This document shows, piece by piece, positions 1 to 64,000 of a DNA stretch of 64,000 nt. Source of the DNA: Lytechinus pictus (Eukaryota); NCBI RefSeq assembly GCF_037042905.1, contig NC_087245.1, positions 31,436,001 to 31,500,000 on the forward strand, read 5' to 3'. Numbering within the stretch: the stretch's first letter is position 1; every line of letters begins with the position of its first letter. The notes below the pieces were generated by a model. It saw only the letters and a program-made list of their open reading frames with translations. It did not search any database and was not told where the DNA came from. Both the position numbers and the translations under genes were made by a program.

Positions 1-2117
1 CCATGGGGCAGTGACGTAGCTACGGGGGGCCTGGGGGCATGTGCCCCCCTGAGATTTGGTGTGCCCCCCCCCTGAAAAAATTGGCGGAGCAAAAAAAAAG
101 AAAAGAAAAGGAGAAAGAAGAATAGATAGAAGGAGAAAGACAGAAGGAAAAAAGAAGAGGAAAATAGGAGGAAGACGAGTGAATGAGGGGAAGACTTGCA
201 AAAAAACCCAAATCTTTCATGTTACTATATAAAGTTTTCGCTTGCACTTCGCGCCAGAATTGCCTGTTCGATGAGATTCATATCTCGCTCAATAGGCTGA
301 TATGGAGCTTAAAATATCAAGTTTTGAAGTCATTATACAAAACAAATTTCAGCTCGGACATCGAGCTTTTATTGTTTTTTTTTTCATTTACAAATTTAAG
401 TGCTCTGTAAAATGTCCGTTTTATGGTCTACATATTAACATTGTAAGCTCACGCTGCGTGGTCGCATTGTTTCTATTGTTCCTATTGTCTTCGTGTATTT
501 CATAAAGTTATCAAAATATCAATTTTCAGATGTGATTGTCAAACGTAGGCCTATATAAGTTAGCGCTGCGCGCTCGCATTTTGATTGGTGAGTACTCTTT
601 ATCAATTCTATAACCAACAAGCTCCCCTTTTCATTACATTTTATTTCAAAAACCTTTTTTTGAGATCGGTATATCAAATGTTTTCAGCTCGTGCTTGCAT
701 TATTGATCTGCATGATTAAACAAATGTATTCAGAATGCCCAGGTTCTAGGTCTAAATCTAAAACATGCGCGATAGCCTGCATGTTCTTTAGTTAAAATGT
801 GCTTAAATTATCCAGTTTCAGATCAGAATATCAATAATTGTCTGCTCGCATTATTAATGATACCCAATTAACCATATCCATATTCATGATATACAAAATA
901 TATATAGAGTGTCCCGCTTTTAGGTCTAAAATCTCAATTTTCTTCCTCTCGCGCTTCGCACTCGCTTCAATTATTTAGTTACATACCCCATTTGTGATTA
1001 CAAAAACTGCTTATGACCATGTTTTAGGTCGGAATATCACAAAAATTCAGGTCGCGCTTCGCGCTTCCATTATTGAAATATGTACCGTCTTCTTGGGTAA
1101 CTGTAAACAGTCCTTAGCAGGTCCTTTTCGATCATGTTAGAACAGTTATCAACAATTTCTGATCGCGCTTGGCGTTCGCAGTATATTTAGTTACATACGC
1201 ATCTTGTTCAAGATCACAAATTACATTGCCCAGAATATTAAATTTTCAGGACAAAATACATGAAAGTTAAAAAAAATCGCTTGCGCTTTGCGCGCACTTT
1301 TTATATAGGGCTTATGACATTATTTCATATTTATATTGTTTTATAAGAATAAAGCTAAGAAGTGACTGATCGGGGAAAATATAGGTGAAGATAATTTAGG
1401 GCCCCACCCCCTATTGACGAAAGTCGGATCCGCCCTTAATTGTGACCGGCATACACACACACACACAGAGAAAAAATGTTGCCCCCCTGAAAAAGCAAGG
1501 ACCCCGGCCCCCCAGGAAAAAAGCATAGCTATATACGCCACTGCATACGCCACTGCATACCCGGTGCATTTCATCAACATTTTTGTCTGACAAGTTGTCA
1601 GATCTGACATCTTTCCTTGATTCTGATTGGCTGAGAGGCACTGTTACTATAGTAACTGTCGGATCAAATGGGACTTGTCAGATAAAACGTGTCATGAAAC
1701 GCTCCCCAGGTTATAAAAAGCTAAAAAGCGGCTTTTTGACAATTAAGCTTGCCTGAGAAAGCGCCCACTCATTTAGAAAAAATAATGCTAGTTAGTTTAC
1801 TTTTAGTCAAGTCAAGGAGCAGGATTTTTTTTTTTTACAAGTTTCATTGAAAAAAAAAACGGGGGACCCTAAAGGTCCATACCGTATAGCTAACAGCCAT
1901 GTCACGTCAAGTGAAAGGTTTGGGCAAGTCAATGATGAATAATATTACACTGGACGTGATGTATTTTGAAGTTTTACAGAAAAAAATTATCAGACTTGAT
2001 ACCAACCTATAAAAAAAAGATTATTATTCCCGGTATAAAGAGCAACGGAGACAAAACGACTGGTTGTGCGACTATTGCTATTTTGTAGACGGGTCGACTT
2101 GGAAAGGCCGAAAAGAA

Positions 2118-2281
2118 ATGCCTGAAAAAATGACGTCTCTGTACACTCAACTTAGCCCTGATGGGCCCCAGGCTGGTGGTGGACTTGTAGGGGGCCATGC
2201 AGACCTTCCTCCATTAAATTTATTTGAAAGAGAAGCAAATGAAGTCAGAAATCACCGTGTCAATTGGCAGTCATACCTTCA
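2118..2281 (+). CDS. ATP6V1H: ATP6V1H coding exon 1
   Basis: MPEKMTSLY...[16 protein letters not shown](Q); donor CA|gtgagt. The start could be either of the first two ATGs. Confidence 0.9.
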
Positions 2282-5200
2282 GTGAGTAGACTCCCCGACC
2301 CCGACCCCGGGCTGTGTACATGTAGCACACGTACCGGTATGGTAGTGGTCATGTGATGTGATGTGATGCGGTTTGCATGCAAAGCTAATATTAGACCAAA
2401 AAGCTTCGGTCTCTGTTATGTTGGTTGTTCAGCTGAACTCCGTTGGCTTCACTCACCAAATACAGAGACCGAAGTTCTAGCGCGATCTGTACAGGGGACT
2501 CAATGGCCATTAACCCAGGGAGCCCAGGACTGGAGCTTACCGTGTATTTTACCATACTCACGGGACTAGGGTGATTTATGCCATGGTCTAAATATTTCTC
2601 CAAATAAATTGTGAAAACAGAAATTATGCACTTACCACGATTATATGAATGAAGGTCCAACGAGTGGCAGTTTCCTGACATCTGGGCACAAACTGGAACC
2701 TCAAAAAAACGAAAAGTTCTCTCCTACCCCAGTCTCGATCGGCCATTTTGTTACAATTCATAACAAAAATGGCCGATCGAGACGGGGGTAGAAGGAGAGA
2801 ACTTTTCGTTTTCGTCAATTGTTTGCCGTGAAATGTTGTGAGGGTGCAACTACTAAAAGTACTAGTACAATGAATGACGATGTGTGCCGTAATTAATTGG
2901 TTGGAAGGCGTGACAAGTATTCAAAGGGACAAGACGCAAAAATTTTGCTCCGGCGAATCGCTTATTCATGCTTACACCTTCGTCACATTTGCTATACGGC
3001 GGCTGTACGGCGAGTCAATAACAGCCGTTTTAACATTTTATGTACGAGCTACATAATGTGGTTTGTATAAAAATGAATAAAACGGCTGCATTCGACTCGC
3101 CGTACGGCCGCCTTAGAGCAAATGTGACCAAGGTATTAGTACCTGATGATGTGAGCTTCCAAAAATATGTATATAATTCCCGTAAATTCCTGACAAAGAT
3201 GGAAAGGAGAAAAAAATTTGTTTTGGCTACCAGCGGAAGTAAAATGCGATCCGTCAAAGCATTCGATCAACCGCGGCGACCGCGCACAACGTCTACAGGC
3301 GCTGGACCCACTGAATCAGCTTGCAGAGCTCTGTTCGTTCCTGAAGATGTGACTACAACCGTGCCTAATAATAATTCCAAAAGCGCTGACAAATACGGCC
3401 GCATTGTCACTGGTACGTGATTCCTCCGAATTAGTCCTCAGAAAAGTTTAGTCACGACTCAGTATCGTTCTTGCTGTATACCCGCACGCTTAATATCAGT
3501 TTAATAGATACCATGTGCGCGCAAGCATACACAATACAAGGTACTTGAGGCAGAGCTTTGCCGCTATGAAACAAAATTCTCTTTACGCTACGTATAGCTC
3601 CAATAGCTCTAGCTTTTGCAGTAGCGTACGCAGAATTTTTGAAAGGTAGAGTTCGAGTTCAATGAAAATTTGAGGTTTTCACTCCCCCCCATTAGGTCTT
3701 TTCATAACAAAAAAATTACAAGCAATTTTTTAAATCTAAGTGGAGGGGGGGGTGAACTCCTGCAACATTCCCTGACCTTACCTCGGTCATTTTTGCTCTA
3801 TGACGGCCGTACGGCGAGTCAAAAACAACCGTTTTAACATTTTTTTTTGTAATAGCTACAAACACGTGGTCTGAATAAAAATGGATAAAACAGGTGTTTC
3901 CGACTCACCGTACGGCCGCCGTATAGAGCAAATATGACCGAGGCATTAGGAACGCAAAATCATGAGGATGGAAACTTGGATAAAGCAATGTTCATTATTC
4001 AATATTTGTTATGATTTCTCTTAATATCATGAAATGGCTGAGCAAATTACTTGTATATTTCTTAAAATAACTCAAAATGATGAAGAAACGAGTATCGATT
4101 TGAAATTATGAAATGATGAAGATTGACTTGCATTTTTACATTACAAATTTTTATTTTGCTTCTCAAATGGGGGGCATGGACCGACTGTGCCCCCCCCCCC
4201 CCTGCATCCGCCTCCAATGCTCATGGGTACTAGCATTCGTATTTATGCATACAACTTATTGAAATCCTCATCCATTCCCATTTCCCAGTCATGTTCAGTT
4301 CTTAATCTCCTTTGTTATTCGTTCTTTGAGTAGTTCGTAGTGGTCAAGAATTTGTTTAAATTATTCTCAAGACCCCAATGCACTTGAGTTACTTCGTTTT
4401 AGGAAAGATAACTCTTAAAGTCCCTTTGAAGCTTTGAAGTGAATGCCCCGGAGCGACTTGAATGGGTTCGATTAACTACACCGTCTCGCACGTGTTGCGA
4501 ACAAAGAAGGTGTGAAAATTACAATTAACAACTAACAATAGGAAGAATCCGTTTCAACTGAAGTTACGCAACGATCTCTGATAATCTCTAATTGTGCTTT
4601 CTTGACCCCAATGAATCCTCCCAAACCACATTGTCCAATGACGGAACTACTACAAGTAGTCAGCGTTTGTGAAAACGGAATGATGATCGAGGATGATATA
4701 ATGGTGATGGTAATACTGATGTTGGTGATAATGAAGAAGGATAAGGAGGATGAGGATGAAAGCGGTGGTAATGATGATGACGATAATAACATTTTTTTTG
4801 TTTTTTAATCTATAAGCATAATGATGTGTGAATAAAAAACAAGACATTATGATCGTGATGATGATATCGAAAAGAAAGGTAATGATGGCTGATTATGATA
4901 ATGGTGATGATTATGATTGTAATCCCAGCGATGATGACAATGACAAGAATGGTGATAATAATAATTATAATGTTGTTATAATGGTGATGTTAATAATGAT
5001 CGTAATTGATCACGAGAATATTTATTACGACAAGATTGATGATTATGGTAGCAATATAGTGATGATCAGAGGATAATATTTTGCTGTGGGGGACAATAAT
5101 GATGCACCCTATGAACGAAAGGTATATCAAATCTATTTTAACTTGTTGACACCTAAAAACAACTTTAAAACATGTTGTGATAGATCGCACACCCATCTGA

Positions 5201-8200
5201 GATGTTTGTGACTTCTATTCTGTTTTATTTACGTTTCCAACATCGTCGAGAAAAGACGTATTTAATATTTCTTAACGGAGAACAAGGGATCATAACGAAA
5301 GGTATATCAAATCTATTTTAACTTGTTGACCCCTCGAAAATATTTCAATCATGCCCTGATAGATCGCACACCCATCGAGATGTTTGTGACTTCTATTCTG
5401 TTTTATTTACGTTTCCAACATCGTCGAGAAAAGACGTATTTAATATTTCTTTACGGAGAACAGGGGATCATAACGAAAGGTAAATCAAATCTATTTTAAC
5501 TTGTTGACCCCTAAAAACGACTTTAAAACATGTTGTGATAGATCGCACACCCATCTGAGATGTTTGTGACTTCTATTCTGTTTTATTTACGTTTCCAACA
5601 TCGTCGAGAAAAGACGTATTTAATATTTCTTAACGGAGAACAAGGGATCATAACGAAAGGTATATCAAATCTTTTTTAACTTGTTGACCCCTCAAAAATT
5701 TTTCAATCATGCCCTGATAGATCGCACACCCATCTGAGATGTTTGTGACTTCTATTTTGTTTTATTTACGTTTCCAACATCGTCGAGAAAAGACGTATTG
5801 AATATTTTTAACGGACAACAAGGGATCACAACGAAAGGTATATCAAATATATTTTAACTTGTTGACACCTAAAAACAATTTTAAAACATGTCCTGATAGA
5901 TCGCACACCCATCTGAGATGTTTGTGACTTCTATTTTGTTTTATTTACGTTTCCAACATCGTCGAGAAAAGACGTATTGAATATTTTTAACGGACAACAA
6001 GGGATAAAAACGAAAGGTATATCAAATATATTTTAACTTGTTGACCCCGCGAAAAATATGTATCACCAATAAATATGAGATGCTACCAACTTCTATTTTG
6101 TTTTATCGACGTTTCCAACTTTGTCGAGAAAATGCATCTTTAATATTTCTTTACGGAGAACAGGGGATCATAACGAAAGGTAAATCAAATCTATTTTAAC
6201 TTGTTGACCCCTAAAAACAACTTTAAAACATGTTGTGATAGATCGCACACCCATCTGAGATGTTTGTGACTTCTATTCTGTTTTATTTACGTTTCCAACA
6301 TCGTCGAGAAAAGACGTATTTAATATTTCTTAACGGAGAACAAGGGATCATAACGAAAGGTATATCAAATCTTTTTTAACTTGTTGACCCCTCGAAAATT
6401 TTTCAATCATGCCCTGATAGATCGCACACCCATCTGAGATGTTTGTGACTTCTATTTTGTTTTCTCTACGTTTCCAACATCGTCGAGAAAAGACGTATTT
6501 AATATTTCATAACGGAGAACAAGGGATCACAACGAAAGGTATATCAAATATATTTTAACTTGTTGACACCTAAAAACAATTTTAAAACATGTCCTGATAG
6601 ATCGCACACCCATCTGAGATGTTTGTGACTTCTATTCCTTTTTATTTACGTTTCCAACATCGTCGAGAAAAGACGTATTTAATATTTCTTAACGGAGAAC
6701 AAGGGATCACAACGAAAGGATATCAAATATATTTTAACTTGTTGACACCTAAAAACAATTTTAAAACATGTCCTGATAGATCGCACACCCATCTGAGATG
6801 TTTGTGACTTCTATTTTGTTTTATTTACGTTTCCAACATCGTCGAGAAAAGACGTATTGAATATTTTTAATGGACAACAAGGGATCAAAGCGAAAGGTAT
6901 ATCAAATATATTTTAACTTGTTGACCCCTCGAAAAATATGTATCACCAATAAATATGAGATGCTACCAACTTCTATTTTGTTTTATCGACGTTTCCAACT
7001 TTGTCGAGAAAATGCATCTTTAATATTTCTTTACGGAGAACAGGGGATCATAACGAAAGGTATATCAAATCTATTTTAACTTGTTGACCCCTAAAAACAA
7101 CTTTAAAACATGTGGTGATAGATCGCACACCCATCTGAGATGTTTGTGACTTCTATTCTGTTTTATTTACGTTTCCAACATCGTCGAGAAAAGACGTATT
7201 TAATATTTCTTAACGGAGAACAAGGGATCACAACGAAAGGTATATCAAATATATTTTAACTTGTTGACACCTAAAAACAATTTTAAAACATGTCCTGATA
7301 GATCGCAAACTATTCTGAGATGTTTGTGACTTCTATTCTGTTTTACTTTCCTTTCGTCAATTATATTTCGTCATGGAGAACGGGAGTTCATAACGAAAGG
7401 TATACAAAATATATTTTCACTCGTTCGCCCCTCAAAACAATTTAAAAGCATGTCCTAATTCGCCACCGGTTTGCTTGCGCGACTCTCGTAAACACGGATT
7501 TTTTTTTTTTAATTGGTACTTTGTACAGGAAGCTACCAGGCAACCCCTATTCCCCCTCTCGTAGATCCGCCCGCACCTCACGCGCTGCATTCGCTGCAAA
7601 GCTTCGCTGCAAATGTTATCCGACGTGCACACCGAACACTGACCTCATTTTATGTGAAGTGTACGCTGGCGCGCTGTGTGTGTGTGTGTATGTGAACTTG
7701 CACTATTCAGTGTATTCTCGTGCGACGCTCCGGCGGATTAGCCAATAGCGATAGAGATATTAATTGCCCCGTTCCCCAGCGTGTACAGATTATGCAAATT
7801 AGCTTTAATGTAGAATATAACGGTACTTCGTACTAATCTCTTGGAACTCCTTTGCACACTCTCATTATGGAACAATGGCTATGCAGGCGTTGGAACGCAT
7901 TTGGGCTTTTGACGCCTCGCCTTAGAAGCCGCCTGGCTACTCGTACACAGACGGCTCGCTGGCGTGCAGCCACCATTAGGGGGTGAACAATGCAAAATCC
8001 CCCCGACGGGGCACATCGATTTTAGTCTTTATTTCATAGAAATATTGAAAAAAGAATTGAACCAAAATAGAGATTATTCGATTTTGGCGTGAAATGCACC
8101 AAAACGGGAAAAATAAACTTAAAAAGGCGAAAAACAGTGACTTACTTCGACTGTCGCGCAACTTCACTTCCCCGTTTTATCCGAGCTTAAGTACATAAAT

Positions 8201-11200
8201 TAATAATACTAATAGGTTAATCAAATTAAATTTAGACTCACTGATTTTAAAACCAATTACAATAATCTTTTCTTCTAAATAAATGTCTTTTTTAAACCAA
8301 TCTAATATTAAAGTGTGAACCTTTTTCCAAAAATCAGTTACTTGGTGACATTTTAACAAAACGTGAATAGATGATTCAGGTTCGTTAAAAAATGAGCAAA
8401 TAATGTTTGACGAGATCTTCCATTTAAAAAGATTTTCTCTAAATGGCAAAATATTGTGCAGTAATTTGAAATTAAATTGTCTCACTTTATTATATCTGAC
8501 ATTTTTCAACTTAAAATCTAATACGTGCTTCCATTCATAATCTATTGGTAGTTGACAAATTTCCTCCCACCACCCTGAAACAGGGGGGTTCTCTTGTTCT
8601 GATTCATTTAGTAATGAATAAAAATGTTTTGCTTTCATGCGACAAACTTTAATGAAATCACCAGATGATATTTCAAACATTTCTGGTTCAATTTTTGTTT
8701 CATCTTTGGTGTAAACTGTATTTCTTATTTCACTCACCCATACTTTTGGAAATGCCTTTTTCAATTTAGAAAATTTAAAATTTATTAACAATGAATTTGT
8801 GCCCAATCGTCTTTGTAATGAGTCACGATATCCACTGCCCATTTTTAAAAAGGTCACTGACTTTTTCAATCTCGTTAGCTTTCCACTCTTTAAAATATAA
8901 GAGGTCATTTCCGTGTTTGATATTGCTGTTGTACCATAATACTTGATCGAATACATCTTTAACGTTATAAAAGTGAACATATCTCAGTTCACTCCAGTAC
9001 ACAAGTAGATTGACATAAAACTCTGGTAATTTGAACTTCGTACATAAAAAAGCATATCTTTACTCGAACTGTTCATTCTCAAAACCTCCGATACATCTCC
9101 GATGAGGTTTATCCAGAATTTAAAAAATAGTCTCCATTGTGACTTGTCACCTTTAAGGTATTTTGTGAACCAAGATAATTGTAATGATAAAAATTTAGTT
9201 CTTAGGTTTACCATATCTAAACCCCAATTTTCTGGAGAGCGAGTAACAACCGCTCTCTTGACTTTTTCTTTTTTGGAACCCCAAAGAAAACTGTAAATTA
9301 ATTTGTTAAGTTTAGTCATGGTATTCTTTGGAATTGGTAAACATGTCCCAATGTATACAAATTGGGAAACAATAAGTGTTCTTATAATTGTTCTCAGTTT
9401 TTCAAGATATTAATTTAGATAAAGAGATATTTGACTGTGCGCAAAATTTGGTAACGCACGAATTAAGGTCACACCACCATATACCAAGTTGTTGGGTGTC
9501 CGGACAGGTTGTGTGTCGGTCGATCAATTTTAGAAAGTTATTTGATAACATTTACAAGCGAAGTTTCATCAATTTTTAGTACAAAATGTTAGGAAATATT
9601 AGGCCTATAGAGAACAAAAAAAGATGATTACAACTATTGAATTCATATTTTTAGTGTAATCCAAAGACAAAAAAGGAGGGCTTCAAAAATATAAAGTGTT
9701 CTGACACCCGACCCCCCATCCTAGGTACCGGTAACTTAGATCTACAACAGCTGCAGTGCAGTGTAACTGTTAGGGCCCAAGTTAGAATGCATTTTAAAGG
9801 AGTGTTTTGTTTTGTTTTGTATGCGGGCCGCGCATGCACACATATGGGTATCAAAACACTGATTTTTTTAAAAAGGGTGGTTTTGTGAAACTGGTCAATT
9901 GCGGGGTCAGACATATTTTTTTAATCAAAGCTTTTTTTTAAAGTCTAGCCAAACGTGTTTATTTTAGAGTACCGGTATGTTTTTTCCCCAAGCTTTTTCA
10001 CCGGGGCTTTTATTCCTCCTCGTTTCTGAAAGTGTTCGGGCCCGAGACAAAACCTGTTTAGGGGATATATTTTGGTGACAACTTGTTAAGGGGCCAAATT
10101 GTGTAAATTAATCCCACAAAAAACTTGTTTTGGGGGTTATTTTGCACACTGAGAAAAACTCATTTAGGGGGTGTTTGGAAATAATTTGGTCATGCATGTG
10201 TAGAGCAATACATTTGACTAGCCCTCTGGGGAACAAATACATGTATGTATAGCCATTATAGAGGAGTTGGTTGGAACTATGGTTCTGGAAGTGACGCCAC
10301 AATGTGACTAGATTCTTCATGTAGTTTCCTGAGGGGCACAGCCCCAAAACTGGCAAAGGAAAATGATCGCATTCACGTTAGGATAGGAGGACATAGTCTG
10401 GTCATACTAGTTCACCAGACCTCCGAACAAAGGCTGTATAGGCCTATGTAACCATCATCAGTATTAAAGCGACTTTACATTGACAAATCATGGGGAAATC
10501 AAGGCTAATCTAAAAATAGAGAAGGGATTCAAGTCTTTCACTCGGCTGCATGCCTGGGGTGTTTCGTAATAGATGCCGGCGTGTCTGGGAGGTCTAATCT
10601 TAGGAGAGCAATAGTTAGTAGACTAACCAACCAGAAGTAAACTGCATGTTTTCACTTTGAAACGTACCTCCACAGAGGTTATTTATTTTGCTTTAGCAAT
10701 CAAGAGACCTGCTATGAGTCTAGGGATTGGGATTGTTGGAAGCTAGAACTGCGACGATCCGAAGTAAATAACCATCGGTCAAATTCATGTGCTGTCCGAA
10801 TTTTATTGCATTAGTCCGACGGGCGCTCATGACGGACGGATTATATTATGCAAGTCAATTGGCCTTTTGCAAATTTCGTATTGATTCAATTTCCCCATGA
10901 TTTGTCAGTTGCCAGGCCCTTTAACTCTTGCATTTCATTTAAATACAACAGATAGGTAAGGTAAGGAAATAATTATAAGAAATCCCGGTCTTTGAGTGAG
11001 AAATGATTAATAATATTTGATAAAGATGATTGATCATTGCGTGTATGCGCACTGTTGTTACAATCTCCATGCGATTGATTAAAGCTTTGCCCGGCCCATC
11101 AAGCCGTAGATACCTGTAGTTATTGAACTATTTGCAGCTTGGGGTACTATTCTTGGCTTGTGACGTCATCAATGTCTGGATTCATGGCATTTTCCCGATT

Positions 11201-14200
11201 TCGTAAAAGTGGTTTGAACTAGTATGGTCACATGACAGAGTTTAGACCAATCGCCTGGTCAGATTAATATCATTATGGATACAATAATAATTATAGACAG
11301 GGCATTTAGAGAGTAAATGTATTTAAAGATGTAATTGTAAATCCGAAATGCCCAGTTGTTGTAGTTTGTAATGGGTCGTTTCCTCATCCAAATGACCTCC
11401 TAAATATACTCTCAGTGTGTCTGTCACAAGGTTGATGAGCTGCTAGGTAGTAGCAGATGTCCAGAAGGTGGATCAGGATGGGTGTTGTTATATATAATCA
11501 ACAGTGGTGGTGGATGTGAGATTGCAGTAGCAAGAAGATAGAGATTGGTATGTGTGAAGTCCAGTGAGCTGGCTTGATCCTGCATGTAGCTGGTAGAAGG
11601 TTAATGAGAATGGAAGGCATTTCCGTATAGGAGGCTTGTATCAGGACAGCAACTATTATGTGGCTCAGAAACATGGAATTTGAAGACAATAGAAAAGGAA
11701 GGTATCTAGAAAAGAGAGAAAAAAAGAGCCATGATACAAAAAAATTGTGTGGTGTTAAAATATCGAGAGAAAAAATGAAAAAACGAATAAGCTGTCATGG
11801 AAGTGCTGAAGTGGGAAAGAGAAGTGGTTTTTAGATGGATAGGCCTTGTGTTGAAGAGGGTTGATGATGAGCCTGTAAAAAGAACATGAGATAGTTCTGG
11901 GCCCCGTCTTACAAAGAGTTACGATTGATCCGATCAATCGCAACTATGGAAGGCCAGCAACGTCAACATCAATTATTCATGTTTGTTAAAAATATTTTCT
12001 AGCGATGATGTATATTCATGCATTCATTGTTTTCTTGAAAATTCACTGTGCTTCTCTTTGCATACAAAGGACATTGTGCAAATTTTTCGTAGAAAAAATT
12101 ATGACACTGATGGATTTCCTAGAGTTTCGATTGATTGGATCAATCGTAACTCTTTTGTAAGATGGGGCCCTGGTAGTAGATGGCATAAAAAAGGGAAGAC
12201 CATGGTTTACATTGAAAGAATAGGTGATGAAGGAAAGATGGGAAGAAAGCAACAAATCACTGAAAATTTCCTTTTCATAAAGGCAAGTTTGGTCACTCAT
12301 GTCTGGGATAGCATGTGAAATTAATTAGAAGTAGAATTAGATGTAGACCAGGGGCCCATTTCATAAAGAGTTAAAATTATGGCAACTACCATGGAAACCT
12401 TGATTCTGATTGGCTGCTGAGCCCTGTTACCATGGTAGTTGCCATAGTGGCAAAGTTACAACAGTTGTAAGTCCTTTATGAAACTGGCCCCAGTCCTAAA
12501 TGAGTTTTTACTGACCTGTATCAATGATTATTTACATCTGGGACCGACCTTTAACACCACCAATTGAAAGATACATGTATGACTGGGGTTTGTGACTTCT
12601 GCATTATTAAAAAAATAAAAACTACCCAATGTTCTTTCCCCGCCCTCTGAGTTCACTCCCTCGCAAGATCGTCCGTTTGCATAAAATCTCCTTGATTCTG
12701 TCATCCCAGTGTTGGTACTTGGTACATAGCTCTTCCTTTATATTGATAGTAAAATGAGACCTGTATGTACATGTAATTTATTATAATAGCACCCAAGGGG
12801 AAAAGAAAAGTTGTTCACGCAGGTGGTCTTTATGTGGAGGTTTCTCTTATGCTTGTTTTATTTTGAAATATAGGCAAGTTCAATAAACTTATCTTTACAG
12901 ACAGGTTGTCCCTTTATACAGGTTTGACTGTCCTTAAAACCTTTCATGAATGCATCCAGACTTGTCGGATATTTAAAGGACAAGTCCACCCCAACAAAAG
13001 TTGATTTGAATAAAAAGAGAAAAATCCAACAAGCATAACACTGAAAATTTCATTAAAATCGGATGTAAAATAAGAAAGTTATGACATTTTAAAGTTTCGC
13101 TTAATTTCACAAAACAGTTATATTCACATCCTTGTCAGTATGCAAATGAGGAGACTGATGACATCAATCACTCACTATTTCTTTTGTATTTTATTATGTG
13201 AAATATGAAATATTCAAATTTCCTCCCTGTTGTCATGTGAAACAACAATTAATGCCTCCCTGAACATGTGCAATTAGCATTGTTAAATACTATTTGGTTC
13301 AATCATGTTGGTCCTTATTGTCAAATCTGTAAAAAATGAAATATTGTATAATTCAAACAATAAAAAACAAAAGAAATAGTGAGTGATGGACATCATCGAC
13401 TGTCTCATTTGCATGTCACTGAGTTGTGCATATCACTGTTTTGTGACAAATAAGCAAAACTTTAAAATGTCATAACTTTCTTATTTTACATCTGATTTTG
13501 ATAAGATTTTCAGCATAATGCTTGTTTGATTTTTCTCTATTTATTCAAATCAACATTTTTCTGGGGTGGACTTGACCTTTAATACTCCTTTGTGTTTCAA
13601 CTGGATGAAGCTTGTGTGTACAAACATTGTAGATCTCTATCACAGGAAATGAGCCAACCCTGTACTACACATTTGGCTACATCTCCATGTTAGGAGGTAG
13701 GATTTACAATGAAGAATGGAAATTTGAGTTAACTCATTCATGCAAAATATTAATGAGTTCATGAATTGCATGATAGATGAGAAGCATAGGCTACATGTAC
13801 TGTGATTTTGTTGTTGTTGTGTATAGTAATTTGTTTCCTGTATCAATTATTGATGTGCATCAGTTCTCAGTAGATAATCCCTATAAAGGTTATAATGTAG
13901 AATGGGCACATTTTGAGCAATGTAATTGTGACATTGATGTGATCTCATAAATCATACATGTATTTATGGAAAATTTCTATTGAAACACTTTATAATTTTG
14001 GAGAATACACGCACCATAATCTCCCCCCCCCCCCCACAATAAAATTAATCCTTAGTTCTCTATGCGCCTTGAGCACTTTGCAGAGTGAATTTGAGGTTTC
14101 ATATGTCACATTATTAAGTATAGTTCATACCTTGGAGGTAGACTTACCCTTCTGCAACCATCAAGATTGTAACCGGTAAGTTTTGTGCTATTAAAGGCTC

Positions 14201-17200
14201 TGTGCAGCTGAAATACATGGGCAATTGATAAATTCCTATGGTATGAATTTACTTTTGTTAGTTGACCAATGTTTCCAAAGATTCATTTTAAATGAGTTTG
14301 TTGATGCACTCCCTACTACACTCAAAATATGTTAGGTGTTTTAGTTGAGTGAAAACCTGCCTTCTCAATTTTTTTGGGGGGCAGCCTTGAAAGACTTGCC
14401 TTCATTAATCTATTTGCTGTCATTTTGTTATTAGGGGCCAGATGATTTCACAGGAGGACTTTGCCTTCATCAAGGACTACGATCTCGCTGGACCTGAAAG
14501 GAGAGATCAGCTGATCCAGGCTCTGGGCCCCCTCTGTGCCAAGACCCTGGTCCGTCTCATGGGGCGTATCGCCAAGGAGATGACAGTTCGGTACATCCTC
14601 ACCTTAGTGGATGACATGCTGAAGGTACGTAGGACTAGTGATATGTATAGTGTAGAGGTTTCATGGGATACTATGTATTCTTTTGTGGGCATGTGTTGGT
14701 CCTAATAAGGACCACCCAAAGTAAACTCAACATTTTGACAAGTGTGTTCTTAACATTTTCAGGAGAACGATGTGATTAGTGATATGTACAATGTACAATG
14801 TACATGCATATATACACAGTTTCCTTGGAGTTTTTTAATCAAGACTTGTGGATGCTTTCTCTATATCATGCATGTGTAAGTAAGGAGAAGTCATGAGGTG
14901 AAGTCTGTAAACCAGATGAGATTTGATGACTTGAAGCAGAAAAGTACTGAAGCTTAGTCAAATAATTTTAAAAGTTCTGGTAGCGATGAGTTGATGAGTG
15001 GCGATGAGTAGATAAGTCTAGAAAAGATGCGATGAGCTTGACTGTCTATCATACTGTAGTGGATCCCCCTACTTTCACATATATCATGACATTTGTATTC
15101 TATTCTGTTTGTGTATATATTTACAAAGAATATTACCATATCATTTTAACTAATGTAATATCATTTGTATTTGTATTTATTCATCTATTATGAAAGTTTT
15201 ATACTACATTAATGTAGACTTTGATGGCTTTCTTTCCTCTATTGATTTTTTTTAATGTATTTGAATCATGAGTTTATACTCGATTGTAAATAGTTAAAAA
15301 TGATCTTGGACTAAGCGGAACTTAAACCTGCCATCTGCATGTGTTCATTACATGCAATGTAAACCTAACTTTTTGATGTACCTCTGCGTTAAACTGCTAT
15401 GAAAGTATTATTTATTTGCTATGAATGTTCTACATTTGGCTCTAGAGGTTTTCATTAAAGTCATGTACTTAATATTTTTCATTGAAATTTTAATAGCCAC
15501 TCCACATTTTATCGTTTAAAAGGTAGTAGCAGGACATTAATGATGATTATTTGTGGTGTGTTTGCATGACAGGAAAAGCCAGAGCGGGTTTCAGTGTTTG
15601 CTGAGCAGGGCAGGAAGAGCAAGACGAGTCCATGGGTCCCATTCCTGACGTTACTCAACAGAGAGGACCAGTTTGCTACCACTCAGGTACATGCTGACCA
15701 AACTCAGTGAAATATGTGACCACTGTGTCATCACTATGGTGGTCAGTGCCTGTCAGAACTACCCACCTCTCAAAATTTCCACTCGGCGTTCAGGGCATTA
15801 TCACACCTGCCCGCCCCGACACTACTTTCCACTTGCAAAATATGAAAACGATATTTTCAATGTTTACAGGTTCAAAAGTTGTCGCCCATTTTCCAAATTC
15901 CATGAAAAAGAATCATTTGAGAGACATTAATTTACAGTTCAATCAAGTATTCTGGTAACTCTTGCAAAATAAATCAAATTTCACATATCATTAGTCACAG
16001 TCTACACAACAGTAAGGTCAATGTAAATATCACTAACACACTTAGACATTTTACAATTTATTAAGTGGTACGCAGAATATTATTATGGTATTATTATTAG
16101 TATCTATTTAGTGCAAATGTATTACAATGAAAAATTACATGGTTGCGGAAAACGTGAAATTTCTTGGTCAATGTAGCATCAATGCAATTGACCAGGTGAG
16201 GTGTATAGGTAACTGGTCTAATTAATTTATATAATGCAATATGTGCTAATAAAGTGGTACTTTAAGCTATAGCCAGGGTAAGACAGGGTTCCAAGCCCAT
16301 CAGGGAAAAATGCCTTAATTGAGGGAAAAATCAGGGAATCTTGATCAGCTCAAAAGGCAAAAGCACTGTAGTCAGTCAGACTCTGCTATATTTTGTTGCA
16401 TATCAAAACAACATCCATTGAATGACTGGTTATGGTGGTACTAATTAGTTTTACATTATTGCTTTTATACAGAAAATACATGTAATTCACTGCAATAACT
16501 TAGAAAATATGCGAAACTGGGAATGGGTTTAAATAATTATCATCAGGGAATTTTTTAAACTTCCATCAGGGAAAAATCACACAATTTTGTTTTCTTGAAA
16601 AGCTGGGAACCGTGGTAATAATAGTTGTGCTTTGTATCTCTGGCAAGCGGCACGGTATAAATCCGGTTATTAATGGAAAAAATATATGTACTACATAATC
16701 AATTTTAGATGATTGATCACTGCAATTATCACTTATAATGTGTATCTGCTTTATTTTTTCCAGTCTTGCCGAATTGTAGCCAAACTTGCCACGTACGGCA
16801 AGGATCGTATGAACTCCAGCGATCTCAAGTTCTTCTTCAATTGGATCCGCAATCAGCTGACGACGCAGAACAACGAGTACATTCAGACTGTGGCCATGTG
16901 TCTGCAACAGATGCTCAAGTACAACGAGTACAGGGTTGGCTTCATGGCAAACGATGGAATCAGCACGTATGAACTGCTCTCTTTTTTTTTTGGTGTTGTA
17001 ATTTAGAAACAGGGAATTTTACAGTGATGCATCATTTAGGAAATACAGAAAATAAGTTTGATTTGTGAAAAAAAACAATCATTTCCATTTCTGTATCTTA
17101 AATAAAATTCATCTGAATGGTCATTTCATAAATGTATGTTTCTTGTTTTTAACAATCTAGAAAAAAAATCTTGCTTCTTTGTGTGAATAATTGTTATTAT

Positions 17201-20200
17201 ATCATTTAAGTCTACTTTGATTATAAATATTCTCTTACTCTTCCATTCTCCATTTGTAGGTTGATTCTTGTGTTATCAGGAAAGGTGAGCTTCCAGATTC
17301 AATACCAGCTTATCTTTTGTATCTGGATGGTGTCTTTCAATGCGTCCCTGTGTGCACAGATAAACAAGTGAGTTTTAGTGTTTAAATGGGAATAGGGTCA
17401 TTACAGGCATTGGTGCCTTTCAACCAACCCCTTTATGCACACATATACATGTGAGTTTTAGTTTCTTATGCGAATAGGGTAAATGGTGTCTTTCAACCCG
17501 TCATTGTGTGCACAGATATGCAACTGATTCAAAAGTTTATAATGTGAATATGGTAAGTGGTGTCATTCAACCCTTTCCTGTGTACATACATGTAGATTAA
17601 CTTGTGAGTTTTAATGTATATGTAAATGAGGCACATGCAATAGAAGTTCAATTTTATGTTAGTTCCCAAATTTTTTACTGTTTTTTTTTTCTTTTATCAT
17701 GTTGGAAGCTTTCTGCACAAATCATTAGGAAAAAAATTTAGTGCAAATTAAGCCAAAACCAACCCTGTTTAAACACCCCTAGGTTTGAAGTTTGTGTGAA
17801 TTAGTCAATGGTGGACATTTTTGTAAAATAAAATAAATGCAGAGCTTCTGGTCCTGCATTATCATCATGGTCAGTTCAAATTAAATTTCATATTTCTAAA
17901 AGTTTGAATATTTCTATCTGGTTTACAGTTCTTGTGTTTGAAAATAGTGACGAATTTGTCGTTGTCTAGGTTATAAATTGTCAGAAAGTTATAAAATACT
18001 TACGTATGCATCTGGCATGTGAAATTTATGAATGCTTACTTTTTATGAATTGAAGTCATCAACTGCAATTCAATATAATCCCATCCAGGAAATAATTTTG
18101 CTGTACAAATTTGAGTCGCATTTTTGGTCATAAGAGAAAAGTTCTCAACTAAATAATGTACAGTCCTATGTAAAAGTATGCTATACAAAAGACTTTATGC
18201 ATAGCAGTCTTTCAAAAATGTGTAGCAAATTGCGATGCGACACCAGGAAAATTATTCCCTGCCATCTTACTTAATTACATGTTGCTGTGTCTGACAAGCC
18301 TCAATGAAGCTTGTAGATTTTTGATGGAAATGTGTAAGATGTATTTATCAATTTTGCCTTGTAAGTATGCTTATCCATTTATTAAACAATTTTATTTGTT
18401 TGTAAAGGTACAAGATTGTTCCAGTTTTGGCTGATATCCTAAGTGAAAGTGTGAAGGAGAAAGTGACAAGAATCATCTTAGCCGTCTTCAGGGTAAGTTA
18501 ATTCTTCATGGCATTATTCAGTGTGTTAAGCTCAACACACACTACACTATCAGAAACTCCAACTCTCCCGCTTTCGGCGGGAGATCTCCCGCCCAAAGCC
18601 CATTTTTGCAAAATCTCCTGTTCTCCCGCCCAGGCCCTGTGTCTCCCGCTTAAGATGTGTTATCTCCTGCTTAAAATTATCTTTCTCCTGCCCAAACATC
18701 TTTTTAAACTAACTCAAATTTTTATATCCAAGCCGATATTCAAGTTGCAACTTAAGTAGAGCGTCAATGCTCAGTGCGATCTCGTACTAAAAATTTCAGC
18801 TCAAGTAAGACATGCATGAGTTATTGACATAAATTGATTTCTATTTTCTGTTTCCTTGTAGAATCTGGTTGAGAAACCTGAAGAGAAGGAGGTAACGCAG
18901 GAGAATGCTCTGTCTATGATCCAGTGTAAGGTCCTGAAGCAGCTTGAAGTCCTGGAAGGACAGAAGATTGAGGATCCAGACATCACCGAGGATATTGAAT
19001 ACTTGAATGAGAACCTGCACAACAGCATGCAAGATCTCAGGTAAGGAGAATGAATAATAATAATATATAATAATAATAATTTAAGATTTGTATAGCGCAC
19101 ATATCTGTCGATGACACTCAAGGCTCACAATCAACTACTTATACAATACAGAAAATGAAATTAATAAATACACAGAAATTCAACAAATTGACAAGAAAAA
19201 ATACACAATCAGTTAAAGTTGGTAGTCAAAATTACAAGTTAATATATATAATTTCTCTACATCTGTGTTTAAGGCAATTTTTTTTTTCTTTTGCCGTTTG
19301 TAATGCGCCTTATACCACGGTCACATTTGATCTACGGCGGCCGTACGGCGAGTCGAAAACAGCAGTTTTATTCATTTTTATTCCAACCACAAATGTATAG
19401 CTGGTACAAAAAATGTTAAAACGGCTGTTTTCGACTCGCCGTACGGCCGCCGTAGAGTGAATGTGACCAAGGTATTAACGCCCTCTACCTTTGTCTTTAC
19501 GTCTATACATGTATGTGTATTATGACGTAATAAACCCATTCATTGACTTCGCCCTTTCGTAGGATGTAGGCATATATACATATATATATATATATATATG
19601 AGTAATATGTGAGAAAAGATATTACATGGTGTTTTATTTGAGGCATGCTAATGTTGCAGTTTTTCACATTTATACTATTGAATTTTACAGTGGTATAAAC
19701 TACTTTATCCCTTACTTTGTACTGGAAAATTCATTTAATGGTTATAGATCTTTGGTAACATCTCTACCATGATTACCAGTATCAATAGTGAAACTGGAAA
19801 TCAGTTTTCAAAGAAAATACCATCAAATTAATTTTCAGTATCATTCCCTAGAATTAATTCAACGTGCAAGGAGTTAAACCTTTCCCATATAATACTGCAG
19901 TAACAAAAATTATACAAGGAATTATAAAAGAGTTATAGAAAATGTGCATGGTAAATAGTACAATCAATCGTTTATAGAAGATGGGTTTTGTGAATAACTT
20001 TGACTTACAACTAAGATGGGGTTAAATTAGATACATTGACATTAGTACAGTCATGTATATTGTCTGAACAATCATGCTTGACAGAAAATCCCTTATCTGA
20101 AAAAAAATTGATTTAGAAATAATTTCTGATGAGTTGTGATGATCTAAAAGTGTGAAGAAGATTGATAAAAGACACTTATTTAGAGTACTGACTTCCCGGT

Positions 20201-23200
20201 GATAAAATCGTGATGAAAATTTGTATTGCATTTGTATGGAAAGAAATAATGTACATATCACCAAAAACTGCATTAGGAATGACTCTCAAACCTCGTTGTG
20301 TATTTCACATCATTGTCTTTACAACGTAAGAAATTAAATCAAAGAAAATGTGACCTGCCACTCCAAAATAAGTTGCCAGGTTCCCTCTAAACAGTTAAAA
20401 TTAGCTCATTTGGAAGAGTAATTTTACTTCATACTGTCAATATTTAAAGTTCTAAAGTTAAATACAAGACCAGATACAAGAGTTTCTTTGACCCCATTTT
20501 TTCTGAAATGCCTGGATGTTTCATTTCTCAAGCTTTAGTGAACCTCAAATGTCGCACCTTTTGTCGATCAAGTACTTGAGTGGGATATTGATGAGTTGGG
20601 TATTTAAGCTCATGGTGTGCTTTATCAAGCTCAATAGAAATCTCGAAATTTCAAAATTTAATTTGGGTGACTTACTGCTTTTTTTTGGGGGGGAGGGGTG
20701 CTGGTGGGTCTCATACAGTATCTATGGTAGTACCAGTTCTGGCAAATAATCATTGTACCACAACTAGGACCTACCCATTTCAGAACTAATTTTGCAATAC
20801 GTTAAAATTTTATCATCTTTTAAATAAACTACATGAATTAATCATATCTTGGTTGTCATGTTGTAGTTCGTTTGATGAGTATTCTACCGAAGTGAAGTCT
20901 GGTCGTTTAGAGTGGAGTCCTGTTCACAAGAGCGAGAAGTTCTGGAGAGAGAATGCTGCCAGGCTGAACGAGAAGAACTATGAGCTACTCAAGTAAGTCA
21001 ATGATATACAAGTGACATTGCCTAGGGTGATTTTTTTTTAATTACAGGAATTTGTTGTACCAAGGTAAAATTCGACTTTAATATGTTCTTCACGCTTGTT
21101 TTGCCTATTCTGGTCTTAAATAATGCTTTGAGATGGGCAATCATTAGACTTTTGGATGGTAGAAAGTCTACTGCATGAAGTTTAGTCATCACAGGGGGGG
21201 GGGGGGTTGTTGGAAGCATCATGTTATGGTGGTTCTGACCTTGCCTTTCAATCAGAGGGTCGAGGGTTCAAATAATAATAATATGTCCATTTATATAGCG
21301 CAGTTACTATGTGCATATACTCAGCTGCGCTTTGATACTTACTTGGTATCATATTATTACCCCGGCTGTAGCTATGCCGCCATATTAATAGGCGCTAAAG
21401 CGTTCAAGGAATAAATCCTACCGGGTACCCATTCGCCTCACCTGGGTTGAGTGCAGCACAATGTGGATAAATTTCTTGCCAAAGGAAATTACGCCATGGC
21501 TGGGATTTGAACCCACGACCCTCTGTTTCAAAGTCCGGAGACTAATCCACTGGGCCACAACGCTCCACTCCAACGAATCCCACTTCAGGCATACATTTCC
21601 TCTATCTAGATACTAATTCTCTCATCACCATCTCTCCAAACTATATTCTGGTTCCCCCCCTCCCTCACTCTTTCTCTCTGGCTCATCTCATATATTTCAT
21701 TCTTTATATGCAGGATATTGACGAGATTGTTAGAGAGTTCTAAAGACCCTCTTATCCTGTGTGTCAGTGCTCATGATATAGGAGAGTATGTCAGACACTA
21801 CCCCAGAGGGAAAAAGTAAGTAGAAAACTGTTTCACATCTCTACAAAATTAGTATCCATTTGCGATTTAAAAGGTTATCTGGGAAATTAGGTAAGGTGCC
21901 TAATTAATCTTAACAGTATAGACAGATTTGTCGTACTAAGCTTCTTATAGATAGACGGTGACACGACATTTGCTCCTGCGACAATTTCTCCGGGCTTGAT
22001 TTCGTCTAAGATGTAGGGTGGGGTTGCAAAAGGGTTTTATTTTAGGTTTAGGGTAGGGTATAGTGTTAAGCCCAGGGTTGAAGTTGGCAATTTGATTAGA
22101 GTGTGGAATTTAGAGCGGAGCGATTGTCTGATTTCGCCTCTCCAAATCAACATACAAAAAGCTGTAGGTCAACATGGCGAGATAAGTTATCTCTCCAAGT
22201 TGACATACAAAAAGTGGATGGCAACATGGCGAGATAAGTTATCTCTTCAAGTCGACATACAAAAAGTGCATGGCAACATGGCGAGATACGTTATCTGTCC
22301 AAGTCGACATAGAAAAACTGTATGTCACCATGGCAAGATAAGTTATCTCTCCAAGTTGACATATAAAAAGTGTATGGCAACATGGCGAGATACGTAATCT
22401 CTCCAAGTCGACATACAAAAAGTGTATGGCAACATGGCGATATATGTAATCTCTTCAAGTCGACATATAAAAAGTGTATGGCAACATGGCGAAATCATTT
22501 TCTCGCCATGTTGACATAAAAAAAAGTTGTATGTCAACATGGCAAAATACGTTTTCTCGCCATGTTGACATAAAAAAGTTGTATGGCAACATGGCGAGAT
22601 AAGTTATCTCTCCAAGTTGACATACAAAAAGTGTATGGCAACATGGCGAGATACGTTATCTCTCCAAGTCGACATACAAAAAGTGCATGGCAACACGGCG
22701 AGATACGTAATCTGTCCAAGTCGACATACAAAAAGTGTATGGCAACATGGCGATATATGTAATCTCTTCAAGTCGACATATAAAAAGTGTATGGCAACAT
22801 GGCGAAATTATTTTCTCGCCATGTTGACATTAAAAAAAGTTGTATGTCAACATGGCGAGGTATGTTGTCTCTCCAAGTCGACATACAAAAACTTGTATGT
22901 CAACATGGCGAAATACGTTTTCTCGCCATGTTGACATAAAGAAAGTTGTGTCAACATGGCGAAATACGTTTTCTCGCCATGTTGACATAAAAAAGTTGCA
23001 TGGCAACATGGCGAGATAAGTTATCTCTCCAAGTTGACATACAAAAAGTGCATGGCAACATGGCGAGATACGTTATCTCTCCAAGTCGACATAGAAAAAG
23101 TGTATGGCAACATGGTGAGATACGTAACCTCTCCAAGTCAACATACATAAAGTGTATGGCAATATGGCGAGATACGTAATCTCTCCAAGTCGACATACAA

Positions 23201-24977
23201 AAAGCAGTATGTCAACATGGCAAGATAAGTTATCTCACGAAGTCGACATACAAAAAGTGTATGGCAACATGGCGGGATACGTTATCTCTCCAAGTCGACA
23301 AACAAAAAGTGCATTGCAACATGGCGAGATACGTAATCTCTCCAAGTCGACATACAAAAAGTGCATGGCAACATGGCGAGATACGTTTTCTATCCATGTT
23401 GACATTAAAAAAAAGTTGCATGTCAATATGGCGAGGTATGTTACATGTATCTCTCCAAGTCGATATACAAAGAGTTGTATGTCAACATGGCGAGATACGT
23501 TATCTCTCCATGTTGACATATTAAAAGTAAATTAGGTATCCGCAATGTGCACGCACCACATCCAGTTGGAAGCGAATCCAGGCCACTACTCGGCTGGCTA
23601 CAGATAAACATCTATGTGTGCACACGTTGTTGATAAAATGTTCTCTCACCAGTTACTTTTTATTATGTGTCAACTTTGTATGATGTTGACATACAACTTT
23701 TCATAAATTGACTTGGCAAGGTAATGTATCTCACCATGTCAATATACAATGTTTCATATGTCAACTTGGTGAGATAGTGTTCTCGCCATGTTGATTTTTT
23801 ATCGACTTGGCAAGAAAATGTATCTCGCCGTGATGATGACCTAATGACATTATCATGTTATTTCGCGAGAAAAAAATTCTTAATTGTGCATATTGTTTTT
23901 AACAATTTGTATCATAAACTATTTGCAATTTTGTAACATGTAACACCATGCAATCTTATTATATTTCCTGTATATGTTAAGAGGACTCTTTCTTACAAAT
24001 TTTACAAATTTCTTTCTTTCATATCTTCCAGAATTTATGATTATATTTGTTATAATTTTGTACAGTATATTGTTATGGTCTTTTTATGAGTGAATTTTTA
24101 AAAAATAAAGTGAACTGAAACTGGAATTGTTATCATTCATTTGTTTCTGATAGTGTGATAGAACAGCTAGGAGGCAAGCATCTTGTTATGCAGTACATGA
24201 CCCATGAAGATCCCAACGTTAGGTATGAAGCACTGCTAGCCGTACAGAAACTCATGGTTCATAATTGGTGAGTAAACTTCAGTAAACATCAGATCCTTTG
24301 ATCCAAGAAAAGCCTTACTTTCGAACTATCCCACTATTACAAGGATTTTTCTTGTTACAGGGTTCCCTCACTCATGGAAAATCCTTGAAAAATTTGTGGT
24401 CATGGAAAGTCAAGGAAAAGTCAGGGAATTTGGAAAATTTGTGAAAAGTCATGGAATTGCATTTACCTCTTGGCTATGGCAGCTTTCCAGTTGTGTCTTG
24501 CAATTCTCATACTCTGTGATCATACTCTGCTATGATAATTGGTGTTGATGATTTCTATTTTTCCCAGTTTATGACATCCCAAATTCTACATAACTCCCGG
24601 GATGTCACAGGAAGTCATGGAAAACAGCAATTAAGTCATGGAATTTCAAATTTCTGTAGGAACCCTGCGTTACTTATTGATAATGGAGAATAGGAAAGAT
24701 GCCTTTTTCACCCCTCCTGAAGTTTATTGCCTACGTTGTTAGTGGGTACCAGGCCCCATTAGAATGTAGCCATGAGCTATGAGCATTCAACTTGCACGTA
24801 TGTACTATGAAATGCACAAATTGTCCCCAGAGTAAATTTTATGAAATATGACTGGAGATAAATGTAATTGTAGTTATAGTATTCAAGACGTTCATTTCAG
24901 TCGATCCTTCTTTCCTTTTCTGTTGTATCCACAGGGAGTACCTAGGAAGGCAGCTTGTCCAACAAGAGACAAGCTAG
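2118..24977 (+). CDS. ATP6V1H: V-type proton ATPase subunit H (whole gene span, 11 coding exons, 1428 nt CDS, 475 aa)
   Basis: Exons 2118-2281, 14435-14624, 15573-15686, 16764-16966, 17260-17367, 18408-18492, 18862-19040, 20867-20992, 21714-21815, 24154-24267 and 24935-24977 join in frame across GT-AG introns. Hallmark motifs: [94 protein letters not shown]. Confidence 0.97.
2348..2356. promoter_or_regulatory. M-box / CLEAR-like MiT-TFE site at the start of ATP6V1H intron 1
   Basis: GTCATGTGA 67 bp after the exon-1 donor; GTCACGTCA at 1901-1909 upstream. Confidence 0.45.
2974..3135. mobile_element. MITE with ~45-bp TIR (ACCTTGGTCACATTTGCTCTACGGCGGCCGTACGGCGAGTCG), TTA flanks
   Basis: Three copies: 2974-3135, about 3780-3945 and about 19313-19474. 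Confidence 0.85.
3780..3945. mobile_element. Second copy of the TTA-flanked MITE
   Basis: cctcggtcatttttgctctatgacggccgtacggcgagtc...gactcaccgtacggccgccgtatagagcaaatatgaccgagg. Confidence 0.8.
4680..5075. repeat. (GAT)n-rich degenerate microsatellite
   Basis: Directly visible. Confidence 0.85.
5113..7460. repeat. ~180-bp satellite array (~13 monomers) in ATP6V1H intron 1
   Basis: gatagatcgcacacccatctgagatgtttgtgacttctatt... recurs at about 5179, 5357, 5537, 5716, 5895, 6237, 6416, 6596, 6775, 7117 and 7297, with variant monomers at about 6051 and 6931. Confidence 0.97.
8177..9390 (-). mobile_element. L1/Tx1-clade LINE ORF2 3' fragment (RT C-terminus + zf-RVT-like), disrupted
   Basis: [32 protein letters not shown] and [11 protein letters not shown]...C...[17 protein letters not shown]; frameshifts and stops between the ORF pieces. 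Confidence 0.85.
10464..10924. mobile_element. Degenerate TTAA-flanked TIR element
   Basis: ttaaag...tgacaaatcatggggaaat / atttccccatgatttgtca...ctttaa. Confidence 0.55.
11480..11890 (+). mobile_element. Degenerate RTE-clade LINE fragment
   Basis: Frameshifted pieces [31 protein letters not shown] and LCGVKI resemble the post-RT 'LLYGSETW' region of RTE elements. Confidence 0.55.
11900..12169. mobile_element. Harbinger-like MITE (TIR GGCCCCGTCTTACAAAGAGTTACGATTGATCC, TSD CTG)
   Basis: TIRs and CTG/CTG flanks; homologous copies at 48106-48377 and (partial) 50853-51055. Confidence 0.85.
12352..12490. mobile_element. Short Harbinger-like MITE (TIR GGGCC..TTTCATAAAG, TSD CAG)
   Basis: cag|gggcccatttcataaag...ctttatgaaactggccc|cag; relatives at 25060-25190, 1561-1708, 47772-47915 and 52442-52546. 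Confidence 0.75.
12977..13578. mobile_element. Non-autonomous TIR element with TTAA target duplication (Kolobok-like termini)
   Basis: TTAA|AGGACAAGTCCACCCC...GGGGTGGACTTGACCT|TTAA with long imperfect inverted arms. Confidence 0.85.
14435..14624 (+). CDS. ATP6V1H: ATP6V1H coding exon 2
   Basis: ttag|[19 protein letters not shown]...[13 protein letters not shown]; donor AAG|gtacgt. Confidence 0.95.
15573..15686 (+). CDS. ATP6V1H: ATP6V1H coding exon 3
   Basis: EKPERVSVF...[19 protein letters not shown], 114 nt, AG/GT flanks. Confidence 0.93.
16764..16966 (+). CDS. ATP6V1H: ATP6V1H coding exon 4
   Basis: SCRIVAKLA...[20 protein letters not shown]...DGIS(T). Confidence 0.95.
17260..17367 (+). 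CDS. ATP6V1H: ATP6V1H coding exon 5
   Basis: [27 protein letters not shown]...; donor AA|gtgagt. Confidence 0.95.
17328..17630 (+). repeat. Four degenerate ~75-80 bp tandem copies straddling the ATP6V1H exon 5 donor
   Basis: Unit tggtgtctttcaa...tgtgcacagata...gtgagtttta...gaatagggt starts at about 17328, 17411, 17484 and 17558. Confidence 0.85.
18408..18492 (+). CDS. ATP6V1H: ATP6V1H coding exon 6
   Basis: [28 protein letters not shown]; donor AGG|gtaagt. Confidence 0.95.
18862..19040 (+). CDS. ATP6V1H: ATP6V1H coding exon 7
   Basis: NLVEKPEE...[13 protein letters not shown]...[11 protein letters not shown]...MQDL(S). Confidence 0.95.
19313..19474. mobile_element. Third copy of the TTA-flanked MITE
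   Basis: tta|taccacggtcacatttgatctacggcggccgtacggcgagtcg...gtgaccaaggta|tta. Confidence 0.85.
20867..20992 (+). CDS. ATP6V1H: ATP6V1H coding exon 8
   Basis: [41 protein letters not shown](K). Confidence 0.97.
21270..21566 (-). mobile_element. tRNA-derived SINE, same head and core as the 48707 copy, different 3' part
   Basis: Reverse complement: ggagcgttgtggcccagtggattagtctccggactttgaaacagagggtcgtgggttcaaatccc..., with (ATT)n tail. Confidence 0.9.
21714..21815 (+). CDS. ATP6V1H: ATP6V1H coding exon 9
   Basis: [33 protein letters not shown]. Confidence 0.97.
22139..23832. repeat. ~52-bp palindromic-unit minisatellite with a downstream inverted degenerate arm (foldback-like)
   Basis: Unit tggcaacatggcgagatacgttatctctccaagtcgacatacaaaaagtgta repeated over about 22139-23522; reverse-complement degenerate units at about 23680-23832. 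Confidence 0.9.
24154..24267 (+). CDS. ATP6V1H: ATP6V1H coding exon 10
   Basis: [37 protein letters not shown](W). Confidence 0.97.
24358..24667. mobile_element. MITE with CAGGGTTCC termini and internal gtcatggaa repeats
   Basis: cagggttcc...ggaaccctg; a relative lies at about 16284-16613. Confidence 0.6.
24935..24977 (+). CDS. ATP6V1H: ATP6V1H last coding exon
   Basis: acag|G GAG TAC CTA GGA AGG CAG...TAG ([13 protein letters not shown]). A candidate AATAAA lies at 26908-26913. Confidence 0.93.
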
Positions 24978-25059
24978 GAGAAGCCTCGTGGGCATTCTGA
25001 TATCGACAATCAGCAACTCTATATCAAACTGGTAACCAGGGCACTCTCATATGAGCCTT

Positions 25060-25190
25060 GGGCCTGTTTCATAAAGAGTTATGGTAACTTTGCGAGTATG
25101 GCAACTACCATGGTAACATTGCTCAACAGCCAATCACAACCAAGATTCCATGTTAGTTACCATAATTGTAGCTCTTCATGAAACCAGCCC
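25060..25190. mobile_element. Same short MITE family, in the presumed ATP6V1H 3' UTR
   Basis: gggcctgtttcataaagagtt...gctcttcatgaaaccagccc. Confidence 0.7.
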
Positions 25191-26266
25191 TTGTCATCAC
25201 CAAGGAGTTGTCATTCTCTGATGGTTACAGTATTTCTCAGCCCATCGTGTCAGACCAAACATGTCAGAAAAAAATGTGGCTGACCACATAATGTCTGTAC
25301 ACAGACTAAACATCTTGCATGGGCTTTACTATGTGGGACTAGTAATTGAGGTAATAGACAAAGACAAATATGTGGTCTGCCCTATGGTTATTATGTAGCC
25401 ATGTGATCATGTCCTGGAATATAACTTTTTATCTCTTCGATATTAATTTTAGTTAATGTATGCCAAAGCATTAGGTACAACTTTTACACATATTTATAAT
25501 CAAATATGACAAGTATGACTCAAACAGAATGTAAGTATATTGATAATTATGCAAAAGGTAGAATTGAATAAATTATATGCCCTTCAAGACTGCTTTGGGT
25601 GGACAGTTATGCTATGTTTTGTTTTTTGTGCAGGACAGAGGGAAGGGTGAACAAGAAGGGTATGAGATCTAATATATGGTGTGGCAGGTTTTAGAGGAAA
25701 GTTTGTCCATATGTTCTTTCAAGCAATACAGGAGAGTGCATAAGGTGTCTCTTAGACTTCAAGTCTGGACACACATTTGTAAATTTTGAATACATGAATT
25801 GTGTTTCTGTTTCTTTTTTTTTTATCATTGATGACCCAATTTGAAAATGTTTATTTTCAGAATGTGCAATGGGGTGAAATCATCTTTTCTGTTAAGTATT
25901 ATTGTAGAAAATATATTCTTTCTGTAATACCATTTGCAAAAGTTTTCATGTTTGTCATCCAATCATACAGAGAATTGCAGATTGATTTTAATTTTTGTTA
26001 GGCCACTGTATCATTTATTTCTAGCAGGAATTTATATGCATTTAATTATTTCGAATCATTCATTATTTGATTGGTGCTCTAGGAAATAGTGTGTAATTGA
26101 TACCAATCGTGGAATCTGATGATACAGAAAAAAATCATATTGTATTTTGAAATTAATGTGACAACACATTCAAATAATTTACCCATTTTCAATTTTGATA
26201 GACTCTGCATTAGAATCATGGGTTGGTGGGAATTCATACCCAAGAAGAAAAAAATACAGACAAATT

Positions 26267-26318
26267 TGGGGTCCTAGGATCTGTAAACTCCTGAGAGTTT
26301 ACAGATCCTAGGACCCCA
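26267..26318. repeat. Perfect 24-bp-stem hairpin with 4-nt loop
   Basis: tggggtcctaggatctgtaaactc-ctga-gagtttacagatcctaggacccca. Confidence 0.95.
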
Positions 26319-27077
26319 CATTTGCAGAACAGTGGATGGAATCCATTTATATGAAGAAACAAAATAAAAATCATATTATATTTAAAATGAATGTTAACGC
26401 ATTTATATTCTTCCATTGACCAAACCAAGTTCCTTGAGAATTTCTATTTATACTACAGTGACATCAGGGCATTGGAATGGGGACCTGGGAAATTGATACC
26501 TATTATATTGAATTTGAAAGGAACTGCATTTGAAATATTGAATTAGTAGGAATTAGTATCCAAGAAAAATTAATTGCTAATGAATAGGATACTTGGGTAT
26601 GTGAAATCAGTGGGGTTCAAAGATTTAGAAAATGCTGAAACTATGGATGGATTTTTTTTTCAATTCTTTATCAATCCATTATATCATTTGAGCTATTGTA
26701 AAGTAGGAAAAATATGTATGACATTCCATTGTAAAACCCTTAGTAAAGATAGTTTAGTACATGTGTAATTGTATGGAATGATTGTTTATTCTGCAGTGGT
26801 GAAAGAACACATGGTAAAGTACACCTGAAAATACATGTTGTTATTTTATGTGTTAAGTACTATTTCTGTATAGATATGGAATATTGGAGAAATTATATAT
26901 TATATGAAATAAATGTATTATCCTGGTATGTATAACTGGATCTTTACCTGAGATGTTTTTGTTTTCATTTTGAAGTGAATGTTATGACGGTGTTGTAAAG
27001 ACAGTCTACTGTGCATTAGTGGACCTATCTATCTATCTTTATATCTATGTACCTACCAATCTATCTAGCATATTTTG

Positions 27078-27330
27078 CTCATCATCATCATCACCACCAT
27101 CATCATCGTCATCACTATTTTCATCATCTTCATCATCATCACTATCATAATCCTATCCACCACCACTACCACCAACAAAATTGACAATCATCACCACTGC
27201 CATCATCATTATCGACATCACAGTCCTCATCATTATCATAACCACCAACACTGTCATCATTATCAACATCACAGTCATCACCCTCATTATCTCCATTATT
27301 ATCATAACCTCCACTACCACCATCATCATC
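27078..27330. repeat. (CAT/CAC)n degenerate microsatellite
   Basis: Directly visible. Confidence 0.9.
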
Positions 27331-27399
27331 AAAAGGTTAAGTTTTCTGTCTGACTTAATTTGCAGATTATCCATGAGAGTTATTATTTTCTACAGAGCA

Positions 27400-28500
27400 A
27401 ATGTCATTGTGTCTGCTTCTTCGTCAACTAAGTCAAATTTATCAATTTGAGAAGGTTGGTTAGAGTAGCTTCTATGGGAACTGTTCATAGTGTCACTTTG
27501 GAAATGTATTTTATTTCATTCATTTTTCCCCTGTAAGCCTAAGTATTAAACCTTTTTTTTTCAGTTATGTAGTCTAGCCAGGTTGCCAAGAGACGGGAAC
27601 TTTAATATTATGCAGCAATAAAAAGAGTTTATTTTTTCATTGATCTTACAATTGATAACAAGCTCATTTACATAGTTATTATTTTACTTTCTTTAATAGG
27701 TCCCTTTTTATCCTGGGCAATGATCCATTGCTTTTGACCAGCTACTTGGGATGTTTTAGAGCATGGGTGTGTCTTTGGTTCTCAATGTTTTCTAGTAGAT
27801 TTAAAATACAGCTCTTTCAGAATTGTGTTAGTGCACAAGTCGTGTGCATATTTTAGGAAAGAAAATTGTCATTCTAATAATCATTTTTAAGTTGAAATAT
27901 CTACTTGTTTTCATTGAGAAGCAGTTCTGTTTGTTGATTTTGAGCTGCAGTTTCTTAGCCTGCATGCGACCTGATTTATATGCAACTCTTCTGAAAGACA
28001 TTGGTAAGTGGAAATAACATGTCTCTACCTTTATAACTCGGCTACTTAATGGAATTGAAACGTCAATGTTGAAAGTTTTGTGGAATATTGACATATTGAT
28101 AGGATGACCCAATGATATAGGAAATGTTTTGTTGATTTTGTGAAAATATCGGATATATATCTCCTTGCAAGGTATTTTTCGTCAATGACAAAATTTTTTG
28201 CAGTGCTTGAATGATGTGAATATCAATAATCGAGTGTGGATCATATCAGGTTCCTCTGAGGTGATGTCAGATGGTTTTAACTTAAGGAAGTTGATAGAGA
28301 GGGAAATAATGGTACAGAATTGGAATGATAGTTTTTGTTAGAAATCTGGTATTAGAAGTAGAGTTGAAGTTTAAGTGACTTTGGGGCTTTCTTGGTGAAT
28401 TTAATATTATAATTGATAGTTCTTTAAACTTTAGATTCTGAAATGTAGGAACAAAGGATCAACGGAGTTGTTAGTTTAAAGAAAGTGGTTGAGGGCATTT
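27400..28500 (-). mobile_element. Possible very old CR1/L2-like RT relic
   Basis: Only weak fragments (LGHPINMSIFHKTF; LPQDKKGPI...YVNEL, loosely like GVPQGSILGP...YVNDL). Confidence 0.25.
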
Positions 28501-28669
28501 TACTATTACTGTTTTTCTTTTCTTTTGTCTTGCCTGAACGAAGTAAGGCAGAGACCTAGTAATCACTTTTCCTGTTGGTCTGTTACAAAAATGTGAAAGT
28601 TTTTATTCAACTTGCTCTCGATATTTATTTCTGCATCAATTATGTTGACACTTGGTACCTTGATGGGTG

Positions 28670-28909
28670 CACTGCAAAAACTGGTGTTGATTTAACACCA
28701 GCCCGGAATCTATATATGTCCACACCAGAGAAGTGTTAAACAACAGCGGTTTGGTATTGGTCTAACACCAGATAGGTGTTTATACGACACCAATTAGTTT
28801 TAAAACAGCATCGGTTTGATTCCACACTGGTGTTGTTTCAATACTTCTCTGGTGTGGACATATATAGATTCCGCGCTGGTCTTAAATCAACACCAGAGTA
28901 TTTGCAGTG
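28670..28909. mobile_element. CACTG-ended MITE (CACTA/EnSpm-like termini) with ~75-bp inverted arms, inserted into an older tandem-unit repeat (about 28520-29270)
   Basis: cactgcaaaaactggtgttgatttaacaccagc...gctggtcttaaatcaacaccagagtatttgcagtg. Confidence 0.75.
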
Positions 28910-31900
28910 TAATATCACATTTTGTTGTTGAGGATGATGTGGTCGAAAGGTCAAGTTTTTGTTCATCTTGATCTCATTTCTCTTTTTCTGCATCGATTTG
29001 GTACAAATGATCCTTGGGTAATACCACATGTGTGTTCATGAGGATGATGGGGTCAAAGGTCATGTCCATCGTTTTTCAAAATTTTTGTTCAACTTGCTCT
29101 CATTTCTTTATTTCTGTATCGATTGTGTTTACACTTGGTACAAATAATAATTGGGTAATGTCACATGTGTTTTCATGAGAATCATTAGGTCAATGGTCAT
29201 CTACAGGTCAATAGATCATGTTGCTTATTTTATTGATCGCGAGACTCGTGGTTCGTGAGCCACCTTGTCCATTAATCTTCTTAATGTATTCTCCGTATCT
29301 CTCGCTGCTATCCAGGCATCTCATTTTCCTTTTTGTGTTCATCTGCTCATATATTACCAACGCTAAACATGTCACTATCTCATGCCCCCATATTTAATGG
29401 AATGCATGGTTTATCAGAATTTATTAATTTCAATTTTAAAAAAGCTCCGATTATTTATTTTTTTAAGATTAAAAAAAAAAGAAAATTGGTAATCATTAAA
29501 TTTAAGCAATTAACTTTTACTGAGAAATGATCAAAATGGATAATAAAAAATACAAATCCATTCATCAGTCAATCAACTAATCCTTAAATATTGATAATAG
29601 TAATAATAATAAACATAGACTTAATTTTAAAATTGGGGAAGGAGACGAAAAAAATAGCTCTCACATCATGGATAAAGAAAAAAAAATTCACTATTCACTT
29701 GTCGATATCATATTTAAAGACACACAACGCAGAAACATCTGAAAACTACAACAAAAGTACTGCATACTTTGTCTTTTCTTCTGTATTTTCCACCTGTGTT
29801 TATTACAAGCAAATCCAATATTCTGATGAACCACATTGTCAAATACAATCATAAATGAGTCCCAAATCATCCATGTTAAAATAAAACAATATCAATAAGA
29901 AGACAACAAAATATACTCAACTAATCACACCATCCACCTATTTCAGATTTGTCTACATACATGAATATCTACAAAGAGTTATCGACTTAAACTAAGTATA
30001 TATTATATTATGAAACTACACTTATCTAAATACACATCACCGAGCTTAAGGTACTCAATGTAAGTGAAGCATTTAAGTCTTCGAGTATGTTCTCTTTGAA
30101 AAGGACACTCCGATACATAGAGAGGCGTAAAGAGGGAATGAGAGAACGATAAGAAGAAAAATAAAATAGCGAGAAAGATATAGGGTTAGAGGAAGGATAA
30201 AATTAATGAAATAAAAGAAAGAGAGGGGAGAGACAGGGAAGGATAGAGAAGGAGAGAAGGGTGGGGTAGGCGGAGATAGAGGGGGGATAAATCATAAAAC
30301 TTTCCAAGCATTGTTGATGGTTGCGTGCTGCTACTTCCTATAACGTGATTCGTGTGAAAAGCTTTCGTTTTCGTTATTTCCCCCATAAACAAATCAATGC
30401 GTAATTACGGCTGATAAAACATTTTGTTCTCATAAACTTGTCTTGTTCTCATATTAACTCATATCTTGTCCATAACACTGTTTTGATCTGTGGGATCCAG
30501 CCTTGTACCGATACACAAAATCGATAATTCATTGATTATTATTTTGTCGAAATACAAGGGGATCACTTGATCTTGACTGTCGCTAAATGATTATTGTTTC
30601 ACCATTTAATAATATTGATGAACAATGGATTTGATCTTGGGCAATTTAATCGGCTACTCAGAAATTGATTTTCTAAAGTGAATTAAGTCAGAAATTTCTA
30701 TTTATAGTTTGAAATATCAATAATCGTGACAACAAATGCTTCTAATACTAAAAATACAGACGGAATTTTAAATCACATATCAATGAATTTAGTATCTGCT
30801 GCAAATCTCTTAGAATATTTGTAAGTCATAAAACGATCAATGTGTCTGATGACTATAGGCTAATATATACTGCGCAAAAATGAGGAATCTTTCTTTCTTC
30901 ATGCAGACGTTTTCATCAATATTTGAATACCATCTCACCCGGTGCGATGCGATTATACCCAGCGTTGCTAGGATACCTAACGCTGGTAAGGAGGCACGCC
31001 AAGGTATATCAATAAGCCCTAACTGATTATAAAAATTCATTTCATGGGATCATGAAGAAAATCTACAAAGACTTTTCTGAAAATTAATTTTGGTATAATA
31101 TGGTACCACCTAAATTTATTATATTGGCAAATAAGGAGTAAGTAACACTCCTTAGAATAATCTCATGCATGATAATATTTGATTTAATTGTACTATATAC
31201 GGTGCACAATAGCGTCGCGTACTGTTCAGCCAGGGAATTTTTACTAACAATTCCCTATGACACAATCTTATTCTTCATAACAGTTCAGACGTTGTTTGCG
31301 AGATGACACTTATCAGATAGGTCTATGTCAGACAATACATATCACTTAAAGTAAGCCTACAATGTAGACGCTGTCATCAATCAATTATCACTCTATAATT
31401 GGACTTTGCTTTCGTCAATCTTTATGTTACATGTAAACAGAATAATGTCAACTAAAATCGAGTGTCGATTGATAGGGCATCATCATTACGAAATGTGCTA
31501 ATTCATAAGACAACGGTGATAGCGTCGGGTTTATACATTCCGTTTTTGGAGTGTTTATTTTTAACTTATTCTCCATTCTTTGATTCGGAACAAGAGTTGA
31601 CTAAAAATCTAAACTAAAAAGTTGACTCTCAAAATCGACATAAATATTCCTTGTATTGTAAAATTTGATTTATACTCGCATGGATAGAGTCTAGTTCGAC
31701 AAATATAAAAGCAAAATACCCGAAAGCAATTATGGAAAAATATCAAATTAAATTTGATCTCTGTTTTCTTTAAAGAAAAAAGTGTTTCAAAATGTATTTA
31801 ATTCTGGATTCTTCTCTAACCACATGAACTATAATTTAGGGGAGGGGTGAGACATGACTTGGAAACACCCGATGGTTGTAAAGGTGTTTGAGTAAATGAA

Positions 31901-33111
31901 CCTCTTACAGCATCAAGCCCGGTGGACTTCAGACCCATGTAACAATATGGAATGACAATAAACAAATTCACATAATGTGTTTATTAAGTTAAAAAACCGG
32001 ATTTCAAATACAGTGTCTAACTTGGCGCTTTTTTTTCGTTCATTGAGAAGTGCCATAGAATACCACTAATGGTAAACCATACATGAGAGCACTAAAAGTG
32101 TGTAAATATTTTTAAATCTATCTTCGAACATAATACATATTTCCTTCTTCCTGTTCTTGTAGCTAAACTTCTGCTTTTGGGAAACGGGAAAGGGGCCCCC
32201 GGGGTATAACCTTGTAAAAAAAAAAATTGATAAAAACGGCAAATCACGTAGGAATTTTGACAATATCTCCCTCCTTCTCGAAATGAAATAGGGTCAAAAC
32301 TCTCAAAACGGTCAATACTTTCCTTTTATTTTTCCCCCCCTTTGTCTGACCCTGAACATGAGCTTTCAGCTTAATCTTGAAAGCATTAACAGAACATTTA
32401 AAGATAATTTAAAAAAAAAAATTACGTGCAATATGCACCAGGGGTGACGGTGGTGTATTTCAATATAGGCAGGTAGGACAAGATGGGATAAAGATTGGAG
32501 ATGATGTCATTTTTTCTCGATTCAATTATAGCGCCATTATAGATTTAAGCGATACCACCACCATCGTTTTATACTCTTCTTTCTCAACCCCCCCCCCCCA
32601 TCACTTCCCTATATTTATATTCCTCTCCCCCTTTAAAAAAAAATATACTTGAAATACTTGAAAACACATAGGGGCTGCAGCTGGGACGGTCATCCCTTGG
32701 CCTCTCCTTGGCGCCGCCCGTGAAATGTTGAAAATTGATGTACTATTTTCATAATTTTGACTTTGAAAATCGTGTCCGCTTGGTTGCGATATACATCAGA
32801 TATCGATTCTGAAATTAATACACGTTCACATTTTCAAGTCTTTGGCACAATAATTCATATCATATTCATTTGTACATAATTAATATTGATCATATTGATA
32901 AATATTCAATATAAAATTTACAGCTCGCTCTCTGTCCAAACCAAGGAGTCATTATTTCCTGAAGGTCGGAAAGAGATATATTACGATCCGGACAGGTGTC
33001 GACCCGGATAATTGTCCTCGAATACAAACTCCGTTAACAGTTCCATATCCAAGATACATGCTGAATATAGTTTCGAGTCTGCAAATGGAGGGTTTTATTT
33101 CACAGAGCTCG

Positions 33112-33331
33112 GTGATCAGTCGTAGCAAACTAATTATTTACCTGATGCTTCTTCCGGTTGCCGGTTGTACTGAGTCTATGTCGGGACCGGGTCGGTTTCA
33201 CCAAAATCCGGTAACAGTTCCGCGTCCATGGTGTTCAATAGTTAATGGATGGTTTCATGGAGATTTGTGATCAATCGTAGCAAACTAATTCTTTGTGATG
33301 CTTCTTCCGGTTTGTTGTACTGAGTCTATGT
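33112..33331 (-). repeat. Direct duplication of the CIMIP5-like C-terminal codons and stop into the 3' UTR
   Basis: 33112-33181 (gtgatcagtcgtagcaaactaatt...tgatgcttcttccggtt...ttgtactgagtctatgt) matches 33267-33331. Confidence 0.85.
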
Positions 33332-33462
33332 TGTAGATCAACCATTGCTTTGGCGGCTCCGGTTTTCTGCTGGTGTCCGAATCGCTGATTTGACGTGTTA
33401 GGAACCGACTCGGAGAACAGGGTCAGGTTTTCTGGCGGTTCCGGTTTTACCTTAGGATTACC
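33271..33462 (-). CDS. CIMIP5: C2orf50/CIMIP5-like coding exon 3
   Basis: tttag|GNPKVKPEPPENLTLFSESVPNTSNQRFGHQQ...KELVCYD*. Confidence 0.88.
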   Translation of the reverse strand, partial: GNPKVKPEPPENLTLFSESVPNTSNQRFGHQQKTGAAKAMVDLQHRLSTTNRKKHHKELVCYD

Positions 33463-35306
33463 CTAAATCAATCCAAAAAAAAGAGAAGATAAATGAATAG
33501 TTAGCAGGAGGGTATAACATTACAATAAATTCTTACATAACCACAAGGTAAGATGCTTCCAAATTAATTGCCTTTATAGAAACTCAAAACTGAATATCGA
33601 ATTGTTGAGCTGATCTCATTTTTAAGACAACGTACATGTACGGGCAGACGAACAAAATATATTAATATTGTAAACGTTATAGGGTGAGAATATTTTTTGC
33701 AGGCTCTATTTAAAACATGTCTGACCTCAGTAAAATTGAACAAAGGTACATGTATTTTAGATATCTAACGTCGCTTAATTGGCTCCGAGGCCTCTAATCG
33801 AATTCATCAAAAATACTTCAAAGGTAAAAGTCAAAAGAAAAGATGGAAAGATATATATGTTCTTTTTGTTATGAAAGTCTAAAAATATGCAATTTAATAT
33901 GGCTGTCTTACCTTTTGATCGAAGTCCCTGAGAAATCCCCAGCCTTCGTCCCTGCTCAAGAAGAATAAAGAACACAAAATGAAACCGTTATATTGGCAAA
34001 CTAGATACTTGATTGTGGTAATCCTTTTGACATCTGGCAACTTGACCGAAGGACTAAATATTGATCGTGGAACTGACCTATATAACGGACTTAGGATCCA
34101 ACTTGGCAGAAAGTGTCTAAAAGTCAAGCGCAAGTACCAAATACACACTTTTATATACACGAATATTGGCCTATTGAATATTTTAGATATTCAATAATAT
34201 TTCATGGGGAAAATTGCGAAAGAATTTTCATTTTCAAACGCACATACGTATACTAACGACATTTACACCAAACGACATTTTTTTTTTTAACACAAACTTT
34301 TTCAAATGAATTGTGTTATAAATACACATGGTTGATGGTCAAAGGGGGAAAACATTCATAAAATGCAAACATTATTTTTTAAAAGAGTTAAAATGATATC
34401 ATGTATATCTAAATGCTCCATTAATAATATAGGCCTACTTTCAGTTACTGGGAAACATTCATGATAGTACTGAATATATATATAAACTGTCAATAATTTG
34501 GAAACGTTTTACAAAGTGGACTGAGGACAGCACATTGGTACAATAGATGAAGGCTTTCTGTGACCTTCGAATGACGACAATCACCTTTAACATAAAATCA
34601 GGATTAATTTTGAAATAACTTGAATTTTAATTAAAGTAATATATTACTTCTTCTTCTTCTGTGTAGTCTGCTTCCTTCAATTCTGAAGATTCTTGTAGAA
34701 CTTGGTGAAGTGTGTGTCACAAGGAAAAAGTGCATGTGCCAAATATATACATGGTGCAAGTAAAAATAGAATATTACCCAATATATTGTAAGTGAATGAT
34801 GATATGATATATTGGTTGAAGTTGGTTCAAGACATAATGACGCATTTGTATTTATGTTATGCTAATGAAGTGCGCTGCTACTATATTTTGTTATATGATT
34901 TACGACACAAAATATTGATGAACTACATCACATATCAATTGTCTTTCCTTCCAGGATTTAATTTAAAAAAAAAACATTATGACAAAATATTTTTAAGTGA
35001 TTATACCACTCACCATCGTATCTGGCCCTTCTTTTCCCTGCCAACCGTCTCTCTCCACGTCTTATCCTCGATCACACTATTGCACTCTCTGAAATCGGCT
35101 CTTGTATGTCTCCCGCTCACTCCAGCAGCTCCACCTGCTCCTGGGGCTCCGCCTGCTCCGGCCCGTGGCTGTTGGTTGCCTGTCCGCTGGGGTGGTTGCT
35201 TGGGCTCCGGTGCGCACTTGTTGTGGTAGGCACTGGAAATACGGGTAGAAGCGGGGAGACGATAGCCGGCCGAAGTGGCACGGTCGTGCATGATATGAGA
35301 TGACAT
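33271..35306 (-). CDS. CIMIP5: C2orf50/CIMIP5-like ciliary microtubule inner protein (whole gene span, 3 coding exons, 174 aa)
   Basis: Exons 35306-35014, 33951-33912 and 33462-33271 join in frame. Motifs RATSAGYRLP, D(K)TWRE...RWDEGWGFLRDFDQKGNPK and LFSESVPNTSNQRFG resemble human C2orf50 as I recall it (RTTSAGYRLP, WSFLKDYDPMGNKK, LFSDTVPSSTNQ). Confidence 0.88.
33912..33951 (-). CDS. CIMIP5: C2orf50/CIMIP5-like coding exon 2 (40 nt)
   Basis: gagcag|G GAC GAA GGC TGG GGA TTT CTC AGG GAC TTC GAT CAA AAG|gtaag. Confidence 0.88.
35014..35306 (-). CDS. CIMIP5: C2orf50/CIMIP5-like coding exon 1
   Basis: MSSHIMHDRATSAGYRLP...EKKGQIR(W); donor TG|gtgagt. Confidence 0.88.
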
Positions 35307-35923
35307 GGTAATAAATCGAAACAGTTAATGATGGGTGATGGTAATGATATATTCCAGACTAACCAAATGTGATTTAGCCAGTCAAACTATGAATAACAAG
35401 AAATAAACATGTCTTTGATGGAACGAGAAAGTTTATTTGGCACAGGAGTTGTTCAATAAAATGGTTGGTCCGATAACGTGCAGCAAAGTTGGAGCAAAGT
35501 TATATTGAGATACAACGTCCTTGAAATGTAATCCCATGTAAAGTTGGTGGTACATAGACAAAGTTTATCAAACTATATCAGAGCAATGTGCTGTATTCCC
35601 ACTGTTTATTAAACGACATCACCCGGTTCCTTTCGCAACTTCGGCAACTATTCCGGTGAAAACATAATTTTGATAAACGCAATCGCGAAAATGGCGTCAG
35701 AATATTAAAAAACTACCCCGGACGTCCGACGAGAAAGGGTAACAAATCGCGAAATGACAGCGCTGTTCTGTGATAAATATTTGGAACACAATAAATATAA
35801 TTGAAGAGCTTGGATGTATTGATTCTATTGAGTGTTTTGGGAGTGCAGAGCCCGTTCGAGACCTCCATAACGGGTTGACGAGTTTTTGTTCGGCACCGGC
35901 ACGGCGTGTCGCCCGACGGACTC

Positions 35924-35936
35924 GTCTCTAGGCAAC
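35924..35936. promoter_or_regulatory. RFX X-box-like motif upstream of the CIMIP5-like gene
   Basis: GTCTCTAGGCAAC in a CpG-rich patch ~620 bp upstream of the ATG; RFX sites are typical of ciliary gene promoters. Confidence 0.55.
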
Positions 35937-38900
35937 CGTAAACACAAGACGATCGGGACTTTTCTTCCTTTCTTTGATTGCTGGTGTGTGCGTGCAAGCG
36001 AGCTTCTGAAATGGTTTTCGAGTAGACGCCTGACTGAATATTATATCACAAGAAGATAGAATATAAAATGGAGAAGGGTATATTGAAAGGGGTATTTCCA
36101 TTGCTGTATTACGCGCCACAACATGATTTCGCATTTCGGTGTTAATACCATGTCGCAGCTATCATTCATATTTCAGGACAGAAATTAAAATATGAAAATA
36201 AATCGGTGATATATAATATGCCTATGACGTTTAAAATATGGACATGGAGTTTGTAATACACTAAAATGATAAGTAATATAATCTGAGATTCATTTTGTTT
36301 AATGTGAAATTGGAAGATGATAACAAATATAGTTTCAAGGCTTGTATTGTGGCTATACCAGTTTAGGCCAATTCGTTGGAGAGCGCATTTTGAGCGGATA
36401 CTTTTTGAGATACATAATAATTATTGCATGATTTTTTTAGAGAATATTTCATCAAGGACTTCTATATATAAAAAATAAGTTAATGAATCTGACCGATCAT
36501 TATCATACCTCTCAATTTTGAAACCATTTCCAAAAAAAATCGCCTAATGACCACACAATATTCATTTTAATAGTTATTATAAATTCATGATTTTTAATCT
36601 TGAATTCATGCAGGAAAACATGTTACAACACATGCGTTTTAATTGGCATAGAACTGGAAACATAATATTCATGCAACATTTTCACAAAATAATATGGACA
36701 CTTTAAGGCCCTGAAGGCCGTTATTAACTCTTCAAATTGTCACTTAAATTCCTATTTTGTCTCTCAATATTCTTTATTATACATTAGATTAATCTGTCTA
36801 TCCGATTTTGTATTTATTGTGAAATAGTTCAGTTCCATCTGATTTATTTTTATTTGGGGAATTATTTTTGGGGGTGCTATGATTATTTCGCTAACCGCAT
36901 CAAATTCTGTGTTATGATCTCCATTTTTAACTTGTATATATATCTCGATATTTATATCTAAGCCCGATAAGGTAGTCAGTGTTGCATCGCATGGGCAAGC
37001 TTCTAAAAATCAAATAACTAGGGCATTTATACTGTATATTGCTTCATTAATCAACTATTTATTGATTTCAATTAGCACTTACATGCTCAATTGGGCAACT
37101 CACAGGGATATTTGTTGAGATGGGTTTAAATCGATAGCAAGATAGCGTTGACTCTACGCATCAAATTCAAAGCCTTAAGAAACACGTGCAATTTATTGTC
37201 TTGAAATATTGTGCATTAAAGTATACCCTGTTTGGAATCTGAGCAAGGTCTTACAAAATAACAACTTGTCGAATCATCGAGGGATAATTGAAAATTAGAG
37301 ATGGGTTTTAAAAAATCGCATTCAATCCACTCTTGAACAATCCTTCTTTTGTTCAAATTCGTGGCTAAACAAAATCATTGAATTTCGTTGATTTTTGTTT
37401 CATGATTAGATTTGATGTGATTAGATTTGATTTTTTTCGCATCTTTTATTTTCTCATGTCATAACAAGCAAGAAAATAGTGATTGTATTTTTACATGAAT
37501 GATAGAATTAGGCTATATTTTTTCAAACCAACTAATAAGTTCCTTCAAAATATATAAACCACCAACATTTGGTTGAATCAAAATTGCATGTAAAGCAAAT
37601 TTTGATTTTTTTTTTAACCAACACTAATCATTATGTTTATATTTTAGCCAATTGGGGTGGTTACAAAATTATGAGAGCGTACTACACGTGTGTGCACCAT
37701 TCTAAACTTGGTTCCAGACTCCCAGCTTCACAATCAATTTTTTTTTTTTTTTATTAAAATAACCTCTGTCCATATCATAATCATCTAAACACTCGAGAGA
37801 ATGGTCAGATCTTGATACAATATTGCATTTTTTTCACTCCTTAGAGTATTTCTTAATCGATTAATTTCATTCCCACAAGAAATCTCAATCGATTTGGCGC
37901 TGCTTATCACCTGTTCCGACCAGTCGCAATAGGGAGGGAGACTTCCGTTCTCAACAGCTACGTTCTGAACTATTAATAATTGATATCGATAGCTTATTAT
38001 ACTTTTGATTTTGATAGCAGCAGGTCGTCTGCGCGCAGCACTTAATACAATCAATTTTCCGCCATGGCGCCACGAAAAGTGAGAACGGCTGCTCATTGAT
38101 GATAAAAGTAATAGCGATATTTTTTTGTGGGGGCGGTTATCAAGCATTGTCAATTTTGTCTTTATAAGATTATATAGAGAGATTGCTTAGTTCACTATTT
38201 TAACATAGTTAGCTTGGAAAGAGTAAATATGGACAAATTTTTATTTGCATCTATATTAAATCGGGTTATGTTAACAGTCTAGAAACAAGTCTTCATTTGA
38301 AATTGGACGGGTGGTGATATGTAAAAGTGGCTAATATAGAATGTATGACGTCACTGCAATTTAAAGTTTCATTTATATTGTATCGGCTGAAAATATCAAA
38401 AGAATAACAACCTTTTTCGTTTTAAATGTGGACTTGAAGTGATATGTAAATTTGGTTAATATAATATAGGATGCATGACGTCACATCAATTTAAAATATG
38501 ATGAAAGATTGCGCTCAAAAGCGACCCCTCCTTTGAATAAATTGAAACGGAGATTGACAACGCTGTCCTCTAGCTCCCTATATTAAAAAGCATGTTAATC
38601 ATTTTACATATATATATACATTAACCAAAATACACCCGAGCGACAATTTAAAGCAAATTGAGACGGTTTAATCGAAAGTTTATTGTTGTTTTAATTTGGT
38701 CATATAAAAGCAATGCTCCTTTTACAACCATATTGGGCTTAAAGAAAATAAGAACCACGTCTTATTTGATAGCATTAGAAAATCAATAAGTATCCACTTA
38801 ATCAAATACAATTATTTTGCAAAAAACGAATCACTGTGGCATGTCTATGAATGTTTTCGTAAAAGTTCAATAATGTGAATTAGTGATGTTCAAACATTCG

Positions 38901-41900
38901 GACCTTATATAAGAAATGACCAGTGGAGGCGCCACAGTGGGGTGGGGCGAACCAATGGCGTTATGGCAAATTTGGTTAATTACGAATTTTATCTTCTAAA
39001 TGTATTGTCAAACTCTGTCACAAGATTAGCCTTCCGTATAAAGAATTTCAACATTTTGTTCGCTCGCTTTGCTCACTCGAGACTTGTTTAATAACTATAT
39101 CCTACACACCCCTCATATTGGGGGCTTATTCCCCCACTTAAACACAGGGACGTGACTGTGTTGCGCCTTCGTCACCACACTTTCTAAATAGGCCTAACCT
39201 CAACAAACTTGTGAATTAAACATTACAGTACCTGACATTTTAGTAAGTATATAGAATATCAACAAGTCAAAGAGAATCATATTTTTTTATCCAATATCGT
39301 TTTAAATTATTGTTTTAATGAGCCAACTTGATCAGGACGATCAAAGGATGATTAAACAAGCAAATTGAGCATTTTCGTTGAAACGGAAATAATCTTAAGA
39401 TATATCAACTATTAAATAAGGTGAAAGAATGAAGCAAAAATGACGAGTTACATTTATCGTTTTCTTATCTAAGTCTTATGTTTAGATCGTTTTAAATTTT
39501 ACTTGGTTACCAACTTGAAAATTAATTACGTCAAGTCTACTGGAGTCAATATACCTACCCTGTTTCTATGCTCTGTATCCCCTGGTCTCTACTCCTCATG
39601 GTTGCTGATAGATATTAAACTTTCAAAAGAAATTGTCAAAATTTAGACCTATTCTTTCCGAAAGATCAAGCCAAATCATTAAAAAAATCAACAGTTATCA
39701 TAGTATCATTTGCAAAGACGGATCTTGTACGAGGAACAAAGCACACTCCAGGGCTCAAGATAGTATCAGTCTTTCAGAAAGATCAAATTGAATCATCAGA
39801 AATAACATCGGTCTTTATGACAATGTTGCTGTCTAGCGGATGTTGTACGAGAAACATTCGACGCCTCAATCTGGCCACACTTCACTAGGGTCCAAAATGA
39901 TAACAGTATTTCCGAAGGATCATGCCAAATTATCAGAAATAAACATTAATCTTTAGATATCCTTTAGACGTCTCCAAGAGATGGAACTTGTATATACGAG
40001 AAACATTTGGCACCCTAAACCAGGGTCCAATCTCATTCCAGTCAATCTCTTGAACTATGGCGACGTACTCTTTTCCATCGGTAAGACTGAATTCTCTCCT
40101 TTGAGAAGTACTATCCTGATAAAGGAAGAAACCTTCCCGAAATATTATTCCTATTATACACGACTCAAAAAGTGTTTACTAAAGTAATGACGTCTGATGC
40201 TGTGAAATATTATTGATTTGGATTGACGGGTCCTCCATCCCGATTAGTGGTGCATGTTCAAGATGAGTTGACAGTATATCGATGCTTCATCTAACTCTAA
40301 ATGATCGCCAATGCATCAAACATAGTAGAAAAATAATCAATAAATATTGCTCGAGTTGTTGATACGTATCCCGATATTCCCCAAAACACAATAAATGAAA
40401 CAATTCTCCAAACAACGACATGAAAATGGTTTAAAATGCCGAATAAAGTAATATTCGCTCTGGAGGTGGTCCCTAGCTGTACTGTTTTTCTGACCAAGGT
40501 TGCAAAACAGTCTCACTTGTCAAGCTGGTCAAAAGACAATACAAACTAAAACCATGAAACATATCCAAAGGCTTAGATAAATGTTTGACAACCATGGGGG
40601 TATATATACATCTACAAATGTCCGGCATTGTTATCTCTTGTCCGCCAACAAATTCTCCATGTCAATCGACGTAACTTAGCTCCCGCTTAAAAGTCATTTG
40701 GTAAACATTTGAGTTTAATGAAGTCTTCTGTGCAATGACTTGATTGGGGTGTGGGGCAGAGGCGATGGGGGAGGGGTGCTACTCAACGTGGATGCCACAT
40801 CCAGAAATACGTCACAACAGTCAAGATATAAAACATAATCTGTGAGGTTGAGATATATGTTGCATCATCATTATTTGAATAAGAAATCGAATCCCCATTC
40901 TTTTTTCGGTACTTTAAAAAGTCTCATAATTGTAGAAGAATTCGGGTAAAAGTAGATCGATATCTAGAAGAGGCATGACTGCTTATAATCATGTGTAAAA
41001 GTATCTTCTTTATATTTTGAATAATAATTTGGGGGTCCTCTTTTTGTCTTTTTTTTGTTGCATGTTGATTGGGAGGGAGTCGTTGAGTTCGAACGCGTGG
41101 TAGGATGACATTCATGCAAATCTGAATGTTTGAAAACTCATCAAAATCAAAATTCTATTCCCTCATTTTGAAAATGTCTTGAAGTAGAACCCAGTCACTA
41201 GCGTGGTGAACAACCAATTTTTAGGCGGGGGACAGAACATATAGGGCACAACTTTCTTGGAAAAAAATTGCAAGCGAGCAAAAGAATTTACCCTCGTTTT
41301 AAAATTAAAATCTACTTTTGTGATAGATTCTGACATGATCGATATTCAGAAAATTAAATCACATTTTTCCCCTTTTTCATGTCCTTTACTTTCACTTCCT
41401 CCTTCTACTTTGACAGTGAAAACCGTTTTTTCTATTTTAAAGGGGGAGTGTCTGTGCCCCCGTGATAATAAGAAGTGGCCAAATTGTATCAAATAAACCA
41501 TTCGGATTTTCAGGGAAGTACTTGGATGATTTACCGTTGTTGGGGTGGGGTATGCATAGGACGGGAAAATAACAGATGAATAAAAAAAACTGACACTATT
41601 TGCCAAGGCTCTTTCCCGCTGGGGCAAACGGTATCTTAAGACTTTGAGTAAATTTGAAAATCATTTGCCCCTTGTCATATATGGTTTCAGTTGCACCTGA
41701 AGTCGGTGCTGTTATCAAAACGGATTAAAGATGTTAAAAGCATCACCTACATCATGTACATACACTATCTTAGATTATTTAATTGCCATGATTGGACTTA
41801 GTTCGTGGCAACAGCAAGAACTATACGGTCTTCAAGTGACAGAGGTGTACGAAAACCTTTCTTACTTTATTTTCTTAATTCATTCAAATTCCTTAGATTT

Positions 41901-44900
41901 AAATGGATTGCGATCAGGGACCAATCGATTTAGAATTAAATCCTATTCGTTTGAAACTTTCGATCCAATTTTGGATTGGTCACTGACCACAATCTATTAG
42001 ATTGACTTTCAATCTACGGAATTTAGAGAGCTCGTTCCTGATTGACTGAAAGAAACAATTTTGTAATATTATAAACCATATTATGTCAATATTCATACAA
42101 GACTAATATTGACCATCTTCATTAATCTATTCAGAGTCGAAACATTATTCGGGAGAAGAGGCAATTAATTTAAAAAAATGAAAGATAATGAAAAGCAGGG
42201 AAAGGGGGAAACGGATAGCGAAAACCAATTGAGAAACAGATAAAAAGAACGAAAGGAACGAATAAAACGCTCGCTTGCTTTGCTCTCTAAATCAGTGATT
42301 TTCCATTTTCTTCATTTATAAATTCCAAACATAAACCAGTTTTTTTCTACTTATCATTCTCGTAAATCGTTTGTGATATTTGGCAGACTTACGAAATCGA
42401 ACGCCAAGTTTATCTCGAAACAGATATTTTTTTTATTCCTCCGCTTAATGTCTTCCCTATCTGCCTATATTAGCTAGAAATTATTATTGCTGACTTTGCA
42501 GCAGCATATCACATTTGGACACAGAGGTGCGCGACAGGAGGCAATCGGCGACCTCTTTTATTGGGGGTGTTGTTGGGTCGAGCCAAATAAAATAGAAAAA
42601 ATAGGAGAGGAGAAATGAGGAAGAAATTGTTTAAAAGGGAGTAAAAAAAGAGAATCTGGGCCTGCAACCCCGACATCTTTATAGGTCGGCTTGTCCCCCT
42701 TCCTGAATCATATTTACAGAAAGTTGATGCATCCCCTGTTTGGGTAACAGGTGCTTATTCCATTTTACAAAACCAGTCGGGTGACGACATAGGCCTTGAT
42801 TAATATGCATTTCTTTGTCTTGTTCCTATTACTAGTAAGTATAAGGTTTTTATAGCTCGCAAGGAAAGTAAGTAAATAGAGCATATTCGACAAAACGTAA
42901 TATTGTCCAGGTATATTGATAAAATAATACATTAGTATGGGCCTATGGTGTATTTTGATATAATAACAACACTTCTTCAACCATGGCACTGGAGGACTAT
43001 ATGGATATATTCTAATCGCTCGCTTAGCTCTCGTTTCAGATTTATATGCCTTTGAAAACCAAACGATTTCGGTGAGGAATGTGAAGTATTTAAATGTTTT
43101 ATGTAACCTATAATTTCCAAATGTGTCAGGGAGGCGCAATGCCAATTTGTACGGTAACCTTGACAGAGCCGACACCAGCGTAATTTAATCAAAGAGGACT
43201 TAAATTTTTCTGCTCGAAAAAATGCGGGCATTATAATTATAGTTTCACGACCCAGAAATACTTCCAATAACTTCCTTTCCTTGTCTTTTTTACTTAAAAG
43301 AATGGGCGGCCGTCCCTTGCCTCCACTTTGGCCCCGCCCTTTAAAAGAGATACCGCTTTTCCCCATCTGTTCTCCTGAGTTTTTTTTTTGTTATACATTC
43401 CGGTCAAACCTGTCTTAGCAGCCTCTTGTCTAAGAGGCCTAGAGAAAATCCGTCTTTATTGGCTATCAAAATTTTCTTTCATTATTCTGAAAGAAATGTG
43501 TTAATTTAGAACATGTCTATATTACGGCCCCTCTCTCCATTGGCCGCTTTTGTTTGACTGGACTTGCAACAGAAACTTCCAAGAGACCAAACTAAAATGC
43601 TTGTTTCAAACATCAATAACATGTTAGATTTTGTCCGCTTTAGCTTTCTTTTCAAAGTGAATTTCTATCAGAGTTGTGACGAAAACAGGGTGTTTTAAAT
43701 AGTCCCTATTGCATGTGTCTATTTTAAATTATTCTAAGAATTTTCACATAATTATAAAACATTTTCCAACGATAGATTAAGCCTATAATCAAGTAAGAAA
43801 CCCGGGCAAGAAACAATTACTGCAATTATACTTACGTTTTCCCCAATGTTGGGTTGACCGCCTCTAGATTGACCTCTGAACTTTTAACTTTCTTGCTATA
43901 CATCTTGCATGGAACACAAGTCTTCGAAATAATAAATGAAAATGTCATTAAATGGTTAGAGCTTCATGAGCTCAGAATCATGTGCGGCATGTATTGATAT
44001 CTTTGTCTATAATAAGCAGCTGATCCATATTTGTTGGCTGATTATCATAGAAAGTACGAAGTAGATGTTGCTACCACGAGAGAAATAGATCATCTAGCTC
44101 TAATAATTGTTTTTCAGAAGTTGCAAAACAAATTGCTGTCAGAAATTATCTTGTATTCCAAAGTGTTAGGAATGCATGTACTTTTCCAGAGTCAGTAGAC
44201 AGTGGGTCTAGCTCTTTATTCTTGAGATGCACGTAATGATATTTTCAAACTAACATGAAAGCTTCGATGGTTCCGATTCTGAATGATATAGTTTCCATGT
44301 CAACGTTTCGATGTTATCGACGCCTCCGCCTCTCTACTCTCATGTGCTACTGATTCCATCATCTCGTCTATTCATGTTTTACATGACAAGGATTCACCTG
44401 ACACGGGCCACGCTGACAAATTAAGCTCCATTAATTAGTGAAAACATTCAGTCCCTCTCATTGTTATTAGGTCAAACTTCAGATCAGCACACTTTCTGAT
44501 GAATGCGATGTTTCGATCACTTTACATCATGGTCTGATATGTAGGTTGTAAAGACTGCTAGTGGTATATCAATAATCAAAATGAGTTGCACTCCACATTA
44601 ATAGTCATATTATTAGCAAATGTTGTTATATTCCATTGGCATTTCCGTTTAAAACTCTCTCCAGATCCAATAGGTCTAATGTTTAGAGTAGATTGTAACA
44701 GAGGGCTAAATTAGAAAGATGAAACCGTCGGTGAATTCGATTGCCATGCTAATCCTTCGAATTGTTCCTGATCCCTGATATGAAGGTCGCATGCCATTAT
44801 TGAAATGAGATTTGAAATCCATGGATATATACCACGCTTATATGGCACGCTTGGGTGATATCATTTGCTATTGTCCTCCCGATATGCTTGCACTGTGGTG

Positions 44901-47327
44901 AAAATGAATTATCATTATCATCTACGCGTGAAGCGTGTCATCACTAAGCAAGTTCGATATTATTATAATTATATACCCCGTCCCTGCAAAGTTTTACGGC
45001 AATGCCATATCAAGAAAGTTCCGTTGATGATAATTTCTGTGTATTCCGAGCTGCAAAGCTTTGATCCATCCCCAGGATCTGAAGAAGCTCCAACTATGGT
45101 CCTTCGACTCCTTCTTATTTTGTTGTATATCTGTGACTTTTTTCCGCAGGGCTTTAGAGAGTTTACGGAAAACTTGTTATTGTGCCCCCATCGAGAGACC
45201 CCCGTCTATATCGACCAATCGATTGGTTATAATTCGTGAAAGGGTTTAAAAGGAACATGCTTTTGTTTGGTGGTGAATTGTCATGATTGAAATGTCATTG
45301 TCAGAGAGGGTGACAAGAGCAAAGAATCCAGTCCCTTTTGTCGAGGATGAGCTGTACAAGGTTCAAGAGGTTTCGAAGCCAATGAAATACTGGAGTGAAG
45401 TGTGGGGTATCCAAGCCAGATGAAGAGCTCTTTCGTTGATGAGGACTCTGTTTGTGAAATAGATGACAGCTCTGAAGAGAAAGGATAAAAGTGAAAGAGG
45501 AGGGGAGAGTGAGTGTGTGTGATGAGAGGAGAATGAGAGAGCTAGAGAAAATAAAGAGAGAAGGAAAGAGATGGATATTAAAAGTAAATAAATAGATTCT
45601 GCTTAAATCTTCTACCATTATTATCATGTACATTATTTCTCGAAAGCAAATGTGTCCTAATTTCTAATTTAATGCTCCGACTCTTATAATATTTATTTCT
45701 TAAAAGTTCCCTCATATCATATTTCTTATATACCCTATTTTGTCTTTCTTTCACGCACATTTTAAAAGCTGTATATTTAGGCCACTCATGTTAAATTATT
45801 ATTAATATCAGTGAATATAACCAAATGCGGATAAAGAAATAATCCATGGCACGAAGAATATACCTCAAACTACTATAAAACGTAATTTTTAGCGGAGTTC
45901 GAATTGATTTATACTTTTAAAACATTTTGTCCATCACCATCATCATTAAAGAGAAACTTACATGAACACTTCCTTAAATACACACAATCTGGAGAAAAAA
46001 TTCAGCATCTAAAGATGTATGACGACAAAGAATGAGAAGAGGGGGGGGGGGGTAACGGCCAGAAAAAAGGCAAAAATACATAATATACATTACCTTCGTT
46101 GATATTTCCATGTGGCAATTATATAACTTCAACTCACTAAGGCAGAGGCAAGCACTTTCTTTCTCCGAAGAATCATGTACATGTAACATTACACTACTTT
46201 ACAAAATATAGTATTTGCGGGTCGCGAAATTCGAAACGATTTCTATGCACGTATTTGATAGATAAACGGTTGTCATGGTTTTCGGTATACAATCATGATG
46301 TACATCCCGTGTCCTTTCGACGAAAGGTCAAATGTCAAGCTCGAGGCGAAGTCTTTTGGAGTTTGGGATGTCGCTCAGGAGGGACCAAGTTCATTCGATA
46401 CGGTCCCTTTCTCGCCCCACATGAGACGATTGGGAAAATCCATTCAGTGCGTCAGTGGTCTGCTTAAACCTTTTCTTAACATTATTCAAACATAAACAAT
46501 AAAATATATATTCCTATTATTACCAGACCAATACACTAATAAAAACGAAACAACAGTGAACAACACTAAGGTCTCATTTTTTTCATTCTCGTTATGCAAA
46601 GCGTATTATGTTTCAGTATGATCAGTAGCGAAATGAGCCCCCACCTCCCAATGAAAAAAGAGGGGGGGGGGTCATATATGGCGGATGAAACAAAAGCTCT
46701 CCAAAGATACGAGCAATCCAGCGAGATTTTTTTTTTTTTAAATGACCTTTTTAAAAAATATATATTTTTGTTAATAGATTTTGACGGAATATAAAAAAGT
46801 ATATTTCAATCTTTACTGTTCCTTTCCCTCAATTTTTCAGTTTTCGTGGTCGTTAATCTTTTTGAGGTCATTATATAATCCTACCAAAACATGTATCGTG
46901 ACAAAAAGAAATGAGATCACGTTAACAGGAATGAGTAACGAAAAAAAAATATTCAAAAATGCGTTCAATAAGAGTAGGGCTCTTCCATGATGATCTCGGC
47001 AAAAAAAAAAGAGAACTACAATATCTGCTCTGAAATCCTAGATTAAGAACATATTACACAGAAAATACTGTACCAACTGGATCAAAATGCAAGACCCCCA
47101 TTCCAATATTTTTTTATTACATTAAAAGGCACTCAGAAAATACTTCACCGATTGGGATTTATGATTCAAGATTCAAATTTTGACCCCCATTTCAATGTCA
47201 TTTCTTATGTGTATTATTTTGAAATAGATTCTTCAGAAGATAGACAGTAATGTATGTTCAACCGTTTCGTTATTTAAGGACGATTGTCCGAGTCGTTTTC
47301 TAATAAACAGTGACAATGATGACTTGT

Positions 47328-47341
47328 GTTACCATGGCAAC
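47328..47341. promoter_or_regulatory. Consensus RFX X-box
   Basis: GTTACCATGGCAAC; target gene not established. Confidence 0.45.
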
Positions 47342-47544
47342 GGCCTCCTTCGCCGATCATGCACAAAGTTCCCTCTTGCTTTTTCTTTCACGTTCTACTT
47401 TTCCCAGGTACAACTTTCCTGCTTTCTATCACATCCCTCTCGGCTTCTCACTTTATCCCCCCCCCCCCCTCTCTCTCTCCCTCTTTCTAGGTTTCTAGCT
47501 CGCTCTCTCTAGCTTACTCTCTTTTCTCCCCTCTACTTAACTCC

Positions 47545-48416
47545 TCTTGATTTTTCCGACACCACTCTATCTTTACACAAGTATAAACCAGGTGTTGGTA
47601 AGTGCATCTCCAATTGCTTCTATCAATCAGTGGAGACTTTTCCATTTGTACTTCCACTAGTGAAGTAACACAAAATTGAGCTTCGCAATACACAAAGCAT
47701 CCACATGCACACTGCCTGTCCACTATTGTGGCGAAAGAAATGATTTGATAAAAATAACTGTTAATATATTTAGGGTCCCGTTTCCTAAAGACTTGTCATT
47801 AAATATTTCTTTGACAAATTTTCTCTCAGTCAATCAGATTGAAGGATTTCAGTAGCTTTTAACAGTTATTGCAAAATGCAAATTTGTTATTATACAAGTT
47901 TAATGAAACGGGCCCAATGTGTCTATAGTGGAGCAAGTTTTGGCATACTCGGAGCCACACGCTACTCACTCCACCAACTTTTCATATCGTGAACATAAAA
48001 CAGGCTATTGTGACATGCTTTCGTATCAGTCCACTATTGGATGTACAAATCGAAAAGCACCTCCTGAGTGATGAAAGCAAATGGAGATGCACTTACTGAC
48101 ACCTGGGGCCCGTCTTACAAAGACTTGCAATTGATCCAATCAATCGCAACTATGGAAAGCCAGCAAAGTCAACGTATGATATGCATGTTTGTTCAAAAAG
48201 AATTCTAGATATGAATGTATATCCATAAAGTCATTGATTTCTTGACAATTTTGGTGTGTTTTCCTTTGTTTACAAAGGACATTTTGCAAATTTCCTATAG
48301 AAAAAATTATGACACTGATGGATTTCCATAGAGTTACGATTGATTGGATCATTTGTAACTCTTTGTAAGACAGGGCCCAGGTTTATACTTATACAAAGGG
48401 TGGTGTCGGAAAATGA
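47545..48416. mobile_element. Larger inverted-repeat element hosting two MITEs (47772-47915 and 48106-48377)
   Basis: 47551-47665 is the reverse complement of 48031-48105 plus 48381-48413. Confidence 0.75.
48106..48377. mobile_element. Harbinger-like MITE nested in a larger inverted-repeat element
   Basis: Same family as 11900-12169; flanks CTG/CAG. Confidence 0.85.
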
Positions 48417-48706
48417 GACAGTGGATAACAGTAAGTCCCTATTAATTTTAATACTGCTGCCACAATAACTACATTAATAGGTCAAACCAATTTGCCGTAG
48501 AACCATTACCCATCAGGCGATGTAAAAAACAATCCTCACCCACTCTTCCTATTTGCCCACAGACCCTAAGATGATGACGTGCAAATATTTGCAAACCTTC
48601 TTGGATTGTATACTACCCATGAAGCTTGCTAAGAAAGAGTATTATTTACCTCACGCGTAAAATGGTGTTGACTGGTGTACATAGAGTGGAGTATGTGGTA
48701 ATATGT

Positions 48707-48983
48707 GGAGCATTGTGGCCCAGTGGATTAGTCTTCGGACTTTGAAACAGAGGGTCGTGGGTTCGAATCCCAGCCATGGCGTAATTTCCTTCGGCAAGAA
48801 ACTGATCCACAATGTGCTGCACTCAACCCAGGTGAGGTAAATGGGTACCGGTAGGAAGTAATTCCTTAAAAAGCTGTGTGCGCTATGAACGCCTAGCTTA
48901 GCCGGGTAATATAGGAGCGCCTTGAGCACCTAACAAGGTGGATATGTGCGCAATATAAATACCCTATATTATTATTATTATTA
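48707..48983 (+). mobile_element. tRNA-derived SINE, full length
   Basis: A box TGGCCCAGTGG, B box GGTTCGAATCC, core gctgcactcaacccaggtg...aatgggtacc, (TTA)n tail. Confidence 0.9.
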
Positions 48984-50069
48984 GAGAACCACACTGGTCA
49001 TTTCACTCCAGTCTCCAGAGTCAGAATTTAAGTGTTAGTTAAACACCCATGGTTGTTATTACACACATGGTGTTACTACAACATCTTTGGTCATATATAC
49101 TCTTTGGTGTTATGTTCAAACTCTTGGGTATGATTTTTAAAACCTGAAGTTGTGGTGTTCTAGGGATAAAAACTGGTGTCATTTTTAACACCCAAGTATA
49201 ACTGCTGAATGACTGCGGGTATAGAAGTAAATTTTAAAAATACAAGAAACCAGCAATATACACAGTCCAATTAATTTTGATAGTTATTTTTATTTTCTGA
49301 AATATATCGTCTCATACATCGGATACAACAATTTTTTTCTTTTACCATTGCATCATCCTGATTTCGTTAAGCACAATTCAAATACAGTACACAAAGAAAA
49401 CCTATGGAAGAATAAACAATAAATAATATAATCTGCTATCATTTACAAAAGAACCACATCAAAATATCTTACATCAAATAAAATGAATGAGCTTCTTTAA
49501 AGTTCATACAATAGATTTTTTTAAATGATAGAAAAATCTGCTATAATTTACAAAAGAATTGCAATATAAAATATCTTACAGTAACTAAAATATGATATTT
49601 TCTTAAAATTTCATAGAACAGATAAAAAATAGAAAAATAAAATTTGAATATTGATAATAATCAAAGCACACTTAGTTGATGAAATCACTAAGTCAATTAT
49701 CATGGCATGCATATAGTTACACTTAAAAAATAACCCTTTTCTTAAAAAAGAAAGATCTTAGATAAAACACCTTCACCTCAATGAAATATGCATTATTTAC
49801 AAAGTAATGATATGTAATACTATTTGAATATATACCCTTTCTCAAAACCCATATCATCACTGACCATTTCATGAATAGAACTCTGAATTGAGCAAGGAAT
49901 TCGATTGATCATAAATCACAAACATACATCATCTACATGTATCATATACAAATTTGAATATTCAACAAACAAGAATGAAATTCATTTCAAAGGCACAGCT
50001 CGGTAAAAAAATTATATTGCAATGATATAACATGAGACACTTAGACAAATCAAGTATAATAAATCAATT

Positions 50070-50275
50070 ATAGGGCAATGCTATATAATGATCAACCTTT
50101 TGTACGTCCGACCCCCATTTTTCTCAAGTCTTAATTCACTTCATCAACTGACCAAGTCATGGTCTTTTGAGAACATTACAGACTGTCAAAAGAACAAGAA
50201 ATCAGAGACAGAAAATTTCATGAAGGTCCTACATAAAGGGGGTCGGACATACATATTTTATGGAATTGCCCTATA
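50070..50275. mobile_element. Small MITE
   Basis: tagggcaat...gtccgacccc / ggggtcggac...attgcccta. Confidence 0.6.
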
Positions 50276-50522
50276 GTAAAGTCACTAGAAAAAAAAATCA
50301 GTTTAAAAATCCTTACCTTGATTTATAATAGTTTAAATTCTAAATTCATGGTAACAATTATGGCATGCACTGCTGTAGAGGAAATGAAAATAGATTTCTT
50401 AAATAAAAACAATGAATTTAAAGACAATTGCATTTTCATCCTGGCACGGCTCATTATTAAGTAGATTAATTCATTCTTTCATTATGGTTTTACACATCAG
50501 CTCACATATCATATTTCAACTT

Positions 50523-50870
50523 TGGAATAGGTGATCAACCTAATTCAGGTTGTGACTCTGTTATCCATGGACCATGGCGGTCTTTCATACAGCTGCCAAT
50601 AGGGTGGCCAAGAATGCTGTCCCTTTATGGGGTTCTATGCAAATCATGTTGATTCCCAATAGCTTAAGTTTATATTTGAGCCCCGTCTTACAAAGATGGA
50701 ATAGGTGATCAAACTAATTCAGGTTGTGACTCTGTTATCCATGGACCATGGCGGTCTTTCATACAGCTGCCAATAGGGTGGCCAAGAATGCTGTCCCTTT
50801 ATGGGGTTCTATGCAAATCATGTTGTTTCCCAATAGCTTAAGTTTATATTTGAGCCCCGTCTTACAAAGA
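50523..50870. repeat. Near-identical 174-bp direct tandem duplication
   Basis: tggaataggtgatcaa...gagccccgtcttacaaaga starts at 50523 and 50697. Confidence 0.93.
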
Positions 50871-51254
50871 ATTACCATTGACCTGATCAACCTCAACTAC
50901 ACGGCAATTCATTATCATCATAATTTTTCCAACACGAAACTTGCATATTTAAAAACAAAGAGGAGCACACTAAAAAGTCAACATGGTGATGAATGTATGA
51001 AAATACATCATATCTAGAAATCAATTTGAACAAACATGCATCGCAGATGTTGACCCAGGCAAGGTGATGGTTACCCGGTAGGATTTATTCCTTTAAAACT
51101 TTTATAGCAAACTATTTTTTAGTTAGGAGTCTACCTGCACCTTTAAATGTTTCAAATATGATGGTTGCATCAAACTGCCATGAATCATTAGCATAGGGGG
51201 CAGTGTTATGAGAAAAAAAATTCTGTATCCATCTTAGTGCATAAAAACATTAAA

Positions 51255-51410
51255 TAAACTGGGTTCCAAAAGAAATCTATCAGACTTTACAATGGCACTA
51301 CACACAAGAAAAGATTATTGAAGTGTAAAGATATTGTTCAGTTTGACAAAGCGGAATTTGTGCAGTGCCCTTATAAAGTTTGATAAATTTCTTTTGGAAC
51401 CCAGTTTATA
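51255..51410. mobile_element. Small MITE / inverted repeat
   Basis: taaactgggttccaaaagaaat...atttcttttggaacccagttta. Confidence 0.7.
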
Positions 51411-51524
51411 TTTGATATTCTTGATCATTTATTTCAAGGGATGGCAAGTAACAATCGTTTGCAGGTCTTTTAACTAATGAAACACTCAGAAATAGTTTGT
51501 GACAATTCAAATAAAACAGACTCA

Positions 51525-51700
51525 GTCCACACTGTGCTGCACTCGACCCAGGTGATGTGAATGGGTACCCGGCAGGAGTAATTCCTTGAATGCCCTGAGC
51601 GCCGGTGATGGTAGCTCGAGCTAAAGCCGGGGTAATAATAGCAAGCGCTTTGTATCCTCAGGCAAAAAGTGCTATTTAAATCCAGCTATTATTATTATTA
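51525..51700 (+). mobile_element. 5'-truncated SINE of the same superfamily
   Basis: tgtgctgcactcgacccaggtg...aatgggtacccggcagg...gccggggtaataat...attattattatt. Confidence 0.8.
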
Positions 51701-53074
51701 CAGTGTAATGTGATCACTGTTGTCCAGTGGCACAAAACTACACAATCAATTCTTCAATTACTTGTCACTGTGAGGCTATAAAAAACCACGAAAAACAAAA
51801 AATCAAAATAATACTACAGGCCTTTGAGATGCAATCCCTCATTGCAATTGATATATGGCTGTTCTTTCGAATATGAATTTGAGGTGGAAATAAGGCAAGA
51901 TTTGGTCTGTTTCCTAGAAGAGAATAATGGTTTATTAAAACCCATACCCAGATGACAATAAAGTAGCAAGTACATCCTTGATAAATAGACTATTGGGTGT
52001 GAAAAATCATCATCCATAACAATTTACGGATCCGACCCTACAGGAACCAAAATACATTCCCATGAACAACAATGAGTTGTTTAGTACAATACATGCTTCA
52101 AGATAACCTTAGAAGAACTACTGTGAGGATAAGGATGATTTAAGTGTTATTGGATGATTTAAGTGAGGACAAGGATGATTTAAGTAGTATTGCAGTTCAT
52201 GATCTAAGTTGATCAAAGCTTTGGAAAAGTATGTCAGTTAAAAGTACTTTAAGAGTTATTAACATGTTTTGCATATTCAGGTCTGAAATAATGCTTTGAG
52301 TTTTGACTTATTTGACTTATGCAGTCTTATATTATATTGATGTATTATTTGATGGCATGTACCTTACCAGGATTTTAGAAGCATTCTTGCATCAAGGTAA
52401 AGAATGCCAAAGCCCTGAGATTGGCAGATCACTGCATACGCAGGGCATCATTCGTGAAACATATAATCAATGATTTCCTTGCATGTGATTGGCTAACAGC
52501 GTATTTATCTGTGAGAACCACCGATTTGTTTCATGAAAAACTCCCCAGGTCTGCAAGTGGTAGAGCGGTAAGGTCTCAGAAAAACGAATTGCAAGATGGT
52601 TGTCGGAGATTGCACCAAGAGATGATTTTCATGAACAAAGTCTTATGCTGGATGTCTCCTTCTACAGTTGTCAGTGAAAGTGTGGTAATAATGGCAAGAA
52701 ATTCTAGGGTCTCAGACACTGATATTGAGTGTATGCTCTGTGAAATTCCATCAGAACCATGTGATTGTCTAGGATGCTCCTAGTTGTGATCATCATCGAG
52801 AAATACACCATTGTAGCTTTTGTCAATACTCAAAGCTTGCTGTTCCTGCATGTTAACGTGACTGTCTTGGACACCACTAGGCATGAGCATCAAGGAATGT
52901 TCTTCAAAGCTCCAACTTGGGCATTCCAGTGGATCATAGTGTATCAATGTCAGAGTGCACAATGGTGAGAGAGGATGTCTCCATCAAAAGCATCAAGCTC
53001 TACAGGTGGCACAGTGACAACTTGAAGGGGTCCCAAGAGACATCCCTGTGGGACACCTTTAGAAGTGTCACCCA

Positions 53075-53242
53075 TCAAAGTCCAAGGCTAGGTGTCACCA
53101 CCTGCACAGTCGGTGCGATGGTGGTGGCAGGGATCTGTGGGGTATCCGACACATCCTGCAGGATGATCTTGGTGGCAAAGGCAAGAGCTATGGCTACGAT
53201 GGTGGTGAAGACGGAAGAGTAGCTCAACTCAAATCCAAACAC
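53075..53242 (-). CDS. GRL-like last coding exon (TM7)
   Basis: tgccag|VFGFELSYSSVFTTIVAIALAFATKIILQDV...PSLGL*. Confidence 0.85.
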   Translation of the reverse strand: MFGFELSYSSVFTTIVAIALAFATKIILQDVSDTPQIPATTIAPTVQVVTPSLGL

Positions 53243-56200
53243 CTGGCAGGAAAGTAGATACAATATGAACGCATAATACAGATGATAACTTGAACACCTA
53301 CTGGAAATACAGGAATATTCATGACGCATTAACTATGCAGATGTTACACTATTTTTGCAAGCACAATTCTGGAGCTTCCATACTATGTGACTTCTACCTC
53401 ATTTGAAAAGGACAAATTCTCCCCTTCAGATATCAAGTTAATGAGAATGTGTGTCTACATGATGCATTGGAGTGAATTAGTGTATTTTCATTCAAGTGGA
53501 CCTATATTACAAGACTAGACTACTCAGGGTCAACACGGCTCAGAATGTTGCATTGTGGGCAAGGATCCTGTACAACATTTGAGTAAATGATGACTCGAGG
53601 TAGTGTTATACTAGACTGCCGGTTCATATTTGCTTTAAGATCTACTTTAAAACCCATAACAACGTGCAGTACTTACTGTCAAAGAAAGAGGAGATTGTTT
53701 GATGAAAGCAATGATTCTCAGTCTGTCTTCTGTTGGGCAGATGCTCTGATTCAAAGAAAGGGGGATTAAAACGTGTACATTTTCAATTAAAGAAAACCCC
53801 AACAAAATGAAGTTTTGGCATTGCAAAAGAACCATCATTATGCTAGCATTCATTCAATTAAAGGAGAGCAATTTAATTTTTTTTTTCAAGTTCTGTTCAC
53901 AGGATGATGAAAATGTGAAATGATTATGATATGATGATGATGATGATGACAATGATAACAATGATGATGATGATGATGACAATGATAACAATGATGATGA
54001 CAATGATGATAATGTTGATGATGGTGATGATGACAATGATAACAATGATGATGATGATGATGACAATAATGATAGTGACGATGATGACAATGATAACAAT
54101 GATGATGATGACAATGATAATAATGATGATGATGATGATGATAATAATGATGATGATGATGACAATGATAATGATGATGATGACAATGATGACGATATTT
54201 ACTATAATAATGAGGTTATACAATGACGATAACGATATTGATGATCATCACCATCATCATCATCATGGTGATGGAAACTATCATAAGCATATTAACAGAG
54301 ACTTTGTATAGGGCAGACCGTCAATCACCCAGTTCTTCAGCATTTGGATAACAATAATATCCCTTTGGAAGCACATAGAGAAGGTATATAGTATGTCATA
54401 TGAGCTACAAATAAACTGAATAATAGTAATATTATTATAATCATTATTTCAATTTCTTTAATCATTATTATTATTACTTTTACCATTAGTAGTATTATCA
54501 TCATTATTATTATGATTATAATCATACATCACACAATATTGGCATTTTTGTAAAGCAATCTGCTTATAATGACAATCTTTCTCCTGCAAACTGTAAATGT
54601 TAAATTTTCTTTTTTGATAGTTGATCATATTTGTTTAGAATTTACTGTTTTATTTAGTTTTTTTTCTTTATGATTCATACCAAAACCAATTACCGATATA
54701 TTATGTTTGTTACGTAATGAAAATTGCATTGTAAACGAAAATGCAGAAGAAAACAATAGATCAAATCAAATCAATATTATCATTATTATTATTATTAATA
54801 CTATAATTTGACCTCTCACCTTTGGCACCTTGTGACCTTCACCATTGACCTCTGTTGGTCCAGCACACAGCATGGGTAAGATGGCCAAGGGCAACAGGAA
54901 GAGGAACATGTCAATGATGGATGCCTCATGACTGATCCAGTAGAGAAGGTACACCACACTCCAGAAGATGAGAAGAACAATCCAACTCAGCAGCCATCGC
55001 TGGATGCAGTGGGATGTGGTCCGGAGACGACACTGGTAGAGAATTACAAGGAGGAAAGATAATAAAAGTAAGAAGGAGAAAGATAATGATGATGATGATG
55101 GATGCCTCATGGCTGATCCAGTAGAGGAGATACACCACACTCCAGAAGATGAGAAGAACGATCCAGCTCAGCAGCCATCGCTGGATGCAGTGGGATGTGG
55201 TCCGGAGACGACACTGGTGGAGAATTACAAGGAGGAAAGATAATAAAAGTAAGGAGAAAGATAATGATGCTAATGATGGATGCCTCATGGCTGATCCAGT
55301 AGAGAAGATACACCACACTCCAGAAGATGAGAAGAACAATCAAGCTGAGGAACCATCGCTGGATGCAGTGGGACGTGGTACGGAGACAACACTGGTAGAG
55401 AATTACAAGGAGGAAAGAAAATAATCAGAAGAGGAAAAGAAGAGAGATATTAATATAATGATGGATGCCTCACGGCTAATCCAGTAGAGAAGATACATCA
55501 CATTCCAGAAGATGAGAAGAACAATTCAGCTCAGCAGCCATCGCTGGATGCAGTGGGACGTAGTGCGGAGATGGCACTGGTTGAGAATTACAAAGAGGAA
55601 AAACATATAGTATATGCCAATAAATAACCTGTTGACTTCTGTGATACCCACATTGATTTGTACAGGGATCAACTGGTTCCAGTAGGCAATGGGTTAACAT
55701 GATTTCATTTCATAATTTCGTAATGAATCAGCAAATTTACGATTTCTTTATGTGCTGCATTGGCTGTATACATATTCAAATTATATGAAGGTTTTCGACG
55801 CATGAAATTAGCTAAAATAAAATCCAGAGATTGCACTAGTCGAGAATTATAAGGAGAAATACACTGTTTAAGCCAATATTCAACATGATTTTATTTTCAT
55901 GATTTTTAATCAATTGGCATATTCATGATTATATTGGCTTTGTGTGCTTCAAAGGCTATATAAAAATAGAAACTTGAAGGTATTTGACTTGGAAAATCAT
56001 CAAAAATAAAACTATCATCAAAATGTCAGCTTACCGATATACACCAACCAAAACGTTCACTCTTAATTGTAATGGTACGTACATGTAACTCTACATGTAT
56101 ACAACTCTAATGCAGTCAAACCTTCTATACCGACCACATGTATAGAAGGACAGATTAAGACCTCAAGTTTGGTTTCCAACATCTCTTAATGTGATTTCCT

Positions 56201-58643
56201 ACTGTAATTGTAACTGTGTATAATGGACATACCTGCAATCTCCAATATTTTTCCAGTATTTCTTTATTCTCTAGAATCTTGATTCCTGGCACATGGCTGT
56301 ATTCCGAAGGAAGCTGACTCCTTGGCTGCATCAGAAATGAAATGACAAAAAAGGGTCATGATCTAGGATTATACAACATTTTCTACTCCTATGACAAACA
56401 ATGCTAAAAGAAAGAGTACTTTTATGTATAAACTTATAATTGTCCTTGAATACTGTTAATTCACCTTTGGTACCTTTCCAAAGCACATTGATGACCATAA
56501 CCATTCCATATCAAAGACTTACATGATGAGCTTGTTGGTTTGTGGTTGGCAGTAGATATAGACCTTACCCTAACCCTATGCACTGACATCAACAGCAGTT
56601 TAACAGCAATTCATGACTCTGTTTAACAGAGGACAAAGAATGACCTTGCCAACGTACCCTTTACCGGTGTACCCCAAAGCTAACATCGGGCAGGCCACAG
56701 ATGGAGTTATTCTTCATTCAAACATGATTCAATTGAACCAAGCTGGAAATTAAATTCACGTTTACACCTACCTCTCCAGTATTGGTCTGTCCAGCACCCT
56801 CCATACCAGAAGCAAGGAGATTAGCCCAGACATCATGGTTGAAGAGATCACCGTCGACAGAATCTACACCCATGCTGGTACGATGAAGTCTAGTGACAGA
56901 CTGCTTTCTCCTCTCATACTCGTTCATATCCCACTCATCTAAACATAAAAATAGCAGTGAATGAAAGACATTACTATCTTCTCTAAACCTTTATTGGGAA
57001 AAGTAAATAGTGTATGTGAGTGCCTGCATACACTGTACCATTTTTTCAAAAGTGAATGCCCAACTATCAAAACAGTTTTAAAATTGCAGTATCAGAGTTG
57101 CAACAGGTGTGTCCTCTGAGAGCTTCCATATTTCTTACAAATTGAAACTTTGAAAATTATGATTTTTTTTTCTTCCAGAAACCTATTGAAATTATGGAAA
57201 TATTTGTTTGACAAACCTAAGTTTGTACATAGCAAATTCGATTTGGACACTTGCCTTCAAGATCTTTGATGACTTCTTCAGAGGTTGGAGAGGCTAGATT
57301 TTGATATTCAGCATGGGTGCTGTCGTTTAGGCTTGCATTGTGGGCTCCATCCACCTGGTCCTCCACAAGGCTGGTTGTGTGGCGACGTCGTCGACCTCTC
57401 TGATGATGAAAGTTGTTGATATGGCAGATCATGGCATCCTCGTCTAACTCGAGGAGAAAATGGCGAACACCTAAAAGCAAGAATAGGGGGAAAAATTAAT
57501 ATCATCAATTAGATGCACTACATACATTGTATTTGGAACAATAATCTCCCAGAATATTTGTTATGACGGAATAGGATGTTGTGATGTACAGGAAATAATT
57601 TCACTTCTGAAGTTTGATTATCATTTCTGGTTGTAAGAGAAAATATTTCAACTATTTTCTGGACAGTCTTGTGTAAAACTAAGTTACTACACAAAAGAAA
57701 TTTTGTTTAGCAGTCATAAACAAATGTGGAGCATATCATGATGCTATACCAAGAAAATTATTCCCTGAATAAAGAGTGTAGAGTCATAAAACAAAATACA
57801 TATTGTTATTATTGATTTTTTGTTTTTGATTATCAATAAAAACTAAAGAGGGGGAAAACAAAATGATAAGATAAAACAGGGGGAGGGGAGGGACTTGCGC
57901 GAACTGTTGGCAATATAGCATAATTCAAGCATTTGATTCACATACTTATTAAATTTCTGTAAGAGTGATCTTGTACCTTAAAAAGTAACATCCAATAAAA
58001 AAAATAAAACTACAACAAGCATTAAATAGTATAAAACATAAGATTCTACTGTACACATGCATTAAATCGTATACTTACTTATCGTGTGAGTGCGACAAAC
58101 AGACAAGCACACCACTGCTACCAGCATGTTCCACACAAATGAGAAAACAGTCAATCCTACAAGGCAGCTATATTGCACATAGCATATCCACGGTGATATA
58201 GAGACAGCAATACAGGTCTCAGCGTGAAACAGATTGAAGTTATCATAGTTGTAAAGACCAATGAACATCATACCCAGCAGGCCGATGACGACGGCAGAGT
58301 TTAGCTTGAGGAAGCTCTTGGTGTGGAGCCTCACGCTCTGCACAAAGAGACGGTTCGTGAAGAGACGGAAGGCAAGGTTGTTGGCGTAGACGCTGACGGC
58401 ACAGAAGCCCATGGCCATGATGATGTTGACGGTGCCATTCAGAGAATCGAAGGTGGTGTTCTGGGAGACGATGTCCGCCACGGTGTACCAGGTGTAGTTG
58501 ATGAAGTAACCGACCGTGCATATGAGGGTCAGGACGTAGAGGATGGTGGCGAACCAGGGCTTGTCTTTGGGATGGGTTTTGATTCCGAGGGATTTGGCGA
58601 TGATGTACCAGAGCCAACGGGGAAGAGGGCGGGATTGCTTCAT
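53075..58643 (-). CDS. Seven-TM gustatory-receptor-like (GRL / 7TMIC superfamily) protein, whole gene span, 7 coding exons, ~496 aa
   Basis: Exons 58643-58079, 57470-57255 (GC donor), 56938-56772, 56325-56233, 55032-54820, 53745-53677 and 53242-53075 join in frame. There are seven hydrophobic segments with a long polar loop between TM4 and TM5, and a C-terminal PLSLT|VFGFELSYSSVFTTIVAIALAF resembling GR TM7a/7b. The C-terminal introns are phase 0. The start Met is uncertain (acceptor at 58729; the open frame extends to 58745). The family call is inferred, with no search run. Confidence 0.75.
53677..53745 (-). CDS. GRL-like exon
   Basis: aatcag|SICPTEDRLRIIAFIKQSPLSLT|gtaagt, 69 nt, phase 0/0. 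Confidence 0.83.
53917..54275. repeat. (GAT/AAT)n trinucleotide microsatellite
   Basis: Directly visible; produces spurious poly-M/I/S ORFs. Confidence 0.95.
54820..55032 (-). CDS. GRL-like exon encoding TM5-TM6 (only complete copy of a tandemly repeated exon start)
   Basis: taccag|CRLRTTSHCIQRWLLSWIVLLIFWSVVYLLYW...LPLAILPMLCAGPTEVNGEGHKVPK|gtgaga. Confidence 0.85.
54913..55605 (-). repeat. Four tandem ~180-bp copies of the 3' splice site plus first 40 codons of the GRL TM5 exon
   Basis: Exon-start equivalents at 55032, 55213, 55391 and 55576 (periods 181, 178, 185), each preceded by a pyrimidine tract and CAG. Confidence 0.95.
56233..56325 (-). CDS. GRL-like exon
   Basis: atgcag|PRSQLPSEYSHVPGIKILENKEILEKYWRLQ|gtatgt, 93 nt, phase 0/0. 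Confidence 0.8.
56772..56938 (-). CDS. GRL-like exon (loop)
   Basis: tttag|AT GAG TGG GAT ATG (DEWDMNEYERRK...TNTGE); donor GAG|gtaggt. Confidence 0.78.
57255..57470 (-). CDS. GRL-like exon (intracellular loop), GC-AG donor
   Basis: ttttag|GT GTT CGC (SVRHFLLELDEDA...); ends GAA G|gcaagt, phase 1, matching the next exon. Confidence 0.75.
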
Positions 58644-58729
58644 TGTGCCCGAGCGCACCTCATGCGCCGGAAGAGACCGGAAACCCTCCTGCTGGATGGT
58701 GGGGTTTGCTGCTGCAACATGTTGCAAAC
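58079..58729 (-). CDS. GRL-like exon encoding TM1-TM4
   Basis: Long GC3-rich ORF (track 58062..58745); acceptor tatcag|G, donor A|gtaagt. Confidence 0.88.
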
Positions 58730-58839
58730 CTGATACAGTATTCATTCTAATGGCTTAGAAGAAATGAAAGAAAAGAAAACTTTTCCAATCTTGTGAGTTA
58801 TATATCTCATTATAAATGCCCATTTAATAAATTAAAATA

Positions 58840-61300
58840 AACTAGATTTTAATTTGTCATGCGGACGAATTAGGTGGTCTGTCGTAGAAAGATAAATACT
58901 AGTAGATAAACATACATAATTATTTAAACAAATGAGTAGATATAAGATTGAAAGATGAATAGACAGTCAGATAGACATACCTCTTTTAACAGATACACAT
59001 AGGAAAGATAGATAAATAGATAGATGGAGAAATAAATGATAAGTGGATAGATTAATAGAAGAAAGGTAGATAAATTATATCTTGATATATAGATAGACAG
59101 ATAGATCGATAGATAGATATATATTTACATAAACATATAAATACGTATTAGATAGATAGACAGATAGACATTAGATAGATAGATCATAGATAGATATATA
59201 AATAGATAGATAATGATTGATGACAAATAAGATGAAGATGATGATAACAGTGATTATGATATTATATATACACAGATGGACAGACAGAAAATATATCAAT
59301 ATATTTATTGATAGATAAACAGATAGAATAACATATTAAACAGATTTAATAGATAGATAGATATTAGATAGACAGACAAATAAACAGACATAATTATTTA
59401 AACAGATCAATAAACATTAGATTGAAAGATAAAAAGATAGACATACAGATAGACATACATATTTAAACAGATAGATGGATAGTCGGATAGATAGATAGAT
59501 GGATTGGATGATATATAAAATATAGGTGGATAGATTGATAGAAGATAGATAGATAAACATACGTAATAATTGAAACATATAAATATATATTAGATTGAAA
59601 GATAAATGGATCGATAGACAGATAGACAAACATATTCAAACAGATAGATATACGACAGATAGATAGAACATAGAGAGACAGACAGACAGACATACAGATA
59701 GATAGATAGAAAGACAGACAGACAGGCAGATAGATGGATAGAGAGAAAGACATATTCAAACAGATAGATATATATTAGACAGAGAGATAGATAGATAGAT
59801 ATAATGCAGGTAGATATACAATGTAGGTAGATAGACAGACAGACAGATGGATAGATAGATAGATATGTCATGTAGGTAGACAGACAGATAGATAGAAAGA
59901 TAGATAGCGGATATGATTAGATAGATATAATATGAAAAAAGTAATTATAATCTGTTTTATTTTGCAATATTTTAACTATTATTTATTAGAATTCTTATAA
60001 TTGATCGTGCGCAAGATAGTAAAAAAAAATAAAAAATCATGTTCACCCTCAGACTCGAACCCCTGCCCGCATGACTGAATGAGATGCAAGTCTGACGCCT
60101 TACCGATTGAGCAACAATATTTCCCATAGACTTTACACGTATGCAAAATACGAGAATCTCAAATCCAATTTTGCAAGTGAAATACGGGCATGATCCCGGC
60201 ATCTGATCGGAAAATGAAGGCAACACTTCCGAAAGCTTAGAATCTCAGCTATGACATACTTAAGGCTCAGGGATAACTGACAAGAAAAAATGGAGATATG
60301 ACTCACGAAATAGAGGAATGTAGAATCTACTTTTGAGAAAAAGTCATGTCCCATAGAGATTACACGTAAAATGAATACAAATGACATGCCTTTATTATTT
60401 GCAATTTTTCAGGATGATCCGTTTATCAAAATGAAAAATAAAGGCAATAATTCAGAAAGAGTAAGACCTAAGCTACAACATATTCGAAATTGGGCGAAAA
60501 TTGATCAATATTCACGGAGTTAGAATCAAATTTGCATAATTATTATGATGTCATAACACGCAAAATGGATATTTTGAATTCCGACGCCATTTTGATGACG
60601 TCATAATATATGTTAGGGTCCAATGAGACTTGAAATCATATGTATGATTCATACTCTATCGAAATATGAAAAAAAATTGGGGGTCCCCGTTCGTTCTGAA
60701 GAGCTAAAGTGAATTTTTAATAGGCATGTTTTTGCCCATATAGAGCCTATGGTAAAAGAGCTCGCGCACACGCGTGCTGCAAACTTTAATGGGTGCTCAT
60801 TCCCTCATTAATGATCGTAGAGAGCTGATCGAGATATCAATTTGATCAGAATTATATCATTAATATATACACATAAAAAAAACAGCGAATTTTGCTGCGT
60901 AACACAGTTACGCAGCAAACGCGCTCACATTCGTGCACGCGTGCAAAAAAATTAAATTGCTTAAAATGACCTGAAACGTACCCAAAATTAATTATAGACA
61001 ATTTTGAACATTTTTCAATTTTGACGCGCACGTACATGTACGCACGCATCATGACCTTTGATGACTTTGACATTTGACCTAAAGTTTATTTGATGTAAAT
61101 ATGATTGATTATCCGTTATGTAGATATGATGAAATAAAGAATTTGACAAAATGGCGCCTAGATGACTTCATCATAACTTGATGACCTTGAAAAGCTTAGT
61201 ATGGCGTCTCTATGATAATGATACTTGATAGACTTTATATACAGTATGACAAAAAAATCAGCAAAATTGATGTAGCCAATTTGTGAGAAAAGTTGGCGAC
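58840..61300. mobile_element. Probable non-autonomous interspersed element (Helentron/DINE-like architecture) containing a (GATA/GACA)n tract and a tRNA-like segment
   Basis: Starts aactagattttaatttgtc...attaggtggtc; GATA/GACA microsatellite at about 58890-59930; tRNA-like A/B boxes at 60041-60117 (- strand). Boundaries and class are inferred. Confidence 0.35.
58890..59930. repeat. Degenerate (GATA/GACA)n microsatellite
   Basis: Directly visible. Confidence 0.95.
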
Positions 61301-63525
61301 AAACACACTCCTAGTACCAATGAGGTCCAAACATTAACATGTATGGACCTCTTAGGCGACATTACCCAAATTATGGGTTGGACAATGCTGTTCTGATTTC
61401 CAACCCAAGACTTTGGTAAATGTACACCTTAATACAAGTTAGAGTTATCCGATATACCTTTCATTCGGACGGCAAACCTTTATTTAGTTGTAAAAATAGT
61501 TGAAATCAAAATCGATTATTGTTAAACTTACATTTCAGGCCCTTTTTGTTGATTTTCGGTGAGCGTTCCACACAGCTGCGACGAGTGATCAACTCCGAAG
61601 TGATACGCGTACTGGTCAGCTGATCGGTCAGGTGATCGGTTGGTTATCTTTTTGTCAGACGTTCATAATTTATGTTAAGCGTATCAATCTTCAGTATCTT
61701 GATTTCAAAGCATCAGTATTGCAGAGAAAAGTCATTATTGATTGGAATCAGTGGCGGGGGGGGGGGGGGGGGTTGGGGTGAGCATTTCTGCCCGTTCCCC
61801 CTTTAGAGATTTATAGTAAACATTTTGGAATTAAATATGTTATTAATACTAGTTATGTGCCCCCCCCCTCATGAGAATCACGTACAGCATTATTTGTAAT
61901 GGGGATATTTCGTTCATATTCTTTTCTCTTTTTTGCCTTTTTTTTTAATTGCCAAATTCAAAATTTTACTGGGAACAAATTAACAATATGACTTTCTATA
62001 CATCACTTTTAGGGACAAACTTTTTTTTATGGGGGTGGGGGTTGGGGGCTTGCCAAATGTAATCAATGGTGGAAAAAATGACCTTCTTTTTAGTGACAAC
62101 TTTATAAAAAAATTGTCAAATTTTACGCGAGACAAAATTACCTTCGATCATTGCTATAGTTAAAACCTTTTTTTTTTTTTTTTTTTTTTTTTTGGGGGGG
62201 GGTTGCCAAATATCACGTGGACAAAATGACTTTCCCTTTTCTTATTTTTGTGGGGGGGGGGGGGCTTGCCGAATATTACGCGGACAAAATGACTTTCATT
62301 TTGAGTGACCATTTTTTTTAACTTGTCAAACTTTACGCGAGACAATATAATGACCGTTTTTTTTTTTTTTTGTAAGAACCTTTTTTGGGAGTTGTCAAAT
62401 TTTACTTGAGAAAATTCACCCCGCCCCCCCCTACTTAATTTGGAAAATCTTGGATGCGCCTCTATATAGTTTGAATCATAATGAAGATTAAGATCATGCG
62501 TATATATAGCTTACATCCACGGCAGAGGCGTAAACCGCCGGGGGCATGCAGGCTGGCCCTTGATCCCCGGTCCAGTGGATTTCACCAAAAAAAAAACGGG
62601 ATAAGAGAAAAGGAATGCAGGAAGGAAAAGAAAGAAAGAAAGAAAGAAAGAAAGACAGAAAGAGAAAGGGAAGAGAAATAAAAGGCCATAAAAAAGCAAA
62701 AGGAAAGAAAAATGCATGCGAGAATAATTCCGAATGTTATGTCAAAATCTATTGCAAAATTGATATTTGTAATAAAAGTGACAAAGGTTTTGCTCGCTCG
62801 CCTCTTCATCTGGTAGGCGCGTAGTCCCTCCCCCAAAAAAAAAATAAGGAGGGAATAGAGAAAATAAAAAGCGAAATGAGAAAAGGGGGGTGTATATAAC
62901 TTAGTTTATAATTGTTTTTCCTTTTTTGGGGGGAAGGGGTCAAACCATTAACGTTATGTTTTTCTATAAATAGGTCTAATTGCTAAATATCCAGAGTTAT
63001 CGAGACCCACCTGCTGATATTGCACTGGGGGTACACGATGGAAGGGTTAGGCCTAGGGGCCCCCGAAAGTTCAACAACCAAGATAAAAAAGAAATGAAGG
63101 GAATTAATGAAAAGAAAAGGAAAAGTGTAAGTTAAGATATCTATCTCAAATTTAGATTTGCACGAAAAGTTTTTTTCTCGCTTGCTTCACTCGCTTGGAA
63201 CATATAAAGCAACTTTATTCCCACGCGCCATGTATGCCTACATTGGCCCTCTTTCTTTCTTTCATTTTATTTTTTTTTTACTCATCACGCTACCGTACTG
63301 CCACACACGGGTTTGCCCTAATGATCGTGGACAATCATAAAAAATATCATTTTCATACCATGTGACTGGGAAATTTTTGGCTCCACCCCCCCCCCCCCTC
63401 TCGATCCCTGTATCGATTTTGACTTGATAGGGGCCTATACCTGATGGAATTAGCTTCATTCAATATAAAATCATAACGGATAGAACGCCTTGAATACAGG
63501 CCAAACAGCCTAACGACATTGCCGT

Positions 63526-63535
63526 GTCACGTGAC
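63526..63535. promoter_or_regulatory. Perfect CLEAR/E-box palindrome GTCACGTGAC
   Basis: Within tgtcacgtgaca, ~30 bp upstream of an ATG-initiated short frame at 63568. Confidence 0.4.
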
Positions 63536-63928
63536 AACCAGTATTAAACGAGAATGTGCACAACCCTATGGCGACAAAATTTGCCGCAAAAGTTGAGCAA
63601 GTTCTGGACAAAAAGGCTTCAATACCCCAAGAAAAGACCAGGCGAGTACTATTTATACATTTTTTCAATTTAGTAATATCTAGAGTCTAATTTAAGAACA
63701 GATTTTGTCATGGAGCTCCATGGTAAGATCTAGTAATTTAAGTCCAACATTTAATTCGCGTGCACTCACTTTTTTAACACAGGAATTAATAGCCTTGGTG
63801 CTTAGAGTGGACAAACATAGGTGCGAAAAATAAATAATAAATAAAGAAAATTTTGACGAAATTAAGCGGTGATCTGTCAGAGACAGACCACCTAAAAAAA
63901 GACAATACACCAGTCGGTGGTAGTCTTG

Positions 63929-64000
63929 AGGACGCAATGATGATGATTTTTTATATACTGTCATATGACAGTATATAAAAAATCATCATCATTGCGTCCT
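63929..64000. repeat. Perfect spacerless palindrome centred at 63964/63965, truncated by the window end
   Basis: aggacgcaatgatgatgattttttatatactgtcat|atgacagtatataaaaaatcatcatcattgcgtcct. Confidence 0.97.

Follow-up and report, generated by a model that had tools for sequence, protein, structure and literature searches.

Tandem partial copies ahead of a receptor-like exon in a sea urchin are most likely a neutral, spliced-out mirage array

Tandem copies of an intron-exon boundary are known from amphioxus as mirages, and two reports place them in Adh3, the globins BflGb6 and BflGb9, troponin C and PGBD5 (PMC3087553, PMC3902484). Splicing is described there as unaffected and copy number as variable among haplotypes, and the way in which mirages arise is called unclear (PMC3087553). 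In human, CBS 844ins68 (PMC2630376) is one polymorphic extra copy of 68 bp, which duplicates an acceptor junction; the distal site is used, the mRNA is normal, and gene conversion from the skipped copy was proposed. The 37-bp VNTR of F7 intron 7 (PMC1557585) has near-identical units spanning a donor boundary, whose extra splice sites are functional but silent, with a selection rule shown experimentally.

We analysed a window of 64,000 nt from Lytechinus pictus, in which an array on the - strand repeats the start of one exon. The array belongs to the mirage class. Like the amphioxus cases as described, it consists of minisatellite-like tandem copies of an intron 3' end plus the 5' part of an exon; the unit size is close (178-185 nt, versus 150-160 bp in BflGb6), the AG is kept, the authentic copy alone is spliced, identity is 81-100%, and units appear to exchange sequence. 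It differs from what those reports describe in its echinoderm host, in codon-level evidence that units came from live alleles, and in the repetition of the same orthologous boundary in several lineages. As in CBS 844ins68, an acceptor junction is duplicated, the distal site is used and the mRNA is normal, but here there are three extra copies of ~180 nt, shared with a relative. The F7 repeat likewise spans a boundary, although on the donor side. The array also resembles cases where a tandem duplication in coding sequence is absorbed by splicing, except that it makes no new intron and lengthens an old one. Mutually exclusive tandem exons, too, are tandem copies of one exon's sequence with acceptors. 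The window copies are unlike them in being partial, out of frame and decaying, and they have no strong donor and run into stops on read-through.

The host gene has seven exons on the - strand, which join into a 530-codon frame with no internal stop and seven hydrophobic segments. This model equals a RefSeq protein labelled Lytechinus pictus (P0017), with 0 differences across 530 residues. Coding exon 1 (58079..58745) holds TM1-TM4. Exon 2 (57255..57470) ends in a GC donor, and the RNA joint 56938-57255 has the ends CT..GC; the donor of this intron 2 (57255) was confirmed by joints in three RNA runs. Exon 3 (56772..56938), exon 4 (56233..56325, donor 56233) and live exon 5 (54820..55032, 213 nt, phase 0-0, TM5 and TM6) are given by both model and RNA. 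Exon 6 (53677..53745) and exon 7 to the stop codon (53075..53242, TM7) come from the model and lie outside read coverage. The last four introns are in phase 0.

Orthologues were found in echinoderms, amphioxus, nemerteans, a brachiopod and arthropods. When the host protein was searched by sequence against Pfam and PDB, no family was matched. The predicted model of one allele (P0001, pLDDT 67) was compared by Foldseek, and in the first 18 matches listed every structure was an insect GR or OR; their probability was 1.00 and their E values ran from 0.002 to 0.095, so that none reached E <= 0.001. Identity of the host protein to insect receptors is 8-12%. This predicted fold supports membership of the 7TMIC (GR/OR/GRL) superfamily at the level of the fold. 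The label GRL, used in an earlier note made from the letters of the window, is thus fair for superfamily and fold, and the subfamily may be GRL or GrlHz. The TM7 consensus of the superfamily is TYhhhhhQF, of which the best reading in the host protein keeps T and F only. Compared with the superfamily as described in PMC7746228, PMC9998090 and bioRxiv 10.1101/2023.08.30.555482, the host gene is alike in its seven hydrophobic segments and predicted insect GR/OR fold and possibly in its phase-0 introns at the 3' end, and unlike in the absent Pfam match and the 8-12% identity.

The array comprises four tandem units, each an acceptor plus the first 120 nt of exon 5, which encode TM5. The unit exon starts are 55576, 55391, 55213 and 55032, each preceded by CAG, with periods of 185/178/181 and spacers of 65/58/61 nt. 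TRF reported a period of 178 and 3.8 copies at 54913-55601, and the head-to-tail unit spans the intron-exon boundary. Dead copy 1 (55457..55601) holds ~25 nt of acceptor homology and exon-5 nt 1-120 (55576-55457), with a stop at codon 17. Dead copy 2 (55272..55456) holds the 65-nt spacer/acceptor and exon nt 1-120 (55391-55272) and is a mosaic. Dead copy 3 (55094..55271) holds the 58-nt spacer/acceptor and exon nt 1-120 (55213-55094). The last spacer with the live 3' splice site (55033..55093) has 82.5% pyrimidine, a branch-like CTTAC at -37 and the RNA joint 56233->55032. CAG, pyrimidine tract and branch-like motif are kept in 4/4 units, and all four acceptors appear usable; the earlier note had called the three upstream AGs intact-looking. 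The three downstream acceptors have 82.5% pyrimidine, versus 60-72.5% in the gene's five other acceptors. Only the 55032 copy reaches the donor (exon 55032-54820). By inspection, the upstream copies have no strong GT donor and no convincing cryptic donor. Exon 5 occupies a single locus in the assembly, and the copy number of four is the assembly's own figure.

The nearest copy, 55213, differs from 55032 at 6 nt, all synonymous: five substitutions, and a sixth at the last base of the unit, which adjoins the ATC microsatellite of the spacer and may be a breakpoint slip. Its first 47 nt are the same as in the live exon, and BLAST aligned bases 1-119 only (96%). Copy 55391 has 10 nt differences from 55032, giving 6 synonymous codons plus R>C, L>F and W>L. 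The outermost copy, 55576, is the most diverged, with 13 nt differences giving 8 synonymous codons, 4 missense and TGG>TGA. Our comparison reproduced the earlier note's exon starts, 40-codon unit, periods, single donor after the last copy, tally for 55391 and the very same six codons for 55213; for 55576 its 4 missense changes and stop held, while its 7 synonymous changes are 8 in our count.

An independent DNA run of a relative, organism B, was also searched. One of its contigs runs from intron to decayed copy, spacer, AG and next copy. Its introns are ~10% diverged from the window, and the array breakpoint is the same. The decayed copy has R>C, Y>C, A>S and apparently 5 nt missing, the second copy has L>F at codon 3, and copies and spacer differ from those of the window by substitutions and indels. 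Organism B has at least 2 copies and probably at least 3, with contigs breaking inside the repeat. The array is therefore older than the split between the two and not an artefact of assembly.

The acceptors joined to donor 56233 in RNA were recorded, which is part of a check proposed in the earlier note. The RNA contig X1 has 0 differences from the window in exons 2-5. It showed a single joint from 56233 to 55032 (depth 117) and depth 0 at 55085-55569. The mRNA of the haplotype matching the window is thus shown to use the last AG. In dead copy 1 (bin 55473-55569), depth was zero in 3 RNA runs.

The raw RNA runs X21 and X22, of which about 6% each was read, carry a diverged allele. Among the joints listed from 56233, the counts in X21 and X22 were 6 and 7 at 55032, 7 and 18 at 55213, and 0 and 4 at ~55385, so that 55213 joins 25/42 raw junction reads at face value. 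This face-value reading was rejected by array depth and read length. The depth at 54891-55472 was 2233 and 4141 read-bases in X21 and X22; one exon predicts 2254 and 5205, and read-through from 55213 predicts 3801 and 9324. In X22, the depth of exon 5 is about 20% below that of exon 4. The depth on nt 1-32 of 55213 equals the junction-read counts (6.94 versus 7; 18.01 versus 18), and reads on this copy end as if evenly spread from nt 32 to 120. All reads listed on 55213 mismatch it at nt 42 and 45 (6/6 and 15/15). We then ran a simulation in which the live allele was given the dead-copy state at nt 45, 48, 84 and 102: 57% of the reads were placed on 55213 with a mean length of 75, and the observed share was 7/13 and 18/29 with a length of 74-76. 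The C at nt 48 in X21/X22 is inferred and is not among the variants listed; without it, the simulation places 12% on 55213. Because the array depth fits one exon, the depth on 55213 equals its junction reads and the simulation matches, the upstream joints behave like misplaced reads of a diverged live allele. This reading comes from depth bookkeeping and simulation, not from inspection of individual reads.

Our results argue with good confidence for a tolerated mirage minisatellite that is most likely neutral and spliced out. The mRNA is limited to the authentic boundary, directly in X1 and by depth bookkeeping and simulation in X21/X22. CATC/ATC microhomology, shared by exon nt ~110-120 and the ATC-rich intron tail, may have started the array through slippage or unequal crossover. 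Under exon definition, donor 54820 would pair with the acceptor closest to it, at 213 nt rather than 394/572/757 nt, and the upstream acceptors are presumably ignored because they lie farther from the donor. The upstream copies would then end up intronic, and any leak would be an NMD target. Unequal crossover or conversion between very diverged alleles could move recently live sequence beside the live exon. A freshly captured allele would be synonymous-only, since live alleles differ only synonymously, and older copies would decay randomly. That other lineages should carry arrays at this very acceptor does not follow from the neutral model alone.

Such recurrence is what we found, and a possible addition to the neutral mirage is that, across animals, the boundaries of this exon have an unusual tendency to be duplicated; we rate that somewhat below an even chance. 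In amphioxus (Branchiostoma lanceolatum), residues 1-36 of the exon recur in the gene models P0009 and P0010, starting at the same Q| boundary. The linker of P0010 re-encodes 26/27 of the first residues in a shifted frame (the maximum in 150 shuffles was 16), giving at least 3 copies of the exon start, the third in a shifted frame; similarity between the linkers of P0010 and P0009 was not above shuffles. Two metagenome-derived genomic orthologue loci cover this acceptor, and both have acceptor arrays: L007 with copies at 4859 and 4943 before the live 5017, and L010 with copies at 4444, 4565 and 4640 before the live 4715. Arrays were thus present in 2/2 loci at this acceptor versus 0/18 other acceptors there (Fisher p = 0.005). 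Copies of the exon's donor side occur in L007 and in model P0032 (B. belcheri). ORF P0131 contains, just upstream of the acceptor, a repeat of 41 aa that scores 82 against a shuffle maximum of 42. One of its units resembles the exon start in a shifted frame (1/120 shuffles; 17/120 for the other unit), and the ORF is suggestive as a further recurrence.

The sample behind this pattern is small and partly dependent. There are just two unbiased DNA loci, and the contigs that supplied the 18 control acceptors are few and partly related, with boundaries set by hand from tblastn. The amphioxus cases are visible only through models that took in the repeat, and mirages are frequent in amphioxus (PMC3087553). 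P0137, an unspliced ORF long enough to judge (46 aa of read-through), has no copy. Other boundaries in the same loci are copied too, as at the donor after TM4, unit lengths differ (74-185 nt), and the acceptor array of L007 is ungraded (nearest copy 18/30, farther copy 26/30). In a shifted-frame test of 101 proteins, P0010 alone clearly exceeded shuffles, most of the set being spliced models that cannot show mirages; 113/115 proteins carrying the TM5-start stretch have a single in-frame copy. Given the tiny sample, the related controls, the other copied donors and the varied unit lengths, independent origins at a possible hotspot are likelier than an ancient or selected device.

A likely cause of such a hotspot would be an island of near-identity between very heterozygous homologues, in which crossovers and conversions resolve, with misrepair at the edges. 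Put more widely, the TM5-TM6 exon may be a cross-phylum mirage hotspot affected at both ends (sea urchin, amphioxus, two other animals, perhaps sea cucumber), with units supplied by exchange between diverged homologues at ultra-conserved exons and arrays that are ordered former live alleles, which would provide a mechanism for mirages; we propose this tentatively, as an idea that may well prove wrong. Our literature search, with most subscription journals outside its scope, found no paper on sea-urchin mirages or on orthologous recurrence.

Several related arrays were seen. L007:5192-5910 is a graded array of about six units, each the last ~40 nt of the TM6 exon plus donor and GT-rich tail, with the nearest unit most alike, and it is the mirror image of the window array. 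The donor after TM4 is duplicated at L010:1241-1458, L014:136-305 and, weakly, L011:1277-1308, so that copies gather at either boundary of the long TM4-TM5 loop. The models P0009, P0010 (acceptor side) and P0032 (donor side) include mirage copies and are probably mis-annotated read-through.

The synonymous-only difference of 55213 bears on where the copies came from. With four copies to polarise the changes, nt 48, 84 and 102 are private to the live copy, nt 54 and 87 are private to 55213, and one is the breakpoint base. Two of the three letters private to the live copy are specific to certain alleles. The dead-copy letter at codon 28 (nt 84) was present in 10/10 transcript reads of X21 and 22/22 of X22. 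At codon 34 (nt 102), the dead-copy letter is segregating in these runs (5/12 and 8/25), and organism B has the dead-copy state at both nt 84 and nt 102. In the 120-nt unit, X21/X22 differ from the window at no fewer than 4 synonymous sites, about as many as 55213 does. The allele differences listed for X21/X22 that are assignable to exon 5 are synonymous in 7/7 cases. The 40 residues are identical in 8/10 sea-urchin proteins compared, from Lytechinus to Diadema, with one change in two S. purpuratus records; with the protein invariant here, live alleles differ only synonymously.

These results suggested that 55213 is best read as a recent capture of a live allele through unequal crossover or conversion, which would explain the synonymous excess without any function. 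The rival reading is pure serial duplication in one lineage, with copies dead since birth and the synonymous-only pattern due to chance. That six random changes are all synonymous has P = 1.4e-4 (any change) to 3.5e-3 (C/T only), and under a null of a copy dead since birth beside a constrained live copy, five such changes have P = 0.007-0.017. Only two changes are private to 55213, and for these the same null gives P = 0.05-0.08. All of these values are post hoc, and the finding was picked from many windows. Dead copies beside control exons elsewhere in this genome pool 24 synonymous and 31 non-synonymous changes (44%; summed by hand, with L054 left out as a duplicate), about the null expectation, which also favours chance. 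Against it, the dead copies together have 11/18 synonymous changes (P = 0.0005-0.004 if all were neutral), so that much of the divergence arose under coding constraint, and expressed alleles carry dead-copy letters. Moreover, the private changes of 55391 all lie in nt 1-50 and none in nt 52-120 (permutation p = 0.014), a mosaic with a breakpoint near nt 50 that supports concerted evolution, or exchange among units, in the dead copies. We consider pure serial duplication unlikely. The earlier note had proposed serial duplication leaving fossils of the live exon and exchange by gene conversion, and both ideas gain support here; its further suggestion of synonymous drift in whichever copy was used gives way to captured allelic diversity, which is simpler, since expressed alleles carry the dead-copy letters.

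The host gene itself varies. In X21 and X22, whose label names the same species, at least 9 of the exonic sites listed differ from the window in all reads. Two amino-acid variants of these runs are shared with RefSeq alleles of L. pictus, and the conspecific status of the runs rests on the label. The RefSeq alleles P0001 and P0020 are 7 and 4 residues off the window. High polymorphism is suggested by these sequences.

It is quite improbable, in our judgement, that the upstream AGs are used in some cells as regulated poison acceptors or for an alternative C-terminus, yielding RNA that NMD degrades or a truncated subunit with five helices that would tune the channel. By the 50-nt rule, a stop codon lying farther than this upstream of the last junction makes an RNA a target of NMD, and the read-through stops lie 175, 356 and 775 nt before that junction. 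The predicted read-through proteins are 476, 475 and 397 aa, so any upstream acceptor does truncate the protein, as the earlier note had stated; its explanation by frame fails for 55576, where the copy's own stop is responsible. Intact-looking acceptors, persistence of the array across a species-level split, joints to 55213 among those listed, and recurrence in other lineages if read as selection would all fit regulation. However, the spacers have no read-through depth in X21/X22 and none at all in X1, and the array depth sums to one exon, so neither the competing poison acceptors nor the alternative C-termini of the earlier note left a signal. Missense changes, stops and an apparent deletion accumulate in the copies of both organisms, copy and spacer sequence is unconserved between window and organism B, unit length and frame vary across lineages, and amphioxus mirages left splicing unchanged by RT-PCR (PMC3087553). 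A search for relatives of the dead-copy read-through ORF gave 2 candidates, neither of which scored, so none were found. NMD hides isoforms from steady-state RNA, and it is possible that low-level use of upstream acceptors is masked in this way.

A haplotype-merging assembly artefact, which the earlier note had named and which would give synonymous-only differences between two haplotypes and could affect the nearest copy at most, is hardly credible. In DNA of organism B, one contig reads across the junction of copy, spacer, AG and copy. Two haplotypes would not account for three dead copies that carry stops and missense changes and are set apart by three unlike spacers, and the locus is single in the assembly.

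The background frequency of such copies was estimated in the same genome. Ras and kinase exon matches had a partial copy within 1 kb in 7/140 cases, with HMM match edges standing in for exon edges; these are 6 independent cases (L054 and L059 are duplicate loci), 2 of acceptor type, 2 of donor type downstream and 2 other. Among 2800 draws of random non-exon segments, 231 (8%) had a copy nearby, so exons are not enriched over background. The partial exon copies lie at L059/L054, L074, L086, L109, L135 and L138; a graded donor array is present in L059 and L054, which are near-identical.

Other repeats were recorded in the window. One unit of a dispersed 76-bp satellite lies at 55625-55701, ~50 nt upstream of the first copy; this satellite has at least 206 matches, forms long arrays elsewhere and is abundant in RNA reads. 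Tandem arrays lie at 5114-7345 (period 179 x 12.6) and 22138-23528 (period 52 x 26.5), a 174-nt pair (97%) at 50514-50861, a LINE-type retroelement fragment at 8177-9409 (-; zf-RVT match, E 9e-7) and a perfect 36+36 nt palindrome at the window edge (63929-64000). Elsewhere, G000:C7:28966763-29009091 holds at least 11 kinase-domain matches in tandem, ten equal in score, spaced ~4.0-4.3 kb.

Taken alone, the window array is one more mirage, a class that the earlier note neither named nor called common here, in a genome where ~5% of the sampled exons have a nearby partial copy. It carries a warning: mirage copies draw reads that come from diverged alleles and so mimic alternative 3' splice sites (25/42 junction reads here), and they enter gene models, as in amphioxus P0009, P0010 and P0032. 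One donor here faces nearly identical competing acceptors at distances of 213, 394, 572 and 757 nt, which makes a natural test of exon definition in an invertebrate. If the recurrence at this one orthologous exon is real, it would give a handle on how mirages arise that can be tested across genomes.
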